From: Marinilabiliales bacterium
GTDB taxonomy: Bacteria > Bacteroidota > Bacteroidia > Bacteroidales > DTU049
DNA length: 55,559 nt
Direction: 5' to 3'
NCBI GenBank assembly: GCA_002869435.1
Contig: PKSX01000159.1
Span: 1-55,559 of the forward strand
In this document: piece after piece, positions 1 to 55,559 of the stretch
How positions within the stretch are numbered: the stretch's first letter is position 1
Layout: each line of letters opens with the position of its first letter
The notes under the pieces: generated by a model
What the model was told of the DNA's origin: nothing
What the model saw: only the letters and a program-made list of their open reading frames with translations
The model's database searches: none
Position numbers and translations under genes: made by a program

Positions 1-12
1 ACCATCGATGGT

Positions 13-2049
13 TCAATACCAGCCATATTCAATATCATCAGACTCAAACACCATATGTCCCCATCGGTCGAAAATTTTCATATTATAATCACCATTTTCC
101 AGTGCAACTCCAATTCCATACGGTCTAAACACATCGTTTATTCCATCAGGGTAGTAAGGAGTAAATGCATTTGGAACATAAAAGGCTATATTGAGATCGA
201 CATGAATTATCACAAAAGCCGAATCACGACAACCGTGTTCTGTTTCCACTGTTTGCCATACCATGTAATCTCCGGGATTACTGAAAGAATGAGATGGATC
301 AGATTGATTCGAATAATTTGAACCACTGGCAAAATCACCAAAATTCCAGTAATAATAGATTGCTCCTGTACTGTTATCAAAAAACTGCACCTCAGGGTCA
401 TCCATCGTGACCGAGTATTCATCAGCAGTAAAACCTGCAACAGGCATTGGATACACTTCAATAAGTCCGATAATAGTATCGGCATTTTCACAGCCATAAA
501 CAGAAACAACGTGCAAACTCACATCATATACACCGGCGCTTCCATAGGTATGATTTGGAGCAGCCGAGGTTGATGTTGTACCATCTCCCAGATTCCAGTC
601 GTATGATGCAGCTGCCGGACTTATTAATGCAGAGAAATCTACAGTTAACGGCTCACAACCGTTTTCAGGAATAGCTGTTATGTCTATTGTTGGAGCCGGA
701 TTAACTGTAACTGTAGTATTTGCAGTTGAAGAACAACCATTAAGATCTGTACCCGTTACAGAATATGTAGTTGTAGATGCAGGACTAACTGTTTGCGAGC
801 CACCACTACCGGATGGATTCCACACAAAAGAGCTTGCTCCGCCGGCTGTTAATACAGATGAATCACCCCCGCAAATTGCTGAAGGAGAGGATGCAAGTGT
901 AACATTTGGCAATGGATTTACAAAAATGTCAATAGTGTCAATATCCTCACAGCCTGTTGCATCCGTTCCGGTTACTATATATGTAGTATTCGATGTTGGA
1001 CTCACCACCACACTGCTACCGCTTTGACCACTGCTCCAATTGTAAATTGAAGCGCCGGTTGCTGAAAGCGTTGTTGATTCTCCGTTACAAATTGTAGTAT
1101 CACTTGCAGTAACCTGAATATCAGACACGCCAATATTTACAGTCACAGTATCCATATCAATGTATTGAGTACCGTCACAGTTATCGTAAGTAACAAGTGC
1201 AATATAATCTGTTGTTACTGTGGGAGCTACTGTTATTGAATCTCCATAACCGACAACTGATCCGCCGGAAAACCATGAAACCGTATAATTGGCTGCACCA
1301 TTCGGCATAAAGCGCCATGCTTCATTAGAGGCTGTCCACGCACCGGTATTTCTTCCCGGTGGAACATATGCAACAGTTCCGGCAGCATTCTGAATACCAA
1401 CAAGTGCATTACCACTGTTCCAGCTTGAACAAAGTGGTTTGTTGTGAATATAAATATCTACAACATTGGTCCCTTCGTAGAGGACAATTTGCGAAGTAGT
1501 TTGAATACTTGTACAACTAAAATGACAAACAGCATTAAAATTGAAAACAAATGTTCTGCAGGGATATGTTCCCAGAATATCATATCGAATTGTGCCGCAA
1601 ACGCTGGGATCTATATCGTGATAAACACCAAATATTGCATTGGTTATAAGCGAACTACTGGGGGCAGTTGCAGAAAATGACCATGGGCAATAGGTTGAAC
1701 CGGGATCTGTAAAAGTCATTACACCATTTGATCCCACCCAAACCTGATTATAACTGCCACCGAAATAACAGAAATTAAATGGCAGTGTAATTGGACTGCT
1801 TGACCAAATATCATCAGTTCCTAAAGAGAACACTGTTCCGGATGTAACCGGATATGGAGGTGCAAACGGAATGGATGTTACCACATACGAATCTGTAGCC
1901 CCTGTTGGCAGGTAGTCTGCATAAAGAGTTACGCTACTTGTTCCACAAGTTGTAGTGTCATTACCAGTTGAAACAAATGGGCATCCTGTTGCCTGCGCCA
2001 TAGTAAAAACGGGTAGCAAGAGCAGAATCCCAAATATTATATTTTTCAT
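13..2049 (-). CDS. Secreted PKD-domain protein with T9SS type-B (gliding-motility/CHU_C) C-terminal sorting domain; the sorting domain appears cut short by the TGA at 13-15
   Basis: 678-aa ORF. Signal peptide MKNIIFGILLLLPVFTMAQA. Repeated Cys/Thr/Ser-rich Ig-like modules. PKD signature 'YDWNLGDGTTS...HTYGSAGVYDVSLHV'. C-terminus 'YVPNAFTPYYPDGINDVFRP...IFDRWGHMVFES' matches the type-B sorting-domain consensus. Confidence 0.75.
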   Translation of the reverse strand: MKNIIFGILLLLPVFTMAQATGCPFVSTGNDTTTCGTSSVTLYADYLPTGATDSYVVTSIPFAPPYPVTSGTVFSLGTDDIWSSSPITLPFNFCYFGGSYNQVWVGSNGVMTFTDPGSTYCPWSFSATAPSSSLITNAIFGVYHDIDPSVCGTIRYDILGTYPCRTFVFNFNAVCHFSCTSIQTTSQIVLYEGTNVVDIYIHNKPLCSSWNSGNALVGIQNAAGTVAYVPPGRNTGAWTASNEAWRFMPNGAANYTVSWFSGGSVVGYGDSITVAPTVTTDYIALVTYDNCDGTQYIDMDTVTVNIGVSDIQVTASDTTICNGESTTLSATGASIYNWSSGQSGSSVVVSPTSNTTYIVTGTDATGCEDIDTIDIFVNPLPNVTLASSPSAICGGDSSVLTAGGASSFVWNPSGSGGSQTVSPASTTTYSVTGTDLNGCSSTANTTVTVNPAPTIDITAIPENGCEPLTVDFSALISPAAASYDWNLGDGTTSTSAAPNHTYGSAGVYDVSLHVVSVYGCENADTIIGLIEVYPMPVAGFTADEYSVTMDDPEVQFFDNSTGAIYYYWNFGDFASGSNYSNQSDPSHSFSNPGDYMVWQTVETEHGCRDSAFVIIHVDLNIAFYVPNAFTPYYPDGINDVFRPYGIGVALENGDYNMKIFDRWGHMVFESDDIEYGWY

Positions 2050-2072
2050 AACAAAATCCCCAGAATTTTCCC

Positions 2073-2080
2073 CAAAGTTA
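2073..2080 (-). promoter_or_regulatory. Bacteroidota sigma-A -7 box (TAACTTTG on the - strand)
   Basis: Exact TAnnTTTG, 23 nt upstream of the ATG at 2049. Confidence 0.4.
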
Positions 2081-2136
2081 CAAAAACTATTAATTTTACC
2101 TTATTAGAGCATCAATATTGTAAAAAGTTTAACGCT

Positions 2137-2601
2137 ATGAGAACAAAAATTGTTTCAGACGAAAGAAATTTAATCGACATAATAGAAAAATCAAACATCT
2201 GCTTCGTCTCAATGGTCGACGAACAGGGTTTGCCATACGTTTTACCCTTTAATTTCGGTTTTAAGAATAATTTAATATATCTGCATAGCGGTAATGAAGG
2301 GCGCAAAGTAGATATTTTGAAAAGCAATCCAAATGTATGTATCGCTTTTTCAAACAGTGAAGAGCTGGCATATCAGGATAAAGATGTAGCCTGTAGTCAC
2401 TTCATGAAATACCGTAGTGTTTTGGTATACGGAAAAGTTAAATTTATTGAAAATAAAGAAGATAAGATCGATGCCCTGAATATTATCATGAAACACTATA
2501 CCGGAAGAGAGGATTATAAGTATAATGACCCTGCTATAAATAACGTACTGGTATTCACAGTAGAAGCCGAGAAAAAGACAGGGAAAATAATGGGGTATTA
2601 A
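2137..2601 (+). CDS. Pyridoxamine 5'-phosphate oxidase family (FMN-binding split-barrel, NimA-like) protein
   Basis: 154 aa. The pattern 'CFVSMVDEQGLPYVLPFNFGF..NLIYLHSGNEGRKVDILKSNPNVCI...VLVYGKVKFIE' is typical of PNPOx-like flavoproteins. Confidence 0.75.
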   Translation: MRTKIVSDERNLIDIIEKSNICFVSMVDEQGLPYVLPFNFGFKNNLIYLHSGNEGRKVDILKSNPNVCIAFSNSEELAYQDKDVACSHFMKYRSVLVYGKVKFIENKEDKIDALNIIMKHYTGREDYKYNDPAINNVLVFTVEAEKKTGKIMGY

Positions 2602-2610
2602 GCCTCGATT

Positions 2611-2994
2611 GAAGTAATATTGAAAAAGTAGAAAAGTAGAAAAGTAAGAAGTGAGCCAACACCACAATTACTTATTACTTTTTCAATCTAAATTTTTCAA
2701 TTTGACTTCACAATATCAAAACAACGGTGGTTGAGCGTAGTCGAAACCACATGACAGCTATTCGTTGGGTCATTACGGTTTCGCTTCAAGTTAAATTGAA
2801 AAAGGAAAAAAGTAAAAAAGTATGAAGTGAGCATACACCACAATTACTTTTTCAATCTTACTTTTTCAACTTGACTTCACAATATCAAAACAACGGTGGC
2901 TGAGCGGAGTCGAAGTCACATGACAACACCCGGGCATTTCGACTACGCTCAATGACCGGGTTGCTTAATCATAAATCTTTCAATTTGACTTCAC
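2611..2994. repeat. Composite tandem repeat: two full units of ~169-176 bp plus a partial third unit that overlaps the PAP2 stop codon
   Basis: The 29-mer TTGACTTCACAATATCAAAACAACGGTGG occurs identically at 2702-2730 and 2871-2899, and TTGACTTCAC occurs again at 2985-2994. Each unit is a long A/G-rich versus T/C-rich imperfect hairpin (e.g. 2619-2700) followed by a TGAGCG-AGTCGAA palindrome module. Confidence 0.85.
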
Positions 2995-3561
2995 CAAAAC
3001 TTTTGTTTTCAACCATTCAAACAGCTTAAACATTCCAAACCCTATCAGCATTCCAAGCAAAGCACCCACACTCACATCGGCAGGATAGTGTACACCCAGA
3101 TATACTCTGCTGTATGCCACCAGCGCTGCATAGCCAATCATAATGGGCCAAAACATGAATTTTATATGCTTTCTCAGCATCAACCAGGCAAACATGGCCA
3201 CCCCAAAAGCATTTGTAGCATGCGATGAAACAAAACCCCATTTCCCACCGCATTTTCCGTTTACAATATTCACCAAGCCTTCCAGTTCAGGATTATGGCA
3301 GGGTCTAAAGCGATGGAATACATTTTTGAACAGCTGAACTGAACTTTGATCAGTCAAAGTAACCAACAGCGGGACCATCAATATAATCAACCACCAAAAC
3401 TTCAGATTCTTCCGAATCATCAGAAAAAGCAGCAAAGCATAAAAAGGAATCCAGATATATTTATCACTCACCCACCAGAAAAACACATCGGCCCAGCCGG
3501 AGCGCCAGCCGTTTATCGCCAGAAAAACATCAATATCGAGGCGGATCAGAAAATCTATCAT
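2980..3561 (-). CDS. PAP2-family lipid phosphatase (undecaprenyl-diphosphatase / phosphatidic acid phosphatase type 2)
   Basis: 193 aa, multi-TM. The three PAP2 motifs are present: 'KNVFHRFRP', 'SSH' and 'SRVYLGVHYPADV'. Confidence 0.85.
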   Translation of the reverse strand: MIDFLIRLDIDVFLAINGWRSGWADVFFWWVSDKYIWIPFYALLLFLMIRKNLKFWWLIILMVPLLVTLTDQSSVQLFKNVFHRFRPCHNPELEGLVNIVNGKCGGKWGFVSSHATNAFGVAMFAWLMLRKHIKFMFWPIMIGYAALVAYSRVYLGVHYPADVSVGALLGMLIGFGMFKLFEWLKTKVLVKSN

Positions 3562-3578
3562 GGTGCAAAAATAAGAAA

Positions 3579-3685
3579 TAGTGGAAAGTGGAAAGTAAAA
3601 AAGTAGAACGTAGAACGTACAACATAGAAATTAGAACGTAAAGCGCTTCCAAGTTCTAAACTCTGAATTCTAAGTTCTAAATTTT
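3579..3685. repeat. Long imperfect palindrome built from TAGAAC / GTTCTA repeats, centred on AAGCGCTT (3641-3648)
   Basis: Left arm has GTGGAAA x2, GTAGAAC x2 and TTAGAAC. Right arm has GTTCTAA x2 and ATTCTAA. It lies in the divergent PAP2/recN intergenic region. Confidence 0.6.
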
Positions 3686-3733
3686 CTCAAAATTCAAGAT
3701 TCTCGACTCATGATTCTAGATTTTAAATTTTCG

Positions 3734-3741
3734 TAATTTTG
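3734..3741 (+). promoter_or_regulatory. Bacteroidota -7 box TAATTTTG
   Basis: Exact TAnnTTTG, 11 nt upstream of the recN ATG (3753). Confidence 0.4.
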
Positions 3742-3752
3742 CATGAAGTATT

Positions 3753-5408
3753 ATGCTGAAGTCACTTCATATACGTAACTATATTTTAATCCGGGAACTT
3801 GAAATAAGCTTCTCCGACGGATTGAATGTAATCACCGGTGAAACCGGTGCAGGTAAGTCTATTTTGCTGGGTGCCATTGCATTACTGGCCGGAAAACGTG
3901 CAGAATCTGATGTACTTTTCGACACTGATAAAAAATGTGTACTGGAAGGTCATTTCAACTGCAAGAACCTGAATCTGGAGTCATTTTTTGAAGAAAACGA
4001 ACTCGATTTTGAAAACACCGGAATTATAAGACGAGAGATCGGCACCAACGGTAAATCGAGGGCGTTTATCAATGACACGCCGGTAAATCTTTCCGTGCTT
4101 AAAGCTTTCAGTGAGCGCATGCTCAATATTCACTCACAACACGAAAGTCTGCTCATTGCCGGATCTGTATTTCAGCTCAACACCATAGATTCATTTGCCG
4201 GAAATCAGGAGCTGCTGCAACAATACAAAGACCGGTATCATTTCTGGCAAAAAATATCAAAAGAACTTGCCACACTGAAAGACGAAAACCAACGCATCAA
4301 CAGTGACCTTGATTATTATAATTTCCTTTTTGAGGAGCTTGAAGCTGCCAATATCTCGAAAGAAGATTATGAAGAACTTGATCAGGAACACAAATGGCTC
4401 CTCAATGCCGGCAAGATAAACGAAGCCCTTTCGATGTCGGTATTTGAACTTACTGAATCAGAACAGGATATTTTAAGCCGTCTCAAACGAATTGAACAGG
4501 AATTGAGCTCATGCGGAGATTTCCACGATGAAATAAAAGAACTTTCAGAACGTATCTCACAGGCCCAGATTGAGATAAGCGATATTGCTGATTCGCTACA
4601 AAGCCTTGCTTCAAAAAGCGATTTTTCGGAGGCACGACTTACTGAAGTTTCAGAACGCCTTGATGAATATAATCGTCTCATGCATAAACATAAAGTAAAT
4701 GAGATCGAGGATTTGATTGAGGCTAAAATTAAGATTGAAGGGCACCTCACAGCCAGTACAGATCTGGATGAAAAGATTGCAAGACTGGAAGCAGAAAAAG
4801 CGGCTGGTTATGAAAAGGTAAAAGCAGAAGCAGAAAAACTCCATCAAAAACGTAAATCGGCTTCGTCACAATTTGAGAAGGAGCTGAAAAATATAATTGC
4901 AGAACTTGGAATGCCCGATGCAGAGTTTCTAATCGAACTTGCGGAATCTGATGAATATAGCGCGGACGGAAAAGACAAACTGCGCTTTCTTTTCAATGCA
5001 AACAAGGGAGGCAAAGTTCAGGCACTGAGCCAGGTGGCATCGGGTGGTGAAATTTCGAGGGTCATGCTCGCCATAAAATCCATGATTGCCGAACGCCGTA
5101 TTCTGCCTACGATTATTTTTGATGAGATTGACAGTGGTGTAAGTGGTAAGATGGCGGCCAAAATGGGAAATATTCTGAAAAGAATGGCTTCTTCAAGGCA
5201 GATACTGGCGGTAACACATTTACCGCAGATTGCTGCGAGGGGCCTCAAGCATATACATGTTATTAAAGATAATCTCGGGCAAAAAGCCCTAACACAAATG
5301 CTCATTCTGAATGAGGCTGAGCGTATTGAAGAGATAGCCAAAATGCTGGGCGACGAAAACACCTCTGAAAATGCCCGCGAAATGGCGAAGGAACTACTTA
5401 GAGACTAA
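3753..5408 (+). CDS. recN: DNA repair protein RecN
   Basis: 551 aa. N-terminal Walker A 'ITGETGAGKSILLGAI', long coiled-coil middle, C-terminal 'ASGGEISRVMLAIK' signature and 'TIIFDEIDSGVSG' Walker B. Confidence 0.95.
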   Translation: MLKSLHIRNYILIRELEISFSDGLNVITGETGAGKSILLGAIALLAGKRAESDVLFDTDKKCVLEGHFNCKNLNLESFFEENELDFENTGIIRREIGTNGKSRAFINDTPVNLSVLKAFSERMLNIHSQHESLLIAGSVFQLNTIDSFAGNQELLQQYKDRYHFWQKISKELATLKDENQRINSDLDYYNFLFEELEAANISKEDYEELDQEHKWLLNAGKINEALSMSVFELTESEQDILSRLKRIEQELSSCGDFHDEIKELSERISQAQIEISDIADSLQSLASKSDFSEARLTEVSERLDEYNRLMHKHKVNEIEDLIEAKIKIEGHLTASTDLDEKIARLEAEKAAGYEKVKAEAEKLHQKRKSASSQFEKELKNIIAELGMPDAEFLIELAESDEYSADGKDKLRFLFNANKGGKVQALSQVASGGEISRVMLAIKSMIAERRILPTIIFDEIDSGVSGKMAAKMGNILKRMASSRQILAVTHLPQIAARGLKHIHVIKDNLGQKALTQMLILNEAERIEEIAKMLGDENTSENAREMAKELLRD

Positions 5409-5424
5409 AAACAGAAAGCATATT

Positions 5425-6285
5425 ATGAAAATTCTGAAAAATAAGCGCGGAATCATTTTCGGCGCACTCGATGAGAATTCTATTGCATGGCAAACCGCAC
5501 TCAAAGCTCATGCTGCCGGAGCAAAATTTGTATTAACCAACACCGAAATGGCTCTACGCAAAGGCGATATCTTTGAGCTTGCCAAACAATGTGATGCAGA
5601 AGTTATTGCCGCTGATGTAACCGACATGGATGACCTTGAAGATCTTTTTAAAGAAAGCATGAAAAAACTCGGTGGAAAACTCGATTTCATTCTGCACAGT
5701 GTAGGTATGTCACCCAATGTTCGTAAAAAAGTACCTTATCCGGAGTTAAACTACGAATATTTCAAAAAAACCATTGATATTTCAGCTACATCGCTGCATA
5801 AGGTGCTGGCAACTTCTTACAAATTGGATCCACTAAATGAATACGGCTCTGTTGTTGCCATGACCTATATTGGCTCTGAACGTCAGTTTTCGAGCTATGG
5901 CGATATGTCGCAGGCCAAAGCCATGCTCGAAAGTATTGTTCGCAGTTTTGGATACCATTACGGTGTTCATAAAAAGGTTCGTATAAATTCAATTAGCCAG
6001 AGCCCTACAGCTACTTCTGCCGGTAAAGGGGTGGGTGGATTTGATGCGTTTTTCTCATATGCCGATTGCAATTCGCCATTAGGAAATGCTACTGCTGAGG
6101 AATGTGCAGAGTTTTGTGTCGCCATGTTTAGTGATTTTACGAAAAAAGTGACCATGCAGAATATATATCACGATGGTGGTTTTAGCACAATGGGAATTTC
6201 AGACAAACTGATCGGAAACTGCTTCAACTGTAAAGGTGATTGCATGGATGAAACATTTGATAAGATTAATATTAAAGCTAAGTAA
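5425..6285 (+). CDS. fabI: Enoyl-[acyl-carrier-protein] reductase FabI-type (SDR), with a Cys-rich C-terminal tail
   Basis: 'LKNKRGIIFGALDENSIAWQ' glycine-rich N-terminus and the FabI 'Y..M..AKA.LES' catalytic Tyr/Lys motif ('SYGDMSQAKAMLESIV'). I chose the ATG at 5425 because the longer ORF start (5371) overlaps the recN 3' end. Confidence 0.8.
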   Translation: MKILKNKRGIIFGALDENSIAWQTALKAHAAGAKFVLTNTEMALRKGDIFELAKQCDAEVIAADVTDMDDLEDLFKESMKKLGGKLDFILHSVGMSPNVRKKVPYPELNYEYFKKTIDISATSLHKVLATSYKLDPLNEYGSVVAMTYIGSERQFSSYGDMSQAKAMLESIVRSFGYHYGVHKKVRINSISQSPTATSAGKGVGGFDAFFSYADCNSPLGNATAEECAEFCVAMFSDFTKKVTMQNIYHDGGFSTMGISDKLIGNCFNCKGDCMDETFDKINIKAK

Positions 6286-6900
6286 ATGGCTAAAAGAAAA
6301 TACCAGATTGACAACGACCCCTCTAAAGAACTAATGTTCAGGTGGAATGCCGGATGGCGCAGTACTGAAGTGTACTGGAATCAGGAACAAATTGCCGTTT
6401 TTGATAAAAACCAAACCATGTCAGGGGTTAATCTTAATTTACCTGATGGAAAGAACCTTGATATTCTGCTTATAAAAGGTATTTTCACACATCTGGTTAC
6501 CAAAATAGATGGCAAGCACATTCCCAACTCAATGGGTGACCCTCAATATACATTCAGGCAAATTTTTCTTTTACTTTTGGTACTGGGAATTATAAATATT
6601 GGTGTCGGTTTGGCATTCTTCTTCCTGAACAATGATGCAGAAATTCAACAGCTTGGCATTATCAATGCTGCCATGGGAGGTTTACAAATCCTGATTGGCT
6701 ACGGAGTTATGAAAAACCTCTTCCCCGCCCTTATTACTGCAGTAATCTTTATGGGAGCCGACCTGGTACTTACAGCAATATCGTGGGGTGGAAATGCCAC
6801 CAGCGGAGGTGTATTTATGAAATTATTCTTTCTGATTTTTATCTTCAGAGGATTTAGTGCCTTTAAAGAGAAAAAAAGAATAGAAAATGAAAACATATAA
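6286..6900 (+). CDS. Hypothetical membrane protein (soluble ~90-aa N-domain plus 3-4 TM helices)
   Basis: 204-aa ORF. Its ATG abuts the fabI stop (TAAATG). Hydrophobic segments include 'IFLLLLVLGIINIGVGLAFFF' and 'LITAVIFMGADLVLTAI'. I recognise no family. Confidence 0.6.
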   Translation: MAKRKYQIDNDPSKELMFRWNAGWRSTEVYWNQEQIAVFDKNQTMSGVNLNLPDGKNLDILLIKGIFTHLVTKIDGKHIPNSMGDPQYTFRQIFLLLLVLGIINIGVGLAFFFLNNDAEIQQLGIINAAMGGLQILIGYGVMKNLFPALITAVIFMGADLVLTAISWGGNATSGGVFMKLFFLIFIFRGFSAFKEKKRIENENI

Positions 6901-6993
6901 ATTATTTATATACAATTCGTCAAATGATTTCTTTGCCTTACTATAATTATTAAGGAGTTTGAAGAAATCATGTTTGACACATTAAAATTTCAC

Positions 6994-7001
6994 TATTTTT
7001 G
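6994..7001 (+). promoter_or_regulatory. Bacteroidota -7 box TATTTTTG
   Basis: Exact TAnnTTTG, 56 nt upstream of the ATG at 7058. Confidence 0.35.
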
Positions 7002-7057
7002 CCATAGTGACAATTCTCTTTTGTCCTATGCAAATTCATAAAACAAACTAAGGCAAT

Positions 7058-9019
7058 ATGGCACACAGTTTCAGAAAAAGAACGCAATACAGATTTGAAC
7101 AATTTATGGCAAAGGGTGGAAGCTCAATTTTCCTCAGTTTGCTCATCACCTTTCTCGTAGTTTTTGGCGTAATTATATTAATTCGTTTCCTGATTCTGTG
7201 GTTTACAGGCCCTGTTCCTGAATACAATACCGTGACCGGTTTCTGGGATCATATTTGGTACACATTTCTGCAAATGACCGACCCGGGCAATATGTATCAG
7301 GATTCGGAAACCAATGGATGGATTAGGGTTACCACTGTTATTGCCGGTTTCGCCGGAGTGATTCTCTTTTCTGCATTAATTGCTTTTATCACTACATCGC
7401 TGGATAATCTATTGTATAAATTCCGCAAAGGACGCGGAATAATTCTGGAAGAAAACCACACCCTGATACTGGGATGGAATGAACGCGTGGTAGATATCAT
7501 CAGAGAACTGATCATTGCTAACGAGAGTGAAAAATCTGCCAGTGTGGTTGTTTGCTCGGAAATGGACAAGGAAGACATGGATGATTTTATCATAAATCGT
7601 TTGCCTGATACTAAAACGACCAAGATTATTACGACCAATGGTATTCCAACCAACATCAATGAGTTGAAACGCATTTCTGCAATAGAAGCTAAATCGGCAA
7701 TTATACTTTCATCTTGTTCAGACAGCGCTACATATGATGAGAAGATCCTGTCAGACACACAGGTTATTAAAACCATTATGGCTTTATTAACCTTACAAAA
7801 CGGAGAAAACAAGCTACCGATCATTAGCGAGGTTCATACTGAGCAGAAAAGAAATATCGTCAATTTCTTTGATGACGGACAGATCATTGCCCTTGACAAC
7901 TGGGATATTATGGGAAAACTTCTGGTTCAAACTTCATTAACCAGTGGTCTGGAAATGGTGTATTCTGAAATTTTATCATTCGATCTGAACGAGATATATT
8001 ACTACAATGCCAAGTGGAACGAAATCACATTTGGCGAGTTGCCCTATCATTTTGAGGACGGTGTTCCGATGGGTGTTTATAAAAGCGATGATACACTCAT
8101 GATGCGCCCGGACAATGATTATAAACTGGCTGACGATGATGAGATTCTCATTCTGGCTGATGACGATTCAACCATACATTTCAAACCACAACAACTCTAT
8201 AAGCCTAAAGAACTGGAATATGAGCATCATACGCTTGAGCAGCGCACAAAATCTACTCTTGTTCTTGGCTGGCATAATGTGGCCAATATTTTCATCCGCG
8301 AAAGCAATGATTACCTAAAGGAAGGCTCGAATTTCGATGTTATGATCCATAACCCCACCGACGAGATCATACAGCATATCGAAGATATAGATAAGGAATA
8401 TCCAGATCTGAAAATTACCCTGCATAATGAAAACACATTGGTGCTGGAAAATCTGAAAAAGTTGAATCCGTTTACCTACGACAGCATCATTATTCTTTCA
8501 CAGGATCCGACTGAGGAAGACGCTGAGAAAGTAGACAGCGATACATTGATGATTCTGCTTCTGCTCAGGAAGATTGCCAAGGATGCGGATATCAGAAAGA
8601 ATGATGTAAACACTAAAATCATCACACAGGTATTGAATTCAGATAATCAGGAATTGATTCTACAAACCGATGTTGACGACTTTATCATCAGTAACAAGCT
8701 CATTACAATGATTCTTGCACAGCTGAGTGAAGAACCTAAGATCAAAAAGTTATACGACGATATTTTCCAGGAAGACGGCAGTGAGATTTATGTAAAACCG
8801 GCTACTTTATATTTTAAAGAGTTCCCGGTGAAGCAGGATTTTGCCACCATTATGGAGCAGGTTCGCAAGAGAGATGAGATATGTCTTGGGGTTCGTTACC
8901 AGCACTTACACAGAGATGTGGAAAGCAATTTCGGTGTAAGCCTGAATATTCCTAAGGACCAGGTGATAGAAATCTCAGAAAATGATTTTATTGTTGTTTT
9001 AGCTGAAGATGAGTTATAG
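7058..9019 (+). CDS. CASTOR/POLLUX (DMI1)-related ion channel with tandem RCK/TrkA-like domains
   Basis: 653 aa. N-terminal TM helices flank a pore-loop-like 'WYTFLQMTDPGNMY'. Two Rossmann-like RCK repeats follow ('HTLILGWNERVVDIIREL', 'STLVLGWHNVANIF'). Confidence 0.75.
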   Translation: MAHSFRKRTQYRFEQFMAKGGSSIFLSLLITFLVVFGVIILIRFLILWFTGPVPEYNTVTGFWDHIWYTFLQMTDPGNMYQDSETNGWIRVTTVIAGFAGVILFSALIAFITTSLDNLLYKFRKGRGIILEENHTLILGWNERVVDIIRELIIANESEKSASVVVCSEMDKEDMDDFIINRLPDTKTTKIITTNGIPTNINELKRISAIEAKSAIILSSCSDSATYDEKILSDTQVIKTIMALLTLQNGENKLPIISEVHTEQKRNIVNFFDDGQIIALDNWDIMGKLLVQTSLTSGLEMVYSEILSFDLNEIYYYNAKWNEITFGELPYHFEDGVPMGVYKSDDTLMMRPDNDYKLADDDEILILADDDSTIHFKPQQLYKPKELEYEHHTLEQRTKSTLVLGWHNVANIFIRESNDYLKEGSNFDVMIHNPTDEIIQHIEDIDKEYPDLKITLHNENTLVLENLKKLNPFTYDSIIILSQDPTEEDAEKVDSDTLMILLLLRKIAKDADIRKNDVNTKIITQVLNSDNQELILQTDVDDFIISNKLITMILAQLSEEPKIKKLYDDIFQEDGSEIYVKPATLYFKEFPVKQDFATIMEQVRKRDEICLGVRYQHLHRDVESNFGVSLNIPKDQVIEISENDFIVVLAEDEL

Positions 9020-9028
9020 AGTTAGCAG

Positions 9029-10171
9029 TTAACTTAATAATATCAAAGCTATATATTCCAGAAAATCAGCAATGGGTTGAACCCAACCTGCGATTATTGA
9101 TTTACCAAGAACAAACAGGACGAAAAAGACGTAAATCGCAAAGAGCATTATGCCTTGTAGCACTTTCAGTTTTCGCGAGAACAGGAAAATGAAGAAAACT
9201 ATTGATGTTAAAATGAACAGCAGGATACGCAATTCATTTACATTCACCAGCAGCTCACCGGTCATTTCAATCGGATTGAAGAATATGGTATATAGAAATA
9301 ACGGAAATCCTAGGGCAAAGCAGATATCGAAGATATTACTGCCCAGTGCGTTTGACACTGCATCGTCGTAGTTTCCTTTTTTGGCATCACGTATGGAGAG
9401 GACGGTATCAGGTACGCTGGTGGCAGCCGCAGCCAAAATCACGGCTACAAAATAAACCGGAATATTCAGCTCTGAACCAAGTTCTTCGCATGCAACCACC
9501 AATCCTGCACTGGCTGCCCCAATTACCACAGTAGCCAAAATCAATAAGCCCCATGCTCTTTTTGCTGTCAATTCTTTGGGTCCAACAAGCAATGCAGCAA
9601 GATCAAGTCGGATCAAACTATTAAAAAAACCACGCGGCTCAATATCAACATCCACATCGATTTCATCTGGATCGGGTGCCTGCAGTTTTTGCTTTTTCAT
9701 GGTAGTAAACATCACAACAACATATACTCCATACAGAAGCATCAAAATAAGGCCATGCCACCAGTCAAGTGTCCCGCCAGATAAAAGATAAATCAGAATA
9801 AACTCTGACACAAGCAGCATAACTCCATCCCGGATTATCACTTTACGACTGACCTTAACAAATCTCACTTTACCTAAAAACAAAACAGCAAGAATAACGG
9901 CTGCCGGAATAACCATTGCATTGAAAATTGCGGAACCAGCCGTGGTTCCAATACCCCCCGAAAAGCCCTCCTGATTGTGAAGAATAAGTAAAAAGAATAT
10001 TGTGGTAAATAGTTCCGGGATTGAGCTTCCGATTGCATTTATTGTGGCTCCGCGAACTCCCTCACTTAGGTTTCTCCCCAGATATTCTGACGCTGTTTCA
10101 AAGCCATCGCTTGCCTTCCAGATAACAAGACAGGCAAGAAAAATGATGAAAAACCAGAGCAAAACAGCCAT
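9029..10171 (-). CDS. Ca2+:cation (Na+/Ca2+) antiporter, CaCA family (YrbG-like)
   Basis: Two alpha-repeat motifs, 'GSSIPELFTTI' and 'GSNIFDICFALG', with ~10 TM segments. I chose the start at MAVLLWFF (ATG 10171). The upstream ORF extension lacks hydrophobic character, and a -7 box sits at 10199-10206. Confidence 0.85.
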   Translation of the reverse strand: MAVLLWFFIIFLACLVIWKASDGFETASEYLGRNLSEGVRGATINAIGSSIPELFTTIFFLLILHNQEGFSGGIGTTAGSAIFNAMVIPAAVILAVLFLGKVRFVKVSRKVIIRDGVMLLVSEFILIYLLSGGTLDWWHGLILMLLYGVYVVVMFTTMKKQKLQAPDPDEIDVDVDIEPRGFFNSLIRLDLAALLVGPKELTAKRAWGLLILATVVIGAASAGLVVACEELGSELNIPVYFVAVILAAAATSVPDTVLSIRDAKKGNYDDAVSNALGSNIFDICFALGFPLFLYTIFFNPIEMTGELLVNVNELRILLFILTSIVFFIFLFSRKLKVLQGIMLFAIYVFFVLFVLGKSIIAGWVQPIADFLEYIALILLS

Positions 10172-10198
10172 AAAGGGTTGGGGATTATATTTCTTTTG

Positions 10199-10206
10199 CA
10201 AAAATA
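10199..10206 (-). promoter_or_regulatory. Bacteroidota -7 box (TATTTTTG on the - strand)
   Basis: Exact motif, 27 nt upstream of the ATG at 10171. Confidence 0.4.
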
Positions 10207-10314
10207 TACAATTTCGGGGATGTGTAGTATTCGGACGCGGATCTACGCGGTAAAAATTGATTACGGATTTACGCGGAACAAGAATAATCCCATGCTTTAA
10301 TCTCATTAACTCTA

Positions 10315-10387
10315 CGGTGACTGAGCGTAGCCGAAGTCACATGAGACCAAACAACTTTCAGGTGGTTTCGACTTCGCTCAACCACCA
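10315..10387. repeat. REP-like palindromic element (TGAGCGTAGCCGAAGTCAC ... GTGGTTTCGACTTCGCTCA)
   Basis: Inverted arms at 10322-10340 and 10362-10380. It belongs to the same arm family as 2731-2750 and 2900-2952. Confidence 0.7.
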
Positions 10388-10388
10388 T

Positions 10389-10419
10389 AAAAAAACCCCG
10401 AAGAAAGTCCTCCGGGGTT
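10389..10419 (-). terminator. Intrinsic terminator of the DUF4139 gene
   Basis: On the - strand: CCCCGGA-loop-TTCGGGG hairpin followed by T7. Confidence 0.75.
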
Positions 10420-10437
10420 TTCGAAAAATATACTTGC

Positions 10438-12075
10438 CTAGTATACTACTACGGTTTGTTCTTTTGGGAATTTCACCGAGTATTTTATGACGAGTTTTTT
10501 GCTTTCGTAAGGCTTGAGTTTTATTCTCCAGGTAACCTTACCAGTTGTTTCATTCACAATGCCTTCGCTGTCTTCCACATGATCGATTACAATTTCCTTA
10601 TTGCTTGATATCGGGAACTGGTCTTCGATAACAATTTCAATCTCTTTAGACTTATTATTGCGAACGGTAATTTCCCAACCTTTGGTAACACGGCGGTTTG
10701 CACCGATAAACTGATCGCTGGTGAAGTCTTTAATCATTTCACGCTTGAGGCTGATGGCTTTGTCTCTTCCGAGAGATACATCGAGGGTATCCATAGCTGA
10801 AAGCGGATTGATGTATGATTTTCCAACATAGGTTCCCATAAAGAAAATGTTAGACTCACCCGGCAGCAGATTGTATTTTTCCCATCCGGTTACTCGTGCC
10901 AGCAGGAATGCATCGGGATCTACTTTTGGTACTGCAAAGTATTCGTAGGTAGCATCGAGTTCATACTTCTGAACTTCAACAATTCTTACTTTACCATTAG
11001 ACTCTACATCGTATGGCAAATCAATCTCATATTCAAAATTGATAGGATATTCAACAACAGTTGTATATTCTGCTGCATTACCAAAATCTTTTTCATCCTC
11101 GTAAGCAACCATTTCAGCGTCATCCATTGCAGCTGTAGGAGCAACGGCGCCGGCTTTATCCCTTGCATTATTTTTTCCTGTTGACCTGTAGTAGTTATTA
11201 TAATACAGATACCAAGGGCTCAGTACCGGCTTTGCATTGCTCTGGTTCGGGTTTGCTGTGCTTAGGGTGAGTTTTACATTATCCCAACTCTCACCTGTAT
11301 TCTGGTATACACCTGCTTTGAAGTTCAAAGAAACAGGGTTGTTCACATCTATGGCCCGAATATCGTACATGGCGCTCCAGCCTGCATTGGCAACATTATA
11401 TTTTATATTGAATGAAGCATTTCCGGCAGCTTTTACATGTACGCGTACCACTATTTCTCCCGTTGGTTGATTTCGTTTGGCATTAAGTTCATTAAGCTGC
11501 TGGTTCAATCTGTTTATTGTAAGCTGCATCTCAGCAACCTTATAAGTAATATCAAGTTGCTTGGTTTTAAGATCGGTAAGGCGTACACGGTAAAAGTCGG
11601 CATTGGCTTTAAGAGCTCCGATATCAACACCGTTATCGGCGCCACCAATAAGTTTATTGGCCAGAATCATGGCTTCTTCTTCTCTGTAGACCTGAAGCAT
11701 GGCATTTTGATAGGCCATCTGCTTCTGCATCAACTTGAGAGAATCTTCAAGCACAATGACTTCTTTCGTTTTTTTCTGTCCTTTCAGATAATTGATACGG
11801 TTTTCGACAGAAAGAACGGTGAGGTTTCCTTTACCGTTTACCTGAATCGTATTGGAATTTATGCTTGTGGGAAGATCTTCTACCACAATATCATAATTTC
11901 CGGCACCCAGATACATGGTTCCGGTGCGTTCAATTTGTGCTCCGCTTAAAAAGACGGTTACATTTTTAATTTTCGTTTTGAGAGGTTTTTCCTCGTCGGC
12001 CATGGCGAAAAGCACTGCCATGGTTAAAAATAGGCTCATTAGGGTTTTCATATCGTGTGTTTTTTTAGATTTCAA
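10438..12075 (-). CDS. DUF4139/DUF4140 (mucoidy-inhibitor MuiA-like) secreted protein
   Basis: 545 aa. Signal peptide 'MKTLMSLFLTMAVLFAMA', N-terminal 'VTVFLSGAQIERTG', central coiled coil and beta-rich C-terminus, as in the TIGR02231-type family. An alternative start is the ATG at 12051. Confidence 0.7.
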   Translation of the reverse strand: MKSKKTHDMKTLMSLFLTMAVLFAMADEEKPLKTKIKNVTVFLSGAQIERTGTMYLGAGNYDIVVEDLPTSINSNTIQVNGKGNLTVLSVENRINYLKGQKKTKEVIVLEDSLKLMQKQMAYQNAMLQVYREEEAMILANKLIGGADNGVDIGALKANADFYRVRLTDLKTKQLDITYKVAEMQLTINRLNQQLNELNAKRNQPTGEIVVRVHVKAAGNASFNIKYNVANAGWSAMYDIRAIDVNNPVSLNFKAGVYQNTGESWDNVKLTLSTANPNQSNAKPVLSPWYLYYNNYYRSTGKNNARDKAGAVAPTAAMDDAEMVAYEDEKDFGNAAEYTTVVEYPINFEYEIDLPYDVESNGKVRIVEVQKYELDATYEYFAVPKVDPDAFLLARVTGWEKYNLLPGESNIFFMGTYVGKSYINPLSAMDTLDVSLGRDKAISLKREMIKDFTSDQFIGANRRVTKGWEITVRNNKSKEIEIVIEDQFPISSNKEIVIDHVEDSEGIVNETTGKVTWRIKLKPYESKKLVIKYSVKFPKEQTVVVY

Positions 12076-12116
12076 TGTCTATTGGATGCAGGCACTTTTG
12101 CAATTTCACAGAAGCC

Positions 12117-12124
12117 CAAAAATA
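12117..12124 (-). promoter_or_regulatory. Bacteroidota -7 box (TATTTTTG on the - strand)
   Basis: Exact motif, 41 nt upstream of the ATG at 12075. Confidence 0.35.
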
Positions 12125-12193
12125 ATTCCACACAAAAATCAAATCAACCCTTCTGATTGTCAGAGCATGACTATGAAAGAGCTATTTTAAGAC

Positions 12194-13822
12194 TTATCCG
12201 TTCATCGAAACAAGGAATTCCTCGTTTGAGGTTGTTACGCGCATTCTTTCCTGGAGAAATTGCATAGCTTCGAGCGGATTCATGTCGGCAAGGTGGTTTC
12301 TCATAATCCAAACACGCTGCAACGCATCTTTCGGTACAAGAAGGTCATCGCGGCGGGTAGAGCTGGAAACAATATCGATAGCAGGATAAACCCGCTTATT
12401 GGAAAGCTTACGATCGAGTTGCAATTCCATATTACCGGTACCTTTAAATTCCTCGAAAATAACCTCGTCCATTTTTGACCCGGTATCGATAAGAGCAGTT
12501 GCAATAATGGTTAATGAACCACCATTTTCAATCTGGCGTGCAGCACCGAAGAAACGTTTTGGCTTTTGCAGTGCATTGGATTCCACACCACCGGAAAGCA
12601 CTTTTCCGGATGCAGGTGCAGTAGTATTATAAGCGCGGGCCAAACGGGTAATGGAATCAAGCAGAATAACCACATCGTGACCGCATTCAACCAGGCGTTT
12701 TGCTTTCTCAAGAACTATATTGGCAATTTTCACATGCTTTTCGGCAGGCTCATCAAAAGTTGATGCAATTACTTCTGCCTTCACACTGCGTTGCATATCG
12801 GTAACCTCTTCCGGACGTTCATCAACAAGAAGTACAATTAAATATGCTTCAGGGTGGTTATGTGCAATAGCATTTGCAATTTCTTTAAGAATAATGGTCT
12901 TACCAGTTTTTGGCTGGGCAACTATTAGGCCACGCTGCCCTTTTCCAATCGGAGAAAAGAGATCAATAACACGGGTAATCAGTGTTTCTTCAGGATGATC
13001 GGTAAGTTTAAACTTTTTATTCGGGAACAATGGAGTAAGGAAGTCGAACGCTACACGGTCGCGAACTTTTTCTACATCACATCCATTAATTTTATAGATC
13101 TTTACCAGAGGAAAGTACTTTTCACCTTCACGCGGAGGACGAATGGAACCTTCAACAGTGTCACCTGTTTTCAGACCAAACGAACGAATCTGGTTCTGAC
13201 TAACATATACATCATCGGGTGAATTCAGGTAATTGAAATCAGATGAACGTAAGAACCCATATCCATCAGAGATGATTTCGAGTACACCTTCTGCTTTTAC
13301 TACTTCATCTAACTCGGGAAACGGATCCTGACGTTCCTGCCTTTTTTCGTTGCGATGATGATTCTGTTGGTGCTGATTATTCTGCTGCTGATTATTCTGT
13401 TGCTGATTTCTCTGCGGATATTTCTGATGCTGATAACCGGATTTTTTCTGGTCATCATTCTGCTGATTTCTGCTATGGTTATCATCCTGTCTTTTGCGCA
13501 CCGGGAAGCCATCTTTTGGCTTACTGGTAGGAGGAAGTTTCATTTTATCTTTGCCATTCCCGCTAAATTTAGGATTTTCAGAGCGATTTTGTTCCTGCTC
13601 ATTATTCTGATCAGCATTTTCCTTATCAATTCTCTGTCTTTTAGACTTGTGTTGGGAAGCATCTTTTTTATCCTCTTTTGGAGATTCTTTGGGTTGCTTC
13701 TCTTTAATTAAGCTAATGATTTCGGGTTTGCGCATGGTGGAAACCCCTTTAATACCTAATGATGCAGCCAGTTTTTTCAAATCCGGCAGGAGCATCTTGC
13801 TCAGATCTTTCGCGTCTTGCAT
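12194..13822 (-). CDS. rho: Transcription termination factor Rho with a ~125-aa disordered N-terminal insertion
   Basis: 542 aa. Co-linear with E. coli Rho outside residues ~42-168: '[15 protein letters not shown]', '[15 protein letters not shown]' and '[30 protein letters not shown]'. Confidence 0.97.
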
Positions 13823-13856
13823 TCTGGATTTTTGTCTTGGTAAAAACTATACGTGT

Positions 13857-13884
13857 GTAAAACCGGAGAAAAGTGTGTTTCTCC
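13857..13884 (-). promoter_or_regulatory. Terminator-like hairpin inside the predicted rho 5' leader
   Basis: On the - strand: GGAGAAA-CACACT-TTTCTCC followed by GGTTTTA. It lies between the -7 box (13899-13906) and the rho ATG (13822). Confidence 0.3.
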
Positions 13885-13898
13885 CTTTATTGATGTGG

Positions 13899-13906
13899 CA
13901 AATATA
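13899..13906 (-). promoter_or_regulatory. Bacteroidota -7 box (TATATTTG on the - strand)
   Basis: Exact TAnnTTTG, 76 nt upstream of the rho ATG. Confidence 0.35.
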
Positions 13907-13984
13907 AGAAATTTTATTTAGTGTGAATATTTTTTGTGTTTTTGATTAATGTTTCCAAAATCATCTTCGGCGAATCTTGGAACA

Positions 13985-15265
13985 TTAAAGCACTTCCGCC
14001 TCCACATCATAAATTCCAGCCCCGGTGATTTTCGTTTTATAGATTTTACCACGCTGAAGATTCTCACCTTTAATAAATGCAATGTTGTCAATCTCCGGTG
14101 CATCACACATGAGTCTGCCCACAAATTCTCCACCTTCCTTACCGTCGCAGATTACACTGCATTCTTTTCCAATTAAAGACTGATTGTGTTTTGTGCTGTT
14201 TTTCTCATGCAGCGCAATTAAATCGCTCATTCGTTTCATTTTTGTTCGCGGCGCAACAGGATCACCCAAATCCCAGGCCGGTGTATTTTCTTCCCGGGAA
14301 TACGCAAATACACCGACTCGCTCAAATTTCATTTCCTTGGCAAAAGCATAAAGCTCATTAAATTCAGCCTTGGTTTCACCGGGATAACCAACAATAAAGG
14401 CAGTGCGAATACAAACTTCGGGAATACGTGTACGAATTTTTTTTATTAATTCCACAGTTTTTGTGCGATTATGCCCCCGGCGCATACTTTTCAGAATCTC
14501 ATCGTTAATATGTTGAAGCGGAATATCAATATATTTTACTAACTTCGGATTTGTCGCAATCTCATCAATGAGTTCATCTGAGAATCCTGCAGGATAGGTG
14601 TACATTAAACGAATCCAATCAATTCCCTCCACTTTCGAAATACGACGAATTAATTCGGCAGTTTTGCTTTGTCCATACAGATCAATACCATATGAAACAG
14701 TATCCTGAGCAATAAGGATAAGTTCTTTCACTCCTTTTTCAGCGAGCATTTCTGTTTCTGCAATCAGATCTTCAACAGGTACTGATTTTAATCCACCCCT
14801 AATTCCCGGAATGGCACAAAAGCTACATGATCTGTCACATCCCTCAGCAATTTTTAAATATGCATAATGAGAAGGAGTGATAAGCATCCGATCTTTGGCT
14901 GATTTTATCGGCTTCTTTAAATATGTTAATAGAACATCGTACTCTGAAACACCAAAAAACTCATCTACCTCAGGCATCTCTTTTCTCAATTCATCGCGAT
15001 ATCTTTGAGAGAGACAGCCGCTAACAATAAGTTTACTGATACGACCTTCTTTTTTAAGTTCTGAAAAAGCCAGAATCTCGTTTATGGATTCAGATTTTGC
15101 ATCATTAATAAACCCACAGGTATTAATAATAATTACATCAGCTTCTTCCTTTTCATGGTCAACTGCAAATCCGTTATGAACAAGCTTTCCGGCAAGTCTT
15201 TCGCTGTCGACCATGTTTTTGGGACAACCCATTGTAATGATGCTGACAGAAGTTTTTTCTGGCAT
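13985..15265 (-). CDS. rimO: Ribosomal protein S12 methylthiotransferase RimO (radical SAM)
   Basis: 426 aa. UPF0004 N-domain 'ITMGCPKNMVDSE', radical-SAM 'CDRSCSFC' and a C-terminal TRAM-like domain. Confidence 0.9.
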   Translation of the reverse strand: MPEKTSVSIITMGCPKNMVDSERLAGKLVHNGFAVDHEKEEADVIIINTCGFINDAKSESINEILAFSELKKEGRISKLIVSGCLSQRYRDELRKEMPEVDEFFGVSEYDVLLTYLKKPIKSAKDRMLITPSHYAYLKIAEGCDRSCSFCAIPGIRGGLKSVPVEDLIAETEMLAEKGVKELILIAQDTVSYGIDLYGQSKTAELIRRISKVEGIDWIRLMYTYPAGFSDELIDEIATNPKLVKYIDIPLQHINDEILKSMRRGHNRTKTVELIKKIRTRIPEVCIRTAFIVGYPGETKAEFNELYAFAKEMKFERVGVFAYSREENTPAWDLGDPVAPRTKMKRMSDLIALHEKNSTKHNQSLIGKECSVICDGKEGGEFVGRLMCDAPEIDNIAFIKGENLQRGKIYKTKITGAGIYDVEAEVL

Positions 15266-15273
15266 GAAAAAGT

Positions 15274-16218
15274 CTATTTTTTAAAGAGAGAATCAACAAA
15301 TTCGTGAGCATTGAAAATCTGAAGATCATCAACTTTCTCACCAATACCTATATATTTTACAGGCACTTTAAACTGATCTGAAATTCCAATAACAACACCA
15401 CCTTTGGCGGTTCCATCTAATTTGGTTAGTGCCAATGCATTTACATCTGTAGCCGCAGTAAATTGCTTTGCCTGCTCAAAAGCATTTTGCCCTGTTGAAG
15501 CATCAAGAACCAACAATACTTCGTGCGGCCCATCCGGAATAACTTTCTGGATAACTCTTTTAATCTTCGATAGTTCATTCATCAGGTTCACTTTATTATG
15601 AAGACGTCCTGCTGTATCAATAATGGCTACATCGTGACCGTTTGCTTTTGCAACAGAAGCTGTATCAAATGCCACAGATGCCGGGTCGGCATTCATGCCG
15701 TGCTCAACAATTTCCACCCCGGCTCGCTCGGCCCATATTTTAAGCTGATCTACGGCGGCAGCCCTGAATGTATCAGCCGCTCCAAGCACAACAGATTTTT
15801 CAACACTTTTAAACCTGGAGGCAAGTTTCCCAATTGTTGTGGTTTTACCAACACCATTTACCCCCACAACAAGAATGATATAAGGTTTAGTTTTTTCAAT
15901 ATCAGGGCTTTCTTCAGATTTATACTCATCGAGCATAAGGGAAATTTCATCACGCAGCGTTTCATGCAACTCGTCTGTTCCAATATACTTGTCTTTTTTC
16001 ACCCTTTCCTCAAGCCTCTCAATAATCTTCAGGGTTGTTTCTACTCCCACATCAGAACTTATTAAAGCTTCCTCCAGCTCATCAAGAACATCTTCATCTA
16101 CTTTTGATTTTCCAACCACAGCACGGGAAAGTCGGGAAAAAACATTTTCCCTTGTTTTTTGCAGACCATCATCAAGTCTGTCTTTCTTTTCTTTTCCGAA
16201 AACACCAAAGAAAGCCAT
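15274..16218 (-). CDS. ftsY: Signal-recognition-particle receptor FtsY
   Basis: 314 aa. 'VVGVNGVGKTTTIGKLA', 'DTAGRLH' and 'LTKLDGTAKGG' SRP-GTPase motifs. Confidence 0.95.
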   Translation of the reverse strand: MAFFGVFGKEKKDRLDDGLQKTRENVFSRLSRAVVGKSKVDEDVLDELEEALISSDVGVETTLKIIERLEERVKKDKYIGTDELHETLRDEISLMLDEYKSEESPDIEKTKPYIILVVGVNGVGKTTTIGKLASRFKSVEKSVVLGAADTFRAAAVDQLKIWAERAGVEIVEHGMNADPASVAFDTASVAKANGHDVAIIDTAGRLHNKVNLMNELSKIKRVIQKVIPDGPHEVLLVLDASTGQNAFEQAKQFTAATDVNALALTKLDGTAKGGVVIGISDQFKVPVKYIGIGEKVDDLQIFNAHEFVDSLFKK

Positions 16219-16241
16219 ATCTGTTATGATTTAAGAGAGTG

Positions 16242-16249
16242 CAAAATTA
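16242..16249 (-). promoter_or_regulatory. Bacteroidota -7 box (TAATTTTG on the - strand)
   Basis: Exact motif, 23 nt upstream of the ftsY ATG (16218). Confidence 0.4.
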
Positions 16250-16313
16250 CGATAAAAAGTTCAAATAGTCGGAGAATCAGGTTTTTGATTTGAAGCCGGT
16301 AATAAAGTGGTTT

Positions 16314-16925
16314 CTACAAATACATATGCAACAGAAATGATGCACCAAGACCTGCCATTCCAAAGAAAACGGACGATTTCACTTTTTTAATCTTTTTGGT
16401 ATCCTGATATCCAAGAATGTATAATCGGTTTACATAGTCTCCCTGAATTTCATCGTGTGGGAATTTTGGTTTAAAGGCAGCTATGATAGCCGAAGTCAAT
16501 GCAGGAACAGCCACAATATAATAGGGTTTAATAACGTAACTCGCACCCATTGTAATAACCATTGTAAGAGGTCCGACAAAACGGTTATGTGCACTTGCAT
16601 ATGCTTCTGTACATCCTGCCACATAATAGCGCATGGAATCAGGCTCTACAATAAAACCTTCACCATCTACACGATATGCAAGTTCACTTGTACCATTTTC
16701 ATACAAGACCTCAAACACATCGACTCTTTCCATAGTTTTGGGTTTCAACCTACCCTGACTATTCACCTCCCGGTCTTTTTCAGTTAAATAATACACATAA
16801 TCAGAATCAATCTTCATGACTTCCACATCCGTTTTGATCCGACCGCTGAGTTTAACAATAGTATCCTGAGCGAAAAGACCAGTAGCCAATGAGATCATTA
16901 TTACAATGAAAGGGAATCTCAACAT
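16314..16925 (-). CDS. Hypothetical exported/membrane protein
   Basis: Signal-like N-terminus 'MLRFPFIVIMISLATGLFAQD' and C-terminal hydrophobic segments. I recognise no family. The ORF track starts at TTG 16940; I prefer the first ATG at 16925. Confidence 0.5.
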   Translation of the reverse strand: MLRFPFIVIMISLATGLFAQDTIVKLSGRIKTDVEVMKIDSDYVYYLTEKDREVNSQGRLKPKTMERVDVFEVLYENGTSELAYRVDGEGFIVEPDSMRYYVAGCTEAYASAHNRFVGPLTMVITMGASYVIKPYYIVAVPALTSAIIAAFKPKFPHDEIQGDYVNRLYILGYQDTKKIKKVKSSVFFGMAGLGASFLLHMYL

Positions 16926-16993
16926 GATATTTTTCTTCAAAAGTAATGATTTATTGCATATCGAAACTAATAATAATGTATAGTAAATTTATG

Positions 16994-17001
16994 TATTTTT
17001 G
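16994..17001 (+). promoter_or_regulatory. Bacteroidota -7 box TATTTTTG
   Basis: Exact motif, 21 nt upstream of the gcvP ATG (17023). Confidence 0.4.
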
Positions 17002-17022
17002 TGGAAATCAAATTTAATTATA

Positions 17023-19890
17023 ATGATTACCAATAATTTCACCCGCAGACATGTAGGTCCCAAAGAAAAAGAACTGAGCACTATGTTTAGTGCAATTGGA
17101 GTTTCATCTATGGATGAGCTCATTCAGAAAACTGTTCCCTCACAAATCATCAATGCAGAAAAGATGGATATTGGCGACGGACTAAACGAAGCTGAAACCA
17201 TTAATTTAATGCGAATGCACGGAGCAAAAAACAAATTATTCCGTTCATTCATCGGCATGGGATATTACGGAACAATAATGCCGGGTGTAATTCAGCGAAA
17301 CATATTGGAAAGTCCGGGATGGTACACATCATATACTCCATATCAGGCTGAAATCAGCCAGGGGCGTCTTGAAGCACTTCTCAACTTTCAAACACTGGTA
17401 AGTGAACTTACTGCAATGCCCATCTCAAATGCTTCCCTTCTGGATGAAGCCACTGCTGCATCCGAAGCAATGATAATGGCTTTTAATGCCCGCAAAAGAG
17501 ATAAAGTTAAAGCCGGAGCCAATCAGTTTTTGGTATCATCTACTCTTTTCCCTCAAAGCATTGACGTAATTAAAAGTCGTGCCATACCCCTTGGAATAGA
17601 TTTATTAATTACTGATCCTTCTGCATTTGAAATCACTGAGAAAACATTTGGTGCCATTGTTCAATATCCTGATCAGTATGGAAATATAGAATCATATGAA
17701 GAGCTTTCAAATAAATTAAAAGCACAAAATGCCATGTTTGCTGTTTCAGCAGACTTACTATCTCTTACTATGCTCAAAGCTCCGGGAGAATGGGGTGCCG
17801 ATATGGTTGTTGGTACTACTCAGCGTTTTGGTATTCCAATGGGTTATGGTGGTCCGCATGCTGCGTTTCTGGCATCAAAAGAAGAATATATAAGACATAT
17901 GCCCGGCAGAATTATTGGCGTATCAAAAGATGCACTAGGAAACCGAGCTCTTCGAATGACTCTGCAAACCCGTGAGCAACACATTAAAAGGGAAAGAGCT
18001 ACTTCAAATATCTGTACGGCGCAGGCACTTTTAGCCAATATGGCTGGCATGTACGCTGTTTATCACGGCCCTGAAGGACTTTATGAAATTGCACGACACA
18101 TTAACATTCTCACAGGAGTTTTGGCTCAGGAAGCAGAAAAATACGGTTACAAAAAACAAAGCAGTAATTTCTTCGATACCATAACGCTTGAGATTGCCCC
18201 AAATGCCACTATTGATGGAATTAAAAGCAGAATGCTTGATAAAGAAATCAATATCCGCTACATTGATGACAACCGGATTGGCATTAGTCTTGATGAAACC
18301 ACCAGCCTTGATGAAGTAAACACTATGCTTTCAGTGCTGGCAGATGTAGCAGGAGCTCAATTCAGGGAATTTGTCTGCAACCCATCAGAATGTGCACTAA
18401 TATCAACATTTGATAACACATTCAAACGGGAAAGTAAGTTTTTACAGCAGGATGTTTTCAATTCCTATCACAATGAGACTGACCTGATGAGGTATATCAC
18501 CCGATTAAGAAACAAAGACTTGGCTCTTGATCGCAGCATGATTCCTCTGGGTAGCTGTACTATGAAACTGAATGCTGCAACGGAACTTTTCCATCTTAGC
18601 TGGCCTGAATATGGTAATCTTCATCCATTTATTCCACAGGATCAGGCAGAGGGTTACACCGATCTTTTCAATGATCTTGAGAAAGCACTTGCCATTGTTA
18701 CCGGCTTTGACCGTATTAGCTTCCAACCCAACAGCGGTGCCGCCGGGGAATATGCAGGACTGAAAGTAATTAAAGCTTATCATGAGGACCGTGGTTATCA
18801 TCATAGAAACATTTGTTTGATTCCAAGCTCTGCACACGGAACAAATCCTGCCAGTGCAGCCATGGCAGGGATGAAAGTAGTGGTAGTGAAAGCTGACGAA
18901 AACGGTAATGTAGACCTCAACGACTTAAGAGAAAAAACTGAAAAGCACAGCAATGAGCTTGCAGCTTTAATGATTACATATCCTTCAACGCACGGTATTT
19001 TTGAAGAAGCCATTATGGAGATCACAGAGCTTATTCATAAACATGGTGGTCAAGTATATATGGATGGGGCCAATATGAACGCTCAAGTAGGAATTACAAG
19101 CCCCGGATATATCGGTGCTGATGTTTGCCACTTGAATCTACACAAAACCTTTGCCATACCTCATGGTGGTGGTGGCCCGGGCGTAGGACCAATTGGAACA
19201 GCAAAACATCTGAGTCCTTATTTACCCGGACATCCTGTTGTGAAAACCGGTGGTGAAAAAGCCATTAATGCTATTGCGGGTGCTCCATTTGGAAGTGCCT
19301 TTGTGGCACCAATTTCTTATGCATATATTAAATTGCTGGGTGGTGACGGTTTACGTAAAGCAACGGAATACGCTATTCTTACTGCAAATTATTTAATGAA
19401 GAAACTGGAAAACCATTATAAAATCCTTTATACAGGAACCAATGGATTTGCAGCTCATGAATTTATAATTGATTGTAATCCATTCCATAAAGCCGGTATT
19501 ACTGAAACTGATATTGCTAAAAGACTTATGGACTTCGGATTCCATGCCCCAACTGTTGCATTCCCAGTTCACGGAACTTTAATGGTTGAGCCTACAGAAA
19601 GTGAACCATTAAGTGAACTTGACCGTTTCATTGAAGCCATGATTGAAATTCGCGAAGAAATAAGAGAAGTTGAAGATGGAAAAGTGGATAAGCAAAACAA
19701 TGTACTCAAAAATTCTCCGCACACTGTTTCCATGATAAGCTCTGACAATTGGGAATATCCTTATTCAAGAGAAAAAGCAGCAAAAATTAAAGACGGGGAA
19801 AAATACTGGCCCGGTGTAACAAGAATTGATGATGCATTTGGTGATAGGAATATAATGTGTACTTGTGACCCAGTATCATCTTACGAATAA
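17023..19890 (+). CDS. gcvP: Glycine dehydrogenase (aminomethyl-transferring), glycine cleavage P protein
   Basis: 955 aa from the ATG at 17023. 'FTRRHVGP', 'SYTPYQAEISQGRLEALLNFQT' and the PLP-lysine region 'CHLNLHKTFAIPHGGGGPG'. Confidence 0.97.
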   Translation: MITNNFTRRHVGPKEKELSTMFSAIGVSSMDELIQKTVPSQIINAEKMDIGDGLNEAETINLMRMHGAKNKLFRSFIGMGYYGTIMPGVIQRNILESPGWYTSYTPYQAEISQGRLEALLNFQTLVSELTAMPISNASLLDEATAASEAMIMAFNARKRDKVKAGANQFLVSSTLFPQSIDVIKSRAIPLGIDLLITDPSAFEITEKTFGAIVQYPDQYGNIESYEELSNKLKAQNAMFAVSADLLSLTMLKAPGEWGADMVVGTTQRFGIPMGYGGPHAAFLASKEEYIRHMPGRIIGVSKDALGNRALRMTLQTREQHIKRERATSNICTAQALLANMAGMYAVYHGPEGLYEIARHINILTGVLAQEAEKYGYKKQSSNFFDTITLEIAPNATIDGIKSRMLDKEINIRYIDDNRIGISLDETTSLDEVNTMLSVLADVAGAQFREFVCNPSECALISTFDNTFKRESKFLQQDVFNSYHNETDLMRYITRLRNKDLALDRSMIPLGSCTMKLNAATELFHLSWPEYGNLHPFIPQDQAEGYTDLFNDLEKALAIVTGFDRISFQPNSGAAGEYAGLKVIKAYHEDRGYHHRNICLIPSSAHGTNPASAAMAGMKVVVVKADENGNVDLNDLREKTEKHSNELAALMITYPSTHGIFEEAIMEITELIHKHGGQVYMDGANMNAQVGITSPGYIGADVCHLNLHKTFAIPHGGGGPGVGPIGTAKHLSPYLPGHPVVKTGGEKAINAIAGAPFGSAFVAPISYAYIKLLGGDGLRKATEYAILTANYLMKKLENHYKILYTGTNGFAAHEFIIDCNPFHKAGITETDIAKRLMDFGFHAPTVAFPVHGTLMVEPTESEPLSELDRFIEAMIEIREEIREVEDGKVDKQNNVLKNSPHTVSMISSDNWEYPYSREKAAKIKDGEKYWPGVTRIDDAFGDRNIMCTCDPVSSYE

Positions 19891-19918
19891 AATTTTTTGC
19901 GTGCAACCAAAAAAATAT

Positions 19919-19926
19919 TACTTTTG
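19919..19926 (+). promoter_or_regulatory. Bacteroidota -7 box TACTTTTG
   Basis: Exact motif, 39 nt upstream of the ATG at 19966. Confidence 0.35.
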
Positions 19927-19965
19927 TCTTTCAACAAACAAATTGTTTAACCAAATATCAAAAAA

Positions 19966-20964
19966 ATGAAAAAACTGTATGTTTTATTTGCATTCATGAT
20001 GGTATCTAGTTTTGCATTTAGCCAAATAGCAAATGACAAAGCTGTTATCTCAAAGAAAATGCAGGTTCCTGCACACATGATGACAAAAACTCCTACTGAC
20101 ACTTGCGGATGGTCTTTAAACTTCATTCCTGAGTTTGCAGTAAGCGGACAGGTGTACGTTTATACCTATACCGGTGGTGGTTATGTTTTTGGAAACAACG
20201 TTGACGGTGTTGACGGTAGTGGACAGGGATATGTTTACACTGGTTCTCTCGGAATTGAAGGAACACTTCTTTGGTTTGCTGAAAAGTATGAAAGTGGTTC
20301 AAACAGTTCAATGACTGTTACCGCTTATGCACTTGACGGACTTGCCACAAACGATCCTTCAAATACTGTCGGACCCGGAACCGCCCTTGGAGCTGCTGCA
20401 ACTCTGACCATGAGTCAGGTTGATACTGTATGGCCAAACTGGACTTGGGTTCCTTTCGCCAGCGTTCTTCCTTCAACAGGTGACTTTGCTGTATGTGTTG
20501 ATTTCTCAGCTCTTACTGCAAATTCTGACACAGCCGGTCTCCTTTGTGACGAAGATGGTGATGCCAGTCAGCTTGACTATGCTTTCTCACAGTATATGGG
20601 AACATGGTATGTTACCGATTATGCTTTTGGTGGACTTGATGTAAACGTTGCTATTTTCCCGGTAGTTGACATCAACTATGTAGGAATTAACGATGACCAT
20701 TATTTCTATGGAATGCAGTCAAATGCATATCCAAATCCTGCTAGCAGCAATATGACCATTGAGTATGCTCTTGAAAACAATGCAAACGTTGAAATTGAAA
20801 TCGTTGCTTCAAACGGTGCTACTATCGACGTTATTGAGCAAGGTGACATGTCAGCCGGAACACACAGTGTTAGCTACAATGTTAGCAACCTCCAGTCAGG
20901 TCACTATTTCTTCAGCATCCATGCCAATGGACACAGACTGATTAAATCTTTCATCGTTGAGTAA
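19966..20964 (+). CDS. T9SS type-A sorting-domain (Por C-terminal domain) secreted protein, function unknown
   Basis: Signal peptide 'MKKLYVLFAFMMVSSFAFSQ'. C-terminal ~75 aa 'YPNPASSNMTIEYAL...GTHSVSYNVSNLQSGHYFFSIHANG' fits the TIGR04183-type CTD. Confidence 0.75.
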   Translation: MKKLYVLFAFMMVSSFAFSQIANDKAVISKKMQVPAHMMTKTPTDTCGWSLNFIPEFAVSGQVYVYTYTGGGYVFGNNVDGVDGSGQGYVYTGSLGIEGTLLWFAEKYESGSNSSMTVTAYALDGLATNDPSNTVGPGTALGAAATLTMSQVDTVWPNWTWVPFASVLPSTGDFAVCVDFSALTANSDTAGLLCDEDGDASQLDYAFSQYMGTWYVTDYAFGGLDVNVAIFPVVDINYVGINDDHYFYGMQSNAYPNPASSNMTIEYALENNANVEIEIVASNGATIDVIEQGDMSAGTHSVSYNVSNLQSGHYFFSIHANGHRLIKSFIVE

Positions 20965-20984
20965 TCAACCGATAGAAGACATTA

Positions 20985-21016
20985 TAAAAAAGAGGCCAAT
21001 TGGCCTCTTTTTTTTA
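20985..21016. terminator. Bidirectional intrinsic terminator between convergent genes
   Basis: AAAAA-AGAGGCCAATTGGCCTCT-TTTTTTT: a perfect palindromic stem flanked by A- and T-runs. Confidence 0.85.
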
Positions 21017-21018
21017 TG

Positions 21019-22353
21019 CTATAACTCAAATTCTTCTTCAATAAACTCGACCCCGAAAGGGCTCAGTTTCTCAAGAATCGGTTCATAAAGTTCGGGAATT
21101 ACAGGGACCTGAACACCACGAACACTGAACTTTCCATTCAAAAATTCTTCAATCGCAAATGCAACAGGCATACCCACAGTAATAGACATTGCGGTGTCCA
21201 CGGTATCTTTTCCAATTACAATCATTGACGATAAACGCTTAAATCGTTTACCATTTAATTCGTATACAAATCGGTGCTGCATTACAATCATATCCAGATC
21301 TCCCTCATCCAGAGTCCATTTAGGCTCTATTATAGATTGCAATATCTGAGCAGGAGTGTGTTTACCTTTAGAAATTTTCTTTTCTTCAAATAAACCCAGC
21401 CATTCAATTTTTCTGAATACCTCTCCATTTCTATCCAGATTCATATAACGACAAAGAACATCCTCAAGCTCTCCTCCATTCGGCTCAGGCAAAAATGCAG
21501 CAAGGTAAGATCTGTTGGTAAGTTTTTCAGCGTTCTCCATCTCATATGTATCATCGGTCAGACCCAACTGAATGAATACATTATACGCTTCGCAATATCC
21601 TGGTCTGCGAAAAGTTCCCCTGAAAATTGTTTCTGCATCTTCAATGCCGTAGATTTCCTGATACATCAATGAATCACGGTTGGCATATACATCAAATTCC
21701 CCGTAATCGAGCACCGACATTCTGCTGGTACGTTCAAAAAGTCTGTTATACGGAATATATTTCAGCTTATTATTATGACGAAAACAGGCTGTACCCTGTC
21801 CTGCAAGAATCACATTTCGTGCATTCCAGGTAAATTTATAATTCCATGGATTATTATCGTATTCCGGCGCGATAAGGCCACCGGTATTCGATTCAAAACT
21901 AATGATCTTGCCACCTTTGTTTCTGATATCATCAATCACTTTCATGGCCGACATATGATCGATGCCGGGGTCAACTCCGCACTCATTCAGAAACAAAAGA
22001 TCTTTTTCTTTTGCCTCATCATCATAAGCCCGCATTTGAGGAGAAACATATGAAGCTGTAAACATATGCTTTTTCTGCTTCAAACACTCTTCTGCCACCA
22101 GAGGATGAAAACGTGATGGCAACATAGATACAATAATATCGTTTTCCGATACCAGCTTTGTTAATGCAAGGTCACTATGAATGTCAAATTCAACGGCTTT
22201 TGCATTTGGGTGATTGTCGATTTTGGATTCAGCAACTGATTTATTAACATCTGCTACTACAATGCTCCACCCATACTCCCCGCTTTTATCCAAAAGGTAG
22301 CTTATCATCGTGGATGAAGATAAGCCGGCGCCTATGATTAAAATATTCTTCAT
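21019..22353 (-). CDS. Saccharopine dehydrogenase family protein (NADP-binding)
   Basis: 444 aa. Rossmann 'ILIIGAGLSSS' plus the saccharopine-dehydrogenase C-terminal region 'GVDPGIDHMSAMKVID'. Confidence 0.85.
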   Translation of the reverse strand: MKNILIIGAGLSSSTMISYLLDKSGEYGWSIVVADVNKSVAESKIDNHPNAKAVEFDIHSDLALTKLVSENDIIVSMLPSRFHPLVAEECLKQKKHMFTASYVSPQMRAYDDEAKEKDLLFLNECGVDPGIDHMSAMKVIDDIRNKGGKIISFESNTGGLIAPEYDNNPWNYKFTWNARNVILAGQGTACFRHNNKLKYIPYNRLFERTSRMSVLDYGEFDVYANRDSLMYQEIYGIEDAETIFRGTFRRPGYCEAYNVFIQLGLTDDTYEMENAEKLTNRSYLAAFLPEPNGGELEDVLCRYMNLDRNGEVFRKIEWLGLFEEKKISKGKHTPAQILQSIIEPKWTLDEGDLDMIVMQHRFVYELNGKRFKRLSSMIVIGKDTVDTAMSITVGMPVAFAIEEFLNGKFSVRGVQVPVIPELYEPILEKLSPFGVEFIEEEFEL

Positions 22354-22373
22354 ACATCAATACATTGATGAAG

Positions 22374-22381
22374 CAAAAGTA
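22374..22381 (-). promoter_or_regulatory. Bacteroidota -7 box (TACTTTTG on the - strand)
   Basis: Exact motif, 20 nt upstream of the ATG at 22353. Confidence 0.4.
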
Positions 22382-22412
22382 TATAAATACATGATACAGG
22401 CAAATGAAAGTC

Positions 22413-22437
22413 AAAAAAAAAGCCCGCAGAAGCGGGC
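22413..22437 (-). terminator. Intrinsic terminator of the C1 peptidase gene
   Basis: On the - strand: GCCCGC-TTCT-GCGGGC followed by T9. Confidence 0.8.
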
Positions 22438-22444
22438 ATAAATT

Positions 22445-23620
22445 TTATAATCCAAGTTTCTTAAGTATTTTCGGAGGTATACCTTTTTTATTGACAAGCA
22501 GGTCAGTGGTCTTTAACATAATGAAGGCTTCTGAGGCATACATATATCCATCATACTTGCCGCCAACATCCCAGCTGTTTTTTACCTTATAAAATCTGGC
22601 ACCGGTCTGATCTGCAGCGATGCCTGTTAATAACATCCCATGATCGTCGGTTGTAAGATAAACATCAAAATCATGCTGACGACGCTCCTGAGTAATATTT
22701 GCTTCTTTCACCGGTTTATCGAAACCATAAAGCTGTGCTTGTTTTTCCCGAGCAGTAAGTTTTTCCCATTTTTCACGCTCAGTTCCTGTCAGATCATCTT
22801 TTTCCGAGTCAGGAATAATAGCCACGCCATTAGTCCAGCTAAAGCCTTTATCTGAAACATCAGCCGCCCAGGCTACTGTATAGCCATTCTCAATTGAGTA
22901 TTCTATAATTTCCATCATTTCAGCTAATGGTACATTATACACCAGATCATAACTCCAGTTATCAGGAACTTCAAGGATGAACTGAGTGTAAAAGTCGTGA
23001 TGAGTAAAAGATGAAATTTCTACATAATCATCAAAATTGAGGCCCAGCATGGCGGCAAATGATTTTGGAGTATATTCCTTGCCTTCATAGGTGAATTTCT
23101 CGGGTTCAGGTCCCAGGTACTCATCTAGTATAGCAATGAAACCTCTTTTCCATGCCGTGGTTAGTTCATTTCCCTTATTCTCAATTACGGCATCGAGATA
23201 AGCTTTAAGAACATTGTCCATTTCAGCATGATTGAATTTATCTGTACCATAATTCAAGCCGGGGTATGCTGATTCGGGCACGATTCCATATTCTTTATAC
23301 ACGTTGGTTACATCGTGAAAAGCACCACCGCCACCAAAATTTAAAGCACCATGCCAACGCACGTATTTTTCAGCCTTATCAATATAAGAATGACGAATGA
23401 TAAATGCTTCAGATAAATCATACTCACCTTTTCCCATACGCATCAATTCTGCTTCGTAGAACCCCACAGCTGAGAAGCTCCAGCAGGTTCCCGAACGGTA
23501 TTGATTTTTAACGGAAGAGACCTTGATATCTTTTTTAGTTTCAAATTTATAACCGTCCTGAGCCATTACACCCAGCACAAAAATGAAACTCAACAGAAAA
23601 GTAAACAGATGTTTTTTCAT
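22445..23620 (-). CDS. C1-family cysteine peptidase (aminopeptidase C / bleomycin hydrolase-like), exported
   Basis: 391 aa. Signal peptide and the papain-type active-site motif 'QYRSGTCWSFSAVGF'. Confidence 0.85.
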   Translation of the reverse strand: MKKHLFTFLLSFIFVLGVMAQDGYKFETKKDIKVSSVKNQYRSGTCWSFSAVGFYEAELMRMGKGEYDLSEAFIIRHSYIDKAEKYVRWHGALNFGGGGAFHDVTNVYKEYGIVPESAYPGLNYGTDKFNHAEMDNVLKAYLDAVIENKGNELTTAWKRGFIAILDEYLGPEPEKFTYEGKEYTPKSFAAMLGLNFDDYVEISSFTHHDFYTQFILEVPDNWSYDLVYNVPLAEMMEIIEYSIENGYTVAWAADVSDKGFSWTNGVAIIPDSEKDDLTGTEREKWEKLTAREKQAQLYGFDKPVKEANITQERRQHDFDVYLTTDDHGMLLTGIAADQTGARFYKVKNSWDVGGKYDGYMYASEAFIMLKTTDLLVNKKGIPPKILKKLGL

Positions 23621-23642
23621 TTGAATTGGTTTTTAAGAAAAA

Positions 23643-23650
23643 CAAAAATA
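23643..23650 (-). promoter_or_regulatory. Bacteroidota -7 box (TATTTTTG on the - strand)
   Basis: Exact motif, 22 nt upstream of the ATG at 23620. Confidence 0.4.
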
Positions 23651-23736
23651 AGATAAAATCACCAGGAATCAAATTTAGAACAGATAAATAATCTCAACAA
23701 GTGAAAGACATCTACAATTCAATGAAATAAATCTAT

Positions 23737-23767
23737 AAAAAAATGCCCGGAAGGAGGATTCCGGGCA
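23737..23767 (-). terminator. Intrinsic terminator of the OmpA-family gene
   Basis: 9-bp stem TGCCCGGAA/TTCCGGGCA followed by T7 on the - strand. Confidence 0.8.
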
Positions 23768-23854
23768 CATTACCCACCATGAGAGTTATCCCAATTAATT
23801 AGCAGATTTATGGAACATTGGGAAACTATTGAATTAACGAGAACTTATTTTAAT

Positions 23855-25849
23855 TTATTGCCTCATTATTAATTTTAATTCTGTTCTTCTGTTCAACTGA
23901 CGCCCTTCATCATTTGAATTTGTAGCAATTGGTCTATCATAACTGAAATACTCGAATGAAATACGCTCAGAATCAATACCATTATCAACCAGATAATCAT
24001 GAACCACCATAGAACGCAATTTTGACAGTTCAAGATTGTATTCCCAGTTTCCAATAATATCGGTATGACCGGTTATCAGCAAATCAGCATCAGGATATGC
24101 ATTCATTACCCGTATCACAAAATTAAGATCATTAATTGATTTCTGGCGAAGATCAAATTTATCAAAATCGAAAAACACAAATGGGATTCTTATATCTTCA
24201 GGATTCATCATTGAGAGTATTGATGTATGATAAATCTCTTCAGGCCCTGTTCCCCACTCTTCCACAAAAAGCTCTTCCTTCACTTCATTATATCCGTCGC
24301 TGCGCGCGGTAATAAAATACTGCTTACCTGCTTCGAGTTCTACAGAATACATAGGTGTACCCATGCCAAGGTCATTGTATACTGCTATTTCATTACCATG
24401 AAAGTCGGTTATACGAATGTCGGCAAAATCAATCGGACTCTTAGTAAACTCATCAATGACCATACCTTTTAAAACAATCATCATTCTCTGAGGAACCAGA
24501 TCGAGGCTGTAAATATCCTGACTTCCGGCACCATCAATTCTTTCTGATGAAAAATATGCCATTTCACTCTGGCCTGTGAATGTAAAAAAGACATCATCAT
24601 CGGTCGTATTTAGCGGGTAACCCATGTTTACCGGTCGGTTCCATTGCATTCCGTCGTGTTCAGCACGAAAAACATCATATCCACCCATGCTGCGCGAGTT
24701 GTTTGAACTGAAATACAATACGCGGTCATCTTCGCTCAGGGACACCCCTTCCTCATCATATTGAGAATTAATTACAGGACCCAGATTAACAGCAAGACCC
24801 CAGCTTCCATCCATTTTCATTTTTGACATATATATATCCAAACCACCATAACCACCGGGACGATCGCTAGTGAAATAAAGTGTTTTACCATCTTTACTTA
24901 AGCAGGCTGATGACTCTTTATACTCTGTATTGATATCTTCCATTGGAGTCAGATTAGACCAGGACATATCAGTACCTCTTATAGAATAAAACAGATCTCC
25001 GCCACCTGTGCCTCTGTATACCAAAAGCGTACGACCATCGTGAGATAATCCAACAGTAGCGTCATGCGTATTGGTATTGAAATCAATATTGCTGCGATCG
25101 CGAAATTCCCATTTGTCATTTACTTTTTCAGCCCAGTAAATATCTTCGTTGTATTTGAAATCATTTATATCACGTTCACCACCGGTAGTTCCCGGACGTC
25201 TTGACGTATAAAACATAGTGTTTCCATCTGCAGAAATAACAGGGCAATAATCCGGATAAATACTATTGACGCGGAAACCCACATTTTCAATTTCATAATC
25301 AAGTTCTTCGGCCATTAAAATAATTCCGCTTCTGGCTTGTTTAATACGAAGTTCAACATCTGATCTATCATCTTTATACTTACGACCTTTCAATTTTTGC
25401 AAATACGCATTATAATTTGAAATAGCATTATCAAAATCATAGTTAAGATGATATGCCAATCCAAGCATATATGGGAGATTGAAGGCAACGTCAGGATCGA
25501 GCAATTCAGCTTCCTGAAGATAGAACAACGCATCCTGCTTATTGTAGGTCATCAGAATGGATGTGCCAATTTTATAATTCAACATGGCATTATCGGGATT
25601 CACCTCATAGGCATTCATATAATGAAACATGGCATCTACATAATACCAATTACCTAAATTAAAGAATTTATCACCTTGTTCAATTTCATCCAGCGCATAG
25701 GTAAGTGCTTTCAGATTATTTTTGAAATTGCTACGGGTAAATTCAACGTTTTCCCTTTGCTTTTTTGTTTTATCTGGTTCTTCCGCTTTAAGCACAAAAA
25801 CCGGTAACAAAATCAGCAGAATCAAAAGAGTAATATTTTTTGTTTTCAT
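23855..25849 (-). CDS. OmpA-family protein with N-terminal TPR and TolB-like (PD40/WD40-like) beta-propeller repeats
   Basis: 664 aa with a signal peptide. TPR-like 'FNLGNWYYVDAMFHYMNAY'. Repeated 'G..LYF.S.R.GG.GG.DIY' PD40 units. C-terminal OmpA domain 'ITGHTDIIGNWEYNLELSKLRS...NRRTELKL'. Confidence 0.85.
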   Translation of the reverse strand: MKTKNITLLILLILLPVFVLKAEEPDKTKKQRENVEFTRSNFKNNLKALTYALDEIEQGDKFFNLGNWYYVDAMFHYMNAYEVNPDNAMLNYKIGTSILMTYNKQDALFYLQEAELLDPDVAFNLPYMLGLAYHLNYDFDNAISNYNAYLQKLKGRKYKDDRSDVELRIKQARSGIILMAEELDYEIENVGFRVNSIYPDYCPVISADGNTMFYTSRRPGTTGGERDINDFKYNEDIYWAEKVNDKWEFRDRSNIDFNTNTHDATVGLSHDGRTLLVYRGTGGGDLFYSIRGTDMSWSNLTPMEDINTEYKESSACLSKDGKTLYFTSDRPGGYGGLDIYMSKMKMDGSWGLAVNLGPVINSQYDEEGVSLSEDDRVLYFSSNNSRSMGGYDVFRAEHDGMQWNRPVNMGYPLNTTDDDVFFTFTGQSEMAYFSSERIDGAGSQDIYSLDLVPQRMMIVLKGMVIDEFTKSPIDFADIRITDFHGNEIAVYNDLGMGTPMYSVELEAGKQYFITARSDGYNEVKEELFVEEWGTGPEEIYHTSILSMMNPEDIRIPFVFFDFDKFDLRQKSINDLNFVIRVMNAYPDADLLITGHTDIIGNWEYNLELSKLRSMVVHDYLVDNGIDSERISFEYFSYDRPIATNSNDEGRQLNRRTELKLIMRQ

Positions 25850-26034
25850 GATGGTAGTTTTTAGATTATAAATTTAACATCAAAAAGTGCGGAAATTACC
25901 TTAATTTTGTTAAGCCGTTGTTATGGTTTACAGCTCGTTTTCATCAGATATGATAAATATTTCTTAAGAAAACTGCGTTTCACAAAAGATTAAGATAAGG
26001 CTCAAAATTCAGGCCATCAGAAAAAGAGAGAAAA

Positions 26035-27189
26035 ATGAAGTTTGCCAATGTACCAGGAAACCGAAAATCAATTGCAAAACTAATTCGTTCTGTTCAAGAA
26101 GAAAGAATTGCACATTCTCAGCTATTTTCAGGGCCTGAGGGAAGTGGTGGGCTATTGCTTGCACTTGCATATTCCAGTTTTCTGAATTGCAGCAATCGTA
26201 TTGAAAATACCGGTGACGATGATATCCCGATGGACAGTTGTGGTGAATGTCCTTCTTGCAGAAAGATTGACAAGTTGGAACACCCCGACCTGCATTTTCT
26301 TTTTCCGATTGTTAAAGCTGAGAAAAAAGAACTCAGCCGCGAGTTTTTTAACGAGTGGCGAGAATATATTAAGCAAAGAAACGGTATTGTAAGCTTAAAT
26401 TCCTGGTATAACCATATTAAAGTAGAAAATAAACAAGGGATAATAAGTGTAAAAGATATTAATGATATTCTGGGACGGCTCAATTACAAAAACTTTGAAG
26501 CCAAAGTAAAAGTAATAATCATATGGCTGGCTGAAAAAATCCAATATGCTGCAGCCCCTAAAATTCTAAAAACCCTTGAGGAACCGGCTGATAACACATT
26601 GTTTATATTAATCAGTGAGAATCAAAATCAGATACTTCCCACTATTCTATCCAGGGTACAAATCACAAAAACCACGCGACCCAATATTCAGGAATCATTC
26701 TCATATCTTTCAAAAAGATATAATGACCTGAAAGAAGAATCACTTTACGATGCGATTTATTATTCTGAAGGGAATGTGAGCAAAGCACTGGAATACCTTA
26801 CCGATACTGAGGAGATTCTTAGATACGGAGAACTTTTTATTCGCTGGATGCGAAATTGCTTTGGCATGAATGCTTCAGAAATAGTTAATTTTGGAGACGA
26901 TTTTAGTAAGCTGGGCAGAGAAAAACAAAAATACTTTTTCCAATTCAGCGCTGACAGGCTCTCTAAGAGCTATCATATGGAAGGGAATATTGGAAATATA
27001 AATTTTTATAATGAGAATGATAAAACATTTTTTGAAAAGTTCTCATCCTATATTCCTGCTGAGAAATTTCCTGATTTACTGGAGAAACTAAATGAAGCTG
27101 CTTTCCATATTGAAAGAAACGGAAACCCTAAAATCATTATCTCAGATTTAAGTTTTGATATTGGGCGTATTTTAAGAAAACCTGCATAA
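26035..27189 (+). CDS. holB: DNA polymerase III subunit delta' (clamp-loader AAA+)
   Basis: 384 aa. 'HSQLFSGPEGSGG', zinc module 'CGECPSCRKIDKLEHPDLHF' and 'KILKTLEEP' SRC-type motifs. Confidence 0.85.
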   Translation: MKFANVPGNRKSIAKLIRSVQEERIAHSQLFSGPEGSGGLLLALAYSSFLNCSNRIENTGDDDIPMDSCGECPSCRKIDKLEHPDLHFLFPIVKAEKKELSREFFNEWREYIKQRNGIVSLNSWYNHIKVENKQGIISVKDINDILGRLNYKNFEAKVKVIIIWLAEKIQYAAAPKILKTLEEPADNTLFILISENQNQILPTILSRVQITKTTRPNIQESFSYLSKRYNDLKEESLYDAIYYSEGNVSKALEYLTDTEEILRYGELFIRWMRNCFGMNASEIVNFGDDFSKLGREKQKYFFQFSADRLSKSYHMEGNIGNINFYNENDKTFFEKFSSYIPAEKFPDLLEKLNEAAFHIERNGNPKIIISDLSFDIGRILRKPA

Positions 27190-27255
27190 TGGTTTTCCAA
27201 CTTATGCTGTTTATACATATTATTATTGATTTGTATACGCCTCGCATAAGTTTAT

Positions 27256-27263
27256 TATTTTTG
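27256..27263 (+). promoter_or_regulatory. Bacteroidota -7 box TATTTTTG
   Basis: Exact motif only 7 nt upstream of the ATG at 27271. This implies a leaderless mRNA or a downstream start (e.g. Met13). Confidence 0.3.
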
Positions 27264-27270
27264 CAATCTG

Positions 27271-36117: not shown

Positions 36118-38493
36118 ATGTGGAATGTACTCATCAAGTACATCTTAAGGAACCGAAATCTTAATCTGACCATCATTGGCGTGTTCACCGCTCTAATGGC
36201 CTTCATGGCTTTACGCGTGCAAATGTCGTATGAATATGCTCAAATGCTGCCTGAATCAGACAGTGTTAATGTTGAATACCGCCAGTTTAAAAAAATGTTT
36301 GGAGAAGAAGGTGCCATTTTTTTTGTTGGATATGACGACACCTTGCTTCGCGATCTGAATACTTTTCATGAGTGGAATGATATCATTGATGAAATAAAAA
36401 ACATTGAAGGTGTTAGCGGCATTTTTCATGTCGGCAATTGTTTTAATCTTGAAAAAGATACAGCCGCTAAGAAGCTATTCACTGCACCGGTTTTTAAGGA
36501 CAGTGTTGAAACACAGAAAGAGCTCGACAGCCTACTCAATATTGCATATTCATTATCATTTTACGAAGAGTTCCTTTTCAATAAAGAAGCCGGTATTGGT
36601 GTATTACTCATATGGATAGATCCCGATTTCCTGAATTCGAGCGACAGAATGAAGCTCATAAAATCGATTAAAAACCCAATTGAGCAATTTGGACAGGAAA
36701 AAGGCATTGAAATGCACTATTCGGGAATGCCCTACATCAGAACTACAATCTCTCAAATGGTTCAGAGAGAGCTTCTGATCTTTATGTTTCTGGCCATGTT
36801 TGTGGCTGCTGCCATTCTCCTGTTCTTCTTCAGATCACTAAAAGCACTTGCTTTTTCCATGATGATTGTAGTAATTGGTGTAATCTGGACCTTAGGATTT
36901 CTATCATTGTTTGGATATGAAATTACTATACTTTCAGGAATTATTCCTCCTATTTTAATTATCATTGGTATAGAAAACTGCATATACCTCATTACGAAAT
37001 ATCATACCGAGTACATAAGTCATGGCAATCAGGCCAAAGCACTGGCAAGGGTGGTGCAAAAGGTCGGATATGCCACGCTCCTGACCAATGTTACCACAGC
37101 TGTCGGGTTTGGCTCATTCATGATTACAGGCAATGCCATATTAATGGAATTTGGAATAATTGCAGCCATTAACATCATTCTGATGTTTGTTTTCACCCTT
37201 ATCCTTATTCCTACCCTCTACAGCTTTTATTCTCCACCATCGGCACGACATACCAAACACCTTACTTTCAAATGGATGAAAAAGGTTTCGGGCAGTATTG
37301 TGGGCATTATTCAATATCACAGACCGAAAGCACTTATAGCAGTAACCGCACTACTTTTAATGAGTGCATACGGGATATACAGACTTGAGAATAAAGGAAG
37401 TATGGTGGATGATATTCCGGTGAATAACAAAATGTACAAAGACCTTAAATTTTTTGAGGAAAACCTGAGTGGTGTATTACCGGTTGAAGTTACCATTGAC
37501 ACTAAAAAACGAAAAGGCCTTTTTTCCATTAGCACCCTGAATAAGATTGACGAGTTTCAGAAAAAGCTGCTTGATTATCCTGAAGTTTCCAAACCATTAT
37601 CGATTGTTGAAGTGGTTAAATTCTCAAAGCAGGCTTTTTATGGTGGTCGTTCGGAAATGTATTCAATGCCAAACCGGCAGGAAAAAGACTTTATTCTTGG
37701 ATATTTACCAGATGTAAAATCAGGAGATAATAATTCTGATATTTTAAATTCATTTGTTGATACAAGTTACCAAACGGCAAGAATAAGCATTAGAATAAAG
37801 AACCTCTATACTCCTGAAATTGCTGAACTCAAAGCAAATCTTCGTGCAGACCTAGATTCCATTTTTCCTACAGACAGATATATTACGCATATTACCGGCT
37901 CAACCATAGTCTTTCAAAAAGGAAGTGAGTATCTTGTTCGCAATCTTATATACAGCTTGCTCCTGGCTATTGGAATTATTTCAGTACTGATGTTCCTAAT
38001 GTTTAACAGTATTCAGATGGTTCTGATCAGCATGGTATCAAACCTGCTTCCGCTTCTTGCGGCAGCCGGCCTTATGGGTTTACTGGGCATCGACCTGAAA
38101 CCCTCTACCATTATTATATACAGTATAGCACTTGGTATTGCTGTAGATGCTGCCATCCATTTATTATCAAGATACCGGCAACAATTGCGCATGACCGACT
38201 GGAACGTGAAAGAATCTATCTTGAAAGCTGTAGGAGAAACTGCAAACGGCATGATTTATTCCGGAATCGTTTTGGTATTTGGTTTTGCAGTATTTATCCT
38301 GAGTGGTTTTGGCGGAACCCAGTCATTGGGATATCTGATCGGTTTCACTCTTTTTGTGGCCATGTTTGCCAACCTTATTATTCTTCCGTCTCTGGTTCTT
38401 TATTTCGATAAAAGAGCCACTACAAAATCATTTGGAAAGCCTGTCTTTGAAATTCTTGATGAAGAAGAGGAAGAAGAAAAAGAAGATAAATAA
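36118..38493 (+). CDS. RND-superfamily MMPL/HpnN-like transporter (sterol-sensing-domain type)
   Basis: ~790 aa. Two 6-TM bundles each follow a large periplasmic loop. 'IIIGIENCIYLITKYHTEY' and 'ALGIAVDAAIHLLSRY' are SSD-like repeats. Acidic tail 'EEEEEEKEDK'. I prefer the start at MWNVLIKY (36118) over 36085. Confidence 0.85.
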   Translation: MWNVLIKYILRNRNLNLTIIGVFTALMAFMALRVQMSYEYAQMLPESDSVNVEYRQFKKMFGEEGAIFFVGYDDTLLRDLNTFHEWNDIIDEIKNIEGVSGIFHVGNCFNLEKDTAAKKLFTAPVFKDSVETQKELDSLLNIAYSLSFYEEFLFNKEAGIGVLLIWIDPDFLNSSDRMKLIKSIKNPIEQFGQEKGIEMHYSGMPYIRTTISQMVQRELLIFMFLAMFVAAAILLFFFRSLKALAFSMMIVVIGVIWTLGFLSLFGYEITILSGIIPPILIIIGIENCIYLITKYHTEYISHGNQAKALARVVQKVGYATLLTNVTTAVGFGSFMITGNAILMEFGIIAAINIILMFVFTLILIPTLYSFYSPPSARHTKHLTFKWMKKVSGSIVGIIQYHRPKALIAVTALLLMSAYGIYRLENKGSMVDDIPVNNKMYKDLKFFEENLSGVLPVEVTIDTKKRKGLFSISTLNKIDEFQKKLLDYPEVSKPLSIVEVVKFSKQAFYGGRSEMYSMPNRQEKDFILGYLPDVKSGDNNSDILNSFVDTSYQTARISIRIKNLYTPEIAELKANLRADLDSIFPTDRYITHITGSTIVFQKGSEYLVRNLIYSLLLAIGIISVLMFLMFNSIQMVLISMVSNLLPLLAAAGLMGLLGIDLKPSTIIIYSIALGIAVDAAIHLLSRYRQQLRMTDWNVKESILKAVGETANGMIYSGIVLVFGFAVFILSGFGGTQSLGYLIGFTLFVAMFANLIILPSLVLYFDKRATTKSFGKPVFEILDEEEEEEKEDK

Positions 38494-38499
38494 AATTCC

Positions 38500-38507
38500 T
38501 ATTTTTG
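38500..38507 (+). promoter_or_regulatory. Bacteroidota -7 box TATTTTTG
   Basis: Exact motif, 19 nt upstream of the rfbA ATG (38527). Confidence 0.4.
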
Positions 38508-38526
38508 TTTTTAGAAATCAGACGCT

Positions 38527-39387
38527 ATGAAAGGAATTGTACTAGCAGGAGGCGCCGGCACACGGTTATATCCTATTACTCTTGCCATGAGCAAGCAGTT
38601 AATGCCGATCTACGATAAACCCATGATTTATTATCCGCTGTCAGTTTTATTGATGGCCGGAATCAAAGATATTCTGATTATATCCACTCCTCATGATTTG
38701 CCAAAATTCGAGCATCTGCTTGGCGACGGGAAACGAATAGGGTGCAATTTCTCTTATGTGGAGCAAAAAGTTCCCAACGGACTTGCCCAAGCCTTTATTC
38801 TAGGAGAAGATTTTATTGGAGATGACAAGGTTGCATTGGTTTTGGGAGACAATATATTTTATGCAAACGGGCTTCAGAATTTACTTCAGGAAAATAATGA
38901 TCCGGATGGAGGAGTAGTTTTCGCATACCATGTAAGTGATCCTGAGAGATATGGTGTGGTTGAGTTTGATGATAACATGAAAGCAATCTCCATTGAAGAA
39001 AAACCTGCAAATCCAAAATCAAATTATGCAGTACCAGGGCTATATTTTTATGATAATTCAGTAATTGAAGTTGCAAAAAATATTAAGCCCAGCCCCCGCG
39101 GTGAATATGAGATTACTGATGTTAACAAGCATTACCTGAACAAGGGGAAACTTAAGGTTGGAGTTCTCAACCGGGGAACGGCATGGCTTGATACCGGAAC
39201 TTTTAATTCTTTGCTTCAAGCCAGTCAGTTTGTTGAAGTTATTGAAAGCAGACAAGGACTTAAAATTGGATGCATAGAAGAAATTGCATTCAGACAGGGC
39301 TTTATAAATGCGGATCAACTCAGGGAAATAGCAGAGCCCTTGCTTAAAAGCGGTTATGGCGAATATTTACTCTCATTAATCAAATAG
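38527..39387 (+). CDS. rfbA: Glucose-1-phosphate thymidylyltransferase
   Basis: 286 aa. '[17 protein letters not shown]', '[11 protein letters not shown]' and 'LGDNIFY'. Confidence 0.95.
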
Positions 39388-39390
39388 CGT

Positions 39391-40338
39391 ATGATTAAGA
39401 TTTTACTAACTGGCGGGGCAGGATTTATTGGCAGCAGTATGGTTGAACGACTTCTGGAAAATCCCGATGTCTTTGTTGTTGTGGTTGATGATCTGTCAAC
39501 CGGATCCTTGGACAAACTTCCTGAGAAACATACAGATCGTTATAAATTCATTAAATGTAACGTAAACGATTACAGAGATATTTCTGAAGTATTTTTCAGT
39601 TTTCATTTTGATTATGTATTTCACTATGCAGCTGTTGTTGGTGTTCAGCGCACATTAAAAAACCCGGTAATGGTGCTTCGCGATTTGCACAGCATCGAAA
39701 ACATTCTTAACCTGTCTAAAAACTCAAGTGTTAAGCGTGTATTTTTCAGCAGCAGTTCAGAAGTGTATGGTGAGCCGGTTGAATTTCCACAGAATGAGAG
39801 CACCACCCCCCTGAATTCAAAACTGCCTTATGCCATCGTGAAAAATGCTTCTGAAGCCTTTCTCAAATCATATTATCAGGAATTCGGACTGAATTATACC
39901 ATATTCAGATTTTTTAATACATATGGTCCTAAACAAAGCAAAGATTTTGTTATCAGTCGTTTTATTAATCTTGCTGCCAACAACCGAAATCTAACCATCT
40001 ATGGTGATGGAAGTCAAACCAGAACATTCTGCTATGTAAATGACAATGTTGATGCCTGTTATAATTGTTTTGAACAACATCTGAATGAAGACAATAATAA
40101 GCAGGAAGTATTTAATATTGGAAATGACAATGAGACAGCCATCATTGATCTTGCAAAAACCATTATTAAAGTCACCGGATCCACATCAGAAATCAAACAT
40201 ACATCTGCCTTAAAAGAAGGAGATATGAAAAGAAGGCTGCCCGATATCAGCAAAATGAAAAAACTACTGGACAGACCGCTCATGCCGCTAGAAGAAGGAA
40301 TTAAAATTATTCTTGACAACAGTAAATATATTTTATAA
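39391..40338 (+). CDS. NAD-dependent epimerase/dehydratase family protein (UDP-glucuronate decarboxylase-like extended SDR)
   Basis: 315 aa. 'LTGGAGFIGS', 'SSSEVYG' and a catalytic 'YAIVK' (YxxxK). Confidence 0.85.
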   Translation: MIKILLTGGAGFIGSSMVERLLENPDVFVVVVDDLSTGSLDKLPEKHTDRYKFIKCNVNDYRDISEVFFSFHFDYVFHYAAVVGVQRTLKNPVMVLRDLHSIENILNLSKNSSVKRVFFSSSSEVYGEPVEFPQNESTTPLNSKLPYAIVKNASEAFLKSYYQEFGLNYTIFRFFNTYGPKQSKDFVISRFINLAANNRNLTIYGDGSQTRTFCYVNDNVDACYNCFEQHLNEDNNKQEVFNIGNDNETAIIDLAKTIIKVTGSTSEIKHTSALKEGDMKRRLPDISKMKKLLDRPLMPLEEGIKIILDNSKYIL

Positions 40339-41312
40339 TGGAACTTATTAAGAAATACCAGGATATATTTTGCGGGAAGTTCAACAGTTTAAAATTCCTG
40401 AAAGACCCACCTGAACTTTACGAACCTATCGATTATGCACTCTCTGCCGGAGGAAAAAGAATTCGCCCGGTATTAACAGTAATGATTTGTGATTTTTTCG
40501 GGAATAACTTTGAAGATGCACTAAACCCGGCTATTGCCATTGAAATATTTCACAATTTCACACTCGTTCACGATGATATTATGGATGATGCCCCAATCAG
40601 AAGGGGAAAATCAACTGTTTACAAGAAATACGATATTAACACAGCCATTCTGTCGGGCGACACCATGTTTGCCAAAGCTTATGAATTTGTTACCCTTACC
40701 CGCGAAGATAAACTCCCGGCTGTGCTTAAAGTATTTACCAAAACTGCAATGGAAGTATGTGAAGGGCAGCAATACGATATGAATTTTGAGACGCAGCAGG
40801 ATGTTTCTCTTGAAGAATACCTGCTCATGATTAAGCTCAAAACAGCCGTTCTGATGGGTGCCAGTTTAAAAATCGGAGCCATAATGGGTGGTGCAAATGA
40901 AGAGCAGTCAAGTCTCATTTTTGAATTTGGAGAGGAAGTGGGTATGGTATTTCAACTTCAGGATGATCTCCTGGACACTTTTGGCGACGAGTCTACATTT
41001 GGCAAAAGAGTAGGAGGTGACATACTCGATTGCAAAAAGACCTATCTCTATGTGAAAGCCATGGAGAAACTCAGCACAGAAAAAAGTGAATTACTTTTAA
41101 AGGTATACCACGACAAAAACATGAGCGAGGACCTTAAAATCAGCAAAGTACAAGAACTTTTCCGCGAAGCCGGTGTGATTGAAGATTGTAAAGTACTCAT
41201 GAACAAGCACCATGTTAACAGCATGAAAGCACTGGAGAGCATAAACCTTAAGCCCGAATACAAACAGGTTTTAAGCAATTTTGCGGAGTCGTTGCTGGTG
41301 AGGGATTTTTAG
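40338..41312 (+). CDS. Polyprenyl diphosphate synthase (trans-isoprenyl, GGPP/FPP synthase family)
   Basis: 324 aa. First Asp-rich motif 'LVHDDIMDD' and second 'QLQDDLLD'. The start overlaps the upstream stop (TAATG). Confidence 0.9.
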   Translation: MELIKKYQDIFCGKFNSLKFLKDPPELYEPIDYALSAGGKRIRPVLTVMICDFFGNNFEDALNPAIAIEIFHNFTLVHDDIMDDAPIRRGKSTVYKKYDINTAILSGDTMFAKAYEFVTLTREDKLPAVLKVFTKTAMEVCEGQQYDMNFETQQDVSLEEYLLMIKLKTAVLMGASLKIGAIMGGANEEQSSLIFEFGEEVGMVFQLQDDLLDTFGDESTFGKRVGGDILDCKKTYLYVKAMEKLSTEKSELLLKVYHDKNMSEDLKISKVQELFREAGVIEDCKVLMNKHHVNSMKALESINLKPEYKQVLSNFAESLLVRDF

Positions 41313-41818
41313 TTTAGATCCGGTTCAAAATCCAACGAAACCGAATTCATACAATACCTTTTATGGGTAGGTGGCGGACCATCGTCAAAAACATGCCCAA
41401 GATGAGAATCACATCGTCCGCAAAGAACTTCTGTGCGCATCATTCCGTGTGAATAATCAGCTTTATAAATTACACTGCCGGCTCTTTCTGCCTCGAAAAA
41501 ACTGGGCCAGCCGCATGAACTGGCAAATTTAGCATCGGATCGAAATAGTTTATTGCCGCAAACCGCACAATAATATGTTCCTTTTACATCGTGCTCGTAA
41601 TACTCACCGGTAAACGCTCGCTCGGTTCCCGCCTCACGGGCTACACGATATAGATCTGCAGGTAGAATTTTCCGCCACTCTTCATTACTTACATTAAGCT
41701 TGCTTGTATCGGTTCTGGAATAATATGGATTTTCTGACTTCATTTCATTTCTGTTTTCCTGAGTTCGGCCGCATGAAGTAAAAACAATTACAGCGAGCAG
41801 CACCAATATTACTTTCAT
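41309..41818 (-). CDS. msrB: Peptide-methionine (R)-S-oxide reductase MsrB, lipoprotein form
   Basis: 169 aa. Lipobox 'VFTSC'. Zn Cys pairs 'CAVCGNKLF' and 'CGRCDSHLGHVF'. Catalytic 'RYCMNS'. Confidence 0.93.
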   Translation of the reverse strand: MKVILVLLAVIVFTSCGRTQENRNEMKSENPYYSRTDTSKLNVSNEEWRKILPADLYRVAREAGTERAFTGEYYEHDVKGTYYCAVCGNKLFRSDAKFASSCGWPSFFEAERAGSVIYKADYSHGMMRTEVLCGRCDSHLGHVFDDGPPPTHKRYCMNSVSLDFEPDLN

Positions 41819-41824
41819 AATTTA

Positions 41825-42466
41825 TTACTCCTTCAAATGGTCTTTAAATACCTCCCTGAATTTTTCCAGTTTAGGTTTAATTACAATCTGGCAATAGCCC
41901 TGATAGGGATTTTTTTCATAATAATCCTGATGGTAGTTTTCGGCCTTATAAAACACATTAAAAGCCGTAACTTCTGTTACAATTGGATCAGGATATGCTT
42001 TTTCTTCATTCAGTTTATAAATATAGTATTCGGCCAATTCTTTCTGTTCCACATTGTGGTAAAAAATAGCCGAACGATATTGTGTTCCAATATCGGCTCC
42101 CTGTCTGTTCAGTTGTGTGGGGTCATGCGCCTGAAAAAAAGCGGAAAGCAGAAAATCATAACTCACCTCATCCGGATTGTAGATTACATTTATGGCTTCT
42201 GCATGGCCAGTTTCTCCCGAAACCACATCTTCATAACTGGGATTCTCAAGTGCACCTCCGGTATAACCCGAAATCACTTCTACAACTCCTTTTAACTGGC
42301 GAAACTGTTCTTCAACGCACCAGAAACATCCTGCTGCAAACGTTGCCGTATCGGTTTTCATCTCTTTCATCTTGTCAAAGTCTTTGTTTTCCGGATTTTG
42401 CCCATTACATGAACTGAAGCCAAAAGCCATCATAAATATAAGCAATATGTAGATCCGGGTAATCAT
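41825..42466 (-). CDS. msrA: Peptide-methionine (S)-S-oxide reductase MsrA, lipoprotein form
   Basis: 213 aa. Lipobox 'GFSSC' and active site 'GCFWCVE'. Confidence 0.93.
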   Translation of the reverse strand: MITRIYILLIFMMAFGFSSCNGQNPENKDFDKMKEMKTDTATFAAGCFWCVEEQFRQLKGVVEVISGYTGGALENPSYEDVVSGETGHAEAINVIYNPDEVSYDFLLSAFFQAHDPTQLNRQGADIGTQYRSAIFYHNVEQKELAEYYIYKLNEEKAYPDPIVTEVTAFNVFYKAENYHQDYYEKNPYQGYCQIVIKPKLEKFREVFKDHLKE

Positions 42467-42832
42467 TAGTATGTTTTTTCAAAAATCTAATACATTTAGA
42501 TTTTTACATACCAAAGATACGCACCAAAGCTACAAATGACAAGCGTTTGTGACAATTATCAGGATCAAAAAAGCAAATGGGAGAATAATTGGTTTGGTTA
42601 AACCCAAATAAATATTTCAAAGATCAAACTTTGAAACAGGTGTACTGTTTTAAACTATTGTGCAGTTTGCTATTTCATTATTATTTATTAAATATCAGAA
42701 TATTAACACTTTAATTGTTTTGTCACAAAATTGATACCTGCTCAAATTTTGCACCAAAACATATTTATTCATGAATAATAGCCTCACAATATCAAGCGAA
42801 GCTTTACAGTGTTAAGGTGGACATCAACAAGA

Positions 42833-43294
42833 TTATTCTATGATGTTTATCTCTCCTCCACCCCATGGAAGATTCATTTTTATATGGAGAATGCTCATAC
42901 CATGTTCAGCAGAATCATCTTTTTCGATTTTAATGACATAAGTGCCATTCTGGTTTTCAATCTCAACCTCGGCTTCCGAATCCGACAAGTCATTAATCTC
43001 AATATCACTTTCATTGATAAAATTATATGGCGGAGGGAAACTAAATCCCGTTGATCCGTCAGACTCAATTTTATTCTTCACATAAGTATTGTGATGTAAA
43101 ACATTCCATTCTGAGAGCGATTTAGTATCCTTAACACTTGTCTTATCTTTGGTAATAAAGTCAATGTTACAGCCAAAATCATCGTAATCTTCCGGCTTCT
43201 CATAATTATTATCCAAAGCATATTTCACGCAATTTATCATATCAACACCGCGTGTATACTCCATAAGAAATTCAATAATCATTTTTTCTTCCAT
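42833..43294 (-). CDS. Orphan acidic hypothetical protein in an AT-rich islet
   Basis: 153-aa ORF with protein-like composition ('...LSEWNVLHHNTYVKNKIESDGSTGFSFPPPYNF...MNLPWGGGEINIIE'). No signal peptide and no family that I recognise. Flanked by ~370-bp non-coding AT-rich DNA on both sides. Confidence 0.45.
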   Translation of the reverse strand: MEEKMIIEFLMEYTRGVDMINCVKYALDNNYEKPEDYDDFGCNIDFITKDKTSVKDTKSLSEWNVLHHNTYVKNKIESDGSTGFSFPPPYNFINESDIEINDLSDSEAEVEIENQNGTYVIKIEKDDSAEHGMSILHIKMNLPWGGGEINIIE

Positions 43295-43675
43295 ATCCGT
43301 AAATTTAATATCAGTCTCAAAATATGGCTATATTTTAAATAATAAAAAACTGTTTTAAGATGTAACCATATTTGGAGTCTTGTAATCCAAAGATAAAAAA
43401 TTAAATTAATATTCTTTATTGTCTGGGTCAAACAAATTAATTCATTGAGGTGTTCAAATAAATTCTTATGCAAAAGTCTAAAAATGACTTTACAACATTG
43501 AATCGTTGCGAAGCATGAGCAACACTTATGTAATTTTATTAATACAGAACACTTTTTTCGACTTGTAAAGATACAAAAATACAATAATTGTACTGATTGA
43601 GAATCTAAACTAGTGGTCATTATTAAACACCTGCATTTCCCCTCAAATTTGTACTTTTACACAAAATTTCAAAGG

Positions 43676-45199
43676 ATGATCAGAGTAAGATTTGCACCAA
43701 GTCCAACAGGACCATTACATATTGGCGGAGTAAGAACTGCGCTTTACAATTACTTTTTTGCTAAAAAACAAGGCGGAAAGCTGATTCTTCGTATTGAAGA
43801 CACCGATCAGACCCGTTTTGTGGAAGGCGCTGAAAACTACATACAGGAAAGTCTGGAGTGGTCGGGCATTCACTTTGATGAAGGTCCAAAACAAGGTGGA
43901 GAATTTGGCCCCTACCGTCAAAGCGAACGCAAAAACCTCTATCGTCAATATGCCGATCAGCTAATTAATGATGGTTACGCATATTATGCCTTTGATACTG
44001 CTGAAGAATTGCAGAAAATGCGCGAAACAGAAGAAGCTGCAGGGCATAAATTTCAATACGATTCAAAACACCGTAAGAACCTCAAAAACTCGCTTCGCCT
44101 TTCTAAAGATGAAGTGCAAGACAAACTGGATGCCGGCAAACCATATACCATACGTCTTCTTTTTCCTGAAGATGAAGAGATCGTTTTCACTGATGTGATC
44201 CGCGGCGAAGTGAAGGTTCATAGTTCCAACATGGACGATAAGGTCATTTTCAAAAGCGACGGCATGCCAACCTACCATCTCGCCAATATTGTAGATGACC
44301 ATTTAATGGAAATCACCCACGTAATCCGTGGTGAAGAATGGCTGCCCTCTGCCCCGCTCCATGTACTTCTTTATCGCTATCTTGGATGGGATGCCCCGGA
44401 ATTTGCACATCTTCCGCTGCTACTGAAACCAGATGGAAAAGGCAAACTTAGCAAACGCGATGGCGACCGTCTTGGATTCCCTGTGTTTCCCATGGAATGG
44501 ACAGACCCGAAAACCGGAGAAATTTCAAGTGGCTATAAAGAAAGTGGTTATTTTCCTGAAGCCTTTGTCAATATGCTGGCTTTTCTGGGCTGGAATCCCG
44601 GTGATGAGCGCGAGATCATGAGTATGGATCAAATGACTGAAGCCTTCAGCCTTGATCGTTGCAGCAAAAGTGGTGCACGATTTGATGCAGACAAAGCCAA
44701 ATGGTTTAACCATGAGTATTTGCAGCAATATCCGATGGACAAGCTTGTGACTGCTTTCAAGGAACTGCTTAAAAAAGAGACCATTGAAGAGGTCTGCGAT
44801 GACTATATTGAAAAAGTCATAAAAGCCATAAAAGATCGTGCAAATTTTGTTCAGGATCTCATCAATAGCGGCCTGTATTTTTTCAAACATCCGGAAAGCT
44901 ATGAAGAAAAAGCCGTGAAAAAACACTGGCGTGAAAATAGTGCATCACATATTGGGCTTATCGCTGATGAATTTGAAAAATGCGAAGGCTGGAATTCAGA
45001 GAACCTGGAAGACATCGTTAAAACTCAGATTGAAAAGCACGAAATGGCCGGAGGCAAGATCTTCAATGGAATTCGTCTGCTTATGGTAGGTGCATCCAGC
45101 GGGCCTCATCTTTTCGACATACTTGAAATTCTTGGCAAAGAAGAGAGTATCATCCGTTTAAGAAATGGGATTGAAAGGCTAAGGTCATTGAATCAATAA
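43676..45199 (+). CDS. gltX: Glutamate--tRNA ligase
   Basis: Starts 'MIRVRFAPSPTGPLHIGGVRTALYNY' (HIGH motif) and has 'KLSKR' (KMSKS). The ORF-track upstream extension (43613) is not conserved-looking. Confidence 0.96.
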   Translation: MIRVRFAPSPTGPLHIGGVRTALYNYFFAKKQGGKLILRIEDTDQTRFVEGAENYIQESLEWSGIHFDEGPKQGGEFGPYRQSERKNLYRQYADQLINDGYAYYAFDTAEELQKMRETEEAAGHKFQYDSKHRKNLKNSLRLSKDEVQDKLDAGKPYTIRLLFPEDEEIVFTDVIRGEVKVHSSNMDDKVIFKSDGMPTYHLANIVDDHLMEITHVIRGEEWLPSAPLHVLLYRYLGWDAPEFAHLPLLLKPDGKGKLSKRDGDRLGFPVFPMEWTDPKTGEISSGYKESGYFPEAFVNMLAFLGWNPGDEREIMSMDQMTEAFSLDRCSKSGARFDADKAKWFNHEYLQQYPMDKLVTAFKELLKKETIEEVCDDYIEKVIKAIKDRANFVQDLINSGLYFFKHPESYEEKAVKKHWRENSASHIGLIADEFEKCEGWNSENLEDIVKTQIEKHEMAGGKIFNGIRLLMVGASSGPHLFDILEILGKEESIIRLRNGIERLRSLNQ

Positions 45200-45206
45200 A
45201 AAAAGG

Positions 45207-45214
45207 TATTTTTG
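45207..45214 (+). promoter_or_regulatory. Bacteroidota -7 box TATTTTTG
   Basis: Exact motif, 16 nt upstream of the ATG at 45231. Confidence 0.4.
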
Positions 45215-45230
45215 CTAAAAATAATCAAGC

Positions 45231-46769
45231 ATGCCAATCATTGGGTCCTTAATAAAAAGTGCCATTGAACTTCGCAGCAAAATGCCTGCAGAAAACAGGC
45301 AGGGAAATCCTGTTGCAGCCCAGAAAAAGGTTCTCAGGCGGCTTATTCGCAAGGCTCAACTGACTTCCTTTGGTGAGCATTACGGATTTTCAGAAATCCT
45401 GAAATCAAAGAATACCATTGAGGATTTTAGGAACAATGTACCGTTGCATGATTACAACAAAATGCACAATGATTGGTGGTATCGTGCTCTTAGCGGAGAA
45501 GCTTATGTTTCCTGGCCGGGTCGTGTAAAGTATTTTGCGTTAAGCTCCGGAACAAGTGAAGCATCGAGCAAATATATTCCTGTAACAGCAGATATGATTC
45601 GGGCCATCAAAAAAATCAGTGTCAGACAGCTTGTTTCTCTAGCGAGATACGACATTCCGAAAGATTTTTTCAAGCGCGGAATTCTCATGCTCGGAGGAAG
45701 CACCCATTTAAATTATAATGGCACATATTACGAGGGTGATTTAAGCGGAATAACCACCGGAAATATTCCATTCTGGTTTCAGCACCATTATAAGCCCGGG
45801 AAACGCATCAGTAAAGAGCGCGACTGGGAAACAAAACTCGAAGAGATCATTAAAAAAGCGCCCGAATGGGATATTGGGGCAATAGTTGGTGTTCCGGCCT
45901 GGTTTCAGATATTGCTTAAAAAAATTATTGACCGATACGATCTGGAACACATCCATGAAATCTGGCCTAACCTGCATATTTTTACACACGGTGGTGTGAG
46001 TTTTGCTCCATACATCAGCAGTTTTGAAAAACTGGTTGGCAGAGAAATGATTTACATGGAGACCTATCTTGCTTCAGAGGGTTTCATTGCATACCAGAAC
46101 CGCCCGGGAACAAAATCGATGTCGTTGGTTTGCGATAACGGTATCTTTTATGAATTTGTACCTTTCAATGATGATAATTTTGATTTCGAGGGTAATCTGA
46201 AACCTGATGCAAAAACACTTACACTTGGTGAAGTTGAAATTGATAAAGAATACGCTTTATTACTGAGCACAAATGCAGGTGCCTGGCGATATTTAATAGG
46301 CGACGTGGTACGGTTTACCAGTTTGAACCCGCCTGAAATTCTTATTGTGGGGCGCACAAAGCACTATCTGAGTATTTGTGGAGAACATTTATCTCAGGAG
46401 AATATGAACCGTGCCATTGAAATGTACGAGCAGGACAATAATGTTTCCATTCCTGAGTTTACGGTTGCCGGCCTGCCATACGAAAACATGTTTCAGCATA
46501 AATGGTGGATAGGCTCGAGTGATCATATAGATCCCATGCATCTTTCTTCTGAGATAGATAAATATCTCAAAAAACTCAACGACGATTACCGCGTTGAACG
46601 TATTGCAGCTATAAGAAAAGTGGAAGCTGAGGTTTTGCCTGTAGACATGTTTTATGATTTCCTTAAAAGTCAGGGAAAGGTTGGTGCCCAGATCAAGTTT
46701 CCAAGGGTAATGAAAAAGCACCTGCCGGATTGGCTGAAATATCTTGAATCCGTACAAAAAAGCACGTAA
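45231..46769 (+). CDS. GH3 auxin-responsive-promoter family (acyl-adenylate-forming) protein
   Basis: 512 aa. 'FGEHYGF', 'YFALSSGTSEASSKYIPVT' and 'YRYLIGDVVRFT' are typical of bacterial GH3-family proteins. Confidence 0.85.
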   Translation: MPIIGSLIKSAIELRSKMPAENRQGNPVAAQKKVLRRLIRKAQLTSFGEHYGFSEILKSKNTIEDFRNNVPLHDYNKMHNDWWYRALSGEAYVSWPGRVKYFALSSGTSEASSKYIPVTADMIRAIKKISVRQLVSLARYDIPKDFFKRGILMLGGSTHLNYNGTYYEGDLSGITTGNIPFWFQHHYKPGKRISKERDWETKLEEIIKKAPEWDIGAIVGVPAWFQILLKKIIDRYDLEHIHEIWPNLHIFTHGGVSFAPYISSFEKLVGREMIYMETYLASEGFIAYQNRPGTKSMSLVCDNGIFYEFVPFNDDNFDFEGNLKPDAKTLTLGEVEIDKEYALLLSTNAGAWRYLIGDVVRFTSLNPPEILIVGRTKHYLSICGEHLSQENMNRAIEMYEQDNNVSIPEFTVAGLPYENMFQHKWWIGSSDHIDPMHLSSEIDKYLKKLNDDYRVERIAAIRKVEAEVLPVDMFYDFLKSQGKVGAQIKFPRVMKKHLPDWLKYLESVQKST

Positions 46770-46776
46770 CTGAATT

Positions 46777-47412
46777 ATGATCGGAGTACTGTTTGAAGGA
46801 ATGCTTTTGGGATTGATACTGGCCATCACACTTGGCCCGGCATTTTTCACCATTATTCAAACTTCGATCGATAAAGGATTTTTACCTGCTTTTCAGATTG
46901 CAATAGGTGTATCTATCAGCGATATTGCTGTAATCTTTATCACATATCTCGGGCTTTCACAGATTATTGAAAACGATATGGTAAAAATATATACCGGAAT
47001 TGCAGGCGGTATTATATTGGTGCTTTTCGGAATCTATACTTTTTACAAAAAACCTGATATAATAAAAAGACGATCGTCTAAAACCAAAACCCCTAAAAGA
47101 AAATCAAACCTCTTTACCAATCTGGCCAAAGGGTTCTTTTTGAATATTGTAAATCCATTTGTTATTCTTTTCTGGATTACTATTATCGGATATGTATCAC
47201 ATGCAGCTCCTTATGGCAAAATGGACGAATATGCCATTATGTTCTTCAGTGGCACAATAATCACTGTTTTCGCTACAGATACATTGAAATCTTTTATAGG
47301 TTATAAGATTAAGAAATATTTGAAACCAAGAATTCAGCTAACAATCAACAGAATTGTTGGTATTGTACTTGTCGGTTTTGGTATTGTACTCATCATTAGG
47401 TTGTTTTTCTAA
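46777..47412 (+). CDS. LysE/RhtB family amino-acid exporter
   Basis: 211 aa, ~6 TM. N-terminal 'GLILAITLGPAFFTIIQTS' is LysE-type. Confidence 0.8.
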   Translation: MIGVLFEGMLLGLILAITLGPAFFTIIQTSIDKGFLPAFQIAIGVSISDIAVIFITYLGLSQIIENDMVKIYTGIAGGIILVLFGIYTFYKKPDIIKRRSSKTKTPKRKSNLFTNLAKGFFLNIVNPFVILFWITIIGYVSHAAPYGKMDEYAIMFFSGTIITVFATDTLKSFIGYKIKKYLKPRIQLTINRIVGIVLVGFGIVLIIRLFF

Positions 47413-47582
47413 TACACCAATAGAACAAGATTATTTTTTTCGAGCATATATTTCAGTTTCATCCATATATTGTCGTTATGATTCTTGATTTGGCAAATAT
47501 TTTTACTTAATCTTCGAGTAAATAAAGCGAGTTATTTTCTGTAAATATTTTGTCAAATTCTTTGATAAGAACAAAATTTCTA

Positions 47583-47590
47583 TATTTTTG
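47583..47590 (+). promoter_or_regulatory. Bacteroidota -7 box TATTTTTG, candidate promoter of the liu-like operon
   Basis: Exact motif, 49 nt upstream of the ATG at 47640. Confidence 0.35.
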
Positions 47591-47639
47591 ATCAATTAAT
47601 TCGAAGTGAGTTGAAACGACAATTTCAAGTAAAAACAAG

Positions 47640-48389
47640 ATGTATAAATTAGAATCCAAAATTGATGTCCATTCGGAAAGTTTTATTGAAAATAAACAAG
47701 AATTTCTGAAGCTACTGAACAGATACAAAGAGGAATATCAGAAAGTAATGAATGCTGTTCCTGCAAAGACAATTGAGAAGCATAAAAGCAGGGGCAAGCT
47801 TCTTGCCCGTGAGAGGATTAATCTTCTTATTGATCCAAACACTCCTTTTCTCGAATTGTCACCGCTTGCTGCATACGATATGTATGATAATGGCTTTCCT
47901 TCTGCAGGGATTGTAACTGGTGTTGGCTTGATTCACGGACGCGAAACTGTGATTATAGCAAATGATGCTACTGTAAAAGGTGGTACTTATATGCACCTGA
48001 CCATAAAAAAACATTTAAGAGCACAGGAAATTGCAATGGAGAATGGATTACCATGTGTATATCTGGTTGATTCAGGTGGTGCCTTCTTACCCGAGCAGGA
48101 TACTGTATTTCCGGACAGAGATCATTTTGGACGGTTTTTTTACAACCAGGCAAGATTATCATCAATGGGAATCCCTCAGATTGCAGCTGTAATGGGCTCC
48201 TGCACCGCCGGCGGCGCCTATGTCCCGGCCATGAGTGATGAGACCATCATTGTAAAAAAACAGGGAACTATTTTCCTCGGTGGACCACCACTTGTAAAAG
48301 CTGCTACAGGAGAAATTGTAAGTTCTGAAGAATTGGGTGGAGCCGAAGTGCATACTTCTATTTCGGGTGTAGCTTACCATTTTGCTTAA
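47640..48389 (+). CDS. Methylcrotonoyl-CoA carboxylase beta-type carboxyltransferase, N-terminal part (ends at an in-frame TAA; possible pseudogene or split gene)
   Basis: 249 aa, co-linear with the MCCC2/LiuB N domain ('[15 protein letters not shown]', '[11 protein letters not shown]', 'VDSGGAFLP', '[17 protein letters not shown]'). It stops within '[13 protein letters not shown]'. Confidence 0.85.
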
Positions 48390-48413
48390 AACGACCATCA
48401 TGCGATTCAGATA

Positions 48414-49247
48414 TTGAGAAATATTTTTGAGTCGATGAAGTTCAAGAAAAAGCAGGCTTTTGACCTTGCTCCAATTGAAGAACCGGCATATGACCCTGAA
48501 GAGTTGTACGGTATTGCACCTGTTGATTTTAAAAATCTTGTTGACCCAAAAGAAATTATTGCACGTATTGTTGACGGAAGTAAATTTCATGAGTTCAAAG
48601 AGAAATACGGAACTACTATTGTTACCGGCTTTGCACGAATCATGGGCTTCCCGGTGGGTATCATAGCAAATAACGGGGTTATTTTCTCTGAATCCGCATT
48701 GAAAGCAACACATTTCATTGAACTATGTACTTCTAAGAAGATTCCTCTATTATTCCTGCAAAATATAACAGGGTTTATTGTGGGGAAAGATTTTGAAAGA
48801 GGCGGAATCGCTAAAGACGGTGCAAAATTGGTGCATGCTGTTGCTAATGCGAATGTTCCCAAATTCACAGTAATATTCGGAGGTTCATTCGGGGCCGGTA
48901 ATTATGGAATGGCCGGAAGAGCATATGATCCACGCTTGTTGTTCATGTGGCCCAACGCAAAAATCTCCGTTATGGGTGGCCGACAGGCTGCAATAGTGCT
49001 GACAACAGTAAAAGAAGATCAATACAGAGCCAAAGGCGTTGAACCACCAGCCGATGAAATAGAAGCGCTCAGAAAAAGCATCATGGATAAATATGAATAT
49101 GAAGGATCTGCTTATTACAGTACCGCAAGATTGTGGGATGATGGCATTATAGATCCGGTGGATACAAGAAAAGTATTGGCCCTTGGAATTGCAATGTCTC
49201 AAAACAAAGAAATCCCTGATCAGAAGTACGGTGTATTCAGAATGTAA
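48414..49247 (+). CDS. Methylcrotonoyl-CoA carboxylase beta-type carboxyltransferase, C-terminal part (same frame as 47640-48389)
   Basis: Co-linear with the MCCC2 C domain ('VDGSKFHEFKEKYGTTIVTGFARIMGFPVGIIANNGVIFSESALKATHFIELC', 'LFLQNITGFIVG', 'ARLWDDGIIDP', 'YGVFRM' end). Homology already reads through from 48390. Possible restarts are TTG 48414 and ATG 48435. Confidence 0.8.
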   Translation: MRNIFESMKFKKKQAFDLAPIEEPAYDPEELYGIAPVDFKNLVDPKEIIARIVDGSKFHEFKEKYGTTIVTGFARIMGFPVGIIANNGVIFSESALKATHFIELCTSKKIPLLFLQNITGFIVGKDFERGGIAKDGAKLVHAVANANVPKFTVIFGGSFGAGNYGMAGRAYDPRLLFMWPNAKISVMGGRQAAIVLTTVKEDQYRAKGVEPPADEIEALRKSIMDKYEYEGSAYYSTARLWDDGIIDPVDTRKVLALGIAMSQNKEIPDQKYGVFRM

Positions 49248-49272
49248 TAATGCAAATCTAAAATGAACGTCA

Positions 49273-50064
49273 ATGAAAACATTTGAAACAATAGAATTTG
49301 AATTAACCAATGGTATTGCTACCATTTGGCTGAACCGTCCTGAAGTACATAATGCTTTGAATGAGCTGATGATCTCAGAGATTATTGCCTGTTACGAGGA
49401 AATTAATAATATGGCCGATGTACGTGTTGTTATTCTACGTGGACGAGGAAAATCATTTTGTGCGGGAGCAGACCTGAATTACATGAAAGGCATTGCTGAA
49501 TTTGGTTTTGAAGAGAACTATCAGGACAGCCTCCGCTTAGCTAAATGTTTTAACGCTATTTATACATGTAAAAAGCCAACCATTGCCATTGTACATGGTG
49601 CAGCTATTGGTGGTGCAAACGGATTACTTGCATCTTGCGACTTCGTTTATTGTGCTGACGACACAAAATTTGCATTCAGTGAAGTGAAACTTGGTATTGC
49701 CCCGGCAACAATATCTCTCTATGTTGTTAAACGTATAGGAGAATATGGTGCCCGCGACCTGATGCTTACAGGAAGAAGATTTACAGGAAAAGACGCCGAA
49801 TGGTATCGTTTAGCCAACAAATCACTTCCGGTGGAAGAATTGGATGAGCATGTGGGCAAGATCATCAAAACACTACTTAGCAGCGGACCAGATGCCATTG
49901 CAGCGTGCAAATCACTTATCTATAATATTTCCAATAAAATGCCTTTTGAAGAAGCCATTGATTATACGGCAAAGCTTATTGCTGAGCTTCGTGCATCGAA
50001 TGAAGGACAGGAAGGAATGGCTTCGTTTCTTGAAAAAAGAAAGCCCAATTGGGTTGTTGAATAA
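49273..50064 (+). CDS. Enoyl-CoA hydratase/isomerase (crotonase) family, probable 3-methylglutaconyl-CoA hydratase by context
   Basis: 263 aa. 'FCAGADL', 'AIVHGAAIGGANGL' and 'FAFSEVKLGI'. It sits between the two carboxylase components. Confidence 0.85.
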   Translation: MKTFETIEFELTNGIATIWLNRPEVHNALNELMISEIIACYEEINNMADVRVVILRGRGKSFCAGADLNYMKGIAEFGFEENYQDSLRLAKCFNAIYTCKKPTIAIVHGAAIGGANGLLASCDFVYCADDTKFAFSEVKLGIAPATISLYVVKRIGEYGARDLMLTGRRFTGKDAEWYRLANKSLPVEELDEHVGKIIKTLLSSGPDAIAACKSLIYNISNKMPFEEAIDYTAKLIAELRASNEGQEGMASFLEKRKPNWVVE

Positions 50065-50112
50065 TGATAGTTTTTTACTTAAATTGAAATCAGAAAACAT
50101 TAAATTGAAGTA

Positions 50113-52284
50113 ATGAGTAAACGCAGAATAGAATTCAGTTTGTTATACAGAGACATGTGGCAGTCATCCGGCAAGTATGTACCACGTGTTGATCAATTGG
50201 TACGTATAGCTCCGGTAATCATTGACATGGGTTGTTTTGCCAGAATTGAAAGCAATGGTGGAGCTTTTGAACAGGTGAATCTCTTGTTTGGCGAAAATCC
50301 TAACAATGCAGTAAGGCAATGGGTTAAGCCTTTTAATGAAGCAGGTATTCAAACTCATATGCTTGAACGTGCATTGAATGGAATAAGAATGTTTCCTGTA
50401 CCTGCTGATGTAAGGCGTTTGATGTATAAGGTAAAAAAAGCACAGGGTGTTGATATTGCCAGATCTTTTTGCGGGTTGAACGATCACCGAAATCTTGAAC
50501 TGTCAATAAAGTACGCGAAAGAAGCCGGCATGATTTCTCAGGCCGCTTTAAGTATTACGCATTCAAAATTGCATACGGTCGATTATTTCATGAATGTTGT
50601 TGACAAAGCTGTTGAATATGGAACGGATGAGATCTGTTTAAAAGATATGGCCGGCATTGGAAGGCCACACACTCTTGGCAAACTGGTCTATGCCATGAAA
50701 CAAAAATATCCGCATATAAAAGTGCAGTATCATGGCCACTCAGGACCCGGCTTTTCTGTAGCATCTACACTTGAAGTTGCAAAAGCCGGTGCAGATATTA
50801 TTGATGTTGCCATGGAACCTTTATCGTGGGGTATGGTGCATCCCGATGTAATAACAATTCGAGAAATGCTTGATGATGCAGGATTTGATGTTCCTGAGAT
50901 TAACATGAATGCCTATATGGAAGCGAGGGCACTCACACAGGAGTTCATTGATGATTTTCTGGGGTATTTCATTGATCCGAAAAACAGATACATGTCATCG
51001 CTGATGATTGCCAGCGGACTACCCGGCGGAATGATGGGAAGCCTCATGGCTGACCTTAAAGGCGTACATCAGGGAATCAACATGGCGCTGGAAGCATCAG
51101 GAAACATGCCACTTACTGAAGACGAATTGCTCATCAAACTCTTTGATGAAGTTGCCTACATATGGCCTCTTATGGGCTACCCTCCCCTGGTAACACCATT
51201 TAGCCAATACGTGAAAAACACGGCGCTTGTAAATGTATTGAATCTTGCCCAGGGGAAAGACCGTTTTGAAATGATTGATGATAATACCTGGGATATGCTG
51301 CTTGGTAAAGCTGGAAATCTTCCGGGTAAAATTGATGGAATATTTGAAAAACTGGCCAAAGAACAAAACCGTGAATTCTATACCGGTGTTCCACAGGAAG
51401 CATATCCGGATGTTCTTGATAAATATCGTGCGGAAATGGTTGAGAACGGATGGGAAACTGGTCCTGATGATGAAGAGCTTTTTGAATTTGCCATGCATGA
51501 AACGCAATACAGAGACTATAAGTCAGGCATTGCCAAACAACGTTTCGAAGAAGAAATCAATAAATTAAAATCACCAAAGAATACTACAACAGTGAAAGAA
51601 GTTCAGGTACCCAATCGTAGTGCATACAGCAAGAAAGAAGCTGACCGGGATACAGCAATGATATCTTATCTGCTTTATAGTCTAAATACATCAAGTTTTG
51701 AAGAAAAACCAATGTGTCAGCAAGAACCTGATATTTGGAAATCCATAGGTTTTTGGCGCAATATGAATGAGGTTATCATTAAATATGATGAAAAGGAAAC
51801 TGTCGTACAGATTCTGAACCAAAAGGATAACCAATACTCTTTGAAAATCGAAGAACAAACATATAATTGTGCTTTGATTTACATTGCAAAAGGTGAAGCT
51901 GATGTGAGCATAGGTGATGAAAAGTACTGGGCTAAATTTTCACAGGGTGAAAACGATTTCATGAATGTAACTATAAATGGCAAGGTACTATGCATGAGAC
52001 GTATGGATCTGCTCGAGGATCAAACCTCAGGTGGTTCTGCTACCGAAGGTGCCGGTGGAGGAAATGTAGTTAAATCGCCAATGCCCGGTAAAATTTTCAA
52101 ACTTAATGTAAAAGAGGGTGACAAGGTTACCAAAGGCGATGTTTTGCTGGTGGTTGAAGCAATGAAAATGGAAAATCGCATTCTGGCTACAAAAGATGCT
52201 GTTGTGCAGAAAATCAATATTCAGTTAAATGACATGATTGATGCATCAACCGAACTTATTTTACTTGAAGATCAAAAACAATAA
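50113..52284 (+). CDS. Chimeric biotin protein: 5S-transcarboxylase/OadA/PycB-type oxo-acid carboxyltransferase + MCC-alpha-like BT module + biotinyl (BCCP) domain
   Basis: 723 aa. 'YRDMWQS', 'NGGAFEQ', 'LKDMAG' (Lys177), 'HGHSGPG', 'LPGGMMGSL' and 'GYPPLVTPFSQ' align with 5S/OadA CT motifs. C-terminal 'VKSPMPGKI...VVEAMKMEN' is a biotinyl domain (Lys685). No ATP-grasp motifs are present. Confidence 0.85.
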   Translation: MSKRRIEFSLLYRDMWQSSGKYVPRVDQLVRIAPVIIDMGCFARIESNGGAFEQVNLLFGENPNNAVRQWVKPFNEAGIQTHMLERALNGIRMFPVPADVRRLMYKVKKAQGVDIARSFCGLNDHRNLELSIKYAKEAGMISQAALSITHSKLHTVDYFMNVVDKAVEYGTDEICLKDMAGIGRPHTLGKLVYAMKQKYPHIKVQYHGHSGPGFSVASTLEVAKAGADIIDVAMEPLSWGMVHPDVITIREMLDDAGFDVPEINMNAYMEARALTQEFIDDFLGYFIDPKNRYMSSLMIASGLPGGMMGSLMADLKGVHQGINMALEASGNMPLTEDELLIKLFDEVAYIWPLMGYPPLVTPFSQYVKNTALVNVLNLAQGKDRFEMIDDNTWDMLLGKAGNLPGKIDGIFEKLAKEQNREFYTGVPQEAYPDVLDKYRAEMVENGWETGPDDEELFEFAMHETQYRDYKSGIAKQRFEEEINKLKSPKNTTTVKEVQVPNRSAYSKKEADRDTAMISYLLYSLNTSSFEEKPMCQQEPDIWKSIGFWRNMNEVIIKYDEKETVVQILNQKDNQYSLKIEEQTYNCALIYIAKGEADVSIGDEKYWAKFSQGENDFMNVTINGKVLCMRRMDLLEDQTSGGSATEGAGGGNVVKSPMPGKIFKLNVKEGDKVTKGDVLLVVEAMKMENRILATKDAVVQKINIQLNDMIDASTELILLEDQKQ

Positions 52285-52295
52285 ATATTCTCATC

Positions 52296-53453
52296 ATGGA
52301 TTTTGAATTAACACAAGAACAAAAGTTTATCAGAGAATCCGTTCGTGATTTTGCTGAAAGAGAGATCAGACCAATAGCTCAGGAATTGGATGAAAAACAG
52401 GAATTTTCAATTGAACTCACCAAGAAAATTGGAGAATTGGGTTTATTTGGGATGATTGTATCACAAGAGTATGGAGGACAGGGTCTTGACTACATTTCAT
52501 ATATCATTGCTGTTGAAGAAATTGCACGTGTAGACGGATCACAAGCTGCAACAGTTGCTGCACACAATTCACTTGGAGTGAATCCGCTCTACTATTTCGG
52601 AAATGATGAGCAGAAGAAAAAGTATGTTCCACAATTATGCACAGGTGAGGCCTTATGGGGCTTTGGATTAACAGAACCTGATGCAGGTTCAGACTCAAGA
52701 GCTTCAAAAACAACCGCAGTATTGGCTGATGGAAAATGGAACATCAACGGATCAAAAATATTCATTACAAATGCTTCTGCTTCTATTTCAAAAGGAAGTA
52801 CTGTTCAGGCAGTCTCCGGCGAGAAGGATGGGAAAAAAGAGTTTTCAGCTATTATTGTTGAGCAAAACACACCCGGTTTTACTGCAAAATCAATGCACGA
52901 TAAAATGATGTGGAGAGCATCCAACACAGCCGAATTATACTTCGATGATTGTGTTGTTCCCGAAGAAAACCTGTTGGGTAAGCGTGGAGATGGCTCCAGA
53001 ATCATGCTGAACACACTCGACCATGGCAGATTATCCATTGCAGCTATGGGACTTGGTTGTGCTCAGGGCGCCTTTGAACTGGCCGTAAAATATGCCCAGC
53101 AAAGAATTCAGTTTGGAAAACCCATTTCAAAAAATCAGGTTGTGGCAAATAAACTGGCGGATATGGCCATGAAGATAGAACTGGCGCGCAACTTACTATA
53201 CAAAGCCTGCTGGTTGAAGGATAATGGAAAACCATTTGCCAAAGAAGCTGCAATGTCAAAACTGTATTGTGCAGAAATAGCCAATGAAGTCTCCTTCGAG
53301 GCTGTTCAGATACATGGCGGATACGGGCTGATGAAAGATTACGATGTTGAAAGACACTATCGTGATCAGCGTTTACTTCAGATTGGTGAAGGCACATCTG
53401 AAATTCAAAGGCTTGTTATCGGAAGATATGTCATTGATGAATATCCGGTTTAA
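52296..53453 (+). CDS. Acyl-CoA dehydrogenase (short/branched-chain type)
   Basis: 385 aa. 'GFGLTEPDAGSD', 'QFGKPI' and 'QIGEGTSEIQRLVIGR'. Confidence 0.92.
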   Translation: MDFELTQEQKFIRESVRDFAEREIRPIAQELDEKQEFSIELTKKIGELGLFGMIVSQEYGGQGLDYISYIIAVEEIARVDGSQAATVAAHNSLGVNPLYYFGNDEQKKKYVPQLCTGEALWGFGLTEPDAGSDSRASKTTAVLADGKWNINGSKIFITNASASISKGSTVQAVSGEKDGKKEFSAIIVEQNTPGFTAKSMHDKMMWRASNTAELYFDDCVVPEENLLGKRGDGSRIMLNTLDHGRLSIAAMGLGCAQGAFELAVKYAQQRIQFGKPISKNQVVANKLADMAMKIELARNLLYKACWLKDNGKPFAKEAAMSKLYCAEIANEVSFEAVQIHGGYGLMKDYDVERHYRDQRLLQIGEGTSEIQRLVIGRYVIDEYPV

Positions 53454-53489
53454 TTAAACAACACATAGTAAACTACTAAAACTAATTAT

Positions 53490-54182
53490 ATGAGTAAAGT
53501 TTTTGAAAATGCTTTTGAAGCAATTCATGATATCTCCGACGGGGCTTCAATCATGTTTGGTGGATTTGGTTTATGTGGCATACCCGAGAACTGTATCAAT
53601 GCGCTTGTTGAGAAAAACATTCAGAATCTCACATGTATTTCCAACAATGCAGGAATTGATGATTTCGGACTGGGGTTATTGCTAAGAAAACACCAGATGA
53701 AAAAGATGATCGCTTCTTATGTGGGCGAAAACAAAGAGTTTGAACGTCAATTAATAGCCGGTGAACTTGAAGTTGAACTGATACCACAGGGAACACTAGC
53801 AGAAAGATGTCGTGCAGCCTGTATGGGTATACCTGCTTTCTTTGTGCCTGCAGGTTTCGGTACTGAAGTACAAGGAGATAAAGAAACTCGTGAGTTTAAC
53901 GGAAAAATGCATGTACTGGAACATGCGATGGAAGCTGATTATTCAATCATCAAAGCCTGGAAGGGTGATACTAATGGAAATCTGATTTACAGAAATACGG
54001 CCAATAATTTCAATCAGCCTATGGCCGGTGCAGGCAAGATTACGATTGCTGAAGTTGAAGAACTGGTGCCTTTTGGCGAACTTGATCCAAACGACATACA
54101 TACACCTGGCGTATTTGTAAATCGTATTTTCCAGGGAACGAATTATGAGAAACGTATTGAATTCGTTACTGAACAGAGTTAA
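53490..54182 (+). CDS. scoA: 3-oxoacid CoA-transferase subunit A
   Basis: 230 aa, near-colinear with ScoA/AtoD ('GGFGLCGIPE', 'KKMIASYVGENKEFERQ', 'GELEVELIPQGTLAER', 'ITIAEVEELV'). Confidence 0.92.
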   Translation: MSKVFENAFEAIHDISDGASIMFGGFGLCGIPENCINALVEKNIQNLTCISNNAGIDDFGLGLLLRKHQMKKMIASYVGENKEFERQLIAGELEVELIPQGTLAERCRAACMGIPAFFVPAGFGTEVQGDKETREFNGKMHVLEHAMEADYSIIKAWKGDTNGNLIYRNTANNFNQPMAGAGKITIAEVEELVPFGELDPNDIHTPGVFVNRIFQGTNYEKRIEFVTEQS

Positions 54183-54203
54183 TCACATTAAAAAACAATT
54201 GAA

Positions 54204-54860
54204 ATGGCTTTAGATAAAATCGGTATAGCAAAACGTATTGCAAAGGAATTGCAGGACGGTTTTTATGTGAATCTTGGCATTGGTATTCCTACGCTTCTTG
54301 CCAATTATATTCCGGAAGGAATGAATGTGACCTTACAATCAGAAAATGGCATGCTGGGAATTGGTCCATTTCCTGAAAAAGGAAAAGCAGATGCAGACCT
54401 TATTAATGCAGGAAAACAAACAGTAACCATATTACCCGGTGGAGCTTTCTTTGACTCAGCAACCAGTTTTGGGATGATACGTGGCGGTCATATTGACTTG
54501 ACTGTTCTGGGTGCTTTCGAAATATCAGAAAAAGGAGATATTGCGAGTTGGAAAATCCCCGGAAAACTCATTAAAGGGATGGGTGGTGCGATGGACCTAG
54601 TGGCTGCAGCAAAAAATATTATTGTTGCTACTACTCATACAGACAAGGCCGGAAATCCTAAATTACTCAAAGAATGCACCTTGCCATTAACAGGTGTTCA
54701 ATGTGTAAAAATGATTGTAACCGATATGGCAGTTATTAAGGTAACGCCTAATGGATATCAGTTGATAGAGCGCGCACCGGGAGTTTCTGTTGATGAGATT
54801 ATTGCTGCTACAGGAGCAGAACTGATTATTGATGGAGATATTCCGGAGATGAATGTCTAG
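54204..54860 (+). CDS. scoB: 3-oxoacid CoA-transferase subunit B
   Basis: 218 aa. Catalytic-Glu motif 'LQSENGMLG', '[10 protein letters not shown]'. Confidence 0.92.
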
Positions 54861-54870
54861 CTTTCAACTC

Positions 54871-54921
54871 AAACCTGACAGGTTTGCCGCAGTTCCTTGT
54901 ACAAAACCTGTCAGGTTTTTT
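54871..54921 (+). terminator. Strong intrinsic terminator formed by two near-palindromic 15-mers
   Basis: AAACCTGACAGGTTT (54871-54885) is the exact reverse complement of AAACCTGTCAGGTTT (54904-54918). The loop is 18 nt and a T-run follows. Confidence 0.8.
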
Positions 54922-54943
54922 ATTGCATATGGTTTCTGTTTGC

Positions 54944-54951
54944 TATTTTTG
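54944..54951 (+). promoter_or_regulatory. Bacteroidota -7 box TATTTTTG
   Basis: Exact motif, 7 nt upstream of the ATG at 54959. Confidence 0.3.
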
Positions 54952-54958
54952 CAAGACC

Positions 54959-55559
54959 ATGCAAAACCACAAACCACTAAAGATTGTTGAAAGTCCCCGC
55001 GATGGCTGGCAGGGGTTAAACACTTTTATTAATACAGAAACAAAAGCGGAATATATCAACACTTTAATACAAGTTGGTTTTGACATTATTGAAGTTGGAA
55101 GTTTTGTCTCGCCCAAACTAATTCCACAACTCGCGGATACTTCACAGCTCATTTCACTTTTAGATACGTCAAATACTTCTTCCCGGCTCATGGTCTTGGT
55201 TGCTAATGACAAAGGAGTCGATAACGCTCTTGCTCACGATAAAATCTCCTTACTCTCCTACCCTTTTTCCTTTTCTCCAACTTTTCTCAGAAAAAACCTA
55301 AATACAGAGTATAAAGATGGCCTTAAGTTCATTGAGCGAACTCAAAAAAAATGCAAGGATTCAGGTAAAGAACTAGTAGTATATATCACAATGGCTTTTG
55401 GAAACCCTTATGGTGATCGCTGGAGTCTGCAGGACCTTTGTTCATGTGTGGAAGATTTTTTTGGAATTGGAATTGAAAGAATATCATTAACTGACATTAC
55501 TGCTGAAGCTACAACAGGAACTATTGAAAAAGTGTATGGGTGCCTGCACAATAAATACC
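54959..55559 (+). CDS. Hydroxymethylglutaryl-CoA lyase (partial; runs off the window end)
   Basis: My own translation from the ATG at 54959: 'MQNHKPLKIVESPRDGWQGLNTFINTETKAEYINTLIQVGFDIIEVGSFVSPKLIPQLADT...'. This has the HMGL-like 'E.(G/S)PRDG.Q' and 'IEVGSFVSPK' motifs. It is open to the last base and is absent from the ORF track because it has no stop. Confidence 0.85.
   Translation, partial: MQNHKPLKIVESPRDGWQGLNTFINTETKAEYINTLIQVGFDIIEVGSFVSPKLIPQLADTSQLISLLDTSNTSSRLMVLVANDKGVDNALAHDKISLLSYPFSFSPTFLRKNLNTEYKDGLKFIERTQKKCKDSGKELVVYITMAFGNPYGDRWSLQDLCSCVEDFFGIGIERISLTDITAEATTGTIEKVYGCLHNKY

What the first reader, a model, noticed from the sequence alone, without database searches (positions are those of the whole stretch)
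50113..52284. MCC-type carboxylase without a biotin carboxylase: OadA/5S-type carboxyltransferase fused to an MCC-alpha-like BT+BCCP tail (candidate ATP-independent 3-methylcrotonyl-CoA transcarboxylase)
Seen in the sequence:
- Seven co-directional genes with 11-48-nt gaps: MCC-beta-type carboxyltransferase (47640-49247), crotonase, this 723-aa protein, acyl-CoA dehydrogenase, and CoA-transferase A and B. After a terminator comes HMG-CoA lyase.
- The beta subunit is very close to MCCC2/LiuB along its whole length.
- No ATP-grasp ORF exists in any frame between 47.4 and 55.6 kb.
- Residues ~1-470 of the 723-aa protein are a 5S-transcarboxylase / oxaloacetate-decarboxylase-alpha / PycB-type TIM-barrel carboxyltransferase. 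Metal and catalytic motifs are retained: Asp14 in 'RDMWQS', Lys177 in 'KDMAG', His207/His209 in 'HGHSGPG'.
- Residues ~650-720 are a biotinyl domain (AMKM, Lys685 codon 52165-52167).
- Residues ~545-640 ('VVQILNQKDNQYSLKIEEQTYNC ... VTINGKVLCMRRMDLL') resemble, from memory, the beta-barrel BT domain that docks MCC/PCC alpha subunits onto the beta hexamer.

Established knowledge: the canonical partner of an MCC beta subunit is an alpha subunit made of ATP-grasp biotin carboxylase + BT domain + BCCP. Orthodox OadA/PycB proteins are roughly 570-600 aa and lack this extra module.

Inference:
- The ATP-dependent BC domain has been replaced by an oxo-acid carboxyltransferase. The complex would then move CO2 between oxaloacetate/pyruvate and 3-methylcrotonyl-CoA/3-methylglutaconyl-CoA without ATP. 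This is the logic of the Propionibacterium 12S/5S/1.3S transcarboxylase, applied to the leucine branch.
- It could serve leucine catabolism (HMG-CoA lyase plus ScoAB fit this).
- It could also run in reverse, from HMG-CoA to an isovaleryl-CoA primer for iso-fatty acids while carboxylating pyruvate.
- I know of no described enzyme with this architecture.
Basis: partly seen in the sequence, partly recalled or inferred. Interest (0 to 1): 0.85.

Follow-up and report, generated by a model that had tools for sequence, protein, structure and literature searches.

The report
MCC with carboxyltransferase replacing biotin carboxylase
In a leucine-breakdown operon of an uncultured Bacteroidales bacterium, the ATP-using half of methylcrotonyl-CoA carboxylase has been swapped for an oxaloacetate-type carboxyl-transferase, so the enzyme probably takes its CO2 from oxaloacetate instead of spending ATP; this has not been tested biochemically.

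Summary
ORF 50113-52284 encodes a 723-aa protein with three modules:
- An OadA/5S/PC-type carboxyltransferase (res 1-486), with metal ligands and oxo-acid-binding residues intact.
- A complete MCC/PCC-type BT domain (helix 512-524, hook 542-550, eight strands 553-630).
- A BCCP (K685).

It sits where liuD (MCC-alpha) sits in canonical liu operons: MCC-beta, hydratase, this gene, acyl-CoA dehydrogenase, ScoAB, HMG-CoA lyase.

No biotin-carboxylase sequence occurs in the 55.6-kb window. None occurs within up to 10 kb of about 18 independent orthologous loci. OadB and OadG are likewise absent.

The carboxyltransferase half is 68-79% identical to a common stand-alone Bacteroidales OadA-like protein and shares every active-site motif with it. 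In Parabacteroides that protein lies in an oadG-oadA-oadB operon. The BT-bearing forms are one clade nested inside that family.

The best reading is an ATP-independent oxaloacetate:3-methylcrotonyl-CoA transcarboxylase. This is inferred, not shown. A biotin carboxylase acting in trans from elsewhere in the genome cannot be excluded.

I found no description of it in the searchable literature. It is a new variant of a known kind.

In this window the beta gene carries an in-frame TAA. The stop is absent from a 99.8%-identical contig and from all orthologues.

The parts
47583..47590 (+). TATTTTTG, a possible Bacteroidota -7 promoter element (TAnnTTTG) about 50 nt upstream of the operon's first ATG
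   Evidence: Read directly from the sequence. The consensus is from my own knowledge and was not tested. The sigma-70 scan gave no more sites than shuffled sequence.
47640..49247 (+). MCC-beta (LiuB/MCCC2-type acyl-CoA carboxyltransferase), 535 codons, interrupted here by an in-frame TAA at 48387-48389
   Evidence: Pfam Carboxyl_trans covers both halves. Full-length match to MCC-beta structures at about 700 bits. About 62-64% identity to proteobacterial MCC-beta. The stop is GAA in the 99.8%-identical contig L006, and the gene is intact in all orthologous loci.
49273..50064 (+). Crotonase-family hydratase, 3-methylglutaconyl-CoA hydratase (LiuC/AtuE-like) by context
   Evidence: Pfam ECH_1 at 1.7e-54. 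Best NCBIfam match is gamma-carboxygeranoyl-CoA hydratase, 254 bits, below the cut-off. [quoted passage not shown]
50113..51570 (+). Residues 1-486 of the 723-aa protein: OadA/5S/PC-type carboxyltransferase (TIM barrel plus PYC_OADA helical domain)
   Evidence: Pfam and NCBIfam matches. Foldseek to the 5S subunit (TMt 0.82, rmsd 3.5) and V. cholerae OadA (TMt 0.86, rmsd 3.1). R13, D14, Q17, R86, K177, H207 and H209 are invariant in all 85 fusion and stand-alone sequences (18 of the 19 fusion-clade sequences cover R13-Q17, the other begins at residue 45); D14, Q17, R86, K177, H207 and H209 are also invariant in the 60-sequence alignment.
51625..52002 (+). Residues 505-630: BT domain, with central helix 512-524, hook D-I-W-K-S-I-G-F-W-R-N (residues 540-550; nt 51730-51762) and an eight-stranded barrel 553-630
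   Evidence: AF2 secondary structure and pLDDT. Foldseek best hits are PCC-alpha/MCC-alpha BT+BCCP. hhalign against 8 MCC-alpha BT regions gives prob 89%, P 2.3e-6, with the hooks aligned and controls at most 14.3. Not detected by Pfam BT models or by hmmsearch against PDB.
52060..52272 (+). Residues 650-720: biotinyl carrier domain, with biotinyl-lysine K685 in EAMKMEN (codon 52165-52167)
   Evidence: Pfam Biotin_lipoyl at 2.5e-16. M684, K685, M686 and E687 are invariant. Codon verified.
52296..53453 (+). Short-chain acyl-CoA dehydrogenase, isovaleryl-CoA dehydrogenase by context only
   Evidence: Pfam ACAD domains. Closer to Bcd/SCAD-type structures (384 bits) than to IVD (about 270 bits). 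Conserved directly downstream of the fusion in most loci.
53490..54860 (+). 3-oxoacid CoA-transferase subunits A (53490-54182) and B (54204-54860)
   Evidence: NCBIfam pcaI_scoA_fam at 250 bits and pcaJ_scoB_fam at 322 bits, both above the cut-off.
54871..54924 (+). Terminator-like hairpin (15-bp stem, -25.2 kcal/mol) followed by a T-run
   Evidence: RNAfold. Missed by the consensus scan because its loop exceeds 8 nt.
54959..55559 (+). 5' part of an HMG-CoA lyase-like gene, which runs off the window end
   Evidence: Translation gives MQNHKPLKIVESPRDGWQG.... The full gene in L005/L006 matches the NCBIfam HMG-CoA lyase subfamily at 170 bits, below the cut-off of 246.

Best explanation
The 723-aa protein is the alpha-type subunit of a biotin-dependent transcarboxylase built on the MCC scaffold.

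Proposed assembly and cycle (inferred):
1. Its BT domain docks it onto the MCC-beta hexamer, as the BT domain of LiuD/MCCC1 does.
2. Its BCCP swings between two carboxyltransferase sites.
3. At the N-terminal OadA-type site, oxaloacetate is decarboxylated to pyruvate and biotin becomes carboxylated.
4. At the MCC-beta site, carboxybiotin carboxylates 3-methylcrotonyl-CoA to 3-methylglutaconyl-CoA.

No ATP or bicarbonate would be needed.

The rest of the operon then completes leucine or isovalerate catabolism: the hydratase, HMG-CoA lyase and ScoAB act downstream, and the acyl-CoA dehydrogenase acts upstream.

Shown here: the domain architecture, the retained active-site residues, the operon position, the absence of BC and OadB/G from the neighbourhood, and the single origin of the fusion.

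Inferred: complex formation, oxaloacetate as the donor, ATP independence and the catabolic direction.
For: Domain architecture:
- CT, BT and BCCP are supported.
- The BT domain is a complete single-chain helix, hook and eight-strand barrel. Its best structural matches are PCC-alpha/MCC-alpha (E 1e-11, about 225 aligned columns). Matches to the MfPC beta BT-like and PC PT regions are weaker (about 5e-7, about 140 columns).
- hhalign to MCC-alpha BT gives P 2.3e-6 with the hook motifs aligned.

Operon position:
- The gene sits in the liuD slot. MCC-beta, hydratase, X here matches MCC-beta, hydratase, MCC-alpha in Azospirillum and Massilia.
- This synteny is conserved in the loci with enough flank.

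Absences:
- No BC similarity in the window or in any of 88 loci.
- No OadB or OadG near any fusion.

Carboxyltransferase domain:
- It is as conserved among fusions (74-88%) as MCC-beta is (76-83%).
- All metal and oxo-acid ligands are invariant.
- It is 62-64% identical to Parabacteroides proteins; in P. goldsteinii the gene lies in an oadG-x-oadA-oadB operon.
- No residue is fixed differently between the fusion and stand-alone clades.

Other:
- The fusions form one clade in the NJ tree.
- Variants carry 2-3 tandem BCCPs. This fits a carrier that must reach two distant sites.
Against: - No biochemical data exist for this protein.
- The genomes are uncultured MAGs, and I could not scan them whole. 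An MCC-alpha or a trans-acting BC (every fatty-acid-synthesising bacterium has AccC) may exist elsewhere.
- The column equivalent to the catalytic Thr/Ser of PC/5S/OadA (T882 in R. etli PC, from memory) is Gly309, with Ser310 adjacent.
- The stand-alone homologue's own substrate is inferred only from the Parabacteroides operon. In 65 of 65 other loci it has no OadB/G nearby.
- Pfam BT models and an HMM search against PDB do not detect the BT module.
- The ACAD is Bcd/SCAD-like rather than IVD-like.
- In this particular window the beta gene has a premature stop.
Confidence: 0.57

Rival explanations
1. ATP-dependent MCC with a biotin carboxylase supplied in trans. A free BC subunit (AccC or PycA-like) encoded elsewhere carboxylates the fusion's BCCP. 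The OadA-type domain is then an accessory: an alternative CO2 donor, a relief valve or a scaffold.
For: - Whole genomes could not be searched. BC subunits are near-universal.
- Shared BC or BC-BCCP subunits serving several carboxyltransferases are established in actinobacteria and archaea (general knowledge).
- In MfPC the BT-like module is the element that recruits the BC subunit (PMC5059739).
Against: - No BC within up to 10 kb in any of about 18 independent fusion loci, nor in the 55.6-kb window.
- The BC position of LiuD is exactly what was replaced.
- The BT here is a complete single-chain barrel with its own helix, unlike the MfPC composite that needs the BC subunit's C-terminal helix.
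- The carboxyltransferase active site is under constraint as strong as that on MCC-beta.
Confidence: 0.2
2. The same transcarboxylase chemistry running in the opposite physiological direction. 3-methylglutaconyl-CoA plus pyruvate gives 3-methylcrotonyl-CoA plus oxaloacetate. This would feed isovaleryl-CoA for iso-branched fatty acids or leucine, in the manner of the myxobacterial HMG-CoA shunt.
For: - Transcarboxylations are near equilibrium (established for EC 2.1.3.1).
- The ACAD is closest to Bcd-type enzymes, which often act as reductases in anaerobes.
- Iso-C15 lipids dominate in Bacteroidota (general knowledge).
Against: - The operon encodes HMG-CoA lyase-like proteins and ScoAB. No gene identifiable as an HMG-CoA synthase turned up among the cluster genes I annotated, though I ran no dedicated search for one.
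- In L002 the cluster follows phosphotransacylase and acyl-kinase genes, which suits substrate activation or ATP harvest.
Confidence: 0.1
3. A transcarboxylase that uses an oxo-acid pair other than oxaloacetate/pyruvate, for example oxalosuccinate/2-oxoglutarate or acetoacetate.
For: - The carboxyltransferase clade is only about 30% identical to characterised 5S, OadA and PC domains.
- It has deviant motifs: RDMWQS for RDAHQS, and PGGMMGS for PGGM(L/I)SN.
- PycB-like enzymes acting on 2-oxoglutarate exist (general knowledge).
Against: - The residues aligned with those that bind pyruvate's carboxylate and carbonyl in PC/5S (R13, Q17, R86, plus the metal ligands) are invariant.
- The closest relatives sit in an oadG-oadA-oadB operon.
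Confidence: 0.08
4. An ordinary OadA or PycB that merely happens to lie in a liu operon. MCC-beta would then pair with a canonical MCC-alpha encoded elsewhere.
For: - Public pipelines name it 'pyruvate carboxylase subunit B' or 'oxaloacetate decarboxylase'.
- The carboxyltransferase domain is indistinguishable from the stand-alone type.
Against: - The MCC/PCC-type BT domain is present only in the operon-embedded clade.
- The BT module is absent from all 66 stand-alone genes; the two I examined in full, 580 and 593 aa, are CT plus BCCP only.
- Synteny with MCC-beta is conserved across the clade.
- No OadB/G or PycA lies nearby.
Confidence: 0.05

Closest known systems
Methylmalonyl-CoA:pyruvate transcarboxylase of Propionibacterium (EC 2.1.3.1; 12S + 5S + 1.3S)
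   Same: - The proposed logic is the same. A hexameric acyl-CoA carboxyltransferase and a 5S/OadA-type oxo-acid carboxyltransferase share a biotin carrier, with no BC and no ATP.
- The carboxyltransferase half superposes on the 5S subunit (TMt 0.82).
   Different: - The acyl-CoA carboxyltransferase is MCC-beta (about 700 bits to MCC-beta structures against 270 to 12S). The acceptor would therefore be 3-methylcrotonyl-CoA.
- The carrier is not a separate 1.3S peptide. It is fused to the oxo-acid carboxyltransferase through an MCC-type BT domain.
- The carboxyltransferase half is only about 23% identical to 5S.
3-Methylcrotonyl-CoA carboxylase (LiuB/LiuD; MCCC2/MCCC1)
   Same: - The beta subunit is about 62-64% identical to proteobacterial MCC-beta.
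- The alpha-like subunit keeps BT and BCCP, and sits in the liuD slot after MCC-beta and the hydratase.
   Different: - The whole ATP-grasp BC domain (about 450 aa; Pfam Biotin_carb_N, CPSase_L_D2 and Biotin_carb_C in Azospirillum LiuD) is replaced by a 486-aa OadA-type carboxyltransferase.
- The BT is too divergent for Pfam BT_MCC_alpha.
Bacteroidales OadA-like CT+BCCP proteins (580-636 aa), including the alpha subunit of the Parabacteroides oadG-oadA-oadB cluster
   Same: - The carboxyltransferase domain is 62-79% identical with identical active-site motifs.
- The fusion clade is nested inside this family.
   Different: - They have no BT domain and no MCC-beta or liu context.
- Their BCCP follows a short linker.
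- In Parabacteroides they come with OadB and OadG, which are absent near the fusion.
Beta subunit of bacterial two-subunit pyruvate carboxylase (Methylobacillus flagellatus, PDB 5KS8)
   Same: - Best full-length PDB match (E 1e-41 by sequence; Foldseek E 6e-36).
- Same order of carboxyltransferase, barrel-type module and BCCP.
   Different: - In MfPC the BT-like domain is composite: a helix from the BC subunit plus four strands from each of two beta subunits, with no hook (PMC5059739).
- Here one chain supplies the helix, the hook and eight strands.
- The C-terminal model matches PCC/MCC BT better than it matches MfPC.
- No pycA lies nearby.
Geobacter bemidjiensis gcdA-oadA pair (Gbem_1453/1454), a published speculation
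   Same: A GcdA/MCC-beta-type acyl-CoA carboxyltransferase lies next to an OadA with extra biotin domains and no membrane subunits. The authors suggested that the two may cooperate (PMC2996986).
   Different: - The acyl-CoA is different (glutaconyl-CoA).
- No BT fusion was reported, and the idea was never tested.
- I did not examine those proteins here.

Membership tests
PC / 5S / OadA carboxyltransferase domain (HMGL-like TIM barrel + PYC_OADA) | Both Pfam domains present above the gathering score | tested here: met
   HMGL-like at 44.7 bits (cut-off 29) and PYC_OADA at 54.5 bits (cut-off 27).
PC / 5S / OadA carboxyltransferase domain (HMGL-like TIM barrel + PYC_OADA) | Metal ligands Asp, carbamylated Lys and His-x-His, plus the Arg/Gln/Arg that bind the oxo-acid | tested here: met
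   R13, D14, Q17, R86, K177, H207 and H209 are invariant in all 85 fusion and stand-alone sequences and align with canonical PycB residues (18 of the 19 fusion-clade sequences cover R13-Q17, the other begins at residue 45); D14, Q17, R86, K177, H207 and H209 are also invariant in the 60-sequence alignment. The functional roles are from my knowledge of R. etli PC and the 5S subunit.
PC / 5S / OadA carboxyltransferase domain (HMGL-like TIM barrel + PYC_OADA) | Catalytic Thr/Ser in the PGG(Q/M)x(T/S)N loop | tested here: inconclusive
   The aligned column is Gly309, and Ser310 follows (PGGMMGS). The same holds in all stand-alone Bacteroidales homologues.
PC / 5S / OadA carboxyltransferase domain (HMGL-like TIM barrel + PYC_OADA) | Fold similarity to solved carboxyltransferase domains | tested here: met
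   5S: TMt 0.82, rmsd 3.5. V. cholerae OadA: TMt 0.86, rmsd 3.1.
NCBIfam equivalogs oadA (TIGR01108) and pyruvate carboxylase subunit B (PRK09282, PRK14041, PRK14042) | Score above the curated cut-off | tested here: not met
   269 bits against 756.5, 285 against 402, 185 against 734 and 169 against 1182.
Na+-translocating oxaloacetate decarboxylase alpha subunit | Encoded with OadB (OAD_beta) and OadG (OAD_gamma) | tested here: not met
   No OadB or OadG similarity in the window or within up to 10 kb of any fusion locus. Both are present next to the Parabacteroides homologue.
MCC alpha subunit (LiuD/MCCC1) | N-terminal ATP-grasp biotin carboxylase domain | tested here: not met
   No Biotin_carb or CPSase_L_D2 hit. 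Canonical LiuD has them.
MCC alpha subunit (LiuD/MCCC1) | BT domain: central helix, hook and eight-stranded barrel | tested here: met
   By structure and profile-profile comparison. It is not detected by Pfam BT_MCC_alpha or PCC_BT or by hmmsearch against PDB.
MCC alpha subunit (LiuD/MCCC1) | C-terminal BCCP with an AMKM biotinylation motif | tested here: met
   EAMKMEN with K685.
MCC alpha subunit (LiuD/MCCC1) | Encoded beside MCC-beta in a liu-type cluster | tested here: met
   MCC-beta, hydratase and fusion in the window and in most orthologous loci. Canonical operons have the same order with LiuD.
Biotin-dependent transcarboxylase (EC 2.1.3.1 type) | An acyl-CoA carboxyltransferase, an oxo-acid carboxyltransferase and a biotin carrier, with no BC in the enzyme | tested here: met
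   All three components are in one operon, and BC is absent from every neighbourhood examined. Absence from the whole genome was not testable.
Biotin-dependent transcarboxylase (EC 2.1.3.1 type) | 12S-type methylmalonyl-CoA carboxyltransferase and a separate 1.3S carrier | tested here: not met
   The carboxyltransferase is MCC-beta type, and the carrier is fused.
Biotin-dependent transcarboxylase (EC 2.1.3.1 type) | ATP-independent carboxyl transfer between the two substrates | not testable with these tools
   This needs an enzyme assay.
Two-subunit pyruvate carboxylase beta subunit (PycB) | Half-barrel BT-like module completed by the C-terminal helix of a PycA BC subunit, with pycA adjacent | tested here: not met
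   The protein has its own helix and a full eight-strand barrel. No BC gene lies nearby. The MfPC description is from PMC5059739.

The most novel reading that the evidence does not exclude
This would be a second natural class of biotin-dependent transcarboxylase: an MCC holoenzyme whose six BC domains are replaced by OadA-type carboxyltransferase domains. It would carboxylate 3-methylcrotonyl-CoA at the expense of oxaloacetate and so save one ATP per leucine or isovalerate. That would make the MCC route of leucine or isovalerate catabolism affordable for energy-limited anaerobic Bacteroidales. The forms with 2-3 tandem BCCPs would be adaptations to the long swing between the two sites.
Probability: 0.55. 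Interest if true: 0.82.

Novelty: new variant of a known kind. Interest (0 to 1): 0.72.

Why it matters
- To my knowledge only one biotin-dependent transcarboxylase (EC 2.1.3.1) is established, and it has served as the model for carboxyl shuttling. A second one would differ in its acyl-CoA substrate and in its assembly: a BT-domain anchor instead of the 1.3S tether.
- It would show that the BC module of the acyl-CoA carboxylases can be exchanged in nature for an oxo-acid carboxyltransferase.
- It would explain how anaerobes might run the MCC route without paying ATP.
- It would correct a widespread mis-annotation. More than 120 clusters at 90% identity are currently named PycB, OadA or 'biotin/lipoyl-binding protein'.
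- It would also offer an ATP-free carboxylation module for pathway engineering.

Tried and rejected
- **HMM of the BT region alone against PDB sequences:** no hit even at E 10.
- **Pfam BT_MCC_alpha and PCC_BT:** no hit at E 10, although canonical LiuD scores 8.5e-17. Sequence-to-profile methods therefore fail, and only hhalign and Foldseek detect the module.
- **BT+BCCP profile against PDB:** the alignment extends through the BT of PCC-alpha and MCC-alpha, but the score is dominated by the BCCP. I did not use it as evidence.
- **50%-identity representative library:** it returned mostly fragments. It showed only that the next full-length relatives drop to about 30% identity.
- **Consensus promoter/terminator scan:** no more sites than in shuffled sequence, and it missed the post-ScoB hairpin.
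- **Literature:** eight searches found no description of the fusion.
- **Frameshift in the beta gene:** rejected, because both halves are in the same frame.
- **Relic or decaying carboxyltransferase domain:** rejected, because it is as conserved as MCC-beta.
- **Fusion-specific active-site changes that might hint at a new substrate:** none found.
- **dN/dS among the three near-identical contigs:** impossible for the fusion gene, which has zero differences.

Full report
**1. Observation**

The ORF listing gives a 723-aa ORF at 50113-52284 on the + strand. It is flanked co-directionally by:
- two Carboxyl_trans half-ORFs (47640-48389 and 48414-49247);
- a crotonase (49273-50064);
- an acyl-CoA dehydrogenase (52296-53453);
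- CoA-transferase subunits A and B (53490-54182 and 54204-54860).

The gaps are 25, 48, 11, 36 and 21 nt. The two carboxyltransferase halves are in the same frame. They are separated by a single TAA at 48387-48389, so this is a nonsense codon and not a frameshift.

With that codon read as Glu, the 535-aa product matches MCC-beta structures end to end:
- human MCCC2: 701 bits;
- P. aeruginosa: 695 bits;
- geranyl-CoA carboxylase beta: 483 bits;
- the 12S subunit: 270 bits;
- GcdA: 169 bits.

It is also 62-64% identical to proteobacterial MCC-beta.

After ScoB comes a 15-bp hairpin (-25.2 kcal/mol) with a T-run. An HMG-CoA-lyase-like gene then starts at 54959. The other genes are ordinary Bacteroidota housekeeping and T9SS-cargo genes.

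**2. Anatomy of the 723-aa protein**

Pfam finds HMGL-like, PYC_OADA and Biotin_lipoyl. NCBIfam places it nearest PycB and OadA but far below every curated cut-off.

An AlphaFold2 model from a 60-sequence alignment (mean pLDDT 76.6) shows:
- a TIM barrel and helical domain, residues 1-486;
- a disordered linker;
- a helix, residues 512-524;
- a loop;
- eight consecutive beta-strands, residues 553-630;
- a second linker;
- a BCCP, residues 652-720.

A separate model of residues 505-723 gives the same topology, with pLDDT 88-94 through the barrel.

The full-length model superposes on the transcarboxylase 5S subunit (TMt 0.82, rmsd 3.5) and on V. cholerae OadA (TMt 0.86, rmsd 3.1).

**3. The middle module is an MCC/PCC-type BT domain**

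- Foldseek with the C-terminal model returns PCC-alpha and MCC-alpha chains as best hits (E 1e-11 to 1e-9).
- Those alignments span 207-238 columns, so they cover far more than the 70-residue BCCP.
- Pyruvate carboxylase PT+BCCP and the MfPC beta subunit come later (about 5e-7, 136-162 columns).

I took eight annotated MCC-alpha genes from plasmid records, cut out their BT regions and ran hhalign against the family's BT alignment. The result was probability 89%, P 2.3e-6, score 42.8 over 104 columns. Reversed and 20 column-shuffled controls scored at most 14.3.

The alignment pairs the family's invariant D-[IV]-W-x3-G-[FY]-W-R-N with the MCC-alpha motif [SD]-P-W-x4-G-W-R-[LM]-N. [quoted passage not shown] According to PMC5059739, the hook is important for holoenzyme contacts in PCC.

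The module is too divergent for direct HMM detection:
- hmmsearch against PDB finds nothing;
- Pfam BT_MCC_alpha and PCC_BT miss it, while a canonical LiuD scores 8.5e-17.

This explains why annotation pipelines call the protein PycB, OadA or 'biotin/lipoyl-binding protein'.

**4. Where the carboxyltransferase half comes from**

In the 50%-identity library the family is an island. Full-length relatives fall from about 62-66% straight to about 30% identity.

A scan of GTDB species genomes found more than 585 relatives. Of the best 80:
- 14 cover the whole protein;
- one is a truncated fusion;
- 65 match only residues about 3-490, at 68-79% identity.

The two I inspected in full (L024, L084) are stand-alone carboxyltransferase-plus-BCCP proteins of 580 and 593 aa. 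They occur in Dysgonomonas, Paludibacter, Porphyromonas, Prevotellaceae, Rikenellaceae and other Bacteroidales.

In Parabacteroides goldsteinii the homologue (64% identity) lies in an oadG-x-oadA-oadB operon.

Every active-site motif is identical in the fusion and stand-alone groups: RDMWQS, NGGAFEQ, MLERALN, KDMAG, HGHSGPG and PGGMMGS. No position in the domain is fixed differently between them.

Residues that align with the metal ligands and the pyruvate-binding Arg/Gln/Arg of PC and 5S are invariant. The Thr/Ser of the PGGxx(S/T)N loop is Gly-Ser throughout the Bacteroidales clade.

An NJ tree puts all BT-bearing sequences in one clade nested within the stand-alone radiation. So the fusion arose once, from an ordinary Bacteroidales OadA-like gene. 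Its donor substrate is most simply the one used by that family. The Parabacteroides operon points to oxaloacetate.

**5. Context and distribution**

At least 120 clusters at 90% identity share the full architecture at 64% identity or more. All that carry names are uncultured Bacteroidales, Bacteroidetes, Marinilabiliales or Lentimicrobiaceae MAGs.

In the loci with enough flank, the order MCC-beta, hydratase, fusion, ACAD recurs. ScoAB and one to three HMG-CoA-lyase-like genes lie nearby. There are two exceptions:
- L002 has insertions between the genes.
- L015 lacks MCC-beta within 10 kb.

Canonical liu operons on Azospirillum and Massilia plasmids read IVD, MCC-beta, hydratase, MCC-alpha, HMG-CoA lyase. 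The fusion therefore sits exactly in the liuD slot.

Across all 88 loci, tblastn found BC nowhere. It found OadB and OadG only in the Parabacteroides locus.

The source contig continues 6.7 kb past the window end without a BC gene.

Among fusions the carboxyltransferase half is 74-88% identical. This is as conserved as MCC-beta (76-83%) and far more than the BT (29-46%). It is therefore a working enzyme domain and not a relic.

Some members carry two or three tandem BCCPs.

**6. Mechanism proposed**

*Shown:*
- an MCC-beta gene;
- an alpha-like protein that keeps the MCC docking (BT) and carrier (BCCP) modules, but has an OadA-type carboxyltransferase where BC should be;
- no BC and no Na+-pump subunits in the neighbourhood.

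*Inferred:*
- The BT hook anchors the protein on the beta hexamer.
- Biotin on K685 is carboxylated at the OadA-type site, with oxaloacetate going to pyruvate.
- Carboxybiotin is discharged at the MCC-beta site, with 3-methylcrotonyl-CoA going to 3-methylglutaconyl-CoA.
- No ATP is used.
- The hydratase, HMG-CoA lyase and ScoAB then yield acetyl-CoA and acetoacetyl-CoA.
- Oxaloacetate can be regenerated from PEP (general knowledge of Bacteroidales metabolism).

The direction is set by the flanking enzymes. The presence of HMG-CoA lyase and ScoAB, together with my finding no HMG-CoA synthase among the genes I annotated, favours catabolism. In L002, upstream phosphotransacylase and kinase genes point the same way.

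**7. Rivals**

- **BC in trans from elsewhere in the genome.** This cannot be excluded, because I could not scan whole MAGs. The arguments against it are the consistent absence of BC from every neighbourhood, the exact replacement of the BC position, and the strong constraint on the carboxyltransferase site.
- **The PycB model.** It fits less well. The MfPC BT-like domain is a composite that needs the BC subunit's helix. Here the domain is complete in one chain, and it resembles PCC/MCC BT more than MfPC.
- **Reverse physiological direction, or another oxo-acid.** Both remain possible variants of the same chemistry.

**8. Comparison with what is known, and novelty**

In logic it works like the Propionibacterium 12S/5S/1.3S transcarboxylase. 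It is not a member of that family, because it has an MCC-beta-type carboxyltransferase and a fused carrier with a BT anchor.

It also fails the defining tests for three other families:
- MCC-alpha, because it has no BC;
- Na+-pump OadA, because it has no OadB/G and falls below the curated cut-offs;
- PycB.

The nearest published idea I found is the untested suggestion that Geobacter bemidjiensis gcdA and a two-biotin-domain oadA cooperate (PMC2996986).

Eight full-text searches found no description of this fusion. That library does not cover most subscription journals.

**9. The stop codon in MCC-beta**

The window, the JGI contig L005 and the ENA contig L006 are 99.8% identical.
- The window and L005 share two G-to-T changes 12 nt apart: D246Y and E250stop.
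- L006 has Asp and Glu at those positions, but carries G394W at a conserved glycine. It is a 4.8x-coverage contig.
- The fusion gene shows no differences among the three.

The stop is therefore either a consensus error or a very recent lesion in one sub-population. It is not a feature of the system.

Noticed in passing
window 48375 and 48387-48389 (MCC-beta codons 246 and 250): There are two G-to-T changes 12 nt apart, giving D246Y and E250stop. JGI contig L005 shares them. The 99.8%-identical ENA contig L006 lacks them, but has G394W at a conserved Gly. All other orthologues are intact. This is either a sequencing or consensus error or a very recent inactivation.
   Followed up: partly
loci L024-L088 (e.g. 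L084:9995-11776, L024:9998-11740); L008:8001-9857: A very common stand-alone Bacteroidales OadA-like carboxyltransferase-plus-BCCP protein has active-site motifs identical to the fusion's; the two examined in full are 580 and 593 aa. In 65 of 65 GTDB loci it has no OadB or OadG within 10 kb. Only in Parabacteroides/Tannerellaceae is it in an oadG-x-oadA-oadB operon. What it partners with in most Bacteroidales is unclear.
   Followed up: partly
L004:10001-12850 (P0020, 949 aa); also P0011, P0017, P0022, P0026-P0029: Longer versions of the fusion (850-951 aa) exist. L004/P0020 carries three tandem BCCP domains after the BT domain; P0022 and P0027 each show two AMKM-type biotinyl motifs.
   Followed up: partly
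L005:14772-17983 / L006:13560-16696 (downstream of the window end): The HMG-CoA lyase gene is followed by two further HMG-CoA-lyase-like paralogues (336 and 329 aa). All three score below the NCBIfam subfamily cut-off. A similar extra paralogue recurs in L001, L004, L014, L019 and L021.
   Followed up: no
L002:1-3025: In one relative, a phosphotransacylase (PTA_PTB) and two acetate/butyrate-kinase-family genes sit directly upstream of the MCC-beta gene. This would suit isovalerate activation or ATP recovery.
   Followed up: no
window 55132-55549 (HMG-CoA lyase gene): Single-nucleotide differences between the three near-identical assemblies are concentrated here: 9-16 differing codons, about half of them non-synonymous. 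The adjacent 2.2-kb fusion gene has none.
   Followed up: partly
P0129 (588 aa), P0130 (510 aa) from the representative search: More distant 'RDMWQS'-type relatives exist (44-49% identity). P0129 has lost both His ligands (D/R in place of H-x-H) and the PGGM loop. P0130 lacks a BCCP. Their contexts are unknown.
   Followed up: no
L082:17258-19473: In Dysgonomonas sp. PH5-45 a PCC/Mmd-type carboxyltransferase (31% identity to MCC-beta) and a BCCP gene lie about 6 kb downstream of the stand-alone OadA-like gene.
   Followed up: no
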